From positions 54,389 through 118,388 of the forward strand of contig CAVYBN010000007.1 in the NCBI GenBank assembly GCA_963766795.1: a DNA stretch of 64,000 nt. Reading direction: 5' to 3'. Both the position numbers and the translations under genes were made by a program. The notes beneath the pieces were generated by a model, which had not been told where the DNA came from, did not search any database, and saw nothing but the letters and a program-made list of their open reading frames with translations. Of this stretch, positions 1 to 64,000 are shown in pieces (positions within the stretch are counted from its first letter, which is position 1; every line of letters starts with the position of its first letter). The DNA comes from Candidatus Parcubacteria bacterium. GTDB lineage: Bacteria > Patescibacteriota > Minisyncoccia > Phycocordibacterales > PALSA-1337.

Positions 1-3000
1 ATATAGTCAGGACCGGCGTGCCGGCCAGGTCGGCGCTGTAGCTCATGGGTGTGCCGTTGGCGGAAGTGCCGGAGATCGGCATGTCCACCCAGGTGATCAC
101 GCCTGAATCCTGTGCGAAATTCTCATTGCCCATCTCGAAGTAAGACGCGGAGGTCGAACCGGTATTCCAGTCATATGTGAATGAGCCGTTGCCGAGGTTG
201 AAGCCGCCTTGGAATGTCGAAGTCGAGGTCGTGGCGTCGGCGTTATAGTATCCAGCCGCGATACCGCCGTTGACTCCAAGTTGAAGATACGGCGAAGTCG
301 AAGCGATGCCAAAGAGGCCGTTCGAAGTGATGGTCAAATCCGGCATGGTCGAAGTCGAATACGCGTCGCTCGAAGTGCCGAGATAGAAGTTGCCGCCTTC
401 GGAGCTGAACAGCCAGTGCTTGAGGTTGGCGCCGGCGCCGCTGTCAGTCAGAGCCAATTGACCTTGGAATGTCCCATTGGCGGAAGTCGAAGCTATTTCA
501 AGAGACCAATTCGGAGTGGTGGTGCCGATGCCGACATTGGTTCCATTGTCGTAGATTAAGCTGTTCGCGAATGTGCCGTTGGAGTTCCATTTTGGCAGAT
601 AATTGTTGGTCAATGAAGAGACTGTTGATGAGCCGAGTAGGCCAAGCGAAGAAGTGGCCGACAATGTGTAGCCGCTCAAAGCGTTGCCGAGGAGAAGCTG
701 GCCGTAGTTTGGCGTTGACGACAATCCGGTGCCGCCGGAGGAGATAGCCAGAGCTGAAGCCAGAGACAGTGAATTCGCGGACAATGTGCCGACATTTCCA
801 TTCGTGGCATAAAGATTGGTGGATGAAGCCGTAGTCGCGTAGAAGCTGGTGGTGGTGGCGGCAGTGCCGGTGGCGTTGGTGAAGGTGAAGCTATTCAAAG
901 TGGAAGAGGCGAAGACATACAAGTTCGTCGTCGAAGCAAAGGATGAGCTGATCATCGTCGTTGAAGCGTATGGGAATTGCGAAGCGACTGAAGAAGTCGC
1001 AACAAAGTTCTGTGCCACGACTTGTCCTGCCACTGAAAGCAGTGAGTACGGCGATGTGGTGCCGATGCCGACCGCGCCGTTCTGGATGCCGCCGGAGCCG
1101 TTGGACTGCGCGTAGACGGTCAACAAGGGACTGCTGGCGATAGTGGCCGTATAGCTCTCGGCTACGCCGGCCGCGGCGCTGGATAGCGGCAGATCCACCC
1201 ACGAGACCGTGCCGGCGTCGGTGTCGAAGCTCAAGTTGCCGAGCTGGAGGTTGCTGATGGAAGTCACGCCCGAACCGAACGAATATTGGAGGGCGCCGCC
1301 GCCGACATTGAGCCCGCCGGCGAATGTCGAGGTGGCCGTAGTCGAAGTGGCGTAGAAATCATTGGCCACGACTTCCCCGGCCACCGAGAGCATGTCGTAG
1401 GGCGAAGTCGTGCCGATGCCGACATTGCCGGAGAGATACGAGGTCAAAGCGTTCGGGTCGAACCAGAACTTGGCCGTGGTAGTCGAGGTGTTGCCGATAG
1501 CCAGGATGTCGCTCCCATTCAGGGAATAATTGACGATCTCGCCGGAAACCTGCGAGGTCGTGGTCGCCCACGAGCTCAAGCTTCCGCCGCCGCCGGTGCC
1601 GCAAGCCGCGACGCTGGCCGAAACCGAGCCGTCCGTGCCGACCTGGAGGCATCGGGTCGAAACGCCTGCGAGGCTTTGCAAGACAGTGCTGCCGGAAACG
1701 TTCAAGTTGGTGGTCGAAGCGGTAGTCGCCGTGATCATGGTGGTCGAAGCATAGGCTATTTGCGAAGTCGAAGAAGCGTTGAAACCGTTCTGGAACCAAG
1801 CGATGCCTGTCGTGGCTTGGTCAGTGGCGGCAAAATTGGTCGACGGCGTGAATGGATACGCGAATGTGTCATAGCCTTGCTGTGAACCCCAGTAAGCGGC
1901 GGAAGTCGTGGAGAACGCGGTGATGCCCAAGCTGGAGGTCGCCAATTGCTGCCAGCCGCCGCCCGCGTACGAACCGAGAAGGATACCGGCGGCAGTTGGA
2001 TTGCTAATGCCCGTGCCTCCGCCTGCCGCTGTTAATATTCCGGAGCTGGTGGCATTGAAGGTGAATGAACCGCCTGTGTTGGTGATATATATGCCTGTGG
2101 TGAGGCCGTTATTGGTGGCACCGGTCGTGGTGCCAAGCGTTATGTTCCCTGTCTGCGCCGTTCCGTATGTCTGGGCGATCGTGAGCGAAGTGGTGGCGGA
2201 TTGGAGACAAGTGCCGCCGATGGCGTAGCAGCCGGAGGTGATGTTGTGACCGCCGGCAAAGGTCGAGGTGGCGGTGGTGGTGCCGACGAAGTATCCGGCG
2301 ACGGCGGCATTGCCGAGAGTGGAAGTGCCTTCGACGGAGAGAGCGAAGGTGGGAGACGATGTGCCGATGCCGACATTGGCAATATTGATATAAATATTAG
2401 GTCCCCCACCCGCCAGAGACCAATAGGTCGGGTTACTGCAAGAAGTCCATAATACTCCATCTCCTAAACCAGCTCCAAGACACTTGCTAAAAGAACCTAA
2501 TGAGCCTCCGGAATCAGCCACGGAACCCGAAAGATTAAGTATGTTAGAGACAGTCAGATTGGTGGTCGAGGCATTTACAAATTGAGAGGCTTTCGTGGAG
2601 GTGGCTGTCAAGTACGCGACCGTCGGCGAAGTCGAAGAGATGAACGCGCCGGAATTATTGATGCCGAGCCAGCCTTGGCCGAAGGAGGTCTGGCCGGTGC
2701 CGCCGTACAAAACCCCAATAGATGTCGTGGCCGAGACGACGCCGGAGATCGCTTGGAGCGGTCCGGTCAGAGAGCCGATAACCACAGAACCATTGTTGTT
2801 GACTTCAAACGGCGTGGTCGTACCGTTCGAAGTCGAAGAGCTGATGGCAAACATCGGCGCGGTAGCTGACCAGTTCGGCACGCCGATCGAGAGCGCCGCC
2901 CAAGGAGTCGAGCTTCCGATTCCCACATTGGTTCCGTTGTCGAAGATCAAAGAATTGGTGAAAGTTCCATTGGAGTTCCACTTTGGCAGATAATTATTTG

Positions 3001-3215
3001 TCAGTGAAGAGACGGTTGACGAGCCGAGAAGGCCGAGCGAGCTGGTGGCGGAGAGCGCGTATCCGCTTAGAGCGTTGCCGACCAATAGTTGGCCGTAGTT
3101 CGGCGTTGATGACAATCCCGTGCCGCCACCTGCGGCAGTGAGAATGCCCGAGGTAGTTGCGGACAGAGTAAATGAGCTGCCAGTGTTAGTTATGTATATT
3201 CCAGTTGTGAGCCCG
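1..3215 (-). repeat. Degenerate tandem copies of the repeat modules of the adjacent giant surface-protein gene. Minus-strand translation is protein-like but hops between frames and has no intact ORF. This is either a decayed 3' extension or pseudogenised paralogue, or a repeat-collapse assembly artefact.
   Basis: Blocks ~541-800, ~2040-2230 and ~2940-3130 match 3845-4110 of the giant gene at nucleotide level. Minus-strand translation of 3121-3238, in the frame offset by one from the called ORF, reads TSTGATNNGLTTGIYITNTGSSF.. TGLSSTPNYGQLLVGNALSGY, which matches the internal repeats of the giant protein. The six-frame track shows only short ORFs on either strand here. Confidence 0.5.
2622..2995. 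repeat. Near-identical direct duplicate (~375 bp) of 3472-3845, at an 850 bp period
   Basis: Identical runs are seen by eye (cggtcggcgaagtcgaagagatgaacgcgccggaattattgatgccgagccagcc...). The track ORFs 2595..2993 and 3490..3843 translate identically. Confidence 0.85.
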
Positions 3216-6200
3216 TTATTGGTGGCGCCGGTCGAAGTGCCGAGCCAAATGTTGCCGATCTGGGAAGTTCCGTATGTCTGCGCGATCGTGAGCGAAGTGG
3301 TGGCGGATTGGAGACAAGTGCCACCGATCGAATAGCAACCGCCGGTCAAGTTGAGTCCGTTTGCGAAAGTTGAAGAAGCTGTGGCTGATGTGGCGTTGAA
3401 GATGGAAGCGGAGAGGCCGGCCGGCGAATGTGGAGGTGGCGGTAGTGGAAGTCGAGACGATGTAGTTCACGGTCGGCGAAGTCGAAGAGATGAACGCGCC
3501 GGAATTATTGATGCCGAGCCAGCCTTGGCCGAAGGAGGTCTGGCCGGTGCCGCCGTACAAAACCCCAATAGATGTCGTGGCCGAGACGACGCCGGAGATC
3601 GCTTGGAGCGGTCCGGTCAGAGAGCCGATAACCACAGAACCATTGTTGTTGACTTCAAACGGCGTGGTCGTACCGTTCGAAGTCGAAGAGCTGATGGCAA
3701 ACATCGGCGCGGTAGCTGACCAGTTCGGCACGCCGATCGAGAGCGCCGCCCAAGGAGTCGAGCTTCCGATTCCCACATTGGTTCCGTTGTCGAAGATCAA
3801 AGAATTGGTGAAAGTTCCATTGGAGTTCCACTTTGGCAGATAATTGTTGGTGAGGCTTGAAACCGTTGACGAGCCGAGCAGACCAAGAGAAGAAGTGGCG
3901 CTACAGTGTAATATCCACTCAAAGCGTTGCCGAGGAGAAGCTGGCCGTAGTTTGGCGTATTGAAAGACCGGTGCCGCCGCCGGCCGCAGTGAGAGATTCC
4001 CGAGGTGGTGGCGTTGAAAGCTGAAGGAGCTTCCGGTGTTGGTGATGTATATGCCAGTGGTGAGTCCGTTATTGGTGGCGCCGGTTGAGGTGCCAAGCCA
4101 GATATTCCCCGTCTGCGCCGTTCCGTATGTCTGGGCGAGCGTCATCGAGGTGGTGGCTGACAATATTCCCAAGGACGAAGTCGCGTATTGCGTGTATCCT
4201 CCGACCGCATTGCCGATCAGCAATGACGATGAAGCTATCGAAGTCAGCCCGGTGCCGCCGTAGAGGACGCCGACAGAAGTGGTGGCCGAGACGACGCCGG
4301 CGTTGGCTTGCAAGGGACCGTTCAGCGATGAAGATAGAGTCAACGAATTGGCGCTGACTGAATTCAAAGCACTGGCTCCATTCACCGTCAAGGTTCCGAT
4401 ATTGCCATTAGTCGCGTAAAGGTTAGTTGAAGAAGCTGTGGCCGCGAAGAAATCGGTGGTGGTCGCGGCCGTGCCGGTGGCGTTCACGAAGGTGAAATTC
4501 TGCAGAGTCGAAGAGCCGGTCGAGAGAAGGTTCGGAAATTTCGCCAGACCGCCCACGGTCAGAGTGCCGGTGGCCGTGATGTCCCCGGCCGTCAGGCTTC
4601 CGGAAAAATATCCGTTGCCTTCGACCGTGAGCGGCATGAAGGGCGAGGTCGTGGCGATCCCGAGAAAGCCGAGCGTGGTGTCGAACAGGCTCTGGTAGTC
4701 TCCAAAGACCACATTGCCCTGCGAACCAAGGGAGGTGGAGCTGGCAGCCAAGACGACATTGCCTGAACCATCCGGCCCATATCCTCCTTCTATGTAGACG
4801 GCCCCTCCAAATTCACTGCCTTCTTCACCAACGCCGCCACTGGCGCTTCCGGCATTCCCTCCCAAGAGAGACAGATCACCACCGCCGCCGGCGATGTTGA
4901 AGGCGGCATTGTTAGACGCGTTGCCGCCGTTGCCGCCTTGGATCGTGACCGTGCCTCCCCAGCCGCCATTATTGAAGCCACTCCCGGTAACGACATTCTC
5001 CGAACCGCCGGTGCCGCCGAGGATGTTGACCGGACCGCCTTTGCCGCCGTTGATCTGGCCCGAGCCGGCGTTGGTGCTGACCCCGCCCAAGCCGCCGTTC
5101 AAGATGATCCCGCCGCCAATGCCGGCTATCGGAAAATTGCCGAAAGTGGAATACGAAGTGTTCCCGCCGGTCGCGCCAGTGACCAAGAGCGAAGTGGTGG
5201 CATTGGTGCCGTATTGGGTCGCAACCGACGCTGGTTGCGGGTTATTGATCATCAAGCCGCCGGTCGAGCCGAATAGGTTGAGCGTGAGCGCACCCACGGA
5301 ATTGACGACGGCCGCCAGATAGTCGGTGTTGTCGTACGCGAGATCGAGCTGCGGCACGGCCGAGGAATTGTTCTGGACCGAGAGCTTGGCGTATGGGCTC
5401 GTCGTGCCGATGCCGATATTGTTGGCGTCTTTGGTGGTCGTGCCGAAGACCAGAGTGCTGGTCGAGAAGACATTCGCGCCGTTCGCGCCGTAGAAAGCGG
5501 CCTGGCCGGCCACGCCGGTCTGGACAGAGGATGCGCCGAGCAGACCCAGTGTCGTAGTCGAGACTGACGTCCAATTGGAGCCGTTCCATTGGATCAGGCC
5601 GCCGGTTCCGAGCGATGTCCCGAGGCCGGCCGGAGCGGCGATGGTGGAGGATGAATTGACGAAATAGTTGGCCGAAGTGGTCGAGAAAGCTATGATGCCC
5701 AAGGACGAGGTGGCCATCGAAGAGACCGCGCCGTTGGTTCCGAACAGGATGCCATTCAAAGACGAGGCAAGATTGGTGGCGCCGCTGACCGTGAGCGAAT
5801 TTGCGGATACCGAATTCAAGGCCGACGCTCCATTCACGGTTAATGTTCCGATATTCCCGTTAGTCGCGTAAAGGTTAGTCGAGGAAGCCGTGGCCGCGAA
5901 GAAGCTGGTGGTGGTGGCGGCCGTGCCGGTGGCGTTCGTGAAAGTGAAATTCTGCAGAGTCGAAGAGCCGCTGACAAGGAGATTGCCGAGCGTCGCCAAG
6001 CCGCTCAAGAAAGACTTCTGCGCGTTCGGGTCGAACCAGAATTTGGCCGTGGTGGTGGAAGTGTTGCCGATGGCGATGACGTCGGTCGTGTTGTTGGAAT
6101 AGTTGACCAGTTCGCCGGAGACCTGCGAGGTGGTGGTCGACCACGAGCCGGCCGCGGCGGCGGCTCCGCCGCAACCCAGAGGATTGGCCGCGACCGTGCC

Positions 6201-9014
6201 GTCGGGACCGACTTGGAGACAGCGGATGGTCAAGCCGGTGAGGGCCGAGAGGACGACATTGCCGTTGAAAGTCGCGGAGCCTCCGAAGACATTCGCGCCG
6301 TTGAAAGTCTGGTCTCCGGTGAAGGTGTTGCTGGAAGATGTCTTGGAAATGGTCGATGAGCCGTTCGCGTAGTAGTCAGCCGAAGTCGTCGAGAATGAAA
6401 GGAAGCCCAAGCTCGAAGTGCCGGTCAAAGCGTAAGTGCCGTCCGATTGGCCCATCAACAGGTTGCCGTACGAGGGAGCGCTCGAAAGGCCCGTGCCGCC
6501 GTTGCCGACGGCCAGCGTGCCAGTGGTTGAAGACAGCGGAATCGAGAGATTCAAAGACGATGTCGCGATCGAAGAAACTGCTCCATTGGTCCCGAATAGG
6601 AGGCCGTTCAGAGCGCCGATGGTCAAGGCCGTGGTCGAAGCATACGGCAGTTGCGAAGCCGCGGAAGAAGTCGCGATGAAATTCGAAGCCGTCTGGTTGC
6701 CGGCGACGAAGGAATTGCCTTCGACGGAGAACAGCGCGAATGGCGAGGTCGTGCCGACGCCGACGTTACCGTTGGAGAGGATCGAGAGCACGGTCTGCGA
6801 AGCTTGGCCGAAGAATTCGGCGATCTTGCCGGCGCCGCTCTGCAAAACATTGATAAATGTTCCTGAAGATGAAGTGGCGTTCTGCGCGTCGCTCCGCAGG
6901 AATTGCGATGAATTCAGACCACTCAAAGCCTGCGCGTTGGTTGCCTCGAAGGCCGCCGGCACCGCGCCGAGGATCTTGCGCGGCGACATCTCGCCGTCCC
7001 ATGTCGGAGTCGGAGCGTTGGCCGTGCCGCCGATGTCGACGCCCAGATACAGCGTCTGATTGAAGTTGACGCCCGTGAATGGCGTGGTCGAGCCCAGCAT
7101 CAGGCTGAAAAGCCCGCTCTTCAAGGCCGCGCCTTGGCCATTCGAGACCAGATCATCCTCGGTCCAGATCGGCGCGCCGCCGGACAGCGAGGCGTAGAGC
7201 TTGAACTCGACGTTGTACGAGCCGTCGGCGACCGTGTTGCCCGAAGCGTCCATGAGCTTGCCCTGGTAGTTGATCTCGGGATTGAAAGCGGCGTAAGCGA
7301 TGGGCGAGAACAGCTTGAAGACGAGCGCGAAGATGACGAGAGAGGCGACGACGATGGGGATCGATTGGGAACGATCGCCAACACCGCCGCTCTCTTTCGG
7401 CGACAACACTGTTCCGTCCGAGACCGCTCTGCCTGTCGGCAGAATTGCGGCTCGGTCCGGAACAGTGTTCTCGCCTGCGAGAGCGGCTGACGAAACATTC
7501 TTATCAGTATCTTCGACCATAGCTCTTTGCGCATCGAAAGCCGAGAATTTGGTCGTCTTCCAAGCTGGCGCTTCGGCAATGACAGGATCTTTTTGGATTT
7601 CGGATTTCGGATTTGTCTCGTCCGCCGGCTGGCGGATCGGATTTCGGATTTCGGATTTGTCCGATTCTTGAATCTTGAATCTTGAATCTTGAATCTTCTC
7701 TCCGTTGCCTCCCTTGCCATTCTTGCGCCGCCTCCAGACGATGATCGCGACGATGATCGCGAGCAAGATGGCCGCCAAGATCCAGAGATAATTCCCGAAC
7801 GCGAAACCGGCTGGTAGAGAATTCAGAGCCGCGGCGGTGAAGGCGTCGAGCGAGCCGGAGAGCTGCTTCAAGCCTTGATTCTGATAGTCGAGGATGCTGA
7901 CCGTCAGAGGATATGAGCCGGACCTGCCCAAAGGCCCCATGGTCGCCTCGTAGTAGCTCTTGTCGGCGTTCGGCCGCAGGAGAAAGATGAAAGCTTTGGA
8001 ATGGTCGGCCGGATCGGAGAGGCCGAGCGCGATCGTCTTCAGGATCTGCGGCACGCGGTCGTAGCGCAGGCGGACGGTCAAGTCCTCGGTGCCATTCACG
8101 GAAACGGTGCCGCCGGCTCCGACCGGGATGAGCTTGCCGTCCTGGATGAATTGGAAGTCGAGCAATGACAAGCTGGCGATCATCGGGTCGACGTGCGCGG
8201 CTTGCTGGACATTGACGAAAGGATTCGAGGAGGTGGCCGCGGCGATCTCGCCCGGAAGCGGCATGCGCGCGAATGCCAAGGCGCCGGAAGAGACTATGCC
8301 GTTCATGCCCTCCGCGAAAATGGCGTAATAGTAGGTCACGCCAGCCTTGGCCGTGGCGTCGAAGTATGACTGCTCGGTTCCTTGATATATCGTTTCTCCG
8401 TCAGATTCATTCCCGGGGAAGAACGAGCTCGAACGGATGATCCTGACTTGGATGAAACGGAAGTCGGTCGGGTTCGTCCATAAGAGAGCGATGCCGTTCA
8501 CGAGCGGGGCGGCCGTGAAGCCGGACGGGTTCGGCAAAGGCAGAGTGCCGCCGCTCGAAGAACCGCCCGCGGCTTGTTTATTATTGGCTGGCGGCGTGAC
8601 TGGCGGCACGACCGGAGCGGGCGGAACCGTTTGCTGATAGCCGGCATGTACGGTTTGATCGGCGCTCGCGGAATATCCGGTGGCGACTTCGCCGGCGGTG
8701 TCTTCCGCGCTATAGCTCGCCGACTTCGAATTTCCGCCGCCGAAGTTCACGCTCTCTTCCTGCATCGAATAATGAGGGCTCTGCATCACTTGGGCGTGGG
8801 CGAGAGGAAGAGATGAGAGATTAGAGATAAGAGATAAGAGAAAAGCAAAACTCAAAAGGGAAAAGGCAAGTATTTTGTCACCCCAGCGAAGGCTGGGGTC
8901 CAGGGTATTGCCACCGACGGAATTGGTCGAACCTTGGATTCCCGCCTTCGCGGGAATGACAATAGAAATCGCGGGAATGACAAGCTTTTGAATTATGAGT
9001 TTCGAAATCTTCAT
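3216..9014 (-). CDS. Giant repetitive Gly/Ser/Thr/Asn-rich cell-surface protein. It has a signal peptide and a ~440-aa N-terminal domain ending in a 'LPAGF'-TM-RRRK segment. A linker made of repeat-element insertions follows, then a second signal-peptide-like TM, then a long beta-rich repeat region with recurring GTGLSS.PSYGNLL.G and N(V/I)GIGTTSP..(K)L.V modules. The called C-terminal ~300 codons are out of frame.
   Basis: A 5.8 kb ORF. Translation shows hydrophobic signal-like segments at the N-terminus and again at ~residue 560 (IPIVVASLVIFALVFKLFSPIAYA). Tail-fibre or adhesin-like repeat motifs occur many times. Two segments (SFQRHHLGNLSLRPAAAPVFQYAKLRP... and the final ...RPLRFHLQRHISHSFF...RRHQ) are Arg/His-rich nonsense, typical of wrong-frame read-through in GC-rich DNA. 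Confidence 0.6.
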   Translation of the reverse strand: MKISKLIIQKLVIPAISIVIPAKAGIQGSTNSVGGNTLDPSLRWGDKILAFSLLSFAFLLSLISNLSSLPLAHAQVMQSPHYSMQEESVNFGGGNSKSASYSAEDTAGEVATGYSASADQTVHAGYQQTVPPAPVVPPVTPPANNKQAAGGSSSGGTLPLPNPSGFTAAPLVNGIALLWTNPTDFRFIQVRIIRSSSFFPGNESDGETIYQGTEQSYFDATAKAGVTYYYAIFAEGMNGIVSSGALAFARMPLPGEIAAATSSNPFVNVQQAAHVDPMIASLSLLDFQFIQDGKLIPVGAGGTVSVNGTEDLTVRLRYDRVPQILKTIALGLSDPADHSKAFIFLLRPNADKSYYEATMGPLGRSGSYPLTVSILDYQNQGLKQLSGSLDAFTAAALNSLPAGFAFGNYLWILAAILLAIIVAIIVWRRRKNGKGGNGEKIQDSRFKIQESDKSEIRNPIRQPADETNPKSEIQKDPVIAEAPAWKTTKFSAFDAQRAMVEDTDKNVSSAALAGENTVPDRAAILPTGRAVSDGTVLSPKESGGVGDRSQSIPIVVASLVIFALVFKLFSPIAYAAFNPEINYQGKLMDASGNTVADGSYNVEFKLYASLSGGAPIWTEDDLVSNGQGAALKSGLFSLMLGSTTPFTGVNFNQTLYLGVDIGGTANAPTPTWDGEMSPRKILGAVPAAFEATNAQALSGLNSSQFLRSDAQNATSSSGTFINVLQSGAGKIAEFFGQASQTVLSILSNGNVGVGTTSPFALFSVEGNSFVAGNQTASNFIATSSAASQLPYASTTALTIGALNGLLFGTNGAVSSIATSSLNLSIPLSSTTGTLAVGNGGTGLSSAPSYGNLLMGQSDGTYALTGTSSLGFLSFSTTSADYYANGSSTISKTSSSNTFTGDQTFNGANVFGGSATFNGNVVLSALTGLTIRCLQVGPDGTVAANPLGCGGAAAAAGSWSTTTSQVSGELVNYSNNTTDVIAIGNTSTTTAKFWFDPNAQKSFLSGLATLGNLLVSGSSTLQNFTFTNATGTAATTTSFFAATASSTNLYATNGNIGTLTVNGASALNSVSANSLTVSGATNLASSLNGILFGTNGAVSSMATSSLGIIAFSTTSANYFVNSSSTIAAPAGLGTSLGTGGLIQWNGSNWTSVSTTTLGLLGASSVQTGVAGQAAFYGANGANVFSTSTLVFGTTTKDANNIGIGTTSPYAKLSVQNNSSAVPQLDLAYDNTDYLAAVVNSVGALTLNLFGSTGGLMINNPQPASVATQYGTNATTSLLVTGATGGNTSYSTFGNFPIAGIGGGIILNGGLGGVSTNAGSGQINGGKGGPVNILGGTGGSENVVTGSGFNNGGWGGTVTIQGGNGGNASNNAAFNIAGGGGDLSLLGGNAGSASGGVGEEGSEFGGAVYIEGGYGPDGSGNVVLAASSTSLGSQGNVVFGDYQSLFDTTLGFLGIATTSPFMPLTVEGNGYFSGSLTAGDITATGTLTVGGLAKFPNLLSTGSSTLQNFTFVNATGTAATTTDFFAATASSTNLYATNGNIGTLTVNGASALNSVSANSLTLSSSLNGPLQANAGVVSATTSVGVLYGGTGLTSIASSSLLIGNAVGGYTQYATSSLGILSATTSMTLAQTYGTAQTGNIWLGTSTGATNNGLTTGIYITNTGSSFSFQRHHLGNLSLRPAAAPVFQYAKLRPASPRQRFEWILHCSATSSLGLLGSSTVSSLTNNYLPKWNSNGTFTNSLIFDNGTNVGIGSSTPWAALSIGVPNWSATAPMFAISSSTSNGTTTPFEVNNNGSVVIGSLTGPLQAISGVVSATTSIGVLYGGTGQTSFGQGWLGINNSGAFISSTSPTVNYIVSTSTTATSTFAGRPLRFHLQRHISHSFFNFRKRTQLDRRLLFDRWHLSPIRHHFAHDRADIRNFPDRQHLARHFDRRHQ
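8877..8981. repeat. Family-A palindromic element, inserted in frame at the 5' end of the giant gene (peptide VIPAKAGIQGSTNSVGGNTLDPSLRWGDK). It has an extra partial arm at 8971-8981.
   Basis: gtcaccccagcgaaggctggggtccag ... ttggattcccgccttcgcgggaatgac. The inverted arms match the consensus of the other copies. Confidence 0.8.
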
Positions 9015-9019
9015 AATCG

Positions 9020-10438
9020 TTAATTGACCGCGCTCGTCGAAGTCGCCTTGACCGGCACCAAGACGTACAGGAAGTCGTGCCCGGCCACCGTCCTGAAGAC
9101 CGGTTGGATCACGCCGGTGGTCCCGTCCGGATTCGGCCTTACCGTGACCGCGTCGGAGAACGAATTCTGGATGCTCTTCTCGAGCTTGACCTGATCCGAC
9201 GGCGAACCGGAGGGCGGCAGGATGACCACGCCTCCGTGCTCGGCCGTGACCTTGCCTTGTTCTCCGGGCGGGATCACCGACGAGGCGGGCGGCTCTTCCG
9301 ATCCCACGCCGACATCCGCGCTCTCGTCGACGCCGCCATTCAAAACAACCGTAGCGTTCGCATTCGCACTCGAACCGGCGCTCGAAGAAGCATTCACCGC
9401 ATCCGTGCCGCCGACCGCCAGGCTATTCGAAGGCCGGCTGGAATCATTGCTTGCGATCAGTGACAAGGCGTTCGAAGCCAAGCTGGAAGTCCCCGAGAAC
9501 ATCGAGCTCCAAGCCGAGGCTAGCGTCTCGCCGGCTCCGGCGGCGATATTCTCAATCGATTGGAGCGCGATCTGCGGCAAAGACTGGATGGCCGAAGCGG
9601 CTTCCGCGACATTGGCGGCCGAAGCATTTTCCAAAGACGAGACGCTCGAAGAAATGTCTGCGAACGTTTGAGACGGATGCAGACGGGAATTCCCCATAGC
9701 CGTCATCGCGACCAAGAAGATGACCGCCGCCAATGTCGGCGAGAGCAAAGCATACGGAGAACGGACCGCTGATGCGAATCTTTCTGTCGGAGTCGGAAGA
9801 TACGTCCACTTCCAAGCCGGCGGAGGTTCGACGGCCGGCAATTGTCGATTGATGATCGACGCCTGGGCGCGAGCATCGAGCTTGGAGATCGTGACGCGAG
9901 CGACATCGGCTAGCGTTTCGCGGATAGGGATTGAAGATTGCAGATTGAAGATTGAAGATTCACGATTGACGAATGTTTTGTCATTCCCGTGCAAACGGGA
10001 ATCCAGTGTTTTTTCTCTGATGTCAATCGTTTCACCCTGGATCCCCGCTTTCGCGGGGATGACAGAATTACTTGAAATGAGTGATTTCTGATCTTGAATT
10101 TCGGATTTCGGATTTGTCTCGGATTTCGAATTTCTGATTTCGGATTTTGTGGTCATTTCTGACATCGCAGGCTTGAGGTCAATGATCGTCGAAATTCCCT
10201 CATCAGTGAGGCCGAAAACATCCATCTTTTTGAAGATCGTTTGGTTCGGTTTTATCGACTCTTTTTTGTGACGCAAAATTGAGTTCTCGTCGACGTACCA
10301 GAAGCGTCCGACCATTCTGCAGATCAATTTTCCAGCGCGACAAAGCTGACCGACGTAGTCGTTTGAATATCCGGCTATCTCGGCAGCTCGGCGAGACGAG
10401 ATGTATTGCCTGCCTTCGATAATTAGTGAGTCGCTCAT
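9020..10438 (-). CDS. Membrane protein with an N-terminal excisionase/MerR-like HTH domain, a single TM helix (LAAVIFLVAMTAMG) and a Ser/Ala-rich extracytoplasmic tail. Its stop lies 5 bp before the giant-gene start.
   Basis: The N-terminus (RRAAEIAGYSNDYVGQLCRAGKLICRMVGRFWYV) resembles the small HTH protein at 10938..11189. Hydrophobic stretch at ~residue 225. The C-terminal 230 aa are low-complexity S/A/N-rich. The intergenic distance to 9014 is only 5 bp. Confidence 0.55.
   Translation of the reverse strand: MSDSLIIEGRQYISSRRAAEIAGYSNDYVGQLCRAGKLICRMVGRFWYVDENSILRHKKESIKPNQTIFKKMDVFGLTDEGISTIIDLKPAMSEMTTKSEIRNSKSETNPKSEIQDQKSLISSNSVIPAKAGIQGETIDIREKTLDSRLHGNDKTFVNRESSIFNLQSSIPIRETLADVARVTISKLDARAQASIINRQLPAVEPPPAWKWTYLPTPTERFASAVRSPYALLSPTLAAVIFLVAMTAMGNSRLHPSQTFADISSSVSSLENASAANVAEAASAIQSLPQIALQSIENIAAGAGETLASAWSSMFSGTSSLASNALSLIASNDSSRPSNSLAVGGTDAVNASSSAGSSANANATVVLNGGVDESADVGVGSEEPPASSVIPPGEQGKVTAEHGGVVILPPSGSPSDQVKLEKSIQNSFSDAVTVRPNPDGTTGVIQPVFRTVAGHDFLYVLVPVKATSTSAVN
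9980..10063. repeat. Family-A palindromic element, in frame in the HTH-membrane gene (VIPAKAGIQGETIDIREKTLDSRLHGNDK)
   Basis: gtcattcccgtgcaaacgggaatccag ... ctggatccccgctttcgcggggatgac. Confidence 0.85.
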
Positions 10439-10643
10439 TCGGTGTAATTATACCTTTCATTCTCCTAATATGATTGGGGATAACCCGCTTCGCGGGTTTC
10501 CAACACTGCACTCTGATGTCGTGAATAGAATTAGCATTCACGCGTCCTCGCTTGTGTGGATAAGTGCCATTTTTCCGACCAATTTTTGATCCTACTTCAT
10601 TGTCGATTTCTGACCAAAAAAAATCGTCATTTTCGACCACCAT

Positions 10644-10937
10644 TTTGACCCTCTACAAGCCCCTAGGAGACGCGATAATTTCAAATACAATATTAGCCCA
10701 CATCAAAATCATTTAAAAAGGCATTCTTTAGCTACAATAACCGGGCCGAATCACATAGGTCCGACCTCAGTAAAACATCTGATAGTGTCAGCAAGAAAAA
10801 TATTGACATACCGATCGACGGAGGTCCGACCTGTGTGATTCTAAGTAATCCACTATGTTGATAACTCTTGCTATTTTATGATGAATTATGATGTATAATT
10901 ATCAAGGTTTAATAATCTATCTTAATGCTTCAATTCC
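10644..10937. promoter_or_regulatory. AT-rich divergent intergenic region between the HTH-membrane/giant-protein operon and the small HTH gene. It contains a split inverted pair of the GGTCCGACC hairpin motif (10756-10775 and 10826-10848) flanking a TTGACAT -35-like hexamer.
   Basis: gaatcacatAGGTCCGACCTcag ...(50 bp incl. ttgacat)... ggAGGTCCGACCTgtgtgattc. These are the only non-coding ~300 bp in the first 11 kb. The genes diverge from it. Confidence 0.4.
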
Positions 10938-11189
10938 ATGCCCAATAATAAACTAATTTCGATAAAGGAAGCATCTCAAATGCTCGGCGTGACGCCGCTT
11001 ACGCTCCGGAATTGGGATAAATGCGGAAAATTAAGGGCTATGAGGCATCCTATGAACAATTATAGGGTCTATAAGGCCGAGGAAATCGAGCATTTGCTGG
11101 ATAATATGATGGATCGCAAGCCGGCTTTGTATGTTCCGGAGCGAAAAAAGACTCGTAGGCTTGAAGTAAGGCACCTGGGAGAAGATTGA
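10938..11189 (+). CDS. Small excisionase/MerR-family HTH DNA-binding protein (83 aa)
   Basis: ASQMLGVTPLTLRNWDKCGKLRAMRHPMNNYRVYKAEEIEHLL resembles the excisionase-type HTH (HTH_17-like). It is a paralogue of the N-terminus of the 9020..10438 product. Confidence 0.6.
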   Translation: MPNNKLISIKEASQMLGVTPLTLRNWDKCGKLRAMRHPMNNYRVYKAEEIEHLLDNMMDRKPALYVPERKKTRRLEVRHLGED

Positions 11190-11355
11190 TGCAAGATTCC
11201 ACGCCCTTCGGGCACTTTCTCAAGGTGGGTTTTTAAAAATAGCCGAGAGCTTTAATTCTCGCCTCGCCGAGATATCCACCAACATAGGGCTATCTCGGAT
11301 GCACTTGACAGCGCTTTGTGATAAAATATTGTATAATTAATCCATCGAAAAACAT

Positions 11356-12997
11356 ATGAAATATATACCGGTGATCGGTCTGGAAATACACGCCGAGCTC
11401 AAGACAGCCTCGAAGATGTTCTGCTCCTGCAAGAATGACCCTGACGAGGAAAGGCCTAATTCCAATATCTGCCCCATTTGCCTAGGCCATCCGGGCACTT
11501 TGCCGGTATTGAATCGCGAGGCCATAAAGCACGTGCTAAAGGTCGGTGTGGCAGTCAACGGCAAATTGGCCGACTTCACCGAGTGGGACCGCAAGAACTA
11601 CTTTTATCCGGACATCCCCAAGGGCTATCAGATCAGCCAGTACAAGTATCCGCTTGGTCTCCGACGGCGAGCTTGCCGGCGTCGCGCTCGAGCGCATCCA
11701 CCTCGAAGAAGACACCGCGCGCTCCACTCATGACATCGAGGTCGGACCTCGACACGGAATACCCAGAGGTCCGACCTCTCTAGTCGACTTCAACCGATCG
11801 GGAGTCCCTCTCTTGGAGCTCGTGACCAAGCCTGTCATCCACGACTCTGCGACCGCAGTCAGGTTCGCGAAGGAACTGCAATTGCTCCTGCGCTCTCTCG
11901 GCGCCGGCGACGCGAACATGGAGAAGGGCGAGATGAGAGTCGAAGCGAACGTGTCAGTTAGTAAGATTGATGAAGAGATAGGAGATAAGAGATTAGAGAT
12001 TAGAGAACGGCGGAGTTCGAAGGTGTCTGTCATTCCCGCTGATTCTTTTGTCATCCCCGCGAAAGCGGGGATCCAGAGTCAAACTATTGAAGGTGGTAAT
12101 ACACTGGATTCCCGCGTGCGCGGGAATGACAAAATTAAACTTGGAACGAAAACAGAAGTTAAGAACTTGAATTCATTCAGGTCGGTGGAGAAAGCGATCG
12201 AGTACGAGATCGAACGTCAGACTTCCCTCTTGGAGAAGGGCGAGGCTGTCGTCCAAGAGACTCGAGGATGGGACGACTCGCTCGGCGAAACTTATCCTCA
12301 ACGATCGAAAGAGAGCTCGCACGACTATCGCTACTTCCCTGACCCGGACATACCCAAGATGAAGCTCTCGGAGATCCCGGAGTTCTCGTCCGCTGAATTG
12401 AAGAAGTCCTTGCCAGAGCTGCCGTGGGTTAAACGAGACCGATTCAAGAAAGATCTCGGCATGACCGACAAAGAGGTTTCGGTGTTCGTTGAGAATGATT
12501 TTCTTTCGGCATATTTCGATCAGACGATTAAAGCCACCGGCACAGATAAGAAGATCGTTCGTCTCGTGATCAATTATCTTCTGACCGATTACGTCGCACT
12601 TTTAAAAGGCTCGACTGATTTGAATGGACAACGGCACCAGTTCCATTTGAATCCTCTGTACATCGAGCCGAAACATTTCGCCGAGCTCATTTCAATGGTC
12701 GCCTCCAATGAGATCTCATCCAGAGGCGCCAAAGACTTGCTTGCGATCCTCTTAAAGGAAAAGGATACTTCACCCAAAGTTCTTGCCAAGAAGCACAACC
12801 TCCTCCAAAAGAGCGACGCCGCAGACATCTCGCCGATCATCGAAAAAGTCATCGCAGACAACGCCAAAGTCGCCGCCGAGTTCAAAGCTGGCAAGACTGC
12901 ATCGCTCCAATTCCTGATCGGCCAGGCCATGAAAGCCGCCAAGGGTTCGGCTAATCCGGAGGTAGTCAAGAAGCTTCTCATTGAAAAGCTTGGCTGA
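11356..12997 (+). CDS. gatB: Asp-tRNA(Asn)/Glu-tRNA(Gln) amidotransferase subunit B. It is split by an apparent +1 frameshift near 11655-11665 and carries at least three in-frame repeat insertions.
   Basis: The N-terminus MKYIPVIGLEIHAELKTASKMFCSC...NICPICLGHPGTLPVLN and the later IHLEEDT...YRYFPDPDIP are canonical GatB. The frame-1 ORF 11356..11733 and the frame-2 ORF 11546..12997 overlap, and the conserved sequence continues across them (..QISQYKYPL | VSDGELAGVALERIHLEEDTA). Inserted peptides are HDIEVGPRHGIPRGPTSL, SKIDEEIGDKRLEIRERR and VIPAKAGIQSQTIEGGNTLDSRVRGNDK. Confidence 0.85.
12029..12129. repeat. Family-A palindromic element (with an extra half-arm at 12029-12045), in frame in gatB
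   Basis: gtcattcccgctgattcttttgtcatccccgcgaaagcggggatccag ... ctggattcccgcgtgcgcgggaatgac. Confidence 0.85.
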
Positions 12998-13003
12998 ATC
13001 AGC

Positions 13004-13022
13004 ACACAGGTCGGACCTGCGT
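13004..13022. terminator. Family-B palindromic hairpin (cacacaGGTCGGACCtgcg), 7 bp after the gatB stop. A possible terminator or REP-like element.
   Basis: A perfect GGTCGGACC core with flanking inverted cacaca/tgcg. The same hairpin recurs at 18069-18089, 56147-56166, 63628-63660 and, split, at 10756-10848. Confidence 0.35.
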
Positions 13023-13199
13023 AATCGGGTCATTTCCACCGTTTGACCCGATTATCGCATTGAAAAACATTCATAATCATTGAAAAAGCTCTCATTCACA
13101 GGAGCTTCTTAGTCTGTAAACATTATTAAAGGCGGATATTCCCTGCTTCAAGGGATGTCGGTAAATTTTATCAGCTTCAATCGATTGAAATGCAGAGCA

Positions 13200-13297
13200 G
13201 GAGATGACGCCTGTTCAGGACGGTGCCCCCCGTGCGAACATTTCTGGTATTCGTTTTGTTGTCAAAGTCCTTCACGGGCATGTTCCTACCGCTCTTT
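13200..13297. repeat. Family-D MITE-like element (reverse orientation, one end degenerate), intergenic between gatB and obg
   Basis: ctgttcaggacggtgccccccgtgcgaacatttctggtattcgttttgttgtcaaagtccttcacgggcatgttcctaccgctc aligns with the reverse complement of 56977-57076. Confidence 0.6.
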
Positions 13298-13305
13298 AAT
13301 AACCT

Positions 13306-14295
13306 TCACTGAAGCAGCTTGACCAGCTCTTCCGCCAGCTTCTTGATGGCGCCATCGTCGAGAACGGAGACTTCAAGGATGTTTACGGAGGTTCGACCTC
13401 CGTTTTTCGACATGCCCGCCAATGCCTTTCTAGCTTTTTTGATCGTATTTGAATCGACCAGATCAGTCTTGGTCAAAATGATGACTTCCTTCTTTTCCGT
13501 GAGCCCTTCGCCGAACTTTTCCAATTCTTTGCGGATCACCCGGTATGCAGCCTCGACGTCTTCGTTCTCGAGGGAGATCAGATGCAAGAGCATCTTGGTG
13601 CGCTTAACATGCCGCAGGAATCGATGACCGAGGCCTTTGCCTTCGGAAGCGCCTTCGATCAGTCCGGGAATGTCGGCCAGAATGTAGCCGCCGGGCAAGA
13701 CACCCAGATGCGGGTCGAGCGTGGTGAAGGCATACGACGCGACTTTGGCGCGAGCATGCGTGAGCGCGTTCAGGAGGCTGGATTTGCCGGCGTTCGGCAG
13801 ACCGATGAGACCGGCGTCGGCGATCAAGTTGAGCTCGACTTTGAAGTCGGCCTCATCGCCATTCACGCCGGGCGTGGATTGTTCCGGAGCGACATTCGTA
13901 GAAGCTTTGAAGTATTCGTTCCCGAGACCTCCGCGGCCGCCGTGCAGGATCTTCGAGACTTGGCCGTCTTCGATGAGCTCGACCACGCGGCCGGAATCGA
14001 CGTTGGTGACGATCGAGCCGATAGGCAGATCTATGTAGCGATCCTTGCCAGTCCTGCCCTGTTTGCTCTGGTTGGCTCCGGCAGAGCCGTCGTCGGCATC
14101 GAAGCGCTTGACCGCCTTGTGGCGAGCCAAGATGTTGAAATCGCGCACAGCGCGCACGAAGACATCGCCGCCCTTGCCGCCGTTGCCGCCGGACGCGCCG
14201 GCGAATTCCTTGAATTTCTCGTGCCGCCAGCGCACGACCCCGCCGCCGCCGTCTCCGGCTTTGGCGTGGAACTCTATTTCGTCTATGAGAGCCAT
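13306..14295 (-). CDS. obg: GTPase Obg/CgtA
   Basis: A Gly-rich N-terminal Obg fold (FHAKAGDGGGGVVRWRHEKFKEFAGASGGNGGKGGDV) followed by G1-G4 motifs (GLPNAGKSSLLNAL, DIPGLIEGA, TKTD). Confidence 0.9.
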   Translation of the reverse strand: MALIDEIEFHAKAGDGGGGVVRWRHEKFKEFAGASGGNGGKGGDVFVRAVRDFNILARHKAVKRFDADDGSAGANQSKQGRTGKDRYIDLPIGSIVTNVDSGRVVELIEDGQVSKILHGGRGGLGNEYFKASTNVAPEQSTPGVNGDEADFKVELNLIADAGLIGLPNAGKSSLLNALTHARAKVASYAFTTLDPHLGVLPGGYILADIPGLIEGASEGKGLGHRFLRHVKRTKMLLHLISLENEDVEAAYRVIRKELEKFGEGLTEKKEVIILTKTDLVDSNTIKKARKALAGMSKNGGRTSVNILEVSVLDDGAIKKLAEELVKLLQ

Positions 14296-14325
14296 GGTCG
14301 GCTCATAGTACGCTACTAGAGCGAA

Positions 14326-14814
14326 TTACTCAACTTTTAATTCATGCTCAATGATCTTCGATTGGTACTCCTTGGTCGAAGGCTTGTCGAACAGGAATCT
14401 CCCTTTGAAGCGCTTGCCTTTGAGGAAAAGCGGCATCCAATAGAGATCGTCTGGCCACATGTCCTTGAATGGGATCTCATTTACGTCGAACCATTGCGGC
14501 TTCATCTCTTCGGTTTCGATCGGGTTGCCGGTAAAATCGCTGACCTTGAAGAAGTTGACTTCGACGATCTCCTGATCGCTTTCGAATACGAAATGTATTA
14601 ATCCGACATTCTCCAGACTCAAAGCTTCAATGTGGGCTTCTTCTGAAAGTTCCCTTTTGGCGGCGTCTTCGATGGATTCACCGTCATGGACTTTGCCGCC
14701 GAAGCCGTTCCATCTGCCAGCGCCGAAGCCGCACTTCTTCAGACCCAGAAGGATTTTAGGCGGCTGGTGCACCAAGCACAATGTAGTGATGATCTTTTTA
14801 TTTTCTGTAAACAT
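14326..14814 (-). CDS. NUDIX hydrolase (MutT/8-oxo-dGTPase-like)
   Basis: Nudix box GGKVHDGESIEDAAKRELSEEAHI, in a 162 aa protein. Confidence 0.8.
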   Translation of the reverse strand: MFTENKKIITTLCLVHQPPKILLGLKKCGFGAGRWNGFGGKVHDGESIEDAAKRELSEEAHIEALSLENVGLIHFVFESDQEIVEVNFFKVSDFTGNPIETEEMKPQWFDVNEIPFKDMWPDDLYWMPLFLKGKRFKGRFLFDKPSTKEYQSKIIEHELKVE

Positions 14815-14942
14815 TCTTTTTACCGCACCACGGGCAATGCCATTCTAGCTTCTTTGCCGGTGCGTCGCCGATCGTCCACCATTTATGGCAACGGGCGCAG
14901 GAAAAATGGTGGAGTGATTCGACGGAACGTTTTCCTTTTTTA

Positions 14943-14957
<15 letters not shown>
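14798..14957 (-). CDS. Small zinc-ribbon protein (~53 aa, CxxC...CxxC). Its start overlaps the secA stop.
   Basis: The track ORF 14798..15073 is out of frame with secA over its first 38 codons. The internal ATG at 14955-14957 gives MARENSKKGKRSVESLHHFSCARCHKWWTIGDAPAKKLEWHCPWCGKKNVYRK. Confidence 0.35.
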
Positions 14958-18032
<3,075 letters not shown>

Positions 18033-18068
18033 TAGAGAGCCACTCTAGCACATTTTGAGCGAGAAAAA

Positions 18069-18089
18069 CACACAGGTTCGACCTGTGTG
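18069..18089. terminator. Family-B hairpin (cacacaGGTTCGACCtgtgtg) between the murB stop and the secA start
   Basis: A 21-nt perfect palindrome in the 64 bp murB-secA spacer. Confidence 0.4.
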
Positions 18090-18096
18090 ATCAGAC

Positions 18097-19302
18097 TCAA
18101 TTCACCCAATCGACTTCGCCTTCGATATCGAGATCGGTCTTGTCCTTGACGCGCCGCATGAGCTCTTGCGAAAGGCTGACGACCTCCGCGGCGGAAGCGC
18201 CCGGCACGGCAACTAGGACCAAGGCTTGCTTCTCATAGACGCAAGCCTTGCCCATCTTGAGCCCTTTGACGTCGCAAACCTTATCGAGGACCCAGCCTAG
18301 CGAGACCTTGACTCGGCCGTCCGGCTCCGGAAAGCCCGGCAGGTCCGGATATTTTGCCTTCAAGAACTTGAATCTATCGGCGTCAATGATCGGATTCTTG
18401 AAGAACGAGCCGGCCGTGCCCCAGAGCTTCCAATCCGGCAATTTGCGGGAGCGCACGTCGATGACGGCCTCGCGTACCTGTTTAAGGGTAGGACGCATTG
18501 ATTGATGAGCTGGATTCGCCGACTGCGCCGTTGGATTGATTGCCGGTTGTTTGGCAACCGATCGACCTTTAATAGTTTTTTTGCCAACGAAATAGTCCTG
18601 CAAGTCTTTGTAGTCAATGTTGACATTGCCATTTTTTGAAAGACTGAAATCGACGCGCGTGATGATGTAGCGGCCTCGCTCGCGCTTGAAGAGGCTGTCG
18701 CGGTAAGCAAATCCGCAATCCGCATTCGAAAGCTCGACGAACTCCATCGAGCGCGTGTCCAGCGCGCGCACGCTCGAGATCGTATGAGCCGCTTCCGCGC
18801 CGTACGCTCCGATGTTCTGCACCGGCGTCGCTCCGACCGTGCCGGGAATGGCGGAGAGATTCTCGATGCCGTATAATCCCCGCTCTACAGCCCAGTCCAC
18901 GAGGCCGTCCCATAATTCACCGGCACCGACGGTTATTGTAACTGTGTTGTCATTCCCGCGCATGCGGGAATCCAGTGTATCACTGCTTTCGATTTCAGCA
19001 GTCTGACCCTGGATCCCCGCTTTCGCGGGGATGACAGTTTGTCCCTTGATCCCTGCTATCTCCATCTTAATGACTAATCCTTGGAATCCCTTATCGGAGA
19101 TAAGAACATTCGATCCGCCGCCGAGGACGAATATCGGCAGCTCTTTCTTCTTGGCGAAGCTGACGGCTTCGATCAATTCATCTTCATTCGAAGCACGACA
19201 AAAAAACGCGGCGGAGCCGCCGATCTTGAAAGTGGTGAATTCAGCAAGTTGGATGTTTTCTTTGATAAGCACATCAGTTAAATTCCAAATTCCAGAGATC
19301 AA
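18097..19302 (-). CDS. murB: UDP-N-acetylenolpyruvoylglucosamine reductase MurB, with an in-frame Family-A insertion
   Basis: FAD-binding N-terminus (FTTFKIGGSAAFFCRASNEDELIEAVSFAKKKELPIFVLGGGSNVL) and GTVGATPVQNIGAYG. The insertion VIPAKAGIQGQTAEIESSDTLDSRMRGNDN splits a conserved block. Confidence 0.85.
   Translation of the reverse strand: MISGIWNLTDVLIKENIQLAEFTTFKIGGSAAFFCRASNEDELIEAVSFAKKKELPIFVLGGGSNVLISDKGFQGLVIKMEIAGIKGQTVIPAKAGIQGQTAEIESSDTLDSRMRGNDNTVTITVGAGELWDGLVDWAVERGLYGIENLSAIPGTVGATPVQNIGAYGAEAAHTISSVRALDTRSMEFVELSNADCGFAYRDSLFKRERGRYIITRVDFSLSKNGNVNIDYKDLQDYFVGKKTIKGRSVAKQPAINPTAQSANPAHQSMRPTLKQVREAVIDVRSRKLPDWKLWGTAGSFFKNPIIDADRFKFLKAKYPDLPGFPEPDGRVKVSLGWVLDKVCDVKGLKMGKACVYEKQALVLVAVPGASAAEVVSLSQELMRRVKDKTDLDIEGEVDWVN
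18949..19035. repeat. Family-A palindromic element, in frame in murB
   Basis: gtcattcccgcgcatgcgggaatccag ... ctggatccccgctttcgcggggatgac. Confidence 0.9.
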
Positions 19303-19400
19303 ATCCCAGAAAAATCTCAGAATTCAAATTTCAAATATCATACTGTTTTTTGATCATTGGAATTTGAATTTTTTCTGGAATTTGTGATTTGGATTTTGAA
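19255..19400. repeat. Family-E AT-rich palindromic intergenic element. Its second copy is at 23255-23400.
   Basis: aaatcccagaaaaatctcagaattcaaatttcaaat...ttggaatttgaattttttctggaatttgtgatttggattttgaaatttcaag. The same architecture and about 80% identity occur at 23255-23400. Confidence 0.65.
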
Positions 19401-19654
19401 ATTTCAAGATATGATCTTGCGCCAACTGACGGCGACGGGTGCGAGCTCCAAATATTGTCTAAAATAATGTGAGTACAGCCGTCGCCGTCACTTGGTGCAA
19501 TCCGCGCTCAATTGTACAAAGAATCGGCCGGAAACGCAAAAGGCCGCCAGAGGCGGCGCTTTGCGTTAGACATTTTGGAGAGTGCCCACACTTTCGCACT
19601 CACGCCAGTACTATAGCATGGAGATTGATTATTATCAAGCTCTGCCTGTGCACA

Positions 19655-19900
19655 ACTCCACCGCTTCCTCTCGGCGACAACAGTGTTCCGTCCGAGACCG
19701 CTCTGCCTTTCGACAGAATTGCGGCTCGGTCCGGAACACTGTTCTCGCCTGCGGAAGCGGTTCATGCAAGGCAGAAGCGGAACATGGGATGAAGCGACAT
19801 TGCGAAGGCGCGAAAGGCGCCGAGCACAAGAAATCGTCCCGATGGACATCGGGACGATTTCGGTCGCTGAACCCCATGTTCCGCTTCTGCCTCAAATTAT
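19655..19900. repeat. Composite Family-C palindromic elements. The left half is homologous to 7386-7500 (inside the giant gene). The right half is homologous to 22110-22262.
   Basis: gacaacagtgttccgtccgagaccgctctgcc...ggctcggtccggaacactgttctc (a hairpin), then ggcagaagcggaacatggg...cccatgttccgcttctgcc (a hairpin). Matching copies are listed in the call. Confidence 0.65.
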
Positions 19901-22104
19901 CACTTTTTCGCTGACTGGATCTGCTGGATGGCGGCATCAATCTGCGTCTTGTATTCGGGGTGGGCTTTGGCAAGCTGCTGTAGGGTCGCAATGGCTTGCT
20001 GATTCATGCCAGCCGCGTACTCGGCTTGCGCCAGTTGCGTGCCGGCAGTCAGGTCGGTCGAAGTGGCGGTGAATGACTTCTGGTATATTGCAATGGCTTT
20101 CGAGTAATCCTTGGCGATCATGTAGGCCTGAGCGATCTGCGGAGTTCCGAACAGCGCGGGATCGTCGCCGAAGAGCTGATGCGCCTTGGCTTCTTCCCCA
20201 TTCGCGACCAATGCCAGCACATAAGCAGACTTCACTTCACCGTCTGATGGATCCAGCGCATAGGCCTGCGCCAGAAGCGTCACGGCTTTGGCGATCTCGC
20301 CGCCATTCAGGTAAACATTGGAAAGCTCGAGATCGAGGGATTGCTTGGCCGGAGACAGCTGGTGGGCGGTTTCGAGCAGAGGCTCGGCTTGCGAGAATTG
20401 TCCGATCGAGGCCAGAAATGATCCGCCGAGCGTGTATATGCGCGCGTCCTTCCACGGCGTAGCCGCAATCTGATCCTGGATAGTCTGCATGGCCGAGCCG
20501 AAGAATGCCTGCTTGACCGGTCCGGGAACCTGCTGGCTGCCGATGACATTCCCGGCGCAGGACAGGAGCTGTTCGCGGATCTCTTGATCGGCTCCGTAAA
20601 CATTCACGGACAAGGCCGACTGGAAGAGCGAGGCGTCGGTGATCTGCGGACTGCCGCAGGCTTGAAGAGCCGCGATGAGGCGAGTGTTGGCTTGTATCGG
20701 ACGATAATCGAAGAAATAGAGCGTGAAGACCAAGGCGACGATGACGGCCGGAGCGGCGATGTATTCGACGGATTCGAGCGAGATCTGCTTGTTCCACCAC
20801 GACCACTGGATCGGCTTGCCTGCTCGGAATGAATCCGTGAATGCCAGCGCCGCGAAGAACGGCACATAGCTGGCCAAGTTGTCGAAGACGAAGATATTAT
20901 GCACGGCATAAGCTCCGATCAATCCGGTGAGCACGCTCTTCTCGGCTATCGAAAGCGACGACTTCCAGACGGCATAAAGGAACAAGATGTACAAAGAAAG
21001 ATACGCCAGCAAGCCGACTAGGCCGGAAGCCGTCAGCCAATCGAGATAGACGCTGTGCGCGCGGTCGAACCATTGCTCCTGATTCCACATGTGCGGATTG
21101 TAATAGGCGTTGAAGATGTAGTTGAAATTCTCCTGTCCCCAGCCGAGGATCGGACGGTGCTCCCAGCCGGTCAGCGCCATGTTCCAGATGTAGAGACGCG
21201 CGACTGATTCCGTGTCAGTGAGAGAGATCTTGGTCAAACGGCCGAGGATCTCGTTATTCTTGATGATCGGAGCGTTGCGAGCCGACCAGATGCCGATCCC
21301 AACTATTATGACGCCGATCAAGATGCCTCCGGCGACCTTACGGGAGCGCTTCGATTGGTCACGACCGATGATTGCGTAAATGAAAAGCCCCAACATCAAT
21401 CCGCCAACCCAACCAAGAATAGTGCCGCGAGTATTGGTCTCGAATAAGAGGAAGCTGAAGAAGACAGCCAGTATCGGATAGGCCCACATCAGGAATTTGG
21501 CGTTAGCTATTTTCTTGGCCTTGGCCGTGAAGAAGAGGTACGCGCAAAGGCCGGCATTCCAGAGCATGTACACGGCCATGTAAGCGGCATTGCCGAGCGA
21601 AGCATCGATGCGGCTCGAACCCTGGTGGATGGCCGCCCAGCCGAACAATTGCCATAGGCCGTAGACGCCGACGCACAGCGCCACGAATATCTCGAAGTTG
21701 AGCCAGCGGTGCCACATGCGCCTTCCCGTTTCGCCGGTGCCAAATATGCCGGTCGCCGCCATGAATAAGGCCCAGAGGTGGACGACGGTGATCCAGCCCT
21801 CCATGCGCTCGAAGTTCGACCACATACTGCGGAGCGGATTGACGCCGGCGAGATCTGCGACCAGCGCGACCAGAGCGAAGACGGTCACGCCGATCGTGAG
21901 CGGCGTCAATTTCGGACGATACTTGGCGTCGAGCGCGGAGAGGACCAGCCAAGCCGCGAAAGCGATCTCCACCAGGACGCGGAAATAGAAGGCCTTGCCG
22001 GTGATGAACGGGAAGAAGAACGAATTGGCGACGATCAGCGGGAATATCGGCACTAGGAACAGGGCCGCGATGGCGATGCCGCGCAGGGTTTTTTGTAGAT
22101 TCAT
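19900..22104 (-). CDS. O-antigen ligase (Wzy_C/WaaL/PglL) family polytopic membrane protein with a C-terminal TPR domain. The start is reassigned to MNLQK at 22104.
   Basis: About 12 predicted TM helices and a large loop with conserved Arg/His typical of the Wzy_C family. The C-terminal ~250 aa carry TPR-like repeats (AQAYALDP..., AQAYMIAKDYSKAIAIYQKS, AEYAAGMNQQAIATLQQL). The first 51 called codons lie inside the Family-C repeat and are not protein-like. Confidence 0.7.
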   Translation of the reverse strand: MNLQKTLRGIAIAALFLVPIFPLIVANSFFFPFITGKAFYFRVLVEIAFAAWLVLSALDAKYRPKLTPLTIGVTVFALVALVADLAGVNPLRSMWSNFERMEGWITVVHLWALFMAATGIFGTGETGRRMWHRWLNFEIFVALCVGVYGLWQLFGWAAIHQGSSRIDASLGNAAYMAVYMLWNAGLCAYLFFTAKAKKIANAKFLMWAYPILAVFFSFLLFETNTRGTILGWVGGLMLGLFIYAIIGRDQSKRSRKVAGGILIGVIIVGIGIWSARNAPIIKNNEILGRLTKISLTDTESVARLYIWNMALTGWEHRPILGWGQENFNYIFNAYYNPHMWNQEQWFDRAHSVYLDWLTASGLVGLLAYLSLYILFLYAVWKSSLSIAEKSVLTGLIGAYAVHNIFVFDNLASYVPFFAALAFTDSFRAGKPIQWSWWNKQISLESVEYIAAPAVIVALVFTLYFFDYRPIQANTRLIAALQACGSPQITDASLFQSALSVNVYGADQEIREQLLSCAGNVIGSQQVPGPVKQAFFGSAMQTIQDQIAATPWKDARIYTLGGSFLASIGQFSQAEPLLETAHQLSPAKQSLDLELSNVYLNGGEIAKAVTLLAQAYALDPSDGEVKSAYVLALVANGEEAKAHQLFGDDPALFGTPQIAQAYMIAKDYSKAIAIYQKSFTATSTDLTAGTQLAQAEYAAGMNQQAIATLQQLAKAHPEYKTQIDAAIQQIQSAKK

Positions 22105-22109
22105 GAGAT

Positions 22110-22262
22110 GAATATAGCATGGGCATGAGGCAGAAGCAAAACATGGGGATTCGGCGACCGAAATCGCGCCCTGCTGGGCGCGTTTCTCGTGCTCGGCGCC
22201 TTCGCGCCTCCGCAATGCCGCCTCACCCCATGTTTTGCTTCTGCCTCCAAGCTTCAATTCCT
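22110..22262. repeat. Family-C palindromic element immediately upstream of the ligase-like gene
   Basis: ggcagaagcaaaacatgggg...gcgccgagcac...ccccatgttttgcttctgcc. Its partner is at 19760-19900 on the other side of the same gene. Confidence 0.65.
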
Positions 22263-23231
22263 GGACTTGCGCCTGGCGATCAACTTGTCCGCCAATCTCC
22301 TTATGGGCCGGATTTTCAATGCATACCTCACGATCACGGAATGATGAAAATCGAAAAGATTCATATGGTAATGGTAAAGCAGGACCCAGCGAGCATAGTT
22401 AATGTATTTACTGAAAACGAGCTTGCTGAACGCAAAGGAATATTCACTGGAACCGTTGATGTACGCCGCGCAGATCACGACACCCGAATCTACAGTGCCG
22501 ATCATGCTTTTACATCTCGCCAATGAAAAGAGATCCATGATGAAATCCTCGCCGTTGGTCTCCCTAAAATGGTCTTTAGAATAATGCGAGTCATTCGAGA
22601 TCACCGTACAGCCGATCTCGCGCAGCTTGTCCGACCATATCGCGTTCCATTCTCCGCTGTCGGACGCCAGATATACCCTGCCGCCGGCGTTATCAGCCAT
22701 GAATCCGCGCGCCTCCTCTTCGATGATCTCGTTGATCTTCTTCAACTGGCTCGGGACTATGGCGTACGGCGTTATACAGTCCGTGACTTTGGCGACGAAT
22801 TTATCCGTCATGCGTATGTGGATCCCGAGGCAATCGCTTCCGACCTCGAGCTTATCGATCTTTTGTATGATGCGAGAGATCGGTCTTACCCTTTTATAAC
22901 AGTTTACCCACAGCTTCAAGAATCCCTTATCCGATATGTTCAGGTCCTTCGGCTTGTTGCACCTGACGAATTTCAGGCTCGGTTTGATGCTCGGCTCAAA
23001 GCCGTAGTCTATGCCGTCTAAGGACACATCTTTTACTTCGTCATTCCACGGCTTAGCTTGCAACCCCTCTATCTCGCAGAATTCCAAGAATTCGAAGGGT
23101 CCGGCGTGCGACTTCTCTTCTTTTATGTAAAGAACGGGATCGTTCTTGAGCGTCGCTGCGGCTATGTAAAAAGTCAACAGCTTCAATCTGTCGCAGAAAC
23201 CGTTCCTGATTATCGAGAGGTCAGCGATCAT
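22254..23231 (-). CDS. Hypothetical protein (325 aa), possibly a GT11/GT23-type glycosyltransferase-like fold (weak HIRMTD motif)
   Basis: A long non-overlapping ORF with codon usage like its neighbours. Only a weak resemblance to the fucosyltransferase H.RRGD motif. Confidence 0.3.
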   Translation of the reverse strand: MIADLSIIRNGFCDRLKLLTFYIAAATLKNDPVLYIKEEKSHAGPFEFLEFCEIEGLQAKPWNDEVKDVSLDGIDYGFEPSIKPSLKFVRCNKPKDLNISDKGFLKLWVNCYKRVRPISRIIQKIDKLEVGSDCLGIHIRMTDKFVAKVTDCITPYAIVPSQLKKINEIIEEEARGFMADNAGGRVYLASDSGEWNAIWSDKLREIGCTVISNDSHYSKDHFRETNGEDFIMDLFSLARCKSMIGTVDSGVVICAAYINGSSEYSFAFSKLVFSKYINYARWVLLYHYHMNLFDFHHSVIVRYALKIRPIRRLADKLIARRKSRN

Positions 23232-23254
23232 TTATTTTAACTATTTTAACATGG

Positions 23255-23400
23255 TAAAAATCCCAAATCCCAGAAATCAAACTCCAGAAAAGCTTCAGAA
23301 TTCAAATTCCAAAAAGTCTGCTTTTTGATTATTGTAATTTGAATTTTGAGATTTCTCTGGAACTTGTGATTTGAATTTTGAGATTTTATTAGGAATTAGG
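23255..23400. repeat. Family-E AT-rich palindromic intergenic element (second copy)
   Basis: aaaatcccaaatcccagaaatcaaactccagaaaagcttcagaattcaaattccaaaaagtctgctttttgattattgtaatttgaattttgagatttctctggaacttgtgatttgaattttgag. Confidence 0.65.
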
Positions 23401-23428
23401 TAATTAGGTCAATTAGAAATTCTTGATC

Positions 23429-25363
23429 TTAATTCCTTATATCGTACATACGTGAGTAGTAAGTCTCCTTGTCCTTGAGCAATTCCACTGGTTTGCCCGA
23501 TTCAACAATCTTCCCGCCGTCAAGGACCAGGAGCTGGTCGCTGTGCGCCACGGTCGAGAGGCGATGCGCGATAATGACGATGGTCATCTTGCCTTTCAAT
23601 CCTTCGATCGCCTGCTGTATGTATTTCTCCGACTCGCCGTCGAGCGCGCTAGTAGCCTCATCGAGAAGCAGGATCTCCGGCTTGCGCGCCAAGGCGCGCG
23701 CGATGGCGATGCGCTGGCGCTGACCGCCGGAAAGCCGCGTTCCGCGCTCCCCGACTATGGTATCCAATCCCTCCGGCAATCCGGATACGAAATCTTTCAA
23801 ATAAGCTGCTTCGACGGCGCTTTCGATATCGGCGTCATTCACATTCGAATCATGGAATCGGATATTATTGCTAATCGTGTCGTTCAATAGGAATGCGTCT
23901 TGCGGCACATAAGCGATCGAATGGCGCCACTGCGAAAGATTCGTGACATTGATATCTTTGCCGTCGATCGTAATAATTCCAGCCGTAGGTTTTAACAATC
24001 TCAAAATAAGATCGAACACGGTCGTCTTCCCCGCACCGGACTTGCCGATGATCCCAATGGTATTCCCTTTCGGGACCGTGAATGAGAGCCCTTTGAGCAC
24101 ATATTCGCCGAGCGTTTGCTCTCCAGAACCACTGTTTGCTTTCGTCCAATTTTCTTCAGCTTGCCTCCCTTTAATCTGTTCCTTTTCCGCGTACGCGAAC
24201 GACACGCCTTCAAAACGAAGCTCCTTTTTGAAACTGAAAGGTGTTCCGTCAGTCCCGCGCGCGGGTTCGGCGTAGCGCGCGGCCTGATCGCGGTATTCTA
24301 GCACGCCTTGGACGAACGGCACCGCTCCGCTGATATTCTGGGCATATTGTTGGAGACTTTGGATATAATCGAACATCTTTTGGATTAGATATACCACCGC
24401 CGCCAATGCGCCCAGATTGTAGGCCGTGCGATAGTACGCGAAAGCCACCACCAGCGAGATGAAGACGATGCCTATCGGCTGGATGAACGACACCGTCAAG
24501 TTCTGGATCATGTACTGGCGCATCTGAAGCCTCCGCAACGCTTCAAAATTTCTGGAGGAAAAATCAATGAAAGGCTTCTCATTGCCCGCCGCCTTGATAC
24601 ACTTCATGCCGCCTATGCTCTCGTTGACCTGATGTGAGATCTCCTTATTCAGGCGCTCGGTTTCGGCCGAGTACCGCCGCACCTTGAAAATGAACGGTTT
24701 GAAGACGAAGAAGATGGCCCCTCCAAGGATGAGCGTCATCACGGTGACGGTCTTGGAAATATTCAAGGCCACGATAAGATACATCAGGAAGCCTCCGATT
24801 ATTCCCACGGACGAAGTGACGGTATCCAAAAGGACGCCGCTCTGCGAGACGTCGGTCATGATGACCGTCTCCAGATGCCCCAGCTTCTGCTTCGAAAGAT
24901 AAGGCCAATCGGCCGAGAGCGTCTCGCGGTAGAGCTGGTCCATGGTCTTACGCTGATATCCCGTCCGAATCAGATTACGGATATAATTCAAATAACAGGT
25001 GAGACCGGCGCTGCCGGCGAACATCAGGCAGATGAAGACGAGCAATGATGGCAATGTGAGCGGGATGTGCGCGATCGCGAAAAGGTTCCTGATGAAGTTC
25101 GTGATGGAGTCGGTCCCGATGCGATCAGTGCCGTTGACAAAGAAGGAGAAGAGCGGGATGAGCGCATTCGCCCCGACCGCTTGAAAGAGACCGCTTAAGA
25201 CGCCGAGGACTGAAAGCAAGACGATCTGCTTCTTGTACGCACCGAAGGCGCGCCTGGCCAGCTTTAGAGCGGCCAAGAGACGAGATGCGCCGGATAGGAA
25301 CGGATTACGGTTCGACATGGCCTTATTTATACGCCAAAAACGGTCGCGTGTCCACAAAAGCAA
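23429..25363 (-). CDS. ABC transporter, fused permease/ATP-binding exporter (MsbA-like type I exporter)
   Basis: Six N-terminal TM helices, then an NBD with Walker A GKSGAGKTT, signature LSGGQRQRIAIARAL and Walker B ILLLDEATSALD. A ~35-aa insertion lies in the NBD N-terminus. Confidence 0.9.
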   Translation of the reverse strand: MLLWTRDRFWRINKAMSNRNPFLSGASRLLAALKLARRAFGAYKKQIVLLSVLGVLSGLFQAVGANALIPLFSFFVNGTDRIGTDSITNFIRNLFAIAHIPLTLPSLLVFICLMFAGSAGLTCYLNYIRNLIRTGYQRKTMDQLYRETLSADWPYLSKQKLGHLETVIMTDVSQSGVLLDTVTSSVGIIGGFLMYLIVALNISKTVTVMTLILGGAIFFVFKPFIFKVRRYSAETERLNKEISHQVNESIGGMKCIKAAGNEKPFIDFSSRNFEALRRLQMRQYMIQNLTVSFIQPIGIVFISLVVAFAYYRTAYNLGALAAVVYLIQKMFDYIQSLQQYAQNISGAVPFVQGVLEYRDQAARYAEPARGTDGTPFSFKKELRFEGVSFAYAEKEQIKGRQAEENWTKANSGSGEQTLGEYVLKGLSFTVPKGNTIGIIGKSGAGKTTVFDLILRLLKPTAGIITIDGKDINVTNLSQWRHSIAYVPQDAFLLNDTISNNIRFHDSNVNDADIESAVEAAYLKDFVSGLPEGLDTIVGERGTRLSGGQRQRIAIARALARKPEILLLDEATSALDGESEKYIQQAIEGLKGKMTIVIIAHRLSTVAHSDQLLVLDGGKIVESGKPVELLKDKETYYSRMYDIRN

Positions 25364-25453
25364 TCGGACTACAAACCCATGACTTTATCATTCCACCAGA
25401 GTAAGATAGAGTCACAAGCAATTTCATCCTTTGGACGAAAATGCCTATAGCGC

Positions 25454-26386
25454 ATGAAGAAAGAAAGAAAAACAGTCGTTTTCGCCAAAGACGCCCTCAA
25501 TAAGATGATCGGGGGCGGCTTTGATCTTTTGATCGGAAAGAATATGCCGTCAGGCCATATGTGGCCGCCGACGAATTATAAAAAGCGGAGTCCTTTACGC
25601 TATCGATTCATCGAGAGGCCGCTTGCCGAGCACGGAGTCTTCATTCCGCAGAGATCTCCCAAAGACGGGAGTCAGTTCAAGACATTCAACGACGAACACA
25701 GGATATTGGATGGATTGCTCGATTCCTTGTCTGTACCGATCATCCGGTATTATGTCGACATCGGAGCCGCCGATGGGATCGACATGTCAAATACCTATCT
25801 CCTGGCTGCAAACGGATGGCACGGGCTTTCTATCGAAATGGACGCGAACGCATTCGCGGCATTGTCAGTCACATATCAATGTCTTCCGAATATCGACCTG
25901 GTCCGATCAGGGGTGACTCCTGAAAATATAGCGAGCTTGCTCACATATGCCGAGGTTCCCTCGGACTTCGGCGTATTGAGCCTCGATATCGATGGATACG
26001 ATTTCTATGTCTTGCAAGAGATCTTGAAGGCGCATCGTCCGCAGGTGATCATAGCCGAGATCAATCCATCGATCCCCGCGAGCGTATGCGTCTCTTTGAA
26101 ATATTCGGGATCTTTCTTCTGGACAGGACAGACCTTTGTCGGGATGAGCGTGGCCATGCTCAAAGGGCTGGCCGACGAGCATGATTACGGCATAGTCGAG
26201 GTAAACGGATGCGCGGCATTTTTGATGCCAAACGAGATCATCCGGGGGCATACGAGACTGAGCTTGGAAGAGATGGACGCAAAGATAGTATCAACGAACC
26301 CTGATATCGACCCCGTGCTGCGCAAGGAATTGAACGCGTCTCCGTCAAAGACGCTCGACTATGTTTCGAATGTCCTGTTCAAATAA
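25454..26386 (+). CDS. FkbM-family methyltransferase-like protein
   Basis: YYVDIGAADGIDMSNTYLLAANGWHGLSIE ... LSLDIDGYDFYVLQEIL matches the Methyltransf_21 pattern (DIGAN.G, ..D.EG.E..VL). Confidence 0.5.
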   Translation: MKKERKTVVFAKDALNKMIGGGFDLLIGKNMPSGHMWPPTNYKKRSPLRYRFIERPLAEHGVFIPQRSPKDGSQFKTFNDEHRILDGLLDSLSVPIIRYYVDIGAADGIDMSNTYLLAANGWHGLSIEMDANAFAALSVTYQCLPNIDLVRSGVTPENIASLLTYAEVPSDFGVLSLDIDGYDFYVLQEILKAHRPQVIIAEINPSIPASVCVSLKYSGSFFWTGQTFVGMSVAMLKGLADEHDYGIVEVNGCAAFLMPNEIIRGHTRLSLEEMDAKIVSTNPDIDPVLRKELNASPSKTLDYVSNVLFK

Positions 26387-26420
26387 GAACCGACAGACGG
26401 ATATGTCTTGACCGCCTTAT

Positions 26421-27296
26421 ATGATCACGACGAAACTTAAAAAAGTGATAGAAAACAGGAGAGGCTCGCGCAATCGCGTCGACATCGCGCTTGTTCGGAT
26501 CAAGGACTCTCTGTGGCTTTTTTCGCACAAGACATTGCCATGGATGTCGGATCAGGCCGCGCGGGTGATGCTGCCGTTCTGTGGTAAGAAGCTGCTGCAA
26601 CAGCTCACTCCTTTCGCAGTGACCGGATTCCAAGACAAGATACGGCTCGGCAATCCGTCTGACGGAGGTTATGTAATACCAAAGGATATATTGCCGCTTA
26701 TTCAGTCAGTCTACACATATGGAGTCGAGAATGACGTAAGTTTTGAAGAAGACCTGATAAAGATGGCCTCTGTTCCAGTCAGACTGTATGATCATACCAT
26801 CGATGCTTTGCCGGTAAATAATAAGAATTTCTTTTTCAAGAAGCAAGGGATCGCAAGGAACAAACATGGAGCATTCGACACTTTCAGAAATCACGTGATC
26901 GAGAACGGCGATACGGACAAACGGATCCTCTTAAAGATCGACATAGAGGGACATGAATGGGACGTAATCTCTGACATAATAGATACCGAATATAAGAATA
27001 TAGTAGCGATCATATTAGAGATGCACGGATTTGATCGGTACGCGTACACGCGAAAGTACATCCGTGTCCTGAAAAAGATCAATTCCAGATTCACGCTAGT
27101 CCATATCCATGGGAATAATACATGCGGAGTTATCAAGGTTTCCGGTAAAAAGATACCTATCTTATGCGAATTGACTCTGATCAACAACCGGCTTGTCAGC
27201 GAAAGGAAGGCTCTTAATGAACAGCTTCCTTCTCGCGTAGATCGTCCGAATCAACCGCACTTAGAGGATATAGTCTTGGATTTCTGGAAGAAATAG
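26421..27296 (+). CDS. FkbM-family methyltransferase-like protein (paralogue)
   Basis: LGNPSDGGYVIPKD ... KIDIEGHEWDVISDII. Confidence 0.5.
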   Translation: MITTKLKKVIENRRGSRNRVDIALVRIKDSLWLFSHKTLPWMSDQAARVMLPFCGKKLLQQLTPFAVTGFQDKIRLGNPSDGGYVIPKDILPLIQSVYTYGVENDVSFEEDLIKMASVPVRLYDHTIDALPVNNKNFFFKKQGIARNKHGAFDTFRNHVIENGDTDKRILLKIDIEGHEWDVISDIIDTEYKNIVAIILEMHGFDRYAYTRKYIRVLKKINSRFTLVHIHGNNTCGVIKVSGKKIPILCELTLINNRLVSERKALNEQLPSRVDRPNQPHLEDIVLDFWKK

Positions 27297-27313
27297 TCCT
27301 ATAATCCAGACCT

Positions 27314-27991
27314 ATGACCTACAAAGACAGAGTAAAAAGGTTCGCCAACAAGGTACGCTACGAGAATATCTCGAGCCTGGGCTCATCGGGCTTGAAGATA
27401 TACGCCGTCTGCATCAGGCCTTTCTGGTCAAAAGAACGGAGGCTTTTCTTCGAGGGCAGCCCGCACTTGCCTGAAGGCCAGCTGCATGTCGCAGACCGGC
27501 GCGCCATGTACAAGACCTTAGTCGAGCGCCGGCCAAAGCAGTGCGTAGAGATCGGCATGTGCATGGGCGGAGGTAGCACTTTCTTCATGGCGCTGGCATT
27601 CGAGAAGATCGGTAGCGGCCACGTCGTCAGTACGGAAGCATATAACCCGAACTATCAGACGGCGGTGGAAAGATACCGGAAGGGTCTGCCCGGGCTTGCG
27701 CACAGGATCACCTTCATCAACACTGATTCGACGGAGCCTCTCGTCAAATACGTCAAAGACGGGGTCGGGTCTTTCTTCCTAGACGGAGCCGAGGATGCCG
27801 AGGAGTCCGAAGGACAATACAGGTTCTTCCTTCCCTATTGCCGGAGCGGGGACATATTCATGGCGCATGACTGGCGCTCCGAAAAGATGCGCCTCGTCAG
27901 GCCTCTGGTCGAAGCGGACCCGCGTTGGAAAAAGCTGGTGTCGTTGGAACCGCCGCAGAGCCTCGGATTCGTCATATACATGCGCGAATAA
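27314..27991 (+). CDS. Class-I SAM-dependent O-methyltransferase (TylF/CmcI-like)
   Basis: VEIGMCMGGGSTFF glycine-rich SAM motif. The size (225 aa) fits macrocin-O-MT-like sugar O-methyltransferases. Confidence 0.55.
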   Translation: MTYKDRVKRFANKVRYENISSLGSSGLKIYAVCIRPFWSKERRLFFEGSPHLPEGQLHVADRRAMYKTLVERRPKQCVEIGMCMGGGSTFFMALAFEKIGSGHVVSTEAYNPNYQTAVERYRKGLPGLAHRITFINTDSTEPLVKYVKDGVGSFFLDGAEDAEESEGQYRFFLPYCRSGDIFMAHDWRSEKMRLVRPLVEADPRWKKLVSLEPPQSLGFVIYMRE

Positions 27992-28011
27992 AAGTCATAT
28001 ACTGTCGGCAT

Positions 28012-28998
28012 ATGTCATCGGACGCGCACAGCCGCTCAGAGATCGCTTTCGAGCGCCGACGCTTTGCCGTAAAGCACGCGCTTTTCAGTTTGCGCGCCAA
28101 GATCACCAGCAATTACAAGCCTTCGAGCTATCCCTTTGTATCCGGCGACGGCTTCCGGGCTTTGGCTCGATTAAGATTCGATTCGATTGAGGACGTCGAA
28201 GCGGCTTCAAATGACGCGTCATTCAAAGTCGGCAAAGGAGACATCGTCTTCGTGGCCAACTCCATAGTCAAAGACTTCTTTGAGAAAGTGCATCCCGATA
28301 TATCCGATCCTTACGTCCTCATCACTCATAATGGCGACGATAATGTCAATGAAGATTACTTTAGATTCATCGACAGCAAGATCATCCGATGGTTCGCACA
28401 AAATGTCTTGGTTAGCCACCTAAAAGTGACGCCAATTCCGATAGGATTAGAGAATCTGCATTATTATCAGAACGGCATTATCTCATATTTTAAAGCTATG
28501 CGGAAAAAACTCGAGAAGAACGGCTCGACAAATAATGACCTTGAAAGAAAAGCGCGGATCTTCTATCACTTCAAAGTCAGGACAAATTCAGGCGAGAGAC
28601 AGCCGGCATTTGATTACTTCAATCGTAATCAACTGGCAGAAACGATCGAGGATAAACTATCGCCATGGCTGTATCTCAATAAGCTCTCAAGATATATGTT
28701 CGTGGCTTCTCCGCCAGGGAACGGTGTGGATTGCCACCGAACTTGGGAAGCCTTATATTTAAGGACTATTCCAATCGTTAAAGACTCGCCAGCCATGCGG
28801 TCGTTCACGGAGCTCGGCTTGCCGTTGTGGATAGTCAGAGAATGGAGCGAGCTCGACGGCTTGGCCGAAGACGATCTTGCTCAAAAATATGATATCCTGA
28901 TGAAAACAGCCGATTGGGAAGCTTTGAATATGGATCATTGGACGGCGCTGACAAGGAAAGCCGCTTATTCTAATTATAACGAAAAAGAACATGCCTAA
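28012..28998 (+). CDS. Exostosin(GT47)-like glycosyltransferase (start reassigned to MSSDAHSR)
   Basis: FVASPPGNGVDCHRTWEALYLRTIPIV matches the GT47 C-terminal motif pattern F.L.P.G....R..EAL..G.IPV. Confidence 0.45.
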   Translation: MSSDAHSRSEIAFERRRFAVKHALFSLRAKITSNYKPSSYPFVSGDGFRALARLRFDSIEDVEAASNDASFKVGKGDIVFVANSIVKDFFEKVHPDISDPYVLITHNGDDNVNEDYFRFIDSKIIRWFAQNVLVSHLKVTPIPIGLENLHYYQNGIISYFKAMRKKLEKNGSTNNDLERKARIFYHFKVRTNSGERQPAFDYFNRNQLAETIEDKLSPWLYLNKLSRYMFVASPPGNGVDCHRTWEALYLRTIPIVKDSPAMRSFTELGLPLWIVREWSELDGLAEDDLAQKYDILMKTADWEALNMDHWTALTRKAAYSNYNEKEHA

Positions 28999-29815
28999 AA
29001 AGATCAAAGGGGCGTTGAGGAAAGCTTTTGAAGCACGCAAGGCGGCAATGGCATTTTTGAAGCGCAAATCGCGCAAGATGAAGCGCCTATTCGGCGGCAA
29101 AAAAGGCAAGGGCTATACATTCGCCATCACTTGCGTGAAAAAACCGGTCTATGTAAAAATGGCCATAGACAACGCCAATTCGCTTCATTATTTGAATGAA
29201 AACCATTCATTCGTCATATACGCCGACACCGTCTGCCATGAAGAATTCAAAAGGCTTCGGCATAAGCTCGATTACCCTTCACAAGTGGAATGCCGTGACG
29301 CTTTTGGAACGGTCAAAGGGCCTTGGCAATATTGCAAAGTCGATACGATCATCGACGCCGGCCGCAAAGGCCTCGTCTTTACCGACGCTGACGGCATATG
29401 GCACGATGAGCCGACGATCGATCCGGATAAGGTAACTATCTTGGTCTTGGCGTACGCGATAAGAGACGAACCGCTTGAAAGGCGGACGGCAGAGGCGCTT
29501 TTCGAAGAACAAGGGGCTGTTGATCTCAATCATTACGTGCTCGGCTTCCTTTTTGTCCCAATGTCTATGATGACTGAAGCGTTGGCAAACGACATAAAGA
29601 GATTCACAGGCATTCTTCTTGAGGATCCCCTGGCTTTCCTTGACTGTGAAAAGGATCGTCGCACCATCCATCGTCTGGCCGATGAGCTCGGGGTAAGTAT
29701 CGCGCTCCAGATACATTACAAGGATATCGTGACCCTTAAACAAAGCGACGGGCCGAAGAGCTGCGAGCTGTTGCAATCGCTGTACTATGGATGTAAGAAT
29801 GATGTCATCGAGTGA
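28991..29815 (+). CDS. Hypothetical protein in the glycan cluster (274 aa)
   Basis: A clean ORF with 8-nt overlap with the upstream gene. No recognisable motif. Confidence 0.35.
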   Translation: MPKKIKGALRKAFEARKAAMAFLKRKSRKMKRLFGGKKGKGYTFAITCVKKPVYVKMAIDNANSLHYLNENHSFVIYADTVCHEEFKRLRHKLDYPSQVECRDAFGTVKGPWQYCKVDTIIDAGRKGLVFTDADGIWHDEPTIDPDKVTILVLAYAIRDEPLERRTAEALFEEQGAVDLNHYVLGFLFVPMSMMTEALANDIKRFTGILLEDPLAFLDCEKDRRTIHRLADELGVSIALQIHYKDIVTLKQSDGPKSCELLQSLYYGCKNDVIE

Positions 29816-29839
29816 CAGCCCATCCGTTAAAAACCTCCG

Positions 29840-31051
29840 ATGAAACCCCTATCCGTCAACATCCCCTGCTATAACTGCGCCGATACGCTCGAAGAAGCGG
29901 TCGCTTCGATATACAGGCAGGGATTGAGAGATTTCGAGATCGTCATGGTCGACGACGGATCGACTGACGGCACTCGCGGCGTCATGGAATGCCTCGCCAA
30001 GGAGCATCCCGAGATCAGGCTTTTCTTCCACGAGAAGAACAAAGGGGGCGGAGCGGCTCGGAACACAGCGATCAGGAGCTCCAAACACGATCTGATCTAC
30101 TGCCTAGACAGCGACAACATGCTGGGATCGGATTCCCTCTCGCGCATGGTCGCGATGCAGGAGAAGACCGGCGCAGACGGTATTTCCGTCGGAAGATCGA
30201 CGAAATTCGTCGGGCATGACACGGCGCATGTCTCCTCCGTGAACGACTGGTATAACGGCGATGCCCCGATAGGCTTCGAGAGCCTTTTTGAGGATTCTCC
30301 CGGCAAAGATTGCGGCCTTTATTCGACTTTTCTGCACACGAAGAGAGCCTTCGAAATAACGGGCGGATATCCTGAACACCATGGCTTCGACACTCAAGGC
30401 TTCGCTTTTCGATTCCTGTGCAATGGGCTCGTCGCGCGCGCTTGCAAAGATGCGGGAGACTTCCACAGGGTAAAATACGGGCAAAGCTACTACATACGCG
30501 AACATGCAGCCGGGCGAGTCTCTCTAAATTGGTATCTCGTGTACGCGGAATTCATGTATTTGTTCAGCGAAAGCGCGAAGGAAGTCCTGCTTTCAGCCAG
30601 GTTCGACGACCATGATCATCCGCTGTCAAAAAAAATTTTGGCGTGCAAAGAGAGATTCGCGCCAGAGTATAAATCTCTGATAGTCCCCTACGCGAAAAAG
30701 GCATACCGCGAGCGGATTGCTCGGTCCGGCGGGACGAATCCTTATGACGATTATTGGCTGGGAGAAGAATCTCTGCTCGCCGGCGACTTCATTGCGGCTT
30801 CAGGGCATTTTCTGCGCGCGATCAACGGCGGACTCGACTATCCGCGGGCATGCCTGCGGCTGTTAACGACATTGGAACGGGAACAAACCGGTCAAACTCT
30901 CAAAAAAGACATTGCTTTTGAAGGATGGATCTCCGACGTCTTAGATGCCGACCGAATCACGCCGCCGCTAAAAAATAGCGATAGCCTCTGGACGCGCGCG
31001 ACCCGGAAGATCTCCCGCAAGATCTCGGGATCACGAAACTTAAAGATCTGA
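29840..31051 (+). CDS. GT2-family (GT-A fold) glycosyltransferase
   Basis: LSVNIPCYNCADTLEEAVASIYRQGLRDFEIVMVDDGSTDGT ... DSDNML (DXD). Confidence 0.85.
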   Translation: MKPLSVNIPCYNCADTLEEAVASIYRQGLRDFEIVMVDDGSTDGTRGVMECLAKEHPEIRLFFHEKNKGGGAARNTAIRSSKHDLIYCLDSDNMLGSDSLSRMVAMQEKTGADGISVGRSTKFVGHDTAHVSSVNDWYNGDAPIGFESLFEDSPGKDCGLYSTFLHTKRAFEITGGYPEHHGFDTQGFAFRFLCNGLVARACKDAGDFHRVKYGQSYYIREHAAGRVSLNWYLVYAEFMYLFSESAKEVLLSARFDDHDHPLSKKILACKERFAPEYKSLIVPYAKKAYRERIARSGGTNPYDDYWLGEESLLAGDFIAASGHFLRAINGGLDYPRACLRLLTTLEREQTGQTLKKDIAFEGWISDVLDADRITPPLKNSDSLWTRATRKISRKISGSRNLKI

Positions 31052-31053
31052 AA

Positions 31054-31821
31054 ATGACCATGGGAAAAACGCTAGTCTTGAACATCAGATTCGGCGGCCT
31101 CGGCGATCACCTCTTCTACAGCCACATCCCGCGCATCGCTAAGGAGACCGGCACTTATGGCAACGTATACGTCTCCAACCGCTCCGAATTCCGGTCGCCA
31201 GAATATAAACGACTGATATGGGAGAAGAATCCATTCGTGGACGGATTCTCCGATGAGCCGGACACCCAGTTCATCCGCGACATCTCCGAGTTCGAGAAGG
31301 ATCCTATCCATTACAACATCCTCGATACGCTCATGTTCATGCTTGGACTAGACGACGGCAAACGGTTCCATGAGCCGGAGCTATACTACGAGCCCAAGTT
31401 GCGCGCTGACGTGGCAGACGCCGATCTTTATGACCCGAATTATGTCTCGAATATAGGCGAGTTCAGCTCCACTGATCTGGCAAGATGCATGTGGAAGCTT
31501 GGCCTCGCACCCAACGCTCAAATGGCCATGCGCGACCGGAGCATTCCTCTGCCGATCGAAAGGACCGCCACAGCAAAAGACCTTGAGGATTTCTGCGACA
31601 TCGTAAATTCTTGCCATTCTCTATGTTGCCTGACCAGCGGCACGGCCACGCTGGCGGCCGCTCTAGGCAAACCGGCAGTGGCATTCTACGGCGCAGGCCA
31701 ATCAAGAAGATTCCATCATTCGAAGCTACACAGATATGTGTATGTGCCGCAAAGGCCCTTAGCGCGGGCGAGAAGAGCCTTAAGAGGCTGCCTTGGGCGA
31801 TTGCGCGGAAGATTGCGGTGA
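31054..31821 (+). CDS. GT9 (heptosyltransferase)-like glycosyltransferase, short form
   Basis: An N-terminal GGLGDHL and a C-terminal SGTATLAAALGKPAVAFYG resemble GT9 motifs. Confidence 0.45.
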   Translation: MTMGKTLVLNIRFGGLGDHLFYSHIPRIAKETGTYGNVYVSNRSEFRSPEYKRLIWEKNPFVDGFSDEPDTQFIRDISEFEKDPIHYNILDTLMFMLGLDDGKRFHEPELYYEPKLRADVADADLYDPNYVSNIGEFSSTDLARCMWKLGLAPNAQMAMRDRSIPLPIERTATAKDLEDFCDIVNSCHSLCCLTSGTATLAAALGKPAVAFYGAGQSRRFHHSKLHRYVYVPQRPLARARRALRGCLGRLRGRLR

Positions 31822-31872
31822 TTGTTAGAATGATATACTAAACGGGCTGAAATAAAAAAGCATATCAATATC

Positions 31873-32706
31873 ATGATCATCCTTGAAATGGAAGGCGGGC
31901 TCGGCAACCAGATGTTCCAATATGCGTTTGGGAAAGCTTGTTCGGTCAAGCTGAAAGAGCCGTTATTCCTCGACTTGAGCTGGTACAGGAATAAGCACAG
32001 CAAAAGGAAATTTCTGTTGGGTAAAATGAATGTGTCTTTCGACCGCTCTTCCAAGAACCTCTTCTATGTCAAGATATTGCGGCTGGTCAAGAATCCGTCG
32101 GTTTTGAAAGACAACGGATTCTTTGAAGAGAAGAATCTGGGCATTAACGGCAATATCATTCTTGATGGGTTTTGGGAATCGTACAAGTATTTCGAGGACA
32201 TTGTAGGCGAGGTCAAAAAAGAATTCGTGCTAAAAAAACCGTCGGATAGGTTCATCGAGCTTTCAAAGGAGATAAGACCGGATTCGATTGCGATACATGT
32301 CCGGCGCGGCGATTTCCTGGCGCTGACCGACAGCAGGCATCAAAATGGCGTTCCATATTACACGAAAGCTGTTGAATACATCGTGCGAAATAAGAACCTG
32401 ACGAATCCGCAGATCACGATCTTTTCAGATGACCCTAAATGGTGCAAAGAAAAACTGGGATCATTAGCAGGGCAACCAACCGAAGTCTTCGGAGAAAAGC
32501 TGGATTCCGACGCGGAGGAATTGATGCTGATGTCCCTATATGGCAATCAGATCATCTCCAACAGCACTTTTTCCTGGTGGTCAGCTTATTTGAATCCTAG
32601 TCCGGACAAGACGGTCGTCATGCCGAATAATTGGTTCACGGATTCGCTGACAAACCAAAGACATCTTGCCGGGATTCGCGTGCCGGGATGGACAGTGCTT
32701 GAATAG
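31873..32706 (+). CDS. Alpha-1,2-fucosyltransferase (GT11)
   Basis: GGLGNQMFQYAFG and AIHVRRGDFL are the hallmark GT11 motifs I and II. Confidence 0.8.
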   Translation: MIILEMEGGLGNQMFQYAFGKACSVKLKEPLFLDLSWYRNKHSKRKFLLGKMNVSFDRSSKNLFYVKILRLVKNPSVLKDNGFFEEKNLGINGNIILDGFWESYKYFEDIVGEVKKEFVLKKPSDRFIELSKEIRPDSIAIHVRRGDFLALTDSRHQNGVPYYTKAVEYIVRNKNLTNPQITIFSDDPKWCKEKLGSLAGQPTEVFGEKLDSDAEELMLMSLYGNQIISNSTFSWWSAYLNPSPDKTVVMPNNWFTDSLTNQRHLAGIRVPGWTVLE

Positions 32707-32731
32707 CGGTTATGCTAGACTGTGATAATCA

Positions 32732-33685
32732 ATGACCGCTGAATCCAAACAACTCGATACTCCAGTACTATTCCTCATCTTCAATAGGCCGGATGCGACA
32801 AAGCTGGTCTTCAAAAAGATACAGCAGGTCCGTCCCAAGAAGCTGTTCGTTGCAGCGGACGGCCCACGAGAAAGCGTCGAGAGCGACAAGGAAAGATGCG
32901 CGGGGGCGCGAAAGATCGTGGAACTGATCGACTGGCCGTGCGAACTTCATACGCTGTTCCAAGAAAGGAACAACGGAGCTGGGTTGGGATCGGCCAAGGC
33001 GATAGACTGGTTCTTTGGGCATGTCGAGGAAGGCATCGTGCTCGAAGACGACGATATCCCTGATCTCTCCTTTTTCCGTTTCTGTTCCGACCTGCTCGCA
33101 CGTTACAGAGACGACGACAAGGTCATGATGGTGAGCGGAGACAATTTCCTGTTCGACAGAAAAAAGATCCATGAAAGCTATTATTTTTCCATCTATCCCA
33201 TGCAATGGGGATGGGCCACATGGCGACGAGCTTGGAAAAAATATGATTACAAAATCAGCACTTTGCCTGATTTTATCGCCAAAGATACGATATCTTCAGT
33301 TCTGCAAAAACCGATCCAAAAAAAGTATTGGATGGACATCTTCCAAAAAATGTACGGCGGCACGCGAAAAGACGCTTGGGACTATCAATGGGCATACGCC
33401 ATGTGGCGCAATGGAGGATTATGCGCTGCACCGAGCAAGAATCTTGTCTCGAATATAGGATATTCAAAGGATGCTACCCATACCACGGACACGAGAAGCA
33501 GACTGGCCAATGTGCCGGCATTAGAGATGGCGTTCCCGTTGGACCATCCGACCGTGAAAGAGCCTGACAGAAAGGCAGATGATCTCTTGTTCTATACATA
33601 TTATGGCCGGAATCTGACGCTGGAGAGGAGATCCAAGGATCAGATCAGGAAGATGTTAAGGAGATATCTGAAAATCAATATATGA
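32732..33685 (+). CDS. Nucleotide-diphospho-sugar transferase (GT-A-like)
   Basis: VLFLIFNRPDATKLVFKKIQQVRPKKLFVAADGPRE resembles a widespread GT-A family N-terminus. LEDDD is an acidic motif. Confidence 0.45.
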   Translation: MTAESKQLDTPVLFLIFNRPDATKLVFKKIQQVRPKKLFVAADGPRESVESDKERCAGARKIVELIDWPCELHTLFQERNNGAGLGSAKAIDWFFGHVEEGIVLEDDDIPDLSFFRFCSDLLARYRDDDKVMMVSGDNFLFDRKKIHESYYFSIYPMQWGWATWRRAWKKYDYKISTLPDFIAKDTISSVLQKPIQKKYWMDIFQKMYGGTRKDAWDYQWAYAMWRNGGLCAAPSKNLVSNIGYSKDATHTTDTRSRLANVPALEMAFPLDHPTVKEPDRKADDLLFYTYYGRNLTLERRSKDQIRKMLRRYLKINI

Positions 33686-34644
33686 CCTGCGAAATATGCG
33701 GCGGAAATATCTTTCTTTCAATCAAAGGCCTCTTCGACGACCGCTACGGATATCCGAGGCTCTTTGACATTTACCGTTGCACTTTCTGCAAGAGCTTCCA
33801 GACCGAGCCGCGATTAAAAACGGTGGAGGTCGGACCACTGTATACTGATTATTATCCCCGTAAGAATATCGACCCCGTGGCGATTAAAGCTCGCGCTGGA
33901 GCATTCAAACTATCCGGTGCTTTTGATCGTTGGTTCTCTGGCGAACATCGAGTACATCATCTCTTGCCGGCGATATCACATTCAAACATCGATAGGTCCA
34001 AAGTCCTCGACATCGGCTGCGGCGACGGCTCTTCCCTATTGGAATTAAAATACTTGGGCTACGACGCCTATGGCATCGAGACTGATCTTAATGTGGCCAA
34101 AGTCCGCGACGCTTTGGATTTAAATATCCACATCGGTACAATCGAAGATGCGCCGTTCCCAGAGCATTCATTCGACTACATAATCGCCAATCAAGTGGTC
34201 GAGCATGTGGTAGATCTCGATAGTTTTTGCGTTTCAATTAAAAGGTTTCTGATTCCTAATGGGATCGTAATCTTATCGACGCCAAATGCCAAAAGCATTT
34301 TCCGAATGTTCTACGGCCGTCGCTGGATGCACTGGCATATTCCCTACCACCAGCAGATCTTGAGCGCCAGAGGGCTTGAAATCCTATTGAATTGCCGCGG
34401 ATTGAAAACAGCCAAAATCAAGACGCTCAGCCCTGCTTCATGGACGATGCATGAGCTCAATCGTTTACGATTCAAGGCTGAGCTCGGCAAGAAGAACCCG
34501 TTTTGGACAGACCCCAAAAGCATACGCTCGACGCTTGCTGGCAAGATCGGCCGTAAAGTGGCATTCTATGGATTGCAAACCATCGGCAAGGTTGCAGACT
34601 TATTAGGATACGGAAATTGTATGATAGTGTACGCAACATGCTAA
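33682..34644 (+). CDS. Class-I SAM-dependent methyltransferase with an N-terminal CxxC...CxxC zinc ribbon
   Basis: CEICGG...CTFCKS, then VLDIGCGDGSSLLEL (motif I) and IIANQVVEHVVD. Confidence 0.75.
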   Translation: MTCEICGGNIFLSIKGLFDDRYGYPRLFDIYRCTFCKSFQTEPRLKTVEVGPLYTDYYPRKNIDPVAIKARAGAFKLSGAFDRWFSGEHRVHHLLPAISHSNIDRSKVLDIGCGDGSSLLELKYLGYDAYGIETDLNVAKVRDALDLNIHIGTIEDAPFPEHSFDYIIANQVVEHVVDLDSFCVSIKRFLIPNGIVILSTPNAKSIFRMFYGRRWMHWHIPYHQQILSARGLEILLNCRGLKTAKIKTLSPASWTMHELNRLRFKAELGKKNPFWTDPKSIRSTLAGKIGRKVAFYGLQTIGKVADLLGYGNCMIVYATC

Positions 34645-35462
34645 CCATTTTCACCATCCCCAAGCCATTCACCGACCCTCATATCCGCGTGATCCAGCGA
34701 AACGCGATTCAGAGCTGGAAAAAGCTCCATCCGGACATAGAGATCCTTCTTCTCGGGAACGAAGCCGGCACGGCCGATGCGGCACGCGAATTCGGCGTGA
34801 GACATATTCCGGATATCGCTAAGAATGAGTACGGCACTCCGTTCGTCAATTCGGCATTCGAGACTGCGCGGAGGATCGCGAGCCACGATATCATCATGTA
34901 CGCCAACACGGACATCATCTTGCTTTCCAATCTCATCCAGACATTGCCGCGCCTTCCGGCAAAGGATTTCCTGGCCATCGGCCGCAGGATCAATCTGGAT
35001 GTCGACCGTGAACTCGATTTTGAGGATCCCGAATGGAAAACCAAGCTCAAGGACGAAGCCGCAAACAGCGGAGTGCTCCATTCCTGGGCCGGGATCGACT
35101 ATTTCATCTTCAACGGGGATCCGTTTAAGGACATGCCGGCTTTCGTCGTCGGCCGGCCAGCCTGGGACAATTGGACCGTCGGCAAATCGAGACGGACTCT
35201 CCGATACACCATAGACGCCACGGCCTGCATCACGGCCATCCACGAGAGCCACGAATACACACAGAATCTCTTAGGCCACAAGAAGCACACCAACCCGGAG
35301 GCCGTCAGCAACAAGAGATTCATCAAGGATCACGTCCACACCTTCACCATCGAAGACGCAAACTGGAGATTGACGCAGGATGGATTGAAAAGAAACTATC
35401 TTTATTGGCTACCCTTCGTTAAGCGCTATTTGAAACACTTACTTAAAAAAATTAGCCACTAG
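34617..35462 (+). CDS. Hypothetical protein, possibly a GT-A-like transferase
   Basis: A clean ORF overlapping the upstream stop. The start may be MLTIFTIP at 34638. Confidence 0.35.
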   Translation: MYDSVRNMLTIFTIPKPFTDPHIRVIQRNAIQSWKKLHPDIEILLLGNEAGTADAAREFGVRHIPDIAKNEYGTPFVNSAFETARRIASHDIIMYANTDIILLSNLIQTLPRLPAKDFLAIGRRINLDVDRELDFEDPEWKTKLKDEAANSGVLHSWAGIDYFIFNGDPFKDMPAFVVGRPAWDNWTVGKSRRTLRYTIDATACITAIHESHEYTQNLLGHKKHTNPEAVSNKRFIKDHVHTFTIEDANWRLTQDGLKRNYLYWLPFVKRYLKHLLKKISH

Positions 35463-35465
35463 TAT

Positions 35466-36365
35466 CTAGTTTCTGACCGCGCGTATGTTCTTGAAATCGT
35501 CTCCTTTGGCCGGGAAGCTTTTTACGAACTTCTCGAAATCAGACGGCGGCAGAGGCACGAGCTCCCGCTTGTCCTCGTCTATGACCGACAGTGACAAGCC
35601 TTGATCGCGGAGCTTCTCCAGAAGCTCGATAGGACTGCGAGAGAGCCCCTGTATCGCCTTCGGATTGAATTCCGAGAATAAAACTAGATTGCGGTTGGCA
35701 GCCAAGGTCTCGCGCATGCCGTCTATCGCCAAAATCTCCGCGCCTTCGATATCCATCTTGATGATATCCACCTTGGGAGAGCCCTGTCGCTTGAGAGAGC
35801 TGTCTAATGTGTCGCATGCCACTTCAGCCTCCCCGAGCTGATGGCGGTTGTTCGCGAATGAATGCAGGCCGCTGTGAGCGTCCGCCAAGAACAATGTGCG
35901 CGCGCCGGCTCTGTCCGAAAGCGCCAGCTTCACGGCAGTGGCCCAGGAGAATCCGTTCTTGGCGATGTTTTTTTCAAGGATGGCAAAATTCTTTTCTTCC
36001 GGCTCATAAGCGAACACCCGCCCGGTCGGGCCAACGCGCCCGGCCGCGATCACGGTGTAGTATCCGATATTGGCTCCCATGTCGACTACAGTCATTCCGG
36101 GCCTGACATCCTTCCTGAAGAGCTCGACCTCGAACGGGTCGTGCGCGCCAAATGCCAAGGCTCCGGAGCTGCCTACATCATACTTGTCCAGAAAGACTTC
36201 GCCTTCCTCTATCTTGACCGAGTCCGGCATCATGGCGCTGATAGCTTTATTGGCCATCCAACGCAATGGCCTCGGCTTGCAGATGGTGATGTAGAAAAAT
36301 CTGACTGCCGATGGCGACAGACAAAGGATGAGCTTTTTCAGCGAAGAGGCGAGACGACGTTTCAT
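35466..36365 (-). CDS. FkbM-family methyltransferase
   Basis: VVDMGANIGYYT ... VFAYEPEEKNF ... DIIKMDIEGAEILAIDGM (canonical Methyltransf_21). Confidence 0.8.
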   Translation of the reverse strand: MKRRLASSLKKLILCLSPSAVRFFYITICKPRPLRWMANKAISAMMPDSVKIEEGEVFLDKYDVGSSGALAFGAHDPFEVELFRKDVRPGMTVVDMGANIGYYTVIAAGRVGPTGRVFAYEPEEKNFAILEKNIAKNGFSWATAVKLALSDRAGARTLFLADAHSGLHSFANNRHQLGEAEVACDTLDSSLKRQGSPKVDIIKMDIEGAEILAIDGMRETLAANRNLVLFSEFNPKAIQGLSRSPIELLEKLRDQGLSLSVIDEDKRELVPLPPSDFEKFVKSFPAKGDDFKNIRAVRN

Positions 36366-38668
36366 TTGAATGAATAGACTTTCAAGCCGCCAGTCTCGTA
36401 GACTTCGCGGAGGATCTTATACTGATCCATCTTCCAGCTCGGATCCTTGACCGTGTCCCAAACGACATAATCCACGCGATACTTCCTGATATCCTTGGTA
36501 AAGCCGTCCGCAAATATGTTGTCAGGCGTGAATAAGATCCTCTCCTTAGGCAATAAGTAACTTCCAGCCAAGTATTCCCAAACGACGTTATCGAAGGTAT
36601 AGATCGGAACCAGCGCCGAAATATCTTCATTGGCGAACACGACGCTCTGCGGCGTTGAACTGGCGTTAAGCCATTTCATCAAAGGCATATAGCGCTGATC
36701 GAAGGCGACGCTGTCATGCCAATGGACATATGATGAATAGCTGACGAATGCATTGGCCCCGAATGAAACGAGCGTGATCGCGATGATGGCAACCATGGCT
36801 AGCATCCGGCGGTTTTTGAGGATATGTAAAAGGACATAGATGAGAACGATCGTGAATATCGGCACGTTGAAATACCAATGATAGTGGCCTTCTTGCAAGA
36901 GATGCCCGGTGATGACCTGCTGATTGATCACGACGAAAGCGGTGGCGAGAAGGCCGAGCAGGAACCAATCGGTTTGCGAGCGCCCGAATCCAGATAAGCG
37001 CTTCTTCAAGAAAAGATATCCGATGAAAATGGCGAGCGTGATGCAACCGGCGACGCTTACGAACGGAATATGGGACATGACCAGCTTCAGGCTGTCGGCA
37101 AAATCGGCATAATACGGGCTCCGGGTCACGGCGATCATGTCATATATGAAATAGGAACCTACGACAATGCCGATGAACATCGATGCCGCAAGCTTGGCGG
37201 CATCTTTACGTCGTCTAGCCAGGAAGAGCCCCGCGATGAAGACGGCGGCCAGAGCGGCGATGAAGGTCATATCAAAGATATACACATAGAAAGATGCTCC
37301 GAATACGAACCCGAGACAGATATACCATTTCCATTTATGTTCCTTGAGGGCGATGAAAAGCAGGTTGAGGTACGAGAAGAAGAAGATCGAGCTGAATTGC
37401 GGATATATGGGACGAGAATATGTTGTGAATCCCCAGAAGCTCGGGTATGCCGTGTCCAACCGCAGGAGATGCGGGATATCCGGCGCGTTCATGAAATTAT
37501 AGCCGAGCATGACAGCACACATGGCCACAATCGACCATGCGCGCTTTCCGGTCATTCTGAAGAACAGCAGATAGATGAGGAAGGCTACAATGGCCGGAAG
37601 AAGGAACTTATAGATCAGGGCCAAGACGGGCACCGAGAGATTGAAGATGATCCCAGGCACGGCCAAGATAGGATCTGCCAGACTGAAGCTTCCCGGTGGC
37701 ACGGAGTATTTATCTTCATATATGAACGGATTAAACGAAATGTCTCCTGCGTAGGCCTCGTGGATTCGCGCCAGATAATACGGTTCGGCATCGCCTTTCA
37801 TCATATACAGGCCTTGATATGACGAGCCGAGGCTTTGGATGAAGATGAACTGGGGACCGACCGTGGCAATCCCGATCAGCACGGCGAAGACGATGGCCCA
37901 GATGTGTTTTTTTATAAATGACCGGCATTTAAAAGAAGATTTATCGCCATACGCCCCGATTATAAGATTATTCTTGATCTTCATAAGCTCCCAGAAGCCG
38001 AAGATGTACGAGCCCAAGTTGACAGAATTCCCGGCCGGATTGTCCCACTTGACTTCGATCTCCTGGATGACGAGGCCTTTGGTCTGGGCGATAGCGACCA
38101 GCTCGGTATCGAAGCCGAAACGGTCGATGGTCTGCGTTTGGAAGACCGGCTCCGCTGCGGCCGCGGTGAACAATTTGAATCCGCGGATGGTGTCGTATAT
38201 GTTCGGCGTCACCAGCGACCGGATGATCACCTTGCAGACCTTGCCAAGAGCGCGCCGGTACCACTGATTATCGTCGCGTGCGTGTGAGCCCGGCAATTCT
38301 ATGGAACCGATCACAATATCCGCTCCGGCTTCGATATGCTTCTGGAACCGGTCGAAATTATCTATAGTGATGGAATTATCCGCATCCATGAAAAGACGGA
38401 GCTTGCCGCGAGCCAACAGCATCCCCTGCTTCACCACCGCTCCTTTGCCGCGATTGCGATCGTTCTCGACGACCTCAAGATGCTTGAATTTCCTGCCGAA
38501 ACCTCTCACAAAATCCGCCGTACCGTCGGAAGAACCGTCGTCGACCACGATGACTTCGGCCTTAAAAGGCTTTCCCTTCAGGTACGCGGCTATACTATCC
38601 AAGGTAGCGCCGATGCGCGCCTTCTCGTTATAGGCAGGAATGACTATGGATAGGTAGATATCAGGCAT
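36362..38668 (-). CDS. Bifunctional-looking protein. It has an N-terminal GT2 polyprenyl-phosphate glycosyltransferase (GtrB/DPM1-like) domain fused to a large polytopic membrane domain of at least 12 TM helices (GT-C/YfhO-like).
   Basis: SIVIPAYNEKARIGATLDSI ... EVIVVDDGSSDGT ... FMDADNS, then ~500 aa of hydrophobic helices. Confidence 0.75.
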   Translation of the reverse strand: MPDIYLSIVIPAYNEKARIGATLDSIAAYLKGKPFKAEVIVVDDGSSDGTADFVRGFGRKFKHLEVVENDRNRGKGAVVKQGMLLARGKLRLFMDADNSITIDNFDRFQKHIEAGADIVIGSIELPGSHARDDNQWYRRALGKVCKVIIRSLVTPNIYDTIRGFKLFTAAAAEPVFQTQTIDRFGFDTELVAIAQTKGLVIQEIEVKWDNPAGNSVNLGSYIFGFWELMKIKNNLIIGAYGDKSSFKCRSFIKKHIWAIVFAVLIGIATVGPQFIFIQSLGSSYQGLYMMKGDAEPYYLARIHEAYAGDISFNPFIYEDKYSVPPGSFSLADPILAVPGIIFNLSVPVLALIYKFLLPAIVAFLIYLLFFRMTGKRAWSIVAMCAVMLGYNFMNAPDIPHLLRLDTAYPSFWGFTTYSRPIYPQFSSIFFFSYLNLLFIALKEHKWKWYICLGFVFGASFYVYIFDMTFIAALAAVFIAGLFLARRRKDAAKLAASMFIGIVVGSYFIYDMIAVTRSPYYADFADSLKLVMSHIPFVSVAGCITLAIFIGYLFLKKRLSGFGRSQTDWFLLGLLATAFVVINQQVITGHLLQEGHYHWYFNVPIFTIVLIYVLLHILKNRRMLAMVAIIAITLVSFGANAFVSYSSYVHWHDSVAFDQRYMPLMKWLNASSTPQSVVFANEDISALVPIYTFDNVVWEYLAGSYLLPKERILFTPDNIFADGFTKDIRKYRVDYVVWDTVKDPSWKMDQYKILREVYETGGLKVYSFK

Positions 38669-38810
38669 GAAATATCCAGTATTTATATATGAAAAAGCTC
38701 TCTAGCGCAACCAAGCCGGTAGCTATGACGAAGGCTATCACAGCCGACATCAAGTACCGCAAGCCGGTGAATCTGGTCAAGATATACATCAAGGCCACGG
38801 CTATGCTCAT
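38661..38810 (-). pseudogene. GtrA-like C-terminal fragment (49 aa from the first ATG, extendable to ~72 aa with CTG/TTG starts). Its stop overlaps the start of the GT2-membrane gene in an ATGCCTGA overlap.
   Basis: Minus-strand translation gives MSIAVALMYILTRFTGLRYLMSAVIAFVIATGLVALESFFIYKYWIFHA. The last ~60 nt are ~85% identical to the 3' end of the FemAB::GtrA gene at 42205-42270 (...LVALGSFFVYKYWIFTRRAS). It is too short for the ORF track. Confidence 0.35.
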
Positions 38811-38860
38811 GCAGGAGGTGATTGCAAAAAACAGCCCTTGTGATAGAGTCCCTTTCAGAT

Positions 38861-39325
38861 ATGAATAAAAATAAAATAGCCCTCATCCAAGGCGCATTTG
38901 ACCTTCTCAATTATGGTCACGTCCGCGCGCTCGGCGCAGCCAGACACGTTGCCGCGCATGTCATAGTCGCCCTGAATGGCGACGGGCTCATCAATAACAA
39001 CGGCCGTTGGAGCTACAAGGACAGCAGGCCTGTCCTGCCATGGTGGCAAAGGAAAGCCATACTAATGTCGCTCCGATCCGTCGATCGGGTCGTTCCGGCT
39101 CACACATTCAGCCCTCTCGAGCTGTTGAAGAGATACAAGGCCGACGTATACGTCGTAGGCCTGGAATGGAAGCACACGAAGCAAGCCGAGATCGAATATA
39201 TGATGGAATCAGGAGGGAGGATCATCTGGACGCCGCGATACAAAGGCGTCATCTCGACAACCCATATAAAGCTCATGCTCCTCGAGGAGGCTCAAAGGGC
39301 GAGCGTCAAAGCCGCTTCACGATAG
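38861..39325 (+). CDS. Cytidylyltransferase-like nucleotidyltransferase (RfaE-domain-II / TagD-like)
   Basis: IALIQGAFDLLNYGHVRAL contains the (H/Y)xGH nucleotidyltransferase motif. 155 aa. The start is set at MNKNK. Confidence 0.7.
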   Translation: MNKNKIALIQGAFDLLNYGHVRALGAARHVAAHVIVALNGDGLINNNGRWSYKDSRPVLPWWQRKAILMSLRSVDRVVPAHTFSPLELLKRYKADVYVVGLEWKHTKQAEIEYMMESGGRIIWTPRYKGVISTTHIKLMLLEEAQRASVKAASR

Positions 39326-39387
39326 ACCCGCGAAATAGGCGGGATATGCACAACATTTACGGGCGTCCCTGCGGATGCCCGTCATTT

Positions 39388-40572
39388 TTATGCTGTGGCC
39401 TCCCCCGTGATGAACCGCAGGATCCTTTTTGCACGATTGTCCCATGTCAGCGGCTCGACATCGGCGCGGGCTTTTTTTGACAGAGCGGCTGCACGAGCCG
39501 GGTCTTTGAGGATGCCTATAAGCCCGCGCGCGAGGCCTTCTGCATCGTCGGGGGGCACCAGCACAGAATTGCCTTCATTCAAGATCTCGCGCAAAGACGG
39601 CAGGTCTGAAGCCACGATCGGAATCCCGCTTGCCATGTATTCGAAGAGCTTGATCGGCGACGTATATCTCACGGACTCCTCGCTCCGGGCGCTGTTCGGC
39701 AGCAAGAGAGCGTCGGCGGATCGGAGATAGCGCGGGATGATCTTGCGGTCGCGATAGCCGATGAAGTCCATGTTCATGATCTTTCGACGAGCAACGACAT
39801 GGCGATAATCCGCGACGTCTTCAGCACTGCCGCCGACGATGACGAAGCGCATGTCCTGAATAGCGCTTGGCACAGCCGGGATGCTCTTACCCATGATCTC
39901 TGCGGCATCGACGAGAGTATCGACGCCTTTCCAACCGTAGAGAAAACCAGAATATAAGGCGATCTTCTTATCAGCCGGCAATCCCAATTCCTTTCGTAAG
40001 GCTTGTCTCTCGTCAGTGAATGAGAACTCAGCCAGATCGATGCCATTCGGCAGAGGCAGGACGTCGTTGAAGCCGTTCGCTTTGAATTCATCGGCCACGC
40101 CGCGGGAGTTGGTCACGAACTTCTTGACCCGCCTCAGTGAAAAGAAGAACATCTTTTTTTTCAGAAGGATGCGATGCGCTTCATAGACTGTCTCGAAACC
40201 GAGGGCGCTCAAAAGGACCGCTGTGGCAAATTCACGGGTATACATGAGAGTCCTTTTCCTAGACATGAAGAGCACGCGTGCGAAAACCGAAAATGTGAAT
40301 GTGACAAGCTGAACCCAGTAAGCCAGCCATTCTAGGCGATCGAACATATCGATGCTAGGCACATAGGTTATCTGGAAACCCTTACGGATGCGGTAAAAGC
40401 TGTAGGCGTCTTCGGCGATCGCGTTGTGCCGCCGCGGCACGATCAATTCGATATCCGCTCCGGCAGCGGCAAAAGCTTCGCACATCTTGGCAATCTGCAA
40501 GCCGTGGGCCTTCTCCGTGGGCATCCGGACATTGCTGACGTACAAGATCTTTTTTGCCAGAGACCGGCTCAT
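39388..40572 (-). CDS. GT4-family glycosyltransferase
   Basis: The C-terminal EESVRYTSPIKLFEYMASGIPIVASDLPSLREIL matches the GT4 E..K..E.MA.G.PVV motif. Confidence 0.85.
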   Translation of the reverse strand: MSRSLAKKILYVSNVRMPTEKAHGLQIAKMCEAFAAAGADIELIVPRRHNAIAEDAYSFYRIRKGFQITYVPSIDMFDRLEWLAYWVQLVTFTFSVFARVLFMSRKRTLMYTREFATAVLLSALGFETVYEAHRILLKKKMFFFSLRRVKKFVTNSRGVADEFKANGFNDVLPLPNGIDLAEFSFTDERQALRKELGLPADKKIALYSGFLYGWKGVDTLVDAAEIMGKSIPAVPSAIQDMRFVIVGGSAEDVADYRHVVARRKIMNMDFIGYRDRKIIPRYLRSADALLLPNSARSEESVRYTSPIKLFEYMASGIPIVASDLPSLREILNEGNSVLVPPDDAEGLARGLIGILKDPARAAALSKKARADVEPLTWDNRAKRILRFITGEATA

Positions 40573-41138
40573 ATATCGCGCTCGGGCATGGCTACGCAGA
40601 TCAGGTTCGGATTCTCGATTCGGAATAAAGCCGGCAGATATTTCAAGAGCATACCGCGGCTGGATGTGAAGTGCAGATTATGGAAACGTGTGATATAGCC
40701 GACCTGACGCAAGCTGAACTCAAGACTCTCCTTATCCCAGATGAAATAATGGCGGCCATGCTCCGGCAGATATGTCTTGGCTTCGTTGTCGAAGCCGCGC
40801 CTGTTCGGGACGACGATGAGCAGCCTGCCGCCAGCGGAAAGGATTCCTTTGACTCGCAGGGCGAGACCTAGAGGGTCCTTTATGTGCTCGAAGACATGAT
40901 TGATTATGACCAGATCGAATTTGCCCTGGAGATGCAGGTCTTCAAGGTCCTCCTTTACGAAAGCGACTCTGGGGTCCAGCCGAACGGGCTTATTATAGAG
41001 ATCCACGCCCACGATCTTCTCTAGATGGGGGTATCGCGAAGCGATATCGTTGATGAGCTTGCCATCTCCGCACCCGAGCTCGGCCAAGCTTTTCTTCCCG
41101 GCTACCAGTTTGTCTATTATTTTTAGGAGTGATTCCAT
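40569..41138 (-). CDS. Class-I SAM-dependent methyltransferase
   Basis: LAELGCGDGKLINDI ... FDLVIINHVFEHIKDP. Confidence 0.8.
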   Translation of the reverse strand: MESLLKIIDKLVAGKKSLAELGCGDGKLINDIASRYPHLEKIVGVDLYNKPVRLDPRVAFVKEDLEDLHLQGKFDLVIINHVFEHIKDPLGLALRVKGILSAGGRLLIVVPNRRGFDNEAKTYLPEHGRHYFIWDKESLEFSLRQVGYITRFHNLHFTSSRGMLLKYLPALFRIENPNLICVAMPERDI

Positions 41139-42190
41139 ATGTCTCTGAAAGCTTCAGCGAGCTTCCGCGCCATTTCGCTTGTCGAAAGCCGCTCTTCCGC
41201 TGATCGCCGCGCATGGCGCGCCAGCCGCTCCGCCAGAGCCTTGTCATCCAGCATGGCCAGCTTGGCTGCTATGTCTTTTGGACTGCGGAAGTCGACCAGC
41301 AAAGCGTCCGAACCGTCCGTGACATAATCAGTGATGTACGCCTTCCTCGAAGCGATGATCGGCAGGCCGCTCGCCATGGCTTCGACCAAGACGGTCTGTC
41401 CGGAACAATCGGATCCGTCGCCGTGACCATCGTCGTGCGTAATGAGGAGAAGCGCCGCGGCTTCGGCAAATTTAGCATAGACTTGCGCTTGCGGCAAATC
41501 GAGATGCACGCGCACATTCGGCGGGATATCCTGGAGATCCGAGAGATTTCTCTGACTACAGGCAAATTCGAATCGCCTGTGCGGAAGCATCCGAGCCGCG
41601 TCCGCCACTGTGCCATAATCCCTCCCGTTGTCCCTGCCAGCCGACAAGATAGAGCTCTTCCGCCCGGAATAAACCGGCTTGTGAAAGCGGACATCCACAC
41701 CGAGAGGTACGAAGAAGATACGGCCTTGGAACGACGGCAGAGCCTCCTCAAGATGCGCCTTTTGCACACGCGAAAGGCAGACGACGCCGTCAGCCCCGCC
41801 GATCAGCCAGCGCAACAATCGCCGTTTCAGAGGCCTGTCTCGATTGGCCCCTAGCACGCGGCCGAGGCTGATATCCAAAAGCACGAACTTGGTTTTCAAC
41901 CGGAAGAGCCGCTTCAGGAACAGGCCGTACAACAACGAAGATCCGAATATCAGGTCGTATCTGTCAGACAAAGAGAAACTGGCGATCAGAAGGAGATGCT
42001 TCAAACGGAACGGCATGATCGAGTCAAGGCATCCGATAACAGGGATATCGCTGAACTCTTTAAACTCGGCTTCGATATCGGATCCCGAAAGTTGGTCGAG
42101 GCCGTAGAATTGCGTGTCAGGATAATCGACACTGATCTCGCCTTTGAACTTATCCTTGCGCGAACCTGAATAAAGATAGAGGACTTTCAT
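41123..42190 (-). CDS. GT4-family glycosyltransferase
   Basis: GQTVLVEAMASGLPIIASRKAYITDYV in the GT4 C-terminal domain. Confidence 0.8.
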   Translation of the reverse strand: MKVLYLYSGSRKDKFKGEISVDYPDTQFYGLDQLSGSDIEAEFKEFSDIPVIGCLDSIMPFRLKHLLLIASFSLSDRYDLIFGSSLLYGLFLKRLFRLKTKFVLLDISLGRVLGANRDRPLKRRLLRWLIGGADGVVCLSRVQKAHLEEALPSFQGRIFFVPLGVDVRFHKPVYSGRKSSILSAGRDNGRDYGTVADAARMLPHRRFEFACSQRNLSDLQDIPPNVRVHLDLPQAQVYAKFAEAAALLLITHDDGHGDGSDCSGQTVLVEAMASGLPIIASRKAYITDYVTDGSDALLVDFRSPKDIAAKLAMLDDKALAERLARHARRSAEERLSTSEMARKLAEAFRDIWNHS

Positions 42191-42202
42191 GTATATATCG
42201 GC

Positions 42203-43252
42203 TCAAGAAGCCCGACGGGTGAATATCCAGTATTTATATACAAAAAAGCTGCCGAGCGCAACCAAGCCGGCGGCAATGACTTGAGAGAGGATGTACCACA
42301 AGCCGAAAGCGTCGGTGAAGATGTAAACCAAGAGCGTATTCACGCACAGATTGAAAATCGAAACGCCGAGGTATTTGCCGGCTTGGCGGTGCATGCCGTC
42401 GGTGGCGCGATCTCTGAATGTCCAGAATTTTTGCAGGAAGAAGCTGACTCCGAAAGCGATGATGAAAGCGACCACGGCCGAGGCGAGGTACCACAGGCCG
42501 GCGAATCTCGTGAACGCGTACAGCAAGCCGATATCCACCGCAGCAGCAGTGCCGCCGGAGACGAGGTATCGGAATATCTGCTGGCGATGCGACCATAGGC
42601 CAGCCAATCGCGGCGAGATCTTGCCGAGCCGCAGGCCGAAGTTGTGTGTTTTGGTGGACATGAATGATTTGAGACGATAGCTTGGCGAGCCGGACTTGGC
42701 ATTGAAGATGTAGAATCTCTTAGCTCCGAAGCCTTCTTTGAAATGATTGTGTGAATCATCACTGATCGTTGAAGGACCGAGATCGAGCCAGTGGATGCCC
42801 TTTTCAATCGACCATTTGACCAGTTCGTCATAAAGGCGGTCATTCACGGCATGGTCCCAATAAGAAGGATCGGAGATATTGAACATCAGCAAGGCGTATT
42901 CGCTTGAAACCAAACAATAATTCACACCAACCAATTTACCAGGCTTCGATTCGTTAGCATTCGATCCGCCGCCTTTCAATTCCTCGCCGCGGTCGAACAA
43001 CGAAATCGTCACCACGCTTTCACTAAAAGCTTTTTCAAGGTCTGCGAACCATTCACGGCTTCTTGGCTTGCTTTTCAAGCGTTCCATTGATATTGAATAC
43101 AATGCATAGAAATCTTTCGGAACTGCGCCGATCTTCAAAGTGAATAAATTCTTATAAGATTTCCTGACCAGATTCCGCGTCTTGCCTTCATAAAGACCGA
43201 AGCGCTTTTCAGGATCATTCACGCCTTTCAAATCAAGCGCGTAATTAATCAT
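42203..43252 (-). CDS. FemAB/Acetyltransf_6-like (GNAT-fold) domain fused to a C-terminal GtrA-family 4-TM domain. The start is reassigned to MINYAL.
   Basis: The first 69 called codons are Ser/Arg-rich nonsense overlapping the upstream ORF. The GNAT-like core (WDHAVNDRLYDELVKWSIEKGIHWLDLGPS) is followed by a GtrA signature (VSGGTAAAVDIGLLYAFTRFAGLWYLASAVVAFIIAFGVSFFLQKFWTF). Confidence 0.5.
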   Translation of the reverse strand: MINYALDLKGVNDPEKRFGLYEGKTRNLVRKSYKNLFTLKIGAVPKDFYALYSISMERLKSKPRSREWFADLEKAFSESVVTISLFDRGEELKGGGSNANESKPGKLVGVNYCLVSSEYALLMFNISDPSYWDHAVNDRLYDELVKWSIEKGIHWLDLGPSTISDDSHNHFKEGFGAKRFYIFNAKSGSPSYRLKSFMSTKTHNFGLRLGKISPRLAGLWSHRQQIFRYLVSGGTAAAVDIGLLYAFTRFAGLWYLASAVVAFIIAFGVSFFLQKFWTFRDRATDGMHRQAGKYLGVSIFNLCVNTLLVYIFTDAFGLWYILSQVIAAGLVALGSFFVYKYWIFTRRAS

Positions 43253-43517
43253 TCGAGTTCCCGGATTGAACGGGACTGAAACTGTTGAACTGAACATTCT
43301 TATAGCGGTTCTTGATTGAGTTAATCGCTGATTCGAATTCAACCGGCTTCGCTTCGAATGCCAGCGAATAGAACCATTTGAAACCGCCGGCGAAATATTC
43401 CTTGCCATCGGTGAAGACAGGAATAGCGGAATGGTCGCCATTAACCGGCGCGACGCCATAAGCGTTTTTCAGATAATCGAGCGTCTTCTGCTCTTTAATG
43501 AGGCCAGTGATATGCAT
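43245..43517 (-). CDS. Small protein (90 aa) overlapping the FemAB::GtrA start by 8 nt (ATGATTAA). It may be the detached N-terminal lobe of the FemAB-like domain.
   Basis: Protein-like translation (MHITGLIKEQKTLDYLKNAYGVAPVNGDHSAIPVFTDGKEYFAGGFKWFYSLAFEAK...). Its frame differs by one from the downstream gene. Confidence 0.4.
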   Translation of the reverse strand: MHITGLIKEQKTLDYLKNAYGVAPVNGDHSAIPVFTDGKEYFAGGFKWFYSLAFEAKPVEFESAINSIKNRYKNVQFNSFSPVQSGNSND

Positions 43518-43518
43518 G

Positions 43519-44379
43519 TTATTTCTTCCTTCGAAGCAGTCTTTTAATGGCTAGGTATCGGCGTGATTTGGCTACTTTGCACTTGAATTCAGCCATTGAA
43601 GTAGTCGCAGAAATCGCCATGCGCGGCAATTCCAAAGGATTCACCTGCGAACCATTCGACTGCGGCTCGATGATCTTTTCTTTAACAGTGACCGCCGATT
43701 GGAATCGAAGCGAGGAAACGATCTCAATCGTCTCATTTGAGTACTTGCCATACGGATACGCAAAACAAACAACAGGTTTTCCAGTGATGCCTTCGATCAT
43801 TTGTTTCGATTGCGATATGTCTTTCAACGCGTCTTCCCTGTTCATGTCTCTCAAAATACCGTGCGAATGCCCGTGCGGCATGATCTCGACCAAGCCTCCG
43901 TTCGAAAGCTCTCTGATTTGGTCGATGTCCATGACAGACAGAGAAGAAGCAACGATTGGAGTCGAGCTGCCCGCATTGAGATTGACGGCATCGGCGCTGG
44001 CGGTAGCTGGCAAATCGCCTTTTTTCAAGGTGAATTCTTTTCCGATGTATGCCGTTGAAATAAATATCGTGGCTGGAGTCGAATGCTTTTTGAGTATCGG
44101 CAAGGCTTCATTGAAATTATCCTCATATCCATCATCGAATGTGACTGCGACGGCATTCACTGGCAAAGTACCTGATCTCAATCGTGAGGCGAATTCGGAG
44201 AGCCTCAAGCATTCGCGGCCTGACGATTTCAAGAATGACATTTGTTTTTCAAACTCTTCCGGAGTGACTGTGAATTGCGCGCGATTGTGGCCTATCGAGT
44301 GGTACATCAAGATCACGGGCGCCGGATCGCCGGCTGGCGCGAAAACTGAAATTATTTTCCAGAAGATATTTTTAATCAT
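43519..44379 (-). CDS. Polysaccharide deacetylase (CE4, NodB homology domain)
   Basis: VAVTFDDGYEDNF (motif 1, TFDDG), MPHGHSHGIL (His motif), CFAYPYG. Confidence 0.85.
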   Translation of the reverse strand: MIKNIFWKIISVFAPAGDPAPVILMYHSIGHNRAQFTVTPEEFEKQMSFLKSSGRECLRLSEFASRLRSGTLPVNAVAVTFDDGYEDNFNEALPILKKHSTPATIFISTAYIGKEFTLKKGDLPATASADAVNLNAGSSTPIVASSLSVMDIDQIRELSNGGLVEIMPHGHSHGILRDMNREDALKDISQSKQMIEGITGKPVVCFAYPYGKYSNETIEIVSSLRFQSAVTVKEKIIEPQSNGSQVNPLELPRMAISATTSMAEFKCKVAKSRRYLAIKRLLRRKK

Positions 44380-44439
44380 GACGGCATTTTATTTGTAACC
44401 AAAACTTTGCACTTTGCATTTTGCACTTCTCATTTATTG

Positions 44440-45084
44440 TTAGCCTGCAATCGGCTCCAGTGTGAAGAAATGATGGTACTGATTCTCGAACGGCACGAAT
44501 TCGCGACGGATGATGAAATGCTGTTTAATAGCTTTTCTGATCGTAGCCGGAGAATATCCCTTCTTGCCGATCTCCCAATAGTGCTGGCCATTCCAAGAAT
44601 GTTGCCGAGGAAATGGAGCTTTAAAAGCGAACTTGATCTCCGGAACAAACGGTAATTTGAGCAGGAATCTAAAAGCCGGACCGAAATGCGGCAAGCTGAT
44701 GACTGCCCCATTCTTAGCCACGCGGGCGATCTCTGCCAATGCATGCGGGAATTTCTCGAACGGGAGATGTTCGAGGACTTCGAAGACGCAAACGACATCG
44801 AAAGACTTATCTGGAAAAGGCAGGGCTTCGGCGCTACCGACCACGTCCGGATTTAAATCAGCGGCGATATCCAAGCTCGTATATTCGATATCCGTATTAT
44901 TCTTTATGAAACTGCAAAAAACGCGGTCGCCGACGCCGATCTCCAGGATCGAGCGCGGCTGGAAAGCCATGGCCTCATCGAGCTGATGGAAATAGCTCGC
45001 CCAGCGCTCCGGCCGCGCGTAGGCCTTGAGATCATAAGCTTTCTTGTCGACCTGCTTGCTTTGCACGATTTTGGGGAATCGCAT
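44440..45084 (-). CDS. Class-I SAM-dependent methyltransferase
   Basis: ILEIGVGDRVF ... FDVVCVFEVLEHLP. Confidence 0.75.
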   Translation of the reverse strand: MRFPKIVQSKQVDKKAYDLKAYARPERWASYFHQLDEAMAFQPRSILEIGVGDRVFCSFIKNNTDIEYTSLDIAADLNPDVVGSAEALPFPDKSFDVVCVFEVLEHLPFEKFPHALAEIARVAKNGAVISLPHFGPAFRFLLKLPFVPEIKFAFKAPFPRQHSWNGQHYWEIGKKGYSPATIRKAIKQHFIIRREFVPFENQYHHFFTLEPIAG

Positions 45085-45088
45085 GTGA

Positions 45089-46318
45089 TTATCCTAGCAT
45101 GACCTCGCTCAACTTTCTTACGACCGTCCTGACGTCGAAATCAGCTCGGGCTTTGTCTTTCAGATAAGCAGCGATTGTCGTGCGATCAGTCTGCCACAAG
45201 GCCTTGATCTTGTCTGACAAATCCAACGGATCTTGGAATTTGAAGATGAGCTTATCCGCGTACTGGCCAAAAACAGCCTTAAATGCCTCATTTGAAACTA
45301 ACGGCAGACAGCCGGCGGCCATGCCTTCCAATACGACTTTATCGATGCCACCGGTCGGCGTCAGATTTATATTAAAATCATTGCCAAGATAATAAGCCGC
45401 TATCTCTGATTGCGGCACGGCGTGATTGAAATGCACCCTGTCTTGCAATCCCTTAGACTTGACCGATTCCTTGAGCTCATTGAAATATGAATCATCATCA
45501 GCCGTCACCGGCGAACCGACGATATCGCAATGAACTTCAGTTCTTTCGCGTCTCAACAGGCCGACTGCTTCAATCAGCGTCTCCAAATTCTTGATGCGCG
45601 TGATTCGGCCGATGCTCACTAAGCGCAAATTTTGATGAGAATGAGAGAGGGGCGCGTCATGCCCATGAAGGACATTGCCAACAGAATGAATGCCAGGCGA
45701 ATCAGAAAGGGGGAACAGTCCTGAATGGGCATGACGCGCCCCTCGAGCAAAGCTTTCAACGTCGATCCCGTGGCCGATAATATGGAGTTTTTTAGTCTTC
45801 AGCCCGAAGCTCTCCGGAGCGGCCGTGAATATCTCGTCGGAAAGGCAAGCGGCGAGCCTCAATTGGAGATGCACGGCGCGATGCGTGTACCACAGCCCGA
45901 TCTTCTTATTCCACGCTTTCCATAATAGGCCGCCAAGGATGACGTATATCTGATTCATGTGCACGAAGACGGCGTCGTAATTATTTCGCTCGCGGCAAAT
46001 GATCGAGATGAAGCGTGCAGCGTATCGAAGCCGGTCACTGAAGCTTGAAGCTAGAAGCTGGGAGCTAGGAGCTTGAAAAGTATCAGCTTCAAATTTTGAT
46101 TTTTGACTTGCAATTTTGCCTTTTGCCTTTTGCCTTTTGACTTTTTCCTTGCCGAGCGACAGCACGCGCACATTTGCCGGCAATTCGTGCTTACCTTCTT
46201 CAAGGCATACTACGATGACCGAATCGAAATGCTTGGTGAATTCTATGATCCAGCCATGAAAAAAACCGAGGATAGGGTCGTCGCGATCGACTTTTTGAGT
46301 GCAGATTAAGAGACGCAT
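45089..46318 (-). CDS. GT4-family glycosyltransferase carrying two in-frame repeat insertions (a Family-D element and an agctgggagct-type element)
   Basis: GGIDKVVLEGMAAGCLPLVSN. The inserted peptides are QKAKGKIASQKSKFEADTFQAPSSQLLASSFS (46040-46150) and a segment spanning 45646-45743. Confidence 0.8.
   Translation of the reverse strand: MRLLICTQKVDRDDPILGFFHGWIIEFTKHFDSVIVVCLEEGKHELPANVRVLSLGKEKVKRQKAKGKIASQKSKFEADTFQAPSSQLLASSFSDRLRYAARFISIICRERNNYDAVFVHMNQIYVILGGLLWKAWNKKIGLWYTHRAVHLQLRLAACLSDEIFTAAPESFGLKTKKLHIIGHGIDVESFARGARHAHSGLFPLSDSPGIHSVGNVLHGHDAPLSHSHQNLRLVSIGRITRIKNLETLIEAVGLLRRERTEVHCDIVGSPVTADDDSYFNELKESVKSKGLQDRVHFNHAVPQSEIAAYYLGNDFNINLTPTGGIDKVVLEGMAAGCLPLVSNEAFKAVFGQYADKLIFKFQDPLDLSDKIKALWQTDRTTIAAYLKDKARADFDVRTVVRKLSEVMLG
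45646..45743. repeat. Family-D MITE-like element with 18-bp terminal inverted repeats, in frame inside a GT4 gene
   Basis: gaggggcgcgtcatgccc ... gggcatgacgcgcccctc. The internal sequence aligns with 56977-57076. Confidence 0.75.
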
Positions 46319-46321
46319 ATC

Positions 46322-47188
46322 TTATTTCTTTGATCGGCGTGGGATTTCTGCGCCGTAAACGCCCTTTAATAGGTCGAGATCCTTCTTGGACGATTTCAAT
46401 AATTCCACATTCTTGTCGCGAATGGCTTCAAGAACCATGAGGCCTGCCTTATCTTTCATCCTCTCTCCAAAGAATCGCGTGAAGGCCTCGAAGTCTTTGA
46501 TGAAACAGTGGCCGCCAGCGCCGCGACCGCTCTTATGGACCGGATTCAGATAACGGTGCGAGGAGATCATTGGATCGGCACGGAAGGAGGCCATGAGCAT
46601 ATCCCAATCCATAGCATGCCTATGAGCGATGTCATAGAGCATGTTCGAGAAGACGACTGAAATGTATCCGTGGATGTTGTGCGCATATTTGATGAACTCT
46701 GCTTCGTCAGACGAACAAATGAGACTGTACGGGGCATGCGGCAGAATTGATAGCACGCGTTTGGCAGCGACGCGATGAGCCGCATCATTCTTCGGCATGC
46801 CGACGATATTACGATCGGGATTGGCGGCGTCTTGCGCGGCAGTCCTTTCTGACAAGAATTCCGGCGAATCAAGGACGATGCGATCCGGGTAGGCCTTTTG
46901 GATCGCGCGAGTCGTGCCCATGATGAGCGTGGATTTGATGACAGCGATCTTGCCTTTTCCCACGAGCTTGACGGCACTTTTGACAATGCTCGAATCAAAG
47001 CCCTTGGGTGTGGTCGGAGTCGGTACAGCGATGAATACCACGTCACAGCCTGAAATCAAGCGTTTATTGCCCTTATAGGCTTTTTCCAGGCCATATCTGA
47101 CGGTTTTATAGCCGCGTTTTTCGAAATCGTCGGCATAATTCCTGCCGATCCAGCCTTGGCCGATGAAGCCGATCGTTGGTTTTTTCAT
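46322..47188 (-). CDS. UDP-glucose/GDP-mannose dehydrogenase-family protein, short form (288 aa, NAD-binding plus central domain only)
   Basis: IGFIGQGWIG Rossmann motif, VVFIAVPTP and SPEFLSE resemble UGDH family motifs. It lacks about 120 C-terminal residues of canonical UGDH. Confidence 0.55.
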   Translation of the reverse strand: MKKPTIGFIGQGWIGRNYADDFEKRGYKTVRYGLEKAYKGNKRLISGCDVVFIAVPTPTTPKGFDSSIVKSAVKLVGKGKIAVIKSTLIMGTTRAIQKAYPDRIVLDSPEFLSERTAAQDAANPDRNIVGMPKNDAAHRVAAKRVLSILPHAPYSLICSSDEAEFIKYAHNIHGYISVVFSNMLYDIAHRHAMDWDMLMASFRADPMISSHRYLNPVHKSGRGAGGHCFIKDFEAFTRFFGERMKDKAGLMVLEAIRDKNVELLKSSKKDLDLLKGVYGAEIPRRSKK

Positions 47189-47283
47189 GGGTGAATACTA
47201 CCTAAAATAGGCCTTTGATTCAAGAGATTTGATTGGCCGGCGAGGATTACGATTGAGGACCGGAGATCGTACGCTGCCGCATA

Positions 47284-48492
47284 TCAATGTTGCATGCCGA
47301 TCGCCTCAGTAATGGCTTCAGCTACCCTTTCTGATTCCGGCTCAACAATGATGGCTCCGACTTCACCGGCGACTCCGACATCCGTTGAAACGATCTTGCA
47401 TCCGGCGGCTTGAGCTTCGACTAATGACATTCCATAGCCTTCGAATAAGGAAACATTTAAGAACAAGTCGGCGGTCTTGTAATACGAGATCAGCGTGGTT
47501 TTGTCGGCCCAATCTTCGAAGACGACCGACTCACCGGCTTGTGGCTCTCCGCCAGCTGGCGGACCACCATTTGAGCCACGATCATCGCCAGTTCCAATCA
47601 ATCCCAATTGTTTTGCGATCCCTCTGAGCTTCGCCTCCTGCGAACCGCGGCCGACAATGACAAGCCCGGCCTTCGGAATCTTCTTAACGACTTCCTTGAA
47701 AGCCTCGATCGCCATGCCGATGTTCTTCTCTGGTTCCAACCGCGAAGCCATCAAAATGATCTTTTTGAATTGCGGATATTTCTTGCGCAGATCAGCGTTT
47801 GAATCGATTGGTATACTCTTAATCGAATCAGTGTCGACAGCGATCGGCCTGACTGCGATCTTAGTCGAATCGATCCCGACGGTTTCAACCAGATATTTTT
47901 TGATCCTATCTGAAACGACGCGGATAGAATCAGCTTTGCGCACATACGACAGCGCCAGAGCTTTGCGGATCTTATTGGTTAGATTGAACGGATAATAAGG
48001 GCTGCCGATGTCCTCATGGATCTGGATCTCCAATGGCAAGTTGAATCGCTTCTTTAGAGAAACTCCGGCCATGGCCGTCAACGAAGCGTCTTGGCAAGTC
48101 ATCTCCGTGATGCCGCGCTTCTCGATGATGAATCTGCCGAGGCTGATCGCGTCGAAAGGATACAATGATTTGAATCGAGAGCGCGTGGAGTATGCCCAGC
48201 AGTTGGGAGAAATAACGGATTCAGAATTTATGATTTTCAAACTGTCACCCCCGCGAAGGCGGGGGTCCAGTGTATTACCACTGACATAATCGTTGTGACC
48301 CTGGATTCCCGCTTTCGCGGGAATGACACAAAAATTTCGTCTTGCAAAGACGATGATGTGAACTTCACCCCAATCTTTGGCATATGCGATCTGTCGCGCA
48401 CGCACAGAACTGCCCTCTTCAAAGATAGACCGATCAGTCGAGATCATCAGCAATCTTCGATTGGTCTTGGTTGTGGACTGATTGGGAGGCAT
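47284..48492 (-). CDS. GT4-family glycosyltransferase with an in-frame Family-A insertion
   Basis: LFEGYGMSLVEAQAAGCKIVSTDVG. Insertion VIPAKAGIQGHNDYVSGNTLDPRLRGGDS. Confidence 0.85.
   Translation of the reverse strand: MPPNQSTTKTNRRLLMISTDRSIFEEGSSVRARQIAYAKDWGEVHIIVFARRNFCVIPAKAGIQGHNDYVSGNTLDPRLRGGDSLKIINSESVISPNCWAYSTRSRFKSLYPFDAISLGRFIIEKRGITEMTCQDASLTAMAGVSLKKRFNLPLEIQIHEDIGSPYYPFNLTNKIRKALALSYVRKADSIRVVSDRIKKYLVETVGIDSTKIAVRPIAVDTDSIKSIPIDSNADLRKKYPQFKKIILMASRLEPEKNIGMAIEAFKEVVKKIPKAGLVIVGRGSQEAKLRGIAKQLGLIGTGDDRGSNGGPPAGGEPQAGESVVFEDWADKTTLISYYKTADLFLNVSLFEGYGMSLVEAQAAGCKIVSTDVGVAGEVGAIIVEPESERVAEAITEAIGMQH
48244..48327. repeat. Family-A palindromic element, in frame in the GT4 gene
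   Basis: gtcacccccgcgaaggcgggggtccag ... ctggattcccgctttcgcgggaatgac. Confidence 0.85.
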
Positions 48493-48621
48493 GATAATCA
48501 GGTAATTTTTAATTTTTCAATTTTTAATTTTTAAATAATGATCAAATGATCGAATTTCCAATGAAAAATTAGGACATTAAAAATTATTTAAAAATTCAAA
48601 AATTAATAATTCAAAAATTGT

Positions 48622-49674
48622 TTAACGCTCCATGGCGTCTTTCTTGCGTTGCTTTCGAACCCGCTTCCAGACACTGACGATCTCGCTCCCTATCTCTTCC
48701 CAAGTGTGGACGAACTTGAATGCACGGACATTATCGGCTTGGGCGGCGCGATTGGCTGGATCTGACAGCCAGACGATCTTGTCAGAAATATCCTTCGGAT
48801 CCTGCGGGTCAACGAATACGGCGCATTCACGGACTCGATCGGCGATGCCGGTCTCCTTCGTCAAGATGAAAGGCGTGCCGACGCGGATGGCATCAAAGAT
48901 GAGATTCGGGCTGATATCGCCGAGCGAAGCCAAGATGACCGCGTACGAGCGGTGGATCTTCTCGACGAAGCTGTCATAGACGGCCTTGCCGCAATCGAGC
49001 TCGATGTCGTCAAGGCCGCGGCGCCCGAGCGTGGCGCGAGCGTCCGCGAAGGCATCCTTCAGGAGGTCGACGTTCTTCCATTTGAGCGGACGGGTGCCGG
49101 CCACGAACATGCGGTTCTCCGGCTCGACTGGCTTTTCGCGCGGACCGCAGAAGTTCTCGACGAGAAAGCTTTTCCTGTGATCGAGCCCGTAAGCCTTCTC
49201 GAATATGCCCATCTGCCAGTCTGTGCTGAAGATGACCGCGGCCGCCTTGCGGAGAGCCGCGCCTCCCCATTTGAAGACAGGCTTCTCTTTGCCGGACAGC
49301 TTGTCCATCCTCGTCGCATATAAGTCCTTAAATAAGACGAGATCGCCTGTCCGTTCGACGTAAGTCTCCCACAGAAAATCTCCGCCGGTGCGGATGATAT
49401 ATCGCTTGCCCATCATCCTGCAGGCCCACATCGTCGGTACGGCCGCGCTCCAGGTGTCTAGGACGAGGATGAGATCGGCGTTCCAGCCTTTGCGCATGAC
49501 CTTGTTCATGTAAAGGACGTGGCGGATGCCGGGCGGCGCGGCGCGCTCCCAGCGGAAAGCCGCGACTTTGACCTGATGGCCCTGCTTGCGCCAGGTCTCA
49601 TAGAGATTGCGGGCATACTGGGCGGGGCCGCCGATGTCGGGCGGATATATGCCGGAGGCGATTAAAATCTTCAT
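48622..49674 (-). CDS. GT4-like glycosyltransferase
   Basis: The N-terminus ILIASGIYPPDIGGPAQYARNL is typical of the GT4 N-domain. The C-terminal motif is weaker. Confidence 0.65.
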   Translation of the reverse strand: MKILIASGIYPPDIGGPAQYARNLYETWRKQGHQVKVAAFRWERAAPPGIRHVLYMNKVMRKGWNADLILVLDTWSAAVPTMWACRMMGKRYIIRTGGDFLWETYVERTGDLVLFKDLYATRMDKLSGKEKPVFKWGGAALRKAAAVIFSTDWQMGIFEKAYGLDHRKSFLVENFCGPREKPVEPENRMFVAGTRPLKWKNVDLLKDAFADARATLGRRGLDDIELDCGKAVYDSFVEKIHRSYAVILASLGDISPNLIFDAIRVGTPFILTKETGIADRVRECAVFVDPQDPKDISDKIVWLSDPANRAAQADNVRAFKFVHTWEEIGSEIVSVWKRVRKQRKKDAMER

Positions 49675-50849
49675 TCTTTCAGTGTAGCAGAATCGAAGAC
49701 AGCTTTCATCTTATTCGCGATCGCCTTCCACTGGTACTTTTCCTCGACCATCTTCCTCGCATTTTTGACGATATATTCGCGCGACTCTTTGTCTTTCATG
49801 AGCTTCTCGACTTTCTGCGCGATCGAGCGCGTGTTGTCGACTTCGCAGAAGAGACCGGTCTCGCCGTCTTTCAAGAAATCCGGGATGCCGCCGACCGGCG
49901 TCGCGATGACGGGAATGCCAGCCGCCATAGCTTCCAAGAATGAGTTTCCGAGGCCTTCGGAGCGCGACGGGCGGATGAAGATGTCGGATGCTTTCAAATA
50001 AGCAGGCAGATTCGAGTGCGAAACAAAACCAATGAAGAGAACACGGTCAGATTCTTTCGAATTCAAACCGAGCTTGATCGCCTGCGCTTTCAAATCATTT
50101 TCAAGAGCGCCTGCGCCAAGGACAATCAATTTAATATTCGCCGGCAAGTATTGAAGCGCGCTCACGATATCGTCGACGGCGTTCTTGTGAACCAATCGCG
50201 AAGCTGTCACCAAGAAGACATCGTCGGCTTTTTTGCCAAGCTCCTCTTTTAAGGCCATGGCAATGGCCGTATTCTCGCTGGAAAATAGCCTGTAGTCGAC
50301 GCCATTCGGGATTATTTCAATTGGACAGGTCGCACCCATTTGTTTCGACCAATCGGCCAAAAAAGACGATATGGCCGTGATATGGTCAGCGCTCTTGAAG
50401 ATCTTGGCGAAGAGGAATTTGAATATGCCTTCGCGCCTCTCGAAATTATCGCCTTCTTGAATGGTCAGAACCATCGGCACTTTTGGATGGACGAGCTTGA
50501 ATAGGTACGCGGCAAAACCGGCATAGCTGGCCATGATCGGCCAGACCGCGTCGTACGGCTGTTTGCGATTCAAGCTCAAAGCCTTGAAGAAAGCCGCGAA
50601 TGGAAAAAGCAGTTTTGACAACGGCAATATCCTCGAGCTCTTTGTGTTGTGGCCGAACCACGGCGCGCCGACGCGGTAGACATTCACATTCCCGACGCGT
50701 TCAAAAACTGGCGCTTGCTTGCGCAGAGTGACCATGTCGAAAGCGCATTCACTGGGATCGATGCGGTCGGTGATCTCCTTCACGGCCACTTCCGCCCCGC
50801 CGACGTAGCGAGGGTAATAGGCCAGCGAGAATATGAGGATGCGGCGCAT
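49671..50849 (-). CDS. GT4-family glycosyltransferase
   Basis: FIRPSRSEGLGNSFLEAMAAGIPVIATPVGGIPDFL. Confidence 0.85.
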   Translation of the reverse strand: MRRILIFSLAYYPRYVGGAEVAVKEITDRIDPSECAFDMVTLRKQAPVFERVGNVNVYRVGAPWFGHNTKSSRILPLSKLLFPFAAFFKALSLNRKQPYDAVWPIMASYAGFAAYLFKLVHPKVPMVLTIQEGDNFERREGIFKFLFAKIFKSADHITAISSFLADWSKQMGATCPIEIIPNGVDYRLFSSENTAIAMALKEELGKKADDVFLVTASRLVHKNAVDDIVSALQYLPANIKLIVLGAGALENDLKAQAIKLGLNSKESDRVLFIGFVSHSNLPAYLKASDIFIRPSRSEGLGNSFLEAMAAGIPVIATPVGGIPDFLKDGETGLFCEVDNTRSIAQKVEKLMKDKESREYIVKNARKMVEEKYQWKAIANKMKAVFDSATLKE

Positions 50850-50942
50850 AGTACCAATAGTAAATAGTAAAGAGAAAATAGTAAATAGCTGGAAATTTTC
50901 TGATCTTTTTTACTATTTACTATTTCATATTTACTATCTCTT

Positions 50943-51242
50943 TTACTCCACTTTCAAGACCTTCTTCAGCACTTCTTCCGGCACTTCGCCGGGTTTGGCC
51001 GGTGAAGAAGCCGACGATTGAGATGCGGGCGCAGACGAAGAAGATGGGGCCGTTGATTTAGCTACAGGCGGAACCGATGCAGGTGAAGCTGGAACCATGG
51101 CAGCCGGATTCGAATCAGCGATCGGCATCAACGGATCTGACTTCAATGGTTGCGATTGCGGTGCTGGTGAAACGGCTGACGGTTTGGCCAGCGCGGCCGC
51201 GAGAGCGCTGCGGAGGTCGTTGACATTCTTAACCGTCGGCAC
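50943..51242 (-). CDS. Pro/Ala/Ser-rich low-complexity protein (99 aa). It may be the same gene as 51369..51779 in a shifted frame.
   Basis: Compositionally biased PASV-rich sequence ending ...EVPEEVLKKVLKVE. Confidence 0.3.
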   Translation of the reverse strand: MPTVKNVNDLRSALAAALAKPSAVSPAPQSQPLKSDPLMPIADSNPAAMVPASPASVPPVAKSTAPSSSSAPASQSSASSPAKPGEVPEEVLKKVLKVE

Positions 51243-51368
51243 TTTCGGATCTATGCGCGGCGCGGGCGGCTTTGGAGCCAGTGAAGAAAGAGAGACTGGC
51301 TTTGATGGCTCGACAGGCGACGATTGCGATGCAGTCGGAATGGAAGCCTTTGAATTGGAAGTTGGAGC

Positions 51369-51779
51369 TCACAGATTGGCTGGGAGCGGCGAGTGGGCCG
51401 GTTTTAAATCGACTGTCGGAACCGAGGCTTTCGAATCGGCCATAATCGGCTTCTGTGCAATCACTTGATTCAAGACAACAAACGGCTTGTGAGTCACACC
51501 TGCATTCGAGGCGGGCGAGGCAGAGCTTCCGAAGAGCCGAGGACTGTCCGAGCGAGCAGAGATCGAAGCCTTTAAAGAAGGGTTTGCGTCAGCCGCGCCT
51601 TCTTTGTCATCCCCGCGAAAGCGGGGATCCAGTGTCTTTGTTGTTTGACCCTGGATTCCCGCTTGCGCCTTCGCTTCGCTTCGGCTTGCGGGAATGACAA
51701 CAACATCCTTCGCGGGACTGCTTCGAATCTCTGCCTTCTTCACCGTCGGCTCATGGAACTTGACTATCCCCTCCTCCAC
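51369..51779 (-). CDS. Pro/Ala/Ser-rich low-complexity protein containing a Family-A element in frame. It overlaps the VirD4-like gene end by 29 nt.
   Basis: VIPASRSEAKAQAGIQGQTTKTLDPRFRGDDK, then S/P/A-rich sequence. Confidence 0.3.
   Translation of the reverse strand: MEEGIVKFHEPTVKKAEIRSSPAKDVVVIPASRSEAKAQAGIQGQTTKTLDPRFRGDDKEGAADANPSLKASISARSDSPRLFGSSASPASNAGVTHKPFVVLNQVIAQKPIMADSKASVPTVDLKPAHSPLPANL
51606..51698. repeat. Family-A palindromic element (a variant with a ~25-bp insert in the right arm)
   Basis: gtcatccccgcgaaagcggggatccag ... ctggattcccgcttgcgccttcgcttcgcttcggcttgcgggaatgac. Confidence 0.8.
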
Positions 51780-53031
51780 TTCTGCGCGCGGCTTCGGAGA
51801 ACTGCTCGCGCGAAGCGGCGATGATGTCCGTGAAATACGACGTGCTCGGATGCGCGATCGGCGGCAGAGTCATGGCCGAGAATGGCGGCGAAGTCAGGCC
51901 GTCGATCATCAGCTTCAGGTATATCTGCGCAAAGCCCAGATTGACCAGATCCTCGATCTCGAACTGCGGCGTGAACTCATTCTCGAGCATCTCCGCGTCG
52001 TTGGCACCGATGCGGAAGAGGATCATCGTGCCGACGTTGCCGAAGACCGCCGGCCGCACGAACTCGTCCATCTGCTCGACGTATTGGTGGGCGATGGTCA
52101 GGTTGAGCTTGTATTTGCGGGCTTCGGACAGGATGTCCGCGAATGACGCGTTGGCGAAGTTCTGGAATTCGTCGACGAACAGATAGAAGTTCGGCAGCAT
52201 CTTCATGACGCGGTCCGGCACGTCGGCGCGCGACATCGCCGCCAGGTATATCTTGGTCACCAGAAGTCCCCCGAGGAGCTTCATGTTCTCGTCGCCGATC
52301 TTGCCCTTGGACAGGTTGATGATCATGATCTTCTTCTTGTCCATGGCCTCGCGGAAATCGAACGACGAATGCGGCTGGCCGATCATGTTCCTGATCAGCG
52401 GGTTGGCCGTGAATTGTCCGACCTTATTCTGGATGGCCGGCACGGCCTCGGCGGCCTGACGCTCGGTGTAGCTGGCGAACTCCTTGGTCCAGAAAGCTTT
52501 CACTGAAGGGTCTTTTATGTATGAGACGATGTCATTCCTGTATGCCTTGTCCGAGAGCATCCTATTCACGCCCAAAAGAGTCGAGCCCGGTGCTTCGAGG
52601 AGCGCCAGGAGAGTATTGGTCAGAATGTATTCCATGCGAGCCGACCAAGCGTCTACCCAGATCTTCTTGAAAGTGCTCATCAGGCCGGAGACGACCAGAT
52701 GGCGCTTGTCGGGATCGATCGATTCGAGGACGTTGAATGAGATCGGGTATTCGGTGTCGAAAGGCGCGATGTAAATGACATCGCGGATGCGGGACTGCGG
52801 CACATATTCCATGAGGAGGTCGGCGGTCTTGCCGTGCGGGTCGATGAAGCACATGCCCTCGCCGTTCTGGATATCCTGGACGGCCATGTTCTCGAGCAAG
52901 GTGGATTTGCCCATGCCGGTCTTGCCGATGACATAGACGTGGCGGGTGCGATCCTTGGCCTTGATGCCGAACTTCACCCGCTTGTTGCGGGCATCCGTCT
53001 CGGCGAAATATGTGATCTTATTCTCGTCCAT
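51751..53031 (-). CDS. Soluble VirD4/TraD/TraG-like (TrwB_AAD_bind or HerA/FtsK-like) P-loop ATPase
   Basis: Walker A VIGKTGMGKST, Walker B LFVDEFQNF, and a coupling-protein-like AHQYVEQM...GNVGTMILFRIG block. No N-terminal TM segment. Confidence 0.65.
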   Translation of the reverse strand: MDENKITYFAETDARNKRVKFGIKAKDRTRHVYVIGKTGMGKSTLLENMAVQDIQNGEGMCFIDPHGKTADLLMEYVPQSRIRDVIYIAPFDTEYPISFNVLESIDPDKRHLVVSGLMSTFKKIWVDAWSARMEYILTNTLLALLEAPGSTLLGVNRMLSDKAYRNDIVSYIKDPSVKAFWTKEFASYTERQAAEAVPAIQNKVGQFTANPLIRNMIGQPHSSFDFREAMDKKKIMIINLSKGKIGDENMKLLGGLLVTKIYLAAMSRADVPDRVMKMLPNFYLFVDEFQNFANASFADILSEARKYKLNLTIAHQYVEQMDEFVRPAVFGNVGTMILFRIGANDAEMLENEFTPQFEIEDLVNLGFAQIYLKLMIDGLTSPPFSAMTLPPIAHPSTSYFTDIIAASREQFSEAARRSGGGDSQVP

Positions 53032-53273
53032 TCGAGGTTATTTTAACATAAAATCGGCCGGAAATGGCATCCACTTAAGTATGGCATAAACAGAAACCCG
53101 CGACTCATTGCTGAGCCGCGGGGCAAATCCGTGAAAGTTTTGAGCTTGCGCTCGCGGTTCTTTCGACCGAGTGGGTATAGCCACTATTCACTTAACGAAG
53201 TCAACATTCATCGTCTTGTGATAAGTTCGGAAATAAACCGCGACATTACTTTCGTACCAATATGGTTTCGTTA

Positions 53274-53561
53274 CTAGAAGTTGCACGCCTGCGACTTGGT
53301 CATCGTAATCATCATCCAAGTGGAGGATGATGCTCTGACCAATATTGACGCGAGACACAGCCGTCGAGAAATCGTGTACTCTTTACCTTTCACAGTGATA
53401 TAGGTGTTAATCCGTCCACTGCTGTGGGAAGTAATAATGACATTCTCAACCACTGCTCCTATTACCTTTGCAAAACCATTCAGCTCCAGGAAGAGCCGTG
53501 GGGGTAAGCGTTTTGTATCTCGAAGAAGACCAAGCCTCATGGGTTTGTTTTTAATTTTCAA
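53274..53561 (-). CDS. Small hypothetical protein (95 aa) in a low-GC island
   Basis: An isolated ORF divergent from 53829..54074. No motif recognised. Confidence 0.3.
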   Translation of the reverse strand: MKIKNKPMRLGLLRDTKRLPPRLFLELNGFAKVIGAVVENVIITSHSSGRINTYITVKGKEYTISRRLCLASILVRASSSTWMMITMTKSQACNF

Positions 53562-53828
53562 GTGGATTTCGCTTTCTTTTGTTGTATATGTTTTATTGTT
53601 GTGTAGTTAAATCTAGCTCTCAAAAGGCAAATTTCACCTTTTTGGAGCCAGATTCATACCGTTCTCAATGACCTTATCTTACTAATTCAAGTATAGCACA
53701 ATTGAGTAAATAAGTCAATACTTTGACGATTTCGTCAAATATGTGTCGTTATGTGGCTCTGTTGAGGCGTAGAAGTGGGGTTTATGATTTTTTGCAAAAG
53801 CGCATATAAATATGCTATCATTCTAGCA
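53562..53828. promoter_or_regulatory. AT-rich divergent intergenic region with a perfect 16-bp palindrome, TTGACGATTTCGTCAA (53723-53738), a candidate operator
   Basis: The palindrome lies ~90 bp upstream of the 53829 start and ~160 bp upstream of the divergent 53561 start. Confidence 0.35.
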
Positions 53829-54074
53829 ATGAACAGCAATCTCCAAAAAGAGCTTGAATATTTTAAGGCGCATCAAGACGAACTCGTAAAACGATACGAG
53901 GGCAAATTCGTCATTATCAAAGACCAGAAAATCGAGGGGGTATATGGCACCGAGATCGAGGCATACACCGAAGCTCAGAAGAGGTTCGAGCTTGGAACAT
54001 TCATGATCCAACAGTGCCTCGCCGGTAAGGAGAGCTATACTCAGTCTTTTCACTCAAGAGTATCATTCCCTTAA
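53829..54074 (+). CDS. Small protein (81 aa), DUF5678-like, a family with unknown function
   Basis: MNSNLQKELEYFKAHQDELVKRYEGKFVIIKDQKIEGVYGTEIEAYTEAQKRFELGTFMIQQC follows the ...Y.GKWV.I.D.KV... E.Y..A.KKF pattern of that family. Confidence 0.4.
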   Translation: MNSNLQKELEYFKAHQDELVKRYEGKFVIIKDQKIEGVYGTEIEAYTEAQKRFELGTFMIQQCLAGKESYTQSFHSRVSFP

Positions 54075-54682
54075 TCGAATATGCATCATGCTTTCGTACC
54101 ATCTGCGCATGATCACAATGTGATGGAGGGCGGGAATAGAGAACAAAGGAGAGCGCTCAAATCTAAAAGACGATAAGCTTTTTGCATGAAAAACTAAACC
54201 CCCGTCCATGTACATCGGCACGGGGCTTTCCGGCATCTTCCAGCGCCGGGTTAATATTATGTGCAAAGAATTGAAACCGGCTAGACCATCATGCGTTGCG
54301 ACCTTCCATTTCCGCCGGCCATTTGCGCAAACACCTGCGAAGAGACCTCCCGGCGCATCGAAAGCCTGATGCCTCCTCCGGATTTTGACTCCAAAACCGC
54401 TTGTGCTTGGAGCCTCGATTGAAGTTCGACCCTCGTTCGCAGCGTCGGCGAAAGCCCTGGGCGATTGCCGTCTTCACGATCGTTCAGTTGACAATCGCTG
54501 GTCCCATCTCCGAATGTTATCTCTTGGCATAAACGTTATAATTCGGTTTCAAATCCCACCGCACCGTCCTGCGATCGAGAAAATGGAGGACATCTGGCAT
54601 CCATGCCAGACGATCTCGACTGCATCAGCGCCATGTAGAATCTATCCGGGGTAGAATCATACAACTTATTGTAAGAATAGCA

Positions 54683-54710
54683 AGCCACTAGCGACTAGGT
54701 GCTAGTGGCT
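54683..54710. terminator. Perfect 10-bp-stem hairpin (agccactagc-gactaggt-gctagtggct) spanning the stop of the DUF4015-like gene
   Basis: The inverted repeat is read directly from the sequence. It lies at the boundary between the low-GC island and the flanking gene. Confidence 0.3.
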
Positions 54711-55897
54711 ACTGTCGCCGGCATCAATTCCGGGATGTTGTAGACGCTTGCCGCGTTCCAGAGCATCCAGCCTGACAGACCGGAATCGTAGACCGCCTGC
54801 TTCTCGGACTCGACCGCGGACGGCGGATACAGAGCCTTGTAATCGAAAGCCTGCAGCCAAGGACGTAACTTGTCCGGCGTCGATGAAGCCGCGACAGCCC
54901 GTTCGACCGCGCGTGTCATGGTGAATCTGACTATGGAATACGGATCAGCGGCCGGATTCGCGTAGCCGTCGAAGCCGTCGATGAAATGAGAAGGATAGAC
55001 CATCTGGTCCACGAAGTCGAAATACGGCAGAGCATCTTCCATGACTTGGCCTATCCCCATGTCGTCGGTATTCACTGTCGTCTGGCCGAATAAGTCGGCG
55101 GAGATCTTTATTCCTGTATGTGAATCGATCGTCGGTTGCAATTGTGAATGTAAGTATGAGAAAAACTCTTTGATGACCGCGACTTTAGTCGTCGAGGCCG
55201 GCAGAGCGAAGTGCGCGTCGGACATGTCTCCGTCTGACGGGAATCGGATGTAGTCGAAATTGATCTCGTCGAAGCCGATCGAGTAAGATTCTTTGGCTAT
55301 AGCTACGATGTAGTCCCAGTAGGGCTTGCTATCGGGGTCGACATAAGACAGTCCGCTCTTGTCCGTCCACGGTCGGCTCGGATGAGACAGGCTGGCCACG
55401 GCAGATTCCGGATGCGCGTTCGAATACAACGGATCCTGAAAAACTGTGATCCGGCCGATCGCGTAGATCCCTTTGTCGTGCAATTCTTGGACGAATTCAG
55501 GCAGATCAATTATGCGACAACCATTGCCTCCGTGAGGCACGGCGACTGAAGTCGAAGCGTATGACACTGTGCCGCTATAATCCTTGATATCGATGACCAT
55601 GGAATTGATCTCGGTGCCAGCCAATTCATTGACGACCTTGTCGCGCAGCTTCGATTCGCTCCCGGTGCAGGCGGTGATATATACGGCCTTGACGGGAATC
55701 GGAGTCGGGATGTGGACAACCGCTGGTTTCACTGGAATGACTGGGGCTTCAATGGCCGCAGCTTTTAAAGCATCACTGGAATCCGCGTAAGAGACGCGGC
55801 TCCAAGCCGGCCAGCTCATTGCCATCGTCATGCCGGCGGAAATCGCTCCTACGGCCAAAATAAGGGCTAGAATAGGCATCAGCCATTTGTTCCGCAT
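54695..55897 (-). CDS. DUF4015-type putative glycoside hydrolase (TIM-barrel, GHL10-like) with an N-terminal signal/anchor
   Basis: MRNKWLMPILALILAVGAISAG signal-like N-terminus. AVYITACTG...INSMVIDIK...IGRITVFQDP...FDEINFDYIRFP matches the conserved blocks of this family. Confidence 0.55.
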   Translation of the reverse strand: MRNKWLMPILALILAVGAISAGMTMAMSWPAWSRVSYADSSDALKAAAIEAPVIPVKPAVVHIPTPIPVKAVYITACTGSESKLRDKVVNELAGTEINSMVIDIKDYSGTVSYASTSVAVPHGGNGCRIIDLPEFVQELHDKGIYAIGRITVFQDPLYSNAHPESAVASLSHPSRPWTDKSGLSYVDPDSKPYWDYIVAIAKESYSIGFDEINFDYIRFPSDGDMSDAHFALPASTTKVAVIKEFFSYLHSQLQPTIDSHTGIKISADLFGQTTVNTDDMGIGQVMEDALPYFDFVDQMVYPSHFIDGFDGYANPAADPYSIVRFTMTRAVERAVAASSTPDKLRPWLQAFDYKALYPPSAVESEKQAVYDSGLSGWMLWNAASVYNIPELMPATVATST

Positions 55898-55901
55898 AGA
55901 T

Positions 55902-56123
55902 TCATTTGGCTGAAACATCAGAAGGAGTGATTTTATGCTCGGCGTAAGACATCGCGGAAGGATCATCCTTGGTTGCATTCACCGGCTTCAATCGATAGGC
56001 CAAGAAAACGACGAGAAGCCCGCTCAAACACGCCAAAACCGGTTTCCAATCAGAGGGAAAGCCCAAGAATGGCAGGACCGCCAACCAGACTCCGAAGACC
56101 ATCAAGACTTGGCGTTGGGACAT
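55902..56123 (-). CDS. Small two-TM membrane protein (73 aa)
   Basis: MVFGVWLAVLPFLGF and LACLSGLLVVFLAY hydrophobic helices. It is packed tightly between neighbours. Confidence 0.4.
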   Translation of the reverse strand: MSQRQVLMVFGVWLAVLPFLGFPSDWKPVLACLSGLLVVFLAYRLKPVNATKDDPSAMSYAEHKITPSDVSAK

Positions 56124-56135
56124 GGGATGATTGTA

Positions 56136-56951
56136 TCACACAGGTCGCACCTGTGTATTCGAAACTATGACCACGAATTCTCCCCTGACTTTATCCGGAC
56201 GCGCTTCGAAGTATGCCTTGATTTCAATTGGCGTGCCAGCCACGACTTCTTCAAATATTTTTGTCAGTTCGCGGCAAATCGTTACCTTCTTAATCGCATT
56301 CTCAAAAGGAACTTTGGCCAGACCTTTGCGATTCTTAGAAGCAGATTTCGAGTGCGTATCAATAGTGGTGGGATCTAAATGCTCATCAATCGCAACCTGA
56401 CCTAAATGCTTTGCAAGCGAATCGAGGGTCTTGATTATTCGGTGCGGCGATTCATAGAAGACCATCGTGCGTTCCGAAGCGGCTATTTCTTTGAAGAGAG
56501 TTTCTCGGCCCTTCTTGTGCGGCAAAAATCCCAGGAATGTTAAGTCTGCGCATGGCACGCCGGCTATCGATAGAGCGGCAGTCAATGCTGACGGACCTGG
56601 CACTGATTCGATCTTGATCGTCCCAGCATTGATTTCAATCGACAATTCACGGCGAATGCGTGCCACCAATTCAGCACCAGGATCGGAGATGCCAGGCGTA
56701 CCGGCGTCTGAAACTAACGCTAAATTTTTTCCTTCCTTTAAGAGGCCGATTATTTCATCGACGCGCGAGAGCTGGCTATGCGTGTGGTACGACAATGTGT
56801 GGACTTTAATGCTATGCCGATCAAGCAGCCGCTTGGTCATGCGAGTGTCTTCGCAGAGAATCACGTCCGCCGATGCTAAGACTTTAAGGGCCCGAAGAGT
56901 TATGTCTTCGAGATTGCCTATGGGCGTGCCGATGATTGAAAGCGTAGCCAT
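56136..56951 (-). CDS. rsmI: 16S rRNA (cytidine1402-2'-O)-methyltransferase RsmI
   Basis: LSIIGTPIGNLEDITLRALKVLASADVILCEDTR ... SDAGTPGISDPG ... tetrapyrrole-methylase fold motifs. A Family-B hairpin overlaps its last codons. Confidence 0.9.
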   Translation of the reverse strand: MATLSIIGTPIGNLEDITLRALKVLASADVILCEDTRMTKRLLDRHSIKVHTLSYHTHSQLSRVDEIIGLLKEGKNLALVSDAGTPGISDPGAELVARIRRELSIEINAGTIKIESVPGPSALTAALSIAGVPCADLTFLGFLPHKKGRETLFKEIAASERTMVFYESPHRIIKTLDSLAKHLGQVAIDEHLDPTTIDTHSKSASKNRKGLAKVPFENAIKKVTICRELTKIFEEVVAGTPIEIKAYFEARPDKVRGEFVVIVSNTQVRPV

Positions 56952-56976
56952 GCGAATACTCTAGCATATCCAGTAG

Positions 56977-57076
56977 GAGCGAGAGAAACATGCCCGTGAA
57001 GGACTTTGCCAACAAAACGAATACCAGGAATATTGGCACGGGGGCACCGTCCTGAATGGGCATGTTTCTCTCGCTC
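56977..57076. repeat. Family-D MITE-like element with 19-bp perfect terminal inverted repeats, intergenic
   Basis: gagcgagagaaacatgccc ... gggcatgtttctctcgctc. Confidence 0.8.
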
Positions 57077-57122
57077 ATGCAGCCTCTGTCTTAGAAATAA
57101 ATCCTGTGGTAAGGTAATATCC

Positions 57123-58490
57123 ATGGAACAGCCGAAACAGACCGTCATATATGTGACCCGCGAGATCGAGCGAGCCATGGGAATGGCCCCGAACGAGCAT
57201 TACCGCATCGTCGCCAACCGCACGCCTTACGGCGAAACCATTAAAAAGCAATACCCCGATTTCGTCACGCTCGTCGAAAGCCCGACGCCCAAGCTCCTTG
57301 GCACCGGCGAACTTCTGGACCATCCAAAAACTGCCGCTGTCTATGAAGAGATCGCTAATTCTTTTATCACCCCCGCGAAGGCAACGGTCCAGGATCGATC
57401 TGCTGATTCTCCTGTCATCCCCGCGAAAGCGGGGATCCAGGGTCAGACCACTGGAAATGGTAATACACTGGATTCCCGTTTTCACGGGAATGACAAAACG
57501 ATTCCCAATTTCCTCGTCTTCAAGAACACCGCGCGCATCGAGCCGATTGCGCACGCGCACGGCTGGAAGCTCGTGAATCCTCTGGCGTCGCTCTCGGAGC
57601 AAGTCGAGAACAAGATCAGCCAAGTCGCGTGGCTCGAAAATTCAGCCGAATACTATCTGCCGAAGCATCAGGTAGGACCGCTCAAGAGGATGACTTGGAC
57701 CGGCGAGCCCTTCGTCCTCCAATGGGGCCACGGTCACACCGGCGACGGCACCATCCTCGTCAATTCGCAGGCAGAGCTCGACAAGTGGAAGGCGCGATTC
57801 CCCTATCGCATGACGCGCGTGAGCGCTCTCGTGAGCGGCCCTTCATTCACGGTCAACGCACTGGTCGCCGGCGACGATGTCCTCATCGGCAACCCGAGCT
57901 ATCAGATCACCGGCATGGCGCCGTTCACCGACAGCCGCTTCGCCACCGTCGGCAATGACTGGAGCGCGGTCCGCAACATCCTCTCCGAAGCCGAGCTGCG
58001 TTCGATCGAGAATCTGGCCAAAGACATCGGCATGCGTCTCAAAGACAGCGGTTGGCGCGGCCTCTATGGCGTGGACATCATGCGCGACGACGAACGCGGC
58101 CGTATCTTCCTCATCGAAGTCAATGCCCGCCAGCCCGCTTCCACGCCTTTCGAGTCATTCTTACAGGAATCAGAGCGCGTCAAGGGAGCTGCCGGTTTGA
58201 CAATATTTGAAGCTCATTTGAAGGCCTTGCTCGGCGAAGCCATCACCGAACCTTTGATCAAGATCAAAGACGGTTCGCAGATCATCCAGCGCGTCACCAA
58301 TGCCGTCAGGTCAGTGCCTGCCAACGCAGCCAGTGCTCTTGAATCAGCCGGCTATCAAGTCGTTTCTTACGCCAACACTGAACTGAACGCCGACCTCCTG
58401 CGCATTCAGTCCATGAATGGCATCATGGCTGGACATGATGTGTTCAATGAGAAAGGAAAGGAGATCGTCAAGATCGTTTCAAGTAAATAA
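57123..58490 (+). CDS. ATP-grasp family ligase with an in-frame Family-A insertion near the N-terminus
   Basis: RIFLIEVNARQP(A) is the ATP-grasp C-terminal catalytic motif. Insertion VIPAKAGIQGQTTGNGNTLDSRFHGNDK. The start is reassigned from 57006 to the ATG at 57123 because the upstream codons lie in the Family-D element. Confidence 0.65.
   Translation: MEQPKQTVIYVTREIERAMGMAPNEHYRIVANRTPYGETIKKQYPDFVTLVESPTPKLLGTGELLDHPKTAAVYEEIANSFITPAKATVQDRSADSPVIPAKAGIQGQTTGNGNTLDSRFHGNDKTIPNFLVFKNTARIEPIAHAHGWKLVNPLASLSEQVENKISQVAWLENSAEYYLPKHQVGPLKRMTWTGEPFVLQWGHGHTGDGTILVNSQAELDKWKARFPYRMTRVSALVSGPSFTVNALVAGDDVLIGNPSYQITGMAPFTDSRFATVGNDWSAVRNILSEAELRSIENLAKDIGMRLKDSGWRGLYGVDIMRDDERGRIFLIEVNARQPASTPFESFLQESERVKGAAGLTIFEAHLKALLGEAITEPLIKIKDGSQIIQRVTNAVRSVPANAASALESAGYQVVSYANTELNADLLRIQSMNGIMAGHDVFNEKGKEIVKIVSSK
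57368..57494. repeat. Family-A palindromic element with an extra partial left arm (57368-57395)
   Basis: cacccccgcgaaggcaacggtccagg...gtcatccccgcgaaagcggggatccag ... ctggattcccgttttcacgggaatgac. Confidence 0.85.
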
Positions 58491-58559
58491 AGCCATTCTT
58501 CATTCGCAGATTCGCCATTCGTAGCATTCGCATTGGATTCGTAGATTAGCATTATATAT

Positions 58560-59393
58560 ATGAACACCAAGACCCTCACACCGCGCGCTCTGTCAGTCAT
58601 CGACCAGTACCTTCATTTCAAGGTCGGCGCCGGCCTGTCTGCCGGCAGACAGGCCGTCTGCTCCGTTCCCTATTTCAATAACAAGACGGTCAGAGCCAGA
58701 GCTTCGCTTCGCGCCGAGATCGGCAAGGGCAGTCCCAAGGATATTTACGACGAGGCGCAAGCCATGCTAATCAAACAACATGTTTCGATCGACACACTTG
58801 CCGATGAATCATTGAAAAAGATGCTCGCTGATAATAACATCGGCATCGATTGTTCAGGTTTCGCTTATTATGTCCTCAATGCTGAAAGCGCTGAAGCTGG
58901 CAAAGGGCCGCTTGATAAGCACATCTCATTCGTTAATTGCAAAGGGATCCTCGGCAAGATGCGCGCAAAGTTCAGGCCGGCCGAGAATTGCGACGTCACT
59001 ACGCTCGCAGACGATAAGAACAGCCGGATCATTCCTTTAAATGAAACTTCACCTGGAGACATTGTCACTATGATTGGCGATCAATCGTCCTCTCCTCTAA
59101 TCTCCAATCTCCAATCTCCAATCTCTAGTGAACGTGATCATATTTTAATCATCCACCAAGTCGACTATCAGAACTTCTCGGCCTTCAAGCTCTATTATTC
59201 GCACGCTGTCGCTTATCCCGAGGATGGGCTTTATGGCAGCGGAGTAAAGCAAGGAACCGTTGAGATCACTGACTCCAAGAAAACGTTAACCGAGCAGGAA
59301 TGGATCGAGAACGGCAAGAGCGGCGATGCCAACCGCATCTATTTGCGTGCATTGAAATCGAAGACGGAATTACGTCGTTTGAAGTGGCTCTAA
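58560..59393 (+). CDS. NlpC/P60 (C40)-like cysteine peptidase candidate
   Basis: GIDCSGFAYYVLN (catalytic-Cys context), PGDIVTM and HILIIHQV (His) in Cys...His order. It contains a (ctccaat)n microsatellite-encoded SPLISNLQSPISS. Confidence 0.45.
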   Translation: MNTKTLTPRALSVIDQYLHFKVGAGLSAGRQAVCSVPYFNNKTVRARASLRAEIGKGSPKDIYDEAQAMLIKQHVSIDTLADESLKKMLADNNIGIDCSGFAYYVLNAESAEAGKGPLDKHISFVNCKGILGKMRAKFRPAENCDVTTLADDKNSRIIPLNETSPGDIVTMIGDQSSSPLISNLQSPISSERDHILIIHQVDYQNFSAFKLYYSHAVAYPEDGLYGSGVKQGTVEITDSKKTLTEQEWIENGKSGDANRIYLRALKSKTELRRLKWL

Positions 59394-59414
59394 CATCGTG
59401 GTATTGTTTGAGGA

Positions 59415-60542
59415 ATGATAAGCATCCTCCAAGGCACGGCCGACCTGGCCTATATCCTCGGTTTTGCGCTGGTCGGCGCCGTCATAGCTTTCCTGTGGGC
59501 GCCGCTCCTTACCAAAGCACTGTACCGATTCAAGGTCATCAAAGCTCCCAAGACCGAGCTTGTGGCCCTCGGTTCGCAGGCATACAAAGCCAACACGCCG
59601 GTCATGGGCGGCTTGCTCGTCATCATCACGGTCGCGCTCGTCACCTACCTCTTCAACTGGTCGCGCTCATTCACGTACGTGCCGATCGGCGTGATGCTCA
59701 TCTCCGCGGCTTTGGGCGCCGTCGACGACCTCATGAATGTCTACGGCGTCGAACGGCGTTCGCGCAAATTCGGCCATGTCCTGACGCTTATCCGAGTCCA
59801 TCATGACTGGAAGATGCGCGTCTGGTACGCGCTCACCCTGCCCTGGACGGCTTTCAAGCGCCTGTCGGTCTGGTTCGGCTCGCGGCCCGGCAAGGGCGTC
59901 TTCGTGCATGAGAAGCTCATCCTGCAATTCATCGCCGGAGCCATCACCGCCTGGTGGGTCTACGAGAAGCTCGGGCCGGCCTGGCACTTCATCTACTTCT
60001 CGTTCGGCTACTCCGTCAATGCCGGCTGGCTGATCGTGCCGATCATGGTCCTGGTCGTGATGTTCACCGCTAATGCCGTCAATATCGCCGATGGCATGGA
60101 CGGCCTCTCCGGCGGCATGCTCATCACCACCTTCAGCGCGCTCACATTCCTGTCATGGATCAACGGCTTCGGCGAGATCGCCATCCTGAATGCCACCACA
60201 GTGGGCGCTCTGGCGGCTTACACCTATTTCAACATCAAGCCGGCGCGCTTCATGATGGGCGACATTGGCTCACTGGGCCTTGGTGCGCTCCTGGCTGTGA
60301 ATGCCCTAGCCATCGGCGAGCTAGGCTCGCTCTTCTTCTTGGGCTTCATGTTCTATATCGAGGCCTTTTCGGTCATCATCCAGGTCGGCTCGCGCTACGC
60401 ATTCGGCCGCAAGGTCTTCCGCATGGCGCCTCTTCATCACCACTTCGAGCTCAAAGGCTGGAGCGAGGAGAAGACCGTCATGCGCTTCTGGGTCATCCAT
60501 TTCATCTTCGTGGTCTTCGGATTCTGGTTGGCGCTCCACTAA
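59415..60542 (+). CDS. mraY: Phospho-N-acetylmuramoyl-pentapeptide transferase MraY
   Basis: NTPVMGGLLVI, AVDDLMNV, NAVNIADGMDGL, FMGDIGSLGLGALLA and PLHHHFEL conserved MraY blocks. Ten TM helices. Confidence 0.85.
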   Translation: MISILQGTADLAYILGFALVGAVIAFLWAPLLTKALYRFKVIKAPKTELVALGSQAYKANTPVMGGLLVIITVALVTYLFNWSRSFTYVPIGVMLISAALGAVDDLMNVYGVERRSRKFGHVLTLIRVHHDWKMRVWYALTLPWTAFKRLSVWFGSRPGKGVFVHEKLILQFIAGAITAWWVYEKLGPAWHFIYFSFGYSVNAGWLIVPIMVLVVMFTANAVNIADGMDGLSGGMLITTFSALTFLSWINGFGEIAILNATTVGALAAYTYFNIKPARFMMGDIGSLGLGALLAVNALAIGELGSLFFLGFMFYIEAFSVIIQVGSRYAFGRKVFRMAPLHHHFELKGWSEEKTVMRFWVIHFIFVVFGFWLALH

Positions 60543-60643
60543 AAGTATAAAGGTATAAAAGAAGAAAGGTATAAAGGTATAATCGCAACATCGCTTCTCG
60601 CATACTTTTATACTTAAATACCTTAATACTTTTATACTTATTC

Positions 60644-61327
60644 ATGACTTACCTTCACTGGGACGAAACAACAATCATCGACTTCTCCGAGAAGAATATT
60701 TCCGCCATGTACGACTGTGGCTATGTTTTCACGCGTATCGGTAAAGGAGTGATGCAACAGACGCGCTCGGTGCGCATCGATTTGAGCAAGTTCGAATTGA
60801 CGAGCGAGAATCGGCGCATCCTAAAAAAGGCTGCCCTTGATGGATTTGAGACGATTTCAACACCTTGGGCACATTACGATCTGCGTGTCGGTAAGCTAGC
60901 TAAGGATTTTTATACTGCCAAATTTGGTCCGAATATCATGAGCGCCTTTAAAGTGAAAGAAATGATGACTAATCCTGCGCGCAACAATTTTAATGAAGTG
61001 CTCATATTCTCAAGCGATTCAACGGCGATTGGTTGGACTATCTGTTACAAAAATACCGAGCTCCTTCATTATTCGTATCCCTTCTATGATTTAAATGTGT
61101 CGTCAAAAGATATGGGACTTGGCATGATGATCCGCGCGATTCAATATGCAAGGGATTCTGACGTGAAATACGCCTACCTCGGATCCCTTCAGCGCCCCGG
61201 CGACACCTATAAGCTCCAATTCGCAGGCCTGGAATGGTTCGACGGCGGGCCTGATGGTTCGAATAAGTGGTCGACAGATATTGATAGAGCGAAAAGAATC
61301 CTATCATCTGCTACTCTTGAATCCTGA
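60644..61327 (+). CDS. ATE_C-domain (arginyl/leucyl-tRNA--protein transferase, Bpt/Ate1-like) aminoacyl-tRNA-dependent transferase candidate
   Basis: LIFSSDSTAIGWTICYKNTELLHYSYPFYD...KYAYLGSLQRPGDTYKLQFAGLEWFDG matches the ATE_C pattern (..D.lsdglS.VY.fydP....SLG...yvYLGY......YK..F.P.E). There is no Cys-rich ATE_N. Confidence 0.5.
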   Translation: MTYLHWDETTIIDFSEKNISAMYDCGYVFTRIGKGVMQQTRSVRIDLSKFELTSENRRILKKAALDGFETISTPWAHYDLRVGKLAKDFYTAKFGPNIMSAFKVKEMMTNPARNNFNEVLIFSSDSTAIGWTICYKNTELLHYSYPFYDLNVSSKDMGLGMMIRAIQYARDSDVKYAYLGSLQRPGDTYKLQFAGLEWFDGGPDGSNKWSTDIDRAKRILSSATLES

Positions 61328-61330
61328 ATC

Positions 61331-62761
61331 ATGAATCTTGAATCTTCTCAAAACCTGCCTGAACACATCCACGTCATCGGCATTTGCGGCGTGGCAACGA
61401 GCGCTTTAGCCATAGCTTTCCACAAGGCCGGCGTCAAAGTCACCGGCTCCGACAAAGGCTTCTTCCCGCCGGTCTCGACCGAGCTTGAAAAAGCCGGCAT
61501 CCCCTTCTACGCCGGCTGGCATCCTGAAAAAATCGCAGAGAATGGCATGCCTGATCTCATCATCGCCGGTGCCAGCGGTACGAGCTTGTCCAATCCAGAG
61601 ATCATGTACACGAAGGAAAAAGGCATTTCTCTTCTTTCGTTCGCAGAAGCCATCGGAAAATATGTCGTAAGAAAAAATTCCGTCGTTTGCACTGGAACTT
61701 GGGGCAAGACGACGATTTCGGCCTTGCTTTCATTTATCTTGTCGGAAGCCGGCATGAGGCCGAGCTATTTCACCGGCGGTGTTTCGCTATCACATCCGAC
61801 AGGGGTTATTTCCGATTCAGACTGGAGCGTCGTCGAAGGAGACGAATATCAAGTCTCGATCTCCGACCACCGCCCAAAATTCGTCTATTATGCCCCAACA
61901 CATCTTCTGTTAACTTCAGTCTCCTGGGACCATGCGGACCTGTATCCGACTGAAAAGAGTTATTTCGATACATTCGAAAAGCTCGTTAAAGAAGTCCCAA
62001 AAAATGGCTGCATCGTGGCTTGTATTGACAACGAAGGCGTTCAAAGAACATTAAAGAGTGCGAACGATTTGACCACAGGCCGCAAGGTCGTAAAATATGG
62101 CCGAAATGAATCAGCCGATTATTCATATCATTCACTGACACAAACAGAGAATGGCCTGCGTTTCCAGATAAGCAATGGCAATGAATGCTATGAGATAGTC
62201 TCTCCGATGCTCGGCGGCTTCAATGCGCAGAATATCACGGCGGCTTTCGCCATGGCACGCACGATCGGAATACCAGCCGACAAGATCATCGCCTCCATCA
62301 AGAACTTCAGAGGCATCAAGCGCCGCTTTGAGAAACGATTTGAAGGCGAGATCACTGTCTTCGATTGCCATGCTCCCACACCGGAAAAAGCTTCTGCCGT
62401 CCTGAAAGAATTACGCGCGATCTATAGTGGCAAGATCATCGCCATCTTTGAGCCGAACATCGGTGGCCGTGAACGCGAAGCAGCCGCTAAGTATTCGAAT
62501 GCTTTCAAAGATGCCGACACTGTGCTCATCCCGCGTCTGACAAAGCTGAAAGTTGCCGAAAATGATTCGAATCAACCGATGGAAGGTATTGAATTAGCCA
62601 CGGTCATTTCAAAGACTCACAAAGACTGTCATTGCATCGAAGACGACGCCGAGCTCGTTGAAACGGCCGTATCTCAAACAAAAAAAGGAGACATCATCGT
62701 CTTCCTGGGCTCGCATGGATTCAGAGGAATGATAGAAGAAACGGTGAAGAGATTGGCTTGA
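61331..62761 (+). CDS. mpl: Mur-ligase family enzyme closest to Mpl (UDP-MurNAc:L-Ala-gamma-D-Glu-meso-DAP ligase). MurC cannot be excluded.
   Basis: HIHVIGICGVATSALAIAFHKAGVKVTGSDKGFFPPVSTELEKAGIPFYAGWHPEKI and GDEYQVSISDHRPKFVYYAPTHLLLTSVSWDHADLY align block for block with E. coli Mpl ([72 protein letters not shown]). Confidence 0.75.
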   Translation: MNLESSQNLPEHIHVIGICGVATSALAIAFHKAGVKVTGSDKGFFPPVSTELEKAGIPFYAGWHPEKIAENGMPDLIIAGASGTSLSNPEIMYTKEKGISLLSFAEAIGKYVVRKNSVVCTGTWGKTTISALLSFILSEAGMRPSYFTGGVSLSHPTGVISDSDWSVVEGDEYQVSISDHRPKFVYYAPTHLLLTSVSWDHADLYPTEKSYFDTFEKLVKEVPKNGCIVACIDNEGVQRTLKSANDLTTGRKVVKYGRNESADYSYHSLTQTENGLRFQISNGNECYEIVSPMLGGFNAQNITAAFAMARTIGIPADKIIASIKNFRGIKRRFEKRFEGEITVFDCHAPTPEKASAVLKELRAIYSGKIIAIFEPNIGGREREAAAKYSNAFKDADTVLIPRLTKLKVAENDSNQPMEGIELATVISKTHKDCHCIEDDAELVETAVSQTKKGDIIVFLGSHGFRGMIEETVKRLA

Positions 62762-62768
62762 TTCCTTT

Positions 62769-62852
62769 GTCATTCCCGCGAAAGCGGGAATCCAGGGTAC
62801 TACCACAAACGCCCGTAGTCATACACTGGACCCCCGCTTTCGCGGGGGTGAC
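62769..62852. repeat. Family-A palindromic element, intergenic (convergent gene ends)
   Basis: gtcattcccgcgaaagcgggaatccag ... ctggacccccgctttcgcgggggtgac. Confidence 0.85.
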
Positions 62853-62860
62853 AAAGTTGT

Positions 62861-63058
62861 CTATTTTCCTTCATCGACGATCACAGTTTTGACCTCATTG
62901 TCCGCCGTGATCTCCTTGACCAGGAGCGTCATACCGCAGTGGTTGCATTCGATGACCATGCCGGCCGCGATATTCGGATAGCGCGAAAGGTCGAGGACAT
63001 TCTTGCATTCCGGGCAGACGCAGACCAGCTTTGATGATTCGGACCTTTGTTGGATCAT
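62861..63058 (-). CDS. Small zinc-ribbon protein with a LysW-like fold (65 aa)
   Basis: CPECKNVLDLSRYPNIAAGMVIECNHCGMTLLVKEITADNE is a CxxC-18-CxxC ribbon like the LysW/ArgW carriers. The C-terminus ends ...VDEGK rather than a terminal Glu. Confidence 0.35.
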   Translation of the reverse strand: MIQQRSESSKLVCVCPECKNVLDLSRYPNIAAGMVIECNHCGMTLLVKEITADNEVKTVIVDEGK

Positions 63059-63097
63059 TGCCTTTCAATAATAGCGAAAATACGATAGCATGGCAAT

Positions 63098-64000
63098 ATG
63101 AATAAGTCAGCAAAAGACGCTTCGGATGGTGCGAAGGCCGCTCCTATTACGCCGCTTGAAGCCTATCCCAAGCTGGCAAAAGCCATAGGCGTCAATCAAT
63201 TGTTCTTCAAGCGCGAGGACCTGCATCCTTACGGCTCTCACAAAGGCCGCTCCATTCCGGTCATGATCGACCATTATTTGAAGGCCGGTGAGCGCCGATT
63301 CGCCATCTCTTCGTCTGGAAACGCGGCATTGGCGGCGGCACTTTATGTTGCTGTCATTCCCGCAAAAGCGGGAATCCAGGGTCTAGCTGCTGAAAACAAT
63401 CCGATCAGCCTCGATATCTTCATCGGCCAGCATGCCGCGCCGCACAAAGCGCAACGATTGAAAGAACTCGCTGACGAGCATATCCGCGTCCTCATCAAAG
63501 AGCGGCCATTGCAAGCCTTGACGCAGGCCGTGAATGAGAGCGCGCGGAGTTTGAGGCAATCGACTGACGATCTGGCTTTGATCGGTTATGAATCTTTGGC
63601 ACAGGAATTAGCGGCAGCAACAGCACGGAGGTCGGACCTCCGTAGGTCGGACCTAAGTATCTTCATCGGCACTTCTTCCGGCACCACGGCTCAAGCTTTG
63701 GCTGCATATTTCTTAAAAGAAAAGCTCCCCATCCAAATCCACATCGTCCAGACTTCTTCATGCCATCCTTTGGCGGACGCATTCGAATCGTACGATGGAC
63801 CAGACGAAGCTTCACTGGCTGATGCCATCGTTGACATGACCGCGCGGCGCAAAGAAGCTCTGATCCCGCTCATCAAAAAGAGCGGCGGCCGTGCCTGGGT
63901 CGCAACTAATGACGACATCAAAGCCGCACAGGAACTGACGCTCAAGAATACTGGCTTGGAGATATCCACTAACAGCGCGTTATCAGTAGCTGGAGCGATG
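63098..64000 (+). CDS. Fold-type-II PLP-dependent enzyme (threonine synthase/dehydratase-like), partial: it runs off the window end. It contains a Family-A half-element in frame.
   Basis: FFKREDLHPYGSHKGRS (PLP-lysine context) and SSSGNAALAAAL. The frame is open from the ATG at 63098 to the window edge. Insertion VIPAKAGIQG at 63353-63380. Confidence 0.5.
   Translation, partial: MNKSAKDASDGAKAAPITPLEAYPKLAKAIGVNQLFFKREDLHPYGSHKGRSIPVMIDHYLKAGERRFAISSSGNAALAAALYVAVIPAKAGIQGLAAENNPISLDIFIGQHAAPHKAQRLKELADEHIRVLIKERPLQALTQAVNESARSLRQSTDDLALIGYESLAQELAAATARRSDLRRSDLSIFIGTSSGTTAQALAAYFLKEKLPIQIHIVQTSSCHPLADAFESYDGPDEASLADAIVDMTARRKEALIPLIKKSGGRAWVATNDDIKAAQELTLKNTGLEISTNSALSVAGAM

Follow-up and report, generated by a model that had tools for sequence, protein, structure and literature searches.

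A seven-gene cluster around mraY

The window analyzed here is a stretch of 64,000 nt from Candidatus Parcubacteria contig CAVYBN010000007.1. Between positions 57123 and 62761 it carries five predicted ORFs, all on the + strand, and profile and fold evidence agrees with the positions and domain calls of the initial annotation. A LysW-like ORF and a threonine-synthase-like PLP gene, which that annotation missed as members, bring the cluster to seven genes; its interpretation was borne out in large part. The features are as follows.

57123..58490, + strand: ATP-grasp ligase (455 aa; Pfam ATP-grasp_3)
57417..57440, no strand assigned: palindromic repeat core ATCCCCGCGAAAGCGGGGATCCAG (genome-wide repeat matches)
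58560..59393, + strand: cytoplasmic NlpC/P60-like cysteine hydrolase (277 aa; fold match and invariant Cys/His)
59415..60542, + strand: MraY, phospho-MurNAc-peptide transferase (375 aa; Glycos_transf_4, TIGR00445)
60644..61327, + strand: ATE/Bpt-like aminoacyl-tRNA transferase homolog (227 aa; ATE_C, NF002346)
61331..62761, + strand: Mpl-like UDP-MurNAc ligase (476 aa; three Mur ligase domains)
62861..63058, – strand: LysW-like zinc-ribbon protein (65 aa; four Cys)
63098..64000, + strand: PLP-dependent enzyme, PALP fold, threonine-synthase-like (321 aa; Pfam PALP); the last 63 bases of the gene lie beyond the end of the window

Allowing up to 3 mismatches, the repeat ATCCCCGCGAAAGCGGGGATCCAG matches 99 times in the 916-kb genome, both strands counted. 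Besides the copy at 57417, it occurs at 62772 (intergenic, after the ligase gene) and at 63356 (in frame, within the PLP gene, which thus carries a repeat insertion). In the ATP-grasp protein, an in-frame insertion of ∼50 aa derives from this repeat; most orthologs lack it. MraY matched Glycos_transf_4 with 84.9 bits and TIGR00445 with 163 bits over residues 159–370, short of the cut-off of 192.

The ATP-grasp protein scored 27.9 bits against Pfam ATP-grasp_3 (cut-off 23.2), and its AF2 model (pLDDT 89) has a three-domain ATP-grasp fold. Top Foldseek matches of the model were PurK, PurT, an L-amino-acid ligase and a Streptomyces peptide ligase (8ynd), at 9–14% identity and TM ∼0.6. Nearly all of its 975 homologs are from Patescibacteria, and a profile of the family found no match among PDB sequences; by sequence, it is an orphan family. 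It had been proposed to be of the D-Ala-D-Ala-ligase or peptide-ligase type. The former assignment was rejected: the protein is not Ddl-like (15 bits against NF053643, Ddl_archaea), and the Ddl profile (PF07478) matches only another gene in the genome, a canonical Ddl on contig C5 (G000:C5:30238-30852; 157.8 bits).

The PLP enzyme matched Pfam PALP with 125.5 bits (full-length protein L060:3268-4233), and the closest solved sequences are threonine synthases (∼45 bits). Its resemblance to these and not to known racemases counts against the model of MurD replacement set out below. The LysW-like protein scored 18 bits against Zn_ribbon_LysW (PF21344), below the cut-off of 27; its four cysteines are invariant, as is the C-terminal lysine (...VVDEGK). 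As in the LysW/LysX system, a small four-Cys zinc-ribbon protein is thus encoded beside an ATP-grasp ligase. Yet the putative carrier ends in Lys whereas LysW ends in Glu (EDWGE tail), the ATP-grasp protein is PurK/PurT/amino-acid-ligase-like and not RimK/LysX-like, and LysZ, LysY, LysJ and LysK genes are missing.

No Pfam model, PF00877 (NlpC/P60) included, matched the product of 58560–59393, and every one of its 582 homologs is labelled 'hypothetical'. For its AF2 model (pLDDT 86), the best 21 VIA-align rows were all NlpC/P60 peptidases, led by MepS (Z 10.4, rmsd 3.3, 127 aligned), with CwlO at Z 9.8 and LytE at Z 9.1; the fold matches include the gamma-D-Glu-diamino-acid endopeptidases 2evr and 3m1u. 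Cys98 (in a DCSG motif), His194 and His215 are invariant in the family. The protein is therefore predicted to have a papain-like NlpC/P60 fold with a putative catalytic Cys-His pair, as the initial annotation had supposed. Glutathionylspermidine (Gsp) amidase is also among the fold matches (Z 6.3), and in glutathionylspermidine synthetase/amidase, too, one protein unites an ATP-grasp amide synthetase and an amidase of the CHAP/NlpC-P60 type. Here, however, each has a gene of its own, the two genes being translationally coupled, and context and substrates are unrelated.

The ATE_C-like protein scored 22.9 bits against Pfam ATE_C (PF04377), just short of the cut-off of 25. Among families, bacterial arginyl/leucyl transferases match it best, the nearest being the Bpt model NF002346 (36 bits, E = 4e-9, cut-off 170), but every curated Bpt cut-off was missed, so that profile assignment gave a nearest family without membership. 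Homologs number 1671 at ∼60% identity; many orthologs have a precomputed PF04377 match, and some homologs have the Fem-related PF13480. ATE and Fem transferases share a common GNAT fold, and the protein can be placed in this fold family of aminoacyl-tRNA transferases together with FemX/MurM and Ate1/Bpt/Aat. It differs from them in several respects. The Cys-rich ATE_N motif is missing, with no conserved Cys across a 37-sequence alignment. A genome-wide search with the FemAB profile (PF02388) left the ATE_C-like gene unmatched, its only match, a weak one, being a different ORF (window 42203–43459). Finally, the gene is coupled to a Mur ligase gene and in one genome fused to it, which to our knowledge has been described for none of these families.

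A Mur ligase with affinity to Mpl

Pfam found all three Mur ligase domains in the module ligase. Among NCBIfam models, it scored 244.1 bits against TIGR01082 (MurC; cut-off 335.1) and 200.3 bits against TIGR01081 (Mpl; cut-off 388.7), below cut-off in both cases; that the score is higher for MurC than for Mpl is a point against the model of MurD replacement. In pairwise PDB matches, MurC and Mpl were tied. We also built a maximum-likelihood tree, with a small reference set of 11 MurC and 7 Mpl sequences, every Mpl being proteobacterial. Module ligases formed a single clade (support 100/98), sister to the seven Mpl sequences (99/94) and not inside MurC. Constraining Mpl and the reference MurC into one clade cost 78 lnL and was rejected (AU p = 4e-14). 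Exact sisterhood to Mpl is less firm, rejection of an alternative tree being only borderline (AU p = 0.050).

Tyr346 and His376 of HiMurC are amino-acid-binding residues (PMC3060825), which we equated with EcMurC Y352 and H382 by a +6 numbering offset. The ligase of our genome has H347 and N376 in their place. Equivalents of Y352 and H382 are kept in 0/8 and 1/8 module-clade sequences, respectively, and in 21/22 and 22/22 other Patescibacteria MurC sequences; they are missing from Mpl too. An assignment to MurC by the L-Ala-site motifs (DDYxHHP, QPH(R/T)xSR) was rejected, the L-Ala-binding Tyr and His being replaced. The Mpl-specific loop consists of (S/T)AFFDKRSK plus a preceding Tyr (PMC3060825). 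The module ligase has a loop of the same length with D-x-R-P-K-F, plus the Tyr of a DEY; both also occur in Patescibacteria MurC of MurD-containing genomes. The proposal that the ligase is more Mpl- than MurC-like is thus upheld by the tree and the active-site residues, and not by the HMM scores or the PDB matches. By sequence, the enzyme groups with Mpl and has lost the MurC L-Ala pocket.

In its three-domain architecture, and in its cytoplasmic partner of the NlpC/P60 type (YkfC in recycling), the ligase further resembles the Mpl/YkfC system. Unlike Mpl, it falls far below the family cut-off (200 versus 389 bits), shares its cluster with MraY, the tRNA-transferase homolog, the ATP-grasp protein, the PLP enzyme and the LysW-like protein, and occurs in genomes without MurD. 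It is also the sole MurC/Mpl-type ligase of its genome, and should therefore be essential rather than accessory. The in vitro substrates of Mpl include both L-Ala-D-Glu and peptides of three to five residues (PMC3060825, Table 3).

Conservation of the module and absence of MurD

At least seven families of Patescibacteria keep the gene set as a module, and two arrangements of its genes occur. Families f1, f36 and f109 have the same seven genes, ordered as in the window; f50 and f73 have the order ATE_C, ligase, NlpC/P60, MraY, PLP, ATP-grasp. MraY is a member in each family examined, and the PLP enzyme in f1, f36, f109, f8, f50 and f73. In f36, f109 and f8, an ortholog of the LysW-like gene is found at the corresponding position, and divergent copies lie inside the modules of f50 and f73. 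Seven families carry the ATE_C-like gene; in every one of them it is immediately upstream of the ligase gene, and in one genome (G308) the two are fused, as ATE_C(8–224)::ligase(225–685); it is thus no stray N-end-rule Bpt. In two others (G088, G152) the ligase continues C-terminally into the NlpC/P60 domain, as ligase(2–444)::NlpC/P60(451–691).

In a phylum sample of 401 Patescibacteria genomes, the ATE_C-like gene and the NlpC/P60-like gene were each found in 19, and both in 18. These 19 positive genomes belong to only seven families and are related, so the raw counts overstate independence. One genome (G053) has the module without ATE_C. Another (G056) has ATE_C, ligase and MraY and lacks the other members: no NlpC/P60-like gene was found genome-wide, and no ATP-grasp or PLP gene in 20 kb around the ligase. 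Hence, no single accessory gene is indispensable.

Canonical MurD (TIGR01087, E ≤ 1e-40) is present in 0/19 ATE_C-positive genomes versus 316/382 others. Moreover, 12 module genomes (95–100% complete; G053 among them lies outside the 19) contain no MurD candidate, the best match to the MurD model (≤90.6 bits) falling on the module ligase, MurE or MurF. The module occurs only where canonical MurD is missing. Glutamate racemase (Pfam Asp_Glu_race) is similarly rare, in 1/19 module genomes versus 170/382 others, and was not found in our genome (84.6% complete). Later steps are retained. A 251-genome sample includes 15 module genomes, of which 13 have MurE; MurE and MurF were both typed in G018, G192, G308 and G088, and MurE in G064. 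G018 and G308 have just three Mur-type ligases each.

Our own genome keeps MurA, MurB, MurE, MurF and Ddl. It also has a degenerate MurD-like gene (G000:C7:120226-121566), with 92.9 + 40.8 bits against TIGR01087 (cut-off 212), no Mur_ligase_M Pfam match, no DH motif and a P-loop reading GPCGKAT; retention of this gene counts against replacement of MurD. The suggestion of a reduced genome without a full murC-F set applies to canonical MurD and not to MurE or MurF. Across genomes, the absence of canonical MurD from all 19, and of any candidate from 12, shows a non-canonical route without a full murC-F set. Xanthomonas has an alternative pathway whose MurD2 can be recognised as a MurD paralog and whose MurL, an ATP-to-AMP epimerase, has no known domains (PMC8788868). 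Most module genomes, by contrast, have no MurD-type enzyme at all, and the components are entirely different.

A possible route around MurD

We favor, at roughly even confidence, a reading in which the module stands in for MurD in the synthesis of peptidoglycan precursors and usually also for glutamate racemase in supplying D-Glu. From gene comparison, we infer the chemistry of each step as follows. Assembly of the stem peptide would begin off the nucleotide, with at least its first two residues. An aminoacyl-tRNA, in the simplest case Ala-tRNA, would serve the ATE/Bpt-like enzyme as donor for acylating a Glu-type acceptor at its free alpha-amine, giving L-Ala-Glu; this would follow the acidic-N-terminus logic of the ATE/Bpt family. 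The ATP-grasp protein, PLP enzyme, LysW-like protein and NlpC/P60 hydrolase may load, convert (e.g. to the D form) and release the acceptor, with release by cleavage of a gamma-glutamyl-type amide. The Mpl-like ligase would then attach the preformed peptide to UDP-MurNAc in a single step that bypasses MurD, and MurE, MurF and MraY would act as usual.

Cytoplasmic NlpC/P60 (YkfC) and Mpl are both murein-peptide recycling enzymes, and small Patescibacteria genomes are generally without amino-acid synthesis. These episymbionts might instead import stem-peptide fragments, from the host's or their own peptidoglycan, for the NlpC/P60 enzyme to trim and the Mpl-like ligase to re-attach. We regard such salvage as less probable. 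In it, the cut would fall at the gamma-D-Glu-diamino-acid bond, and UDP-MurNAc would be rejoined with either L-Ala-D-Glu or the tripeptide. There would be no need ever to make D-Glu, so MurD and MurI would be dispensable, in line with their absence from module genomes, with the affinity of the ligase to Mpl and with the endopeptidase fold of the hydrolase (2evr, 3m1u). But three members, namely the ATP-grasp ligase, the aminoacyl-tRNA transferase homolog and the PLP enzyme, imply synthesis, not trimming, and the ATP-grasp and transferase genes are linked to the ligase as tightly as the peptidase is. Comparison of neighbourhoods across families revealed no peptide or muropeptide transporter as a conserved module member. 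Since MurE is retained, the tripeptide cannot be the sole ligase substrate.

The ligase could also be an ordinary MurC that still adds L-Ala, with MurD replaced by a non-homologous enzyme and the PLP enzyme supplying the D-amino acid. ATP-grasp and Mur ligases use the same acyl-phosphate chemistry, the HMM scores rank MurC above Mpl, and no other MurC-type enzyme exists in module genomes. Replacement of the L-Ala-site residues specifically in the module clade nonetheless makes this improbable, as does the finding that fusions involve ATE_C and NlpC/P60 and not ATP-grasp; G056, moreover, has no MurD, no NlpC/P60-like gene, and no ATP-grasp or PLP gene within the 20 kb fetched. In the same reading, the ATE_C-like protein would be a FemX-like branch transferase and the NlpC/P60 enzyme would act in turnover: the GNAT fold common to ATE and Fem, and PF13480 on some homologs, speak for it, and the lack of a FemAB match against. 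That only coincidence has put a normal murC-mraY pair next to an N-end-rule Bpt and to housekeeping genes of unrelated function seems very improbable. The arginyl/leucyl transferase matches of the ATE_C-like protein would fit, yet its missed cut-offs and missing ATE_N cysteines do not. This reading is already contradicted by the comparative data, namely linkage in seven families despite rearrangement, two kinds of gene fusion, and near-perfect co-occurrence with complete exclusion of MurD.

We return, then, to replacement of MurD. Our literature search found no description of such a MurD-bypassing module. Because the module is confined to genomes without MurD, it probably makes the first part of the peptidoglycan peptide in these Patescibacteria by an undescribed route.

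A conserved gene set around a Mur ligase

Five + strand ORFs lie head to tail with gaps of 4–102 bases, and a divergent rsmI gene sits upstream of all five. Two more genes follow, encoding a small zinc-ribbon protein and a PALP-family protein; in relatives, both are always found downstream of the ligase. The window spans 54389–118388 of contig C7. The assembly comprises 916 kb in 18 contigs (84.6% complete, 1.3% contamination), and its ortholog names (Candidatus Taylorbacteria, Parcubacteria, Paceibacterota, Minisyncoccia) place it in the Patescibacteria/CPR.

Genes of the module (window coordinates)
57123–58490, + strand: ATP-grasp protein (ATP-grasp_3, 27.9 bits, above the cut-off)
58560–59393, + strand: NlpC/P60-like protein, 277 aa (no Pfam match; fold from an AlphaFold2 model)
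59415–60542, + strand: MraY
60644–61327, + strand: ATE_C-like protein (ATE_C, 22.9 bits versus a cut-off of 25; bacterial arginyltransferase models, E = 4e-9)
61331–62761, + strand: Mur ligase with three domains
62861–63058, − strand: LysW-like small zinc-ribbon protein, 65 aa
63098 to 63 bases beyond the window end: PLP enzyme, 321 aa (PALP, 125.5 bits)

We analyzed ∼20 kb around 17 homologs from eight GTDB families, searching with profiles of each member. The gene order of the window was kept in families f1, f36 and f109. For f50 and f73, the order was ATE_C, ligase, NlpC/P60, MraY, PLP and ATP-grasp, often with murE just upstream. ATE_C-like genes of only 28% identity still lay directly upstream of the ligase. 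Domain tables revealed fusions as well: ATE_C and ligase form a single 688-aa protein in genome G308, and ligase and NlpC/P60 form proteins of 695–697 aa in G088 and G152. Across an even sample of the phylum (401 genomes), the ATE_C-like and NlpC/P60-like genes each occurred in 19 genomes, 18 of them common to both. Incomplete sets were seen in G053 (module without ATE_C) and G056 (ATE_C, ligase and MraY only).

The structure of the 277-aa protein was predicted with a pLDDT of 86. Foldseek gave no PDB match at E ≤ 0.001; in an exhaustive VIA-align search, all 21 top rows were NlpC/P60 peptidases (Z of 10.4 for MepS, 9.8 for CwlO and 9.1 for LytE). Because of these rows, and because 39 orthologs all keep Cys98 (in a DCSG motif) and His194, the NlpC/P60 call made in the initial annotation holds. 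The five ORFs and their domain calls likewise confirm the cluster described there. Its suggestion that the ATP-grasp protein might be a D-Ala-D-Ala ligase is ruled out, as a canonical Ddl is encoded on contig C5 of this genome. The ATP-grasp model (pLDDT 89) has a generic three-domain fold, and its nearest structures, at 9–14% identity, are PurK, PurT, L-amino-acid ligases and a Streptomyces peptide ligase. Its predicted complex with the LysW-like protein scored 0.25 versus a mark of 0.32, which counts neither for nor against the pairing. For the PLP enzyme, the closest solved relatives are threonine synthases (∼45 bits). The LysW-like protein has four invariant cysteines and an invariant C-terminal lysine, ending in ...VVDEGK in f1, f36 and f109; in f50 and f73, the rearranged modules contain divergent LysW-like ORFs with ...EK or ...QK ends. 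Searching PDB sequences with profiles of three alignments of module families (A1, A2 and A3, the last being the 37 ATE_C-like sequences) returned no usable match.

FemAB matched only weakly, in an unrelated ORF (42203–43459, − strand). The 418-aa product of that ORF has a Fem-related GNAT domain (Acetyltransf_6) joined to a C-terminal GtrA-like membrane domain, and its gene adjoins a polysaccharide deacetylase (43519–44379, − strand). The cluster is preceded, 4 kb upstream, by a VirD4/TraG-type coupling-protein ATPase (51751–53031, − strand); on a relative's contig, the same gene adjoins RelB/ParE toxin–antitoxin genes. A palindromic repeat with core ATCCCCGCGAAAGCGGGGATCCAG, translated ...VIPAKAGIQG..., occurs at 57417–57440, 62772–62795 and 63356–63379. 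With both strands counted and ≤3 mismatches allowed, the 916-kb genome has 99 matches to this repeat. Within the ATP-grasp and PLP genes it sits in frame, in linker regions missing from most orthologs. In a Candidatus Taylorbacteria contig (JAQBRD010000026.1), a Peripla_BP_6 gene for a periplasmic amino-acid-binding protein and another ORF stand between the ligase and LysW-like genes.

Ancestry and amino-acid site of the ligase

HMM scores of the ligase favoured MurC (244 bits versus 200 for Mpl), and each was below the model's own cut-off. Against PDB sequences there was a near-tie between 3hn7 (133 bits), MurC 6cau (129), MurC 1gqq (125.5) and Mpl 3eag (118); 3hn7, deposited under the MurC name, is presumably the P. 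arcticus Mpl. These scores do not separate MurC from Mpl, so a tree and residue analysis were needed. An IQ-TREE LG+C20 tree, rooted on MurD, MurE and MurF, was built from 29 Patescibacteria ligases together with reference sequences of Mpl (7) and MurC (11) drawn from annotated records. The eight module ligases formed one clade (100/98), sister to Mpl (100/100), with the joint node at 99/94; the pair nested, separately from reference MurC, within a radiation made up solely of Patescibacteria sequences (98/98). The closer affinity to Mpl than to MurC, noted from the initial alignment, is thus upheld. Constraining Mpl with reference MurC was rejected (delta lnL 78, AU p = 4e-14), and constraining the module clade with its Patescibacteria neighbours without Mpl was borderline (p = 0.050). 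In this small reference sampling, proteobacterial Mpl nests within the Patescibacteria MurC radiation and has the loop insertion in common with it, which hints that the recycling ligase Mpl may descend from a Patescibacteria-type MurC.

The module ligase carries the Mpl-specific loop and Tyr (PMC3060825). Both are also found in Patescibacteria MurC from MurD-bearing genomes, and therefore probably mark ancestry, not function. The amino-acid site is more telling. Its motifs, DDY(A/G)HHPTE (EcMurC Y352) and FQPH(R/T)xSRT (H382), correspond to HiMurC Tyr346 and His376 by a numbering offset of +6, and the Tyr and His motifs are intact in 21/22 and 22/22 other Patescibacteria MurC, respectively. 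The module ligases read DCHAPTPEK and FEPNIGGRE in this genome, DDLxHSPxK and FEPNTGNRK in f36, and RDLAHSPVK and FExFSSSK in f50 and f73. This altered site parallels that of Mpl (DDFAHHPTA and LEPRSNTK).

MurD is excluded from module genomes

This genome encodes MurA, MurB, MurE, MurF and Ddl; at 84.6% completeness, it gave no match for glutamate racemase or alanine racemase. Its sole MurD-like gene is degenerate, scoring 93 + 41 bits versus a 212-bit cut-off, with a P-loop of GPCGKAT and no Mur_ligase_M match. It lies 2.2 kb past the window (locus L005, 2227–3567), separated from the PLP gene by an IS1595-family transposase (L005, 582–1505), and is restricted to this lineage and its closest relatives.

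Among the 401 genomes, canonical MurD (E ≤ 1e-40) was present in none of the 19 with ATE_C versus 316 of the 382 without it; the latter include one unpublished genome (G154), on which no claim rests. The module genome without ATE_C, G053, also has no canonical MurD. In 12 module genomes that are 95–100% complete, no MurD-model match exceeded 90.6 bits, and the best one fell on MurE, MurF or the module ligase. Besides the module ligase, MurE and MurF are the only Mur-type ligases in G018 and in the closed genome G308, three in all. Closed, single-contig genomes are among those without MurD. The 19 positives fall in only 7 families, so the counts overstate independence; MurD exclusion is complete despite this kinship.

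Glutamate racemase was found in 1/19 module genomes versus 170/382 without the module, and the sole positive, G281, has an intact module. A link of alanine racemase to the module was rejected because the gene, not found here, is present in three of the five complete module genomes. Short MurE was likewise rejected as a marker of assembly off the nucleotide: in module genomes the protein lacks ∼70 N-terminal model positions, and the same holds for almost all Patescibacteria genomes sampled, whether or not they carry the module. Alignment to TIGR01085 begins only at ∼position 57–77 in almost all of them, so the N-terminal model part is missing or unrecognisable phylum-wide.

Near the rsmH-PBP-murF cluster on contig C4, a 501-aa ORF (locus L007, 12180–13685) scores above the cut-off of the TIGR-Tas RNA-guided endonuclease model (116 bits) and also matches IS110. 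On contig C9 (47413–47487), ARAGORN called a tRNA to which it assigned no identity; the anticodon call has four bases (gatc).

A possible route around MurD

The absence of MurD closes the usual way of extending UDP-MurNAc-L-Ala, yet MurE and MurF are retained. Read most simply, the Mpl-like ligase would attach a preformed peptide to UDP-MurNAc, with L-Ala-(D-)Glu as the minimum. To our knowledge, aminoacyl-tRNA transferases can acylate only amines, and enzymes of the ATE/Bpt family act on Asp or Glu at the N-terminus. An ATE/Bpt-like enzyme that moved Ala from Ala-tRNA onto a Glu-type acceptor, at its alpha-amine, would yield exactly the dipeptide required and would explain the tie between the ATE_C-like gene and the ligase. 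More speculative is a part for the ATP-grasp ligase, PLP enzyme, LysW-like protein and NlpC/P60 hydrolase, which could load the acceptor, convert it and release it. Mpl itself joins L-Ala-D-Glu weakly and tripeptide well (PMC3060825).

In one specific and rather improbable version, the L-Ala-D-Glu part of the stem peptide would be assembled on a protein carrier. The ATP-grasp enzyme would link the gamma-carboxyl of Glu to the epsilon-amine of the LysW-like protein's C-terminal lysine, and the PLP enzyme would invert the free alpha-centre of the tethered Glu. The ATE/Bpt-like enzyme would then add L-Ala from Ala-tRNA to its alpha-amine, and the Mpl-like ligase would join the resulting tripeptide mimic, L-Ala-gamma-D-Glu-Lys(carrier), to UDP-MurNAc. 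The order of the fusions (ATE_C to ligase, ligase to NlpC/P60) fits consecutive steps of such a carrier route.

Chance neighbourhood of the cluster genes is excluded. Pure salvage, in which imported stem peptides are trimmed and then re-ligated, is a serious rival to de novo assembly of the peptide; so is the ATP-grasp enzyme as a non-homologous replacement of MurD. The literature searched offered a single alternative to the D-Glu step of the Mur pathway, MurD2/MurL. An analogy with it is not supported: MurL, which lacks known domains, yields AMP (PMC8788868), and five other module genomes contain no homolog of the MurD-like protein of this genome. The literature searched held no description of such a module in Patescibacteria/CPR. 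Comparative genomics largely bears out the initial proposal of a non-canonical route; its mechanism is unproven.

MurC, D, E and F make up the cytoplasmic Mur pathway, an antibiotic target that, as far as we know, is regarded as near-universal in wall-bearing bacteria. A set of Patescibacteria lineages has no MurD, almost never glutamate racemase, and instead a fixed seven-gene set around an Mpl-like ligase. If the preformed-peptide reading is true, this set would constitute the second way of making the peptidoglycan precursor without MurD and the first link of an ATE/Bpt-type tRNA transferase with main-chain stem-peptide synthesis. It would also give a function to four large families of 'hypothetical' proteins, each with 582 to 1671 members, and, with Mpl nested inside Patescibacteria MurC, a clue to the origin of Mpl.
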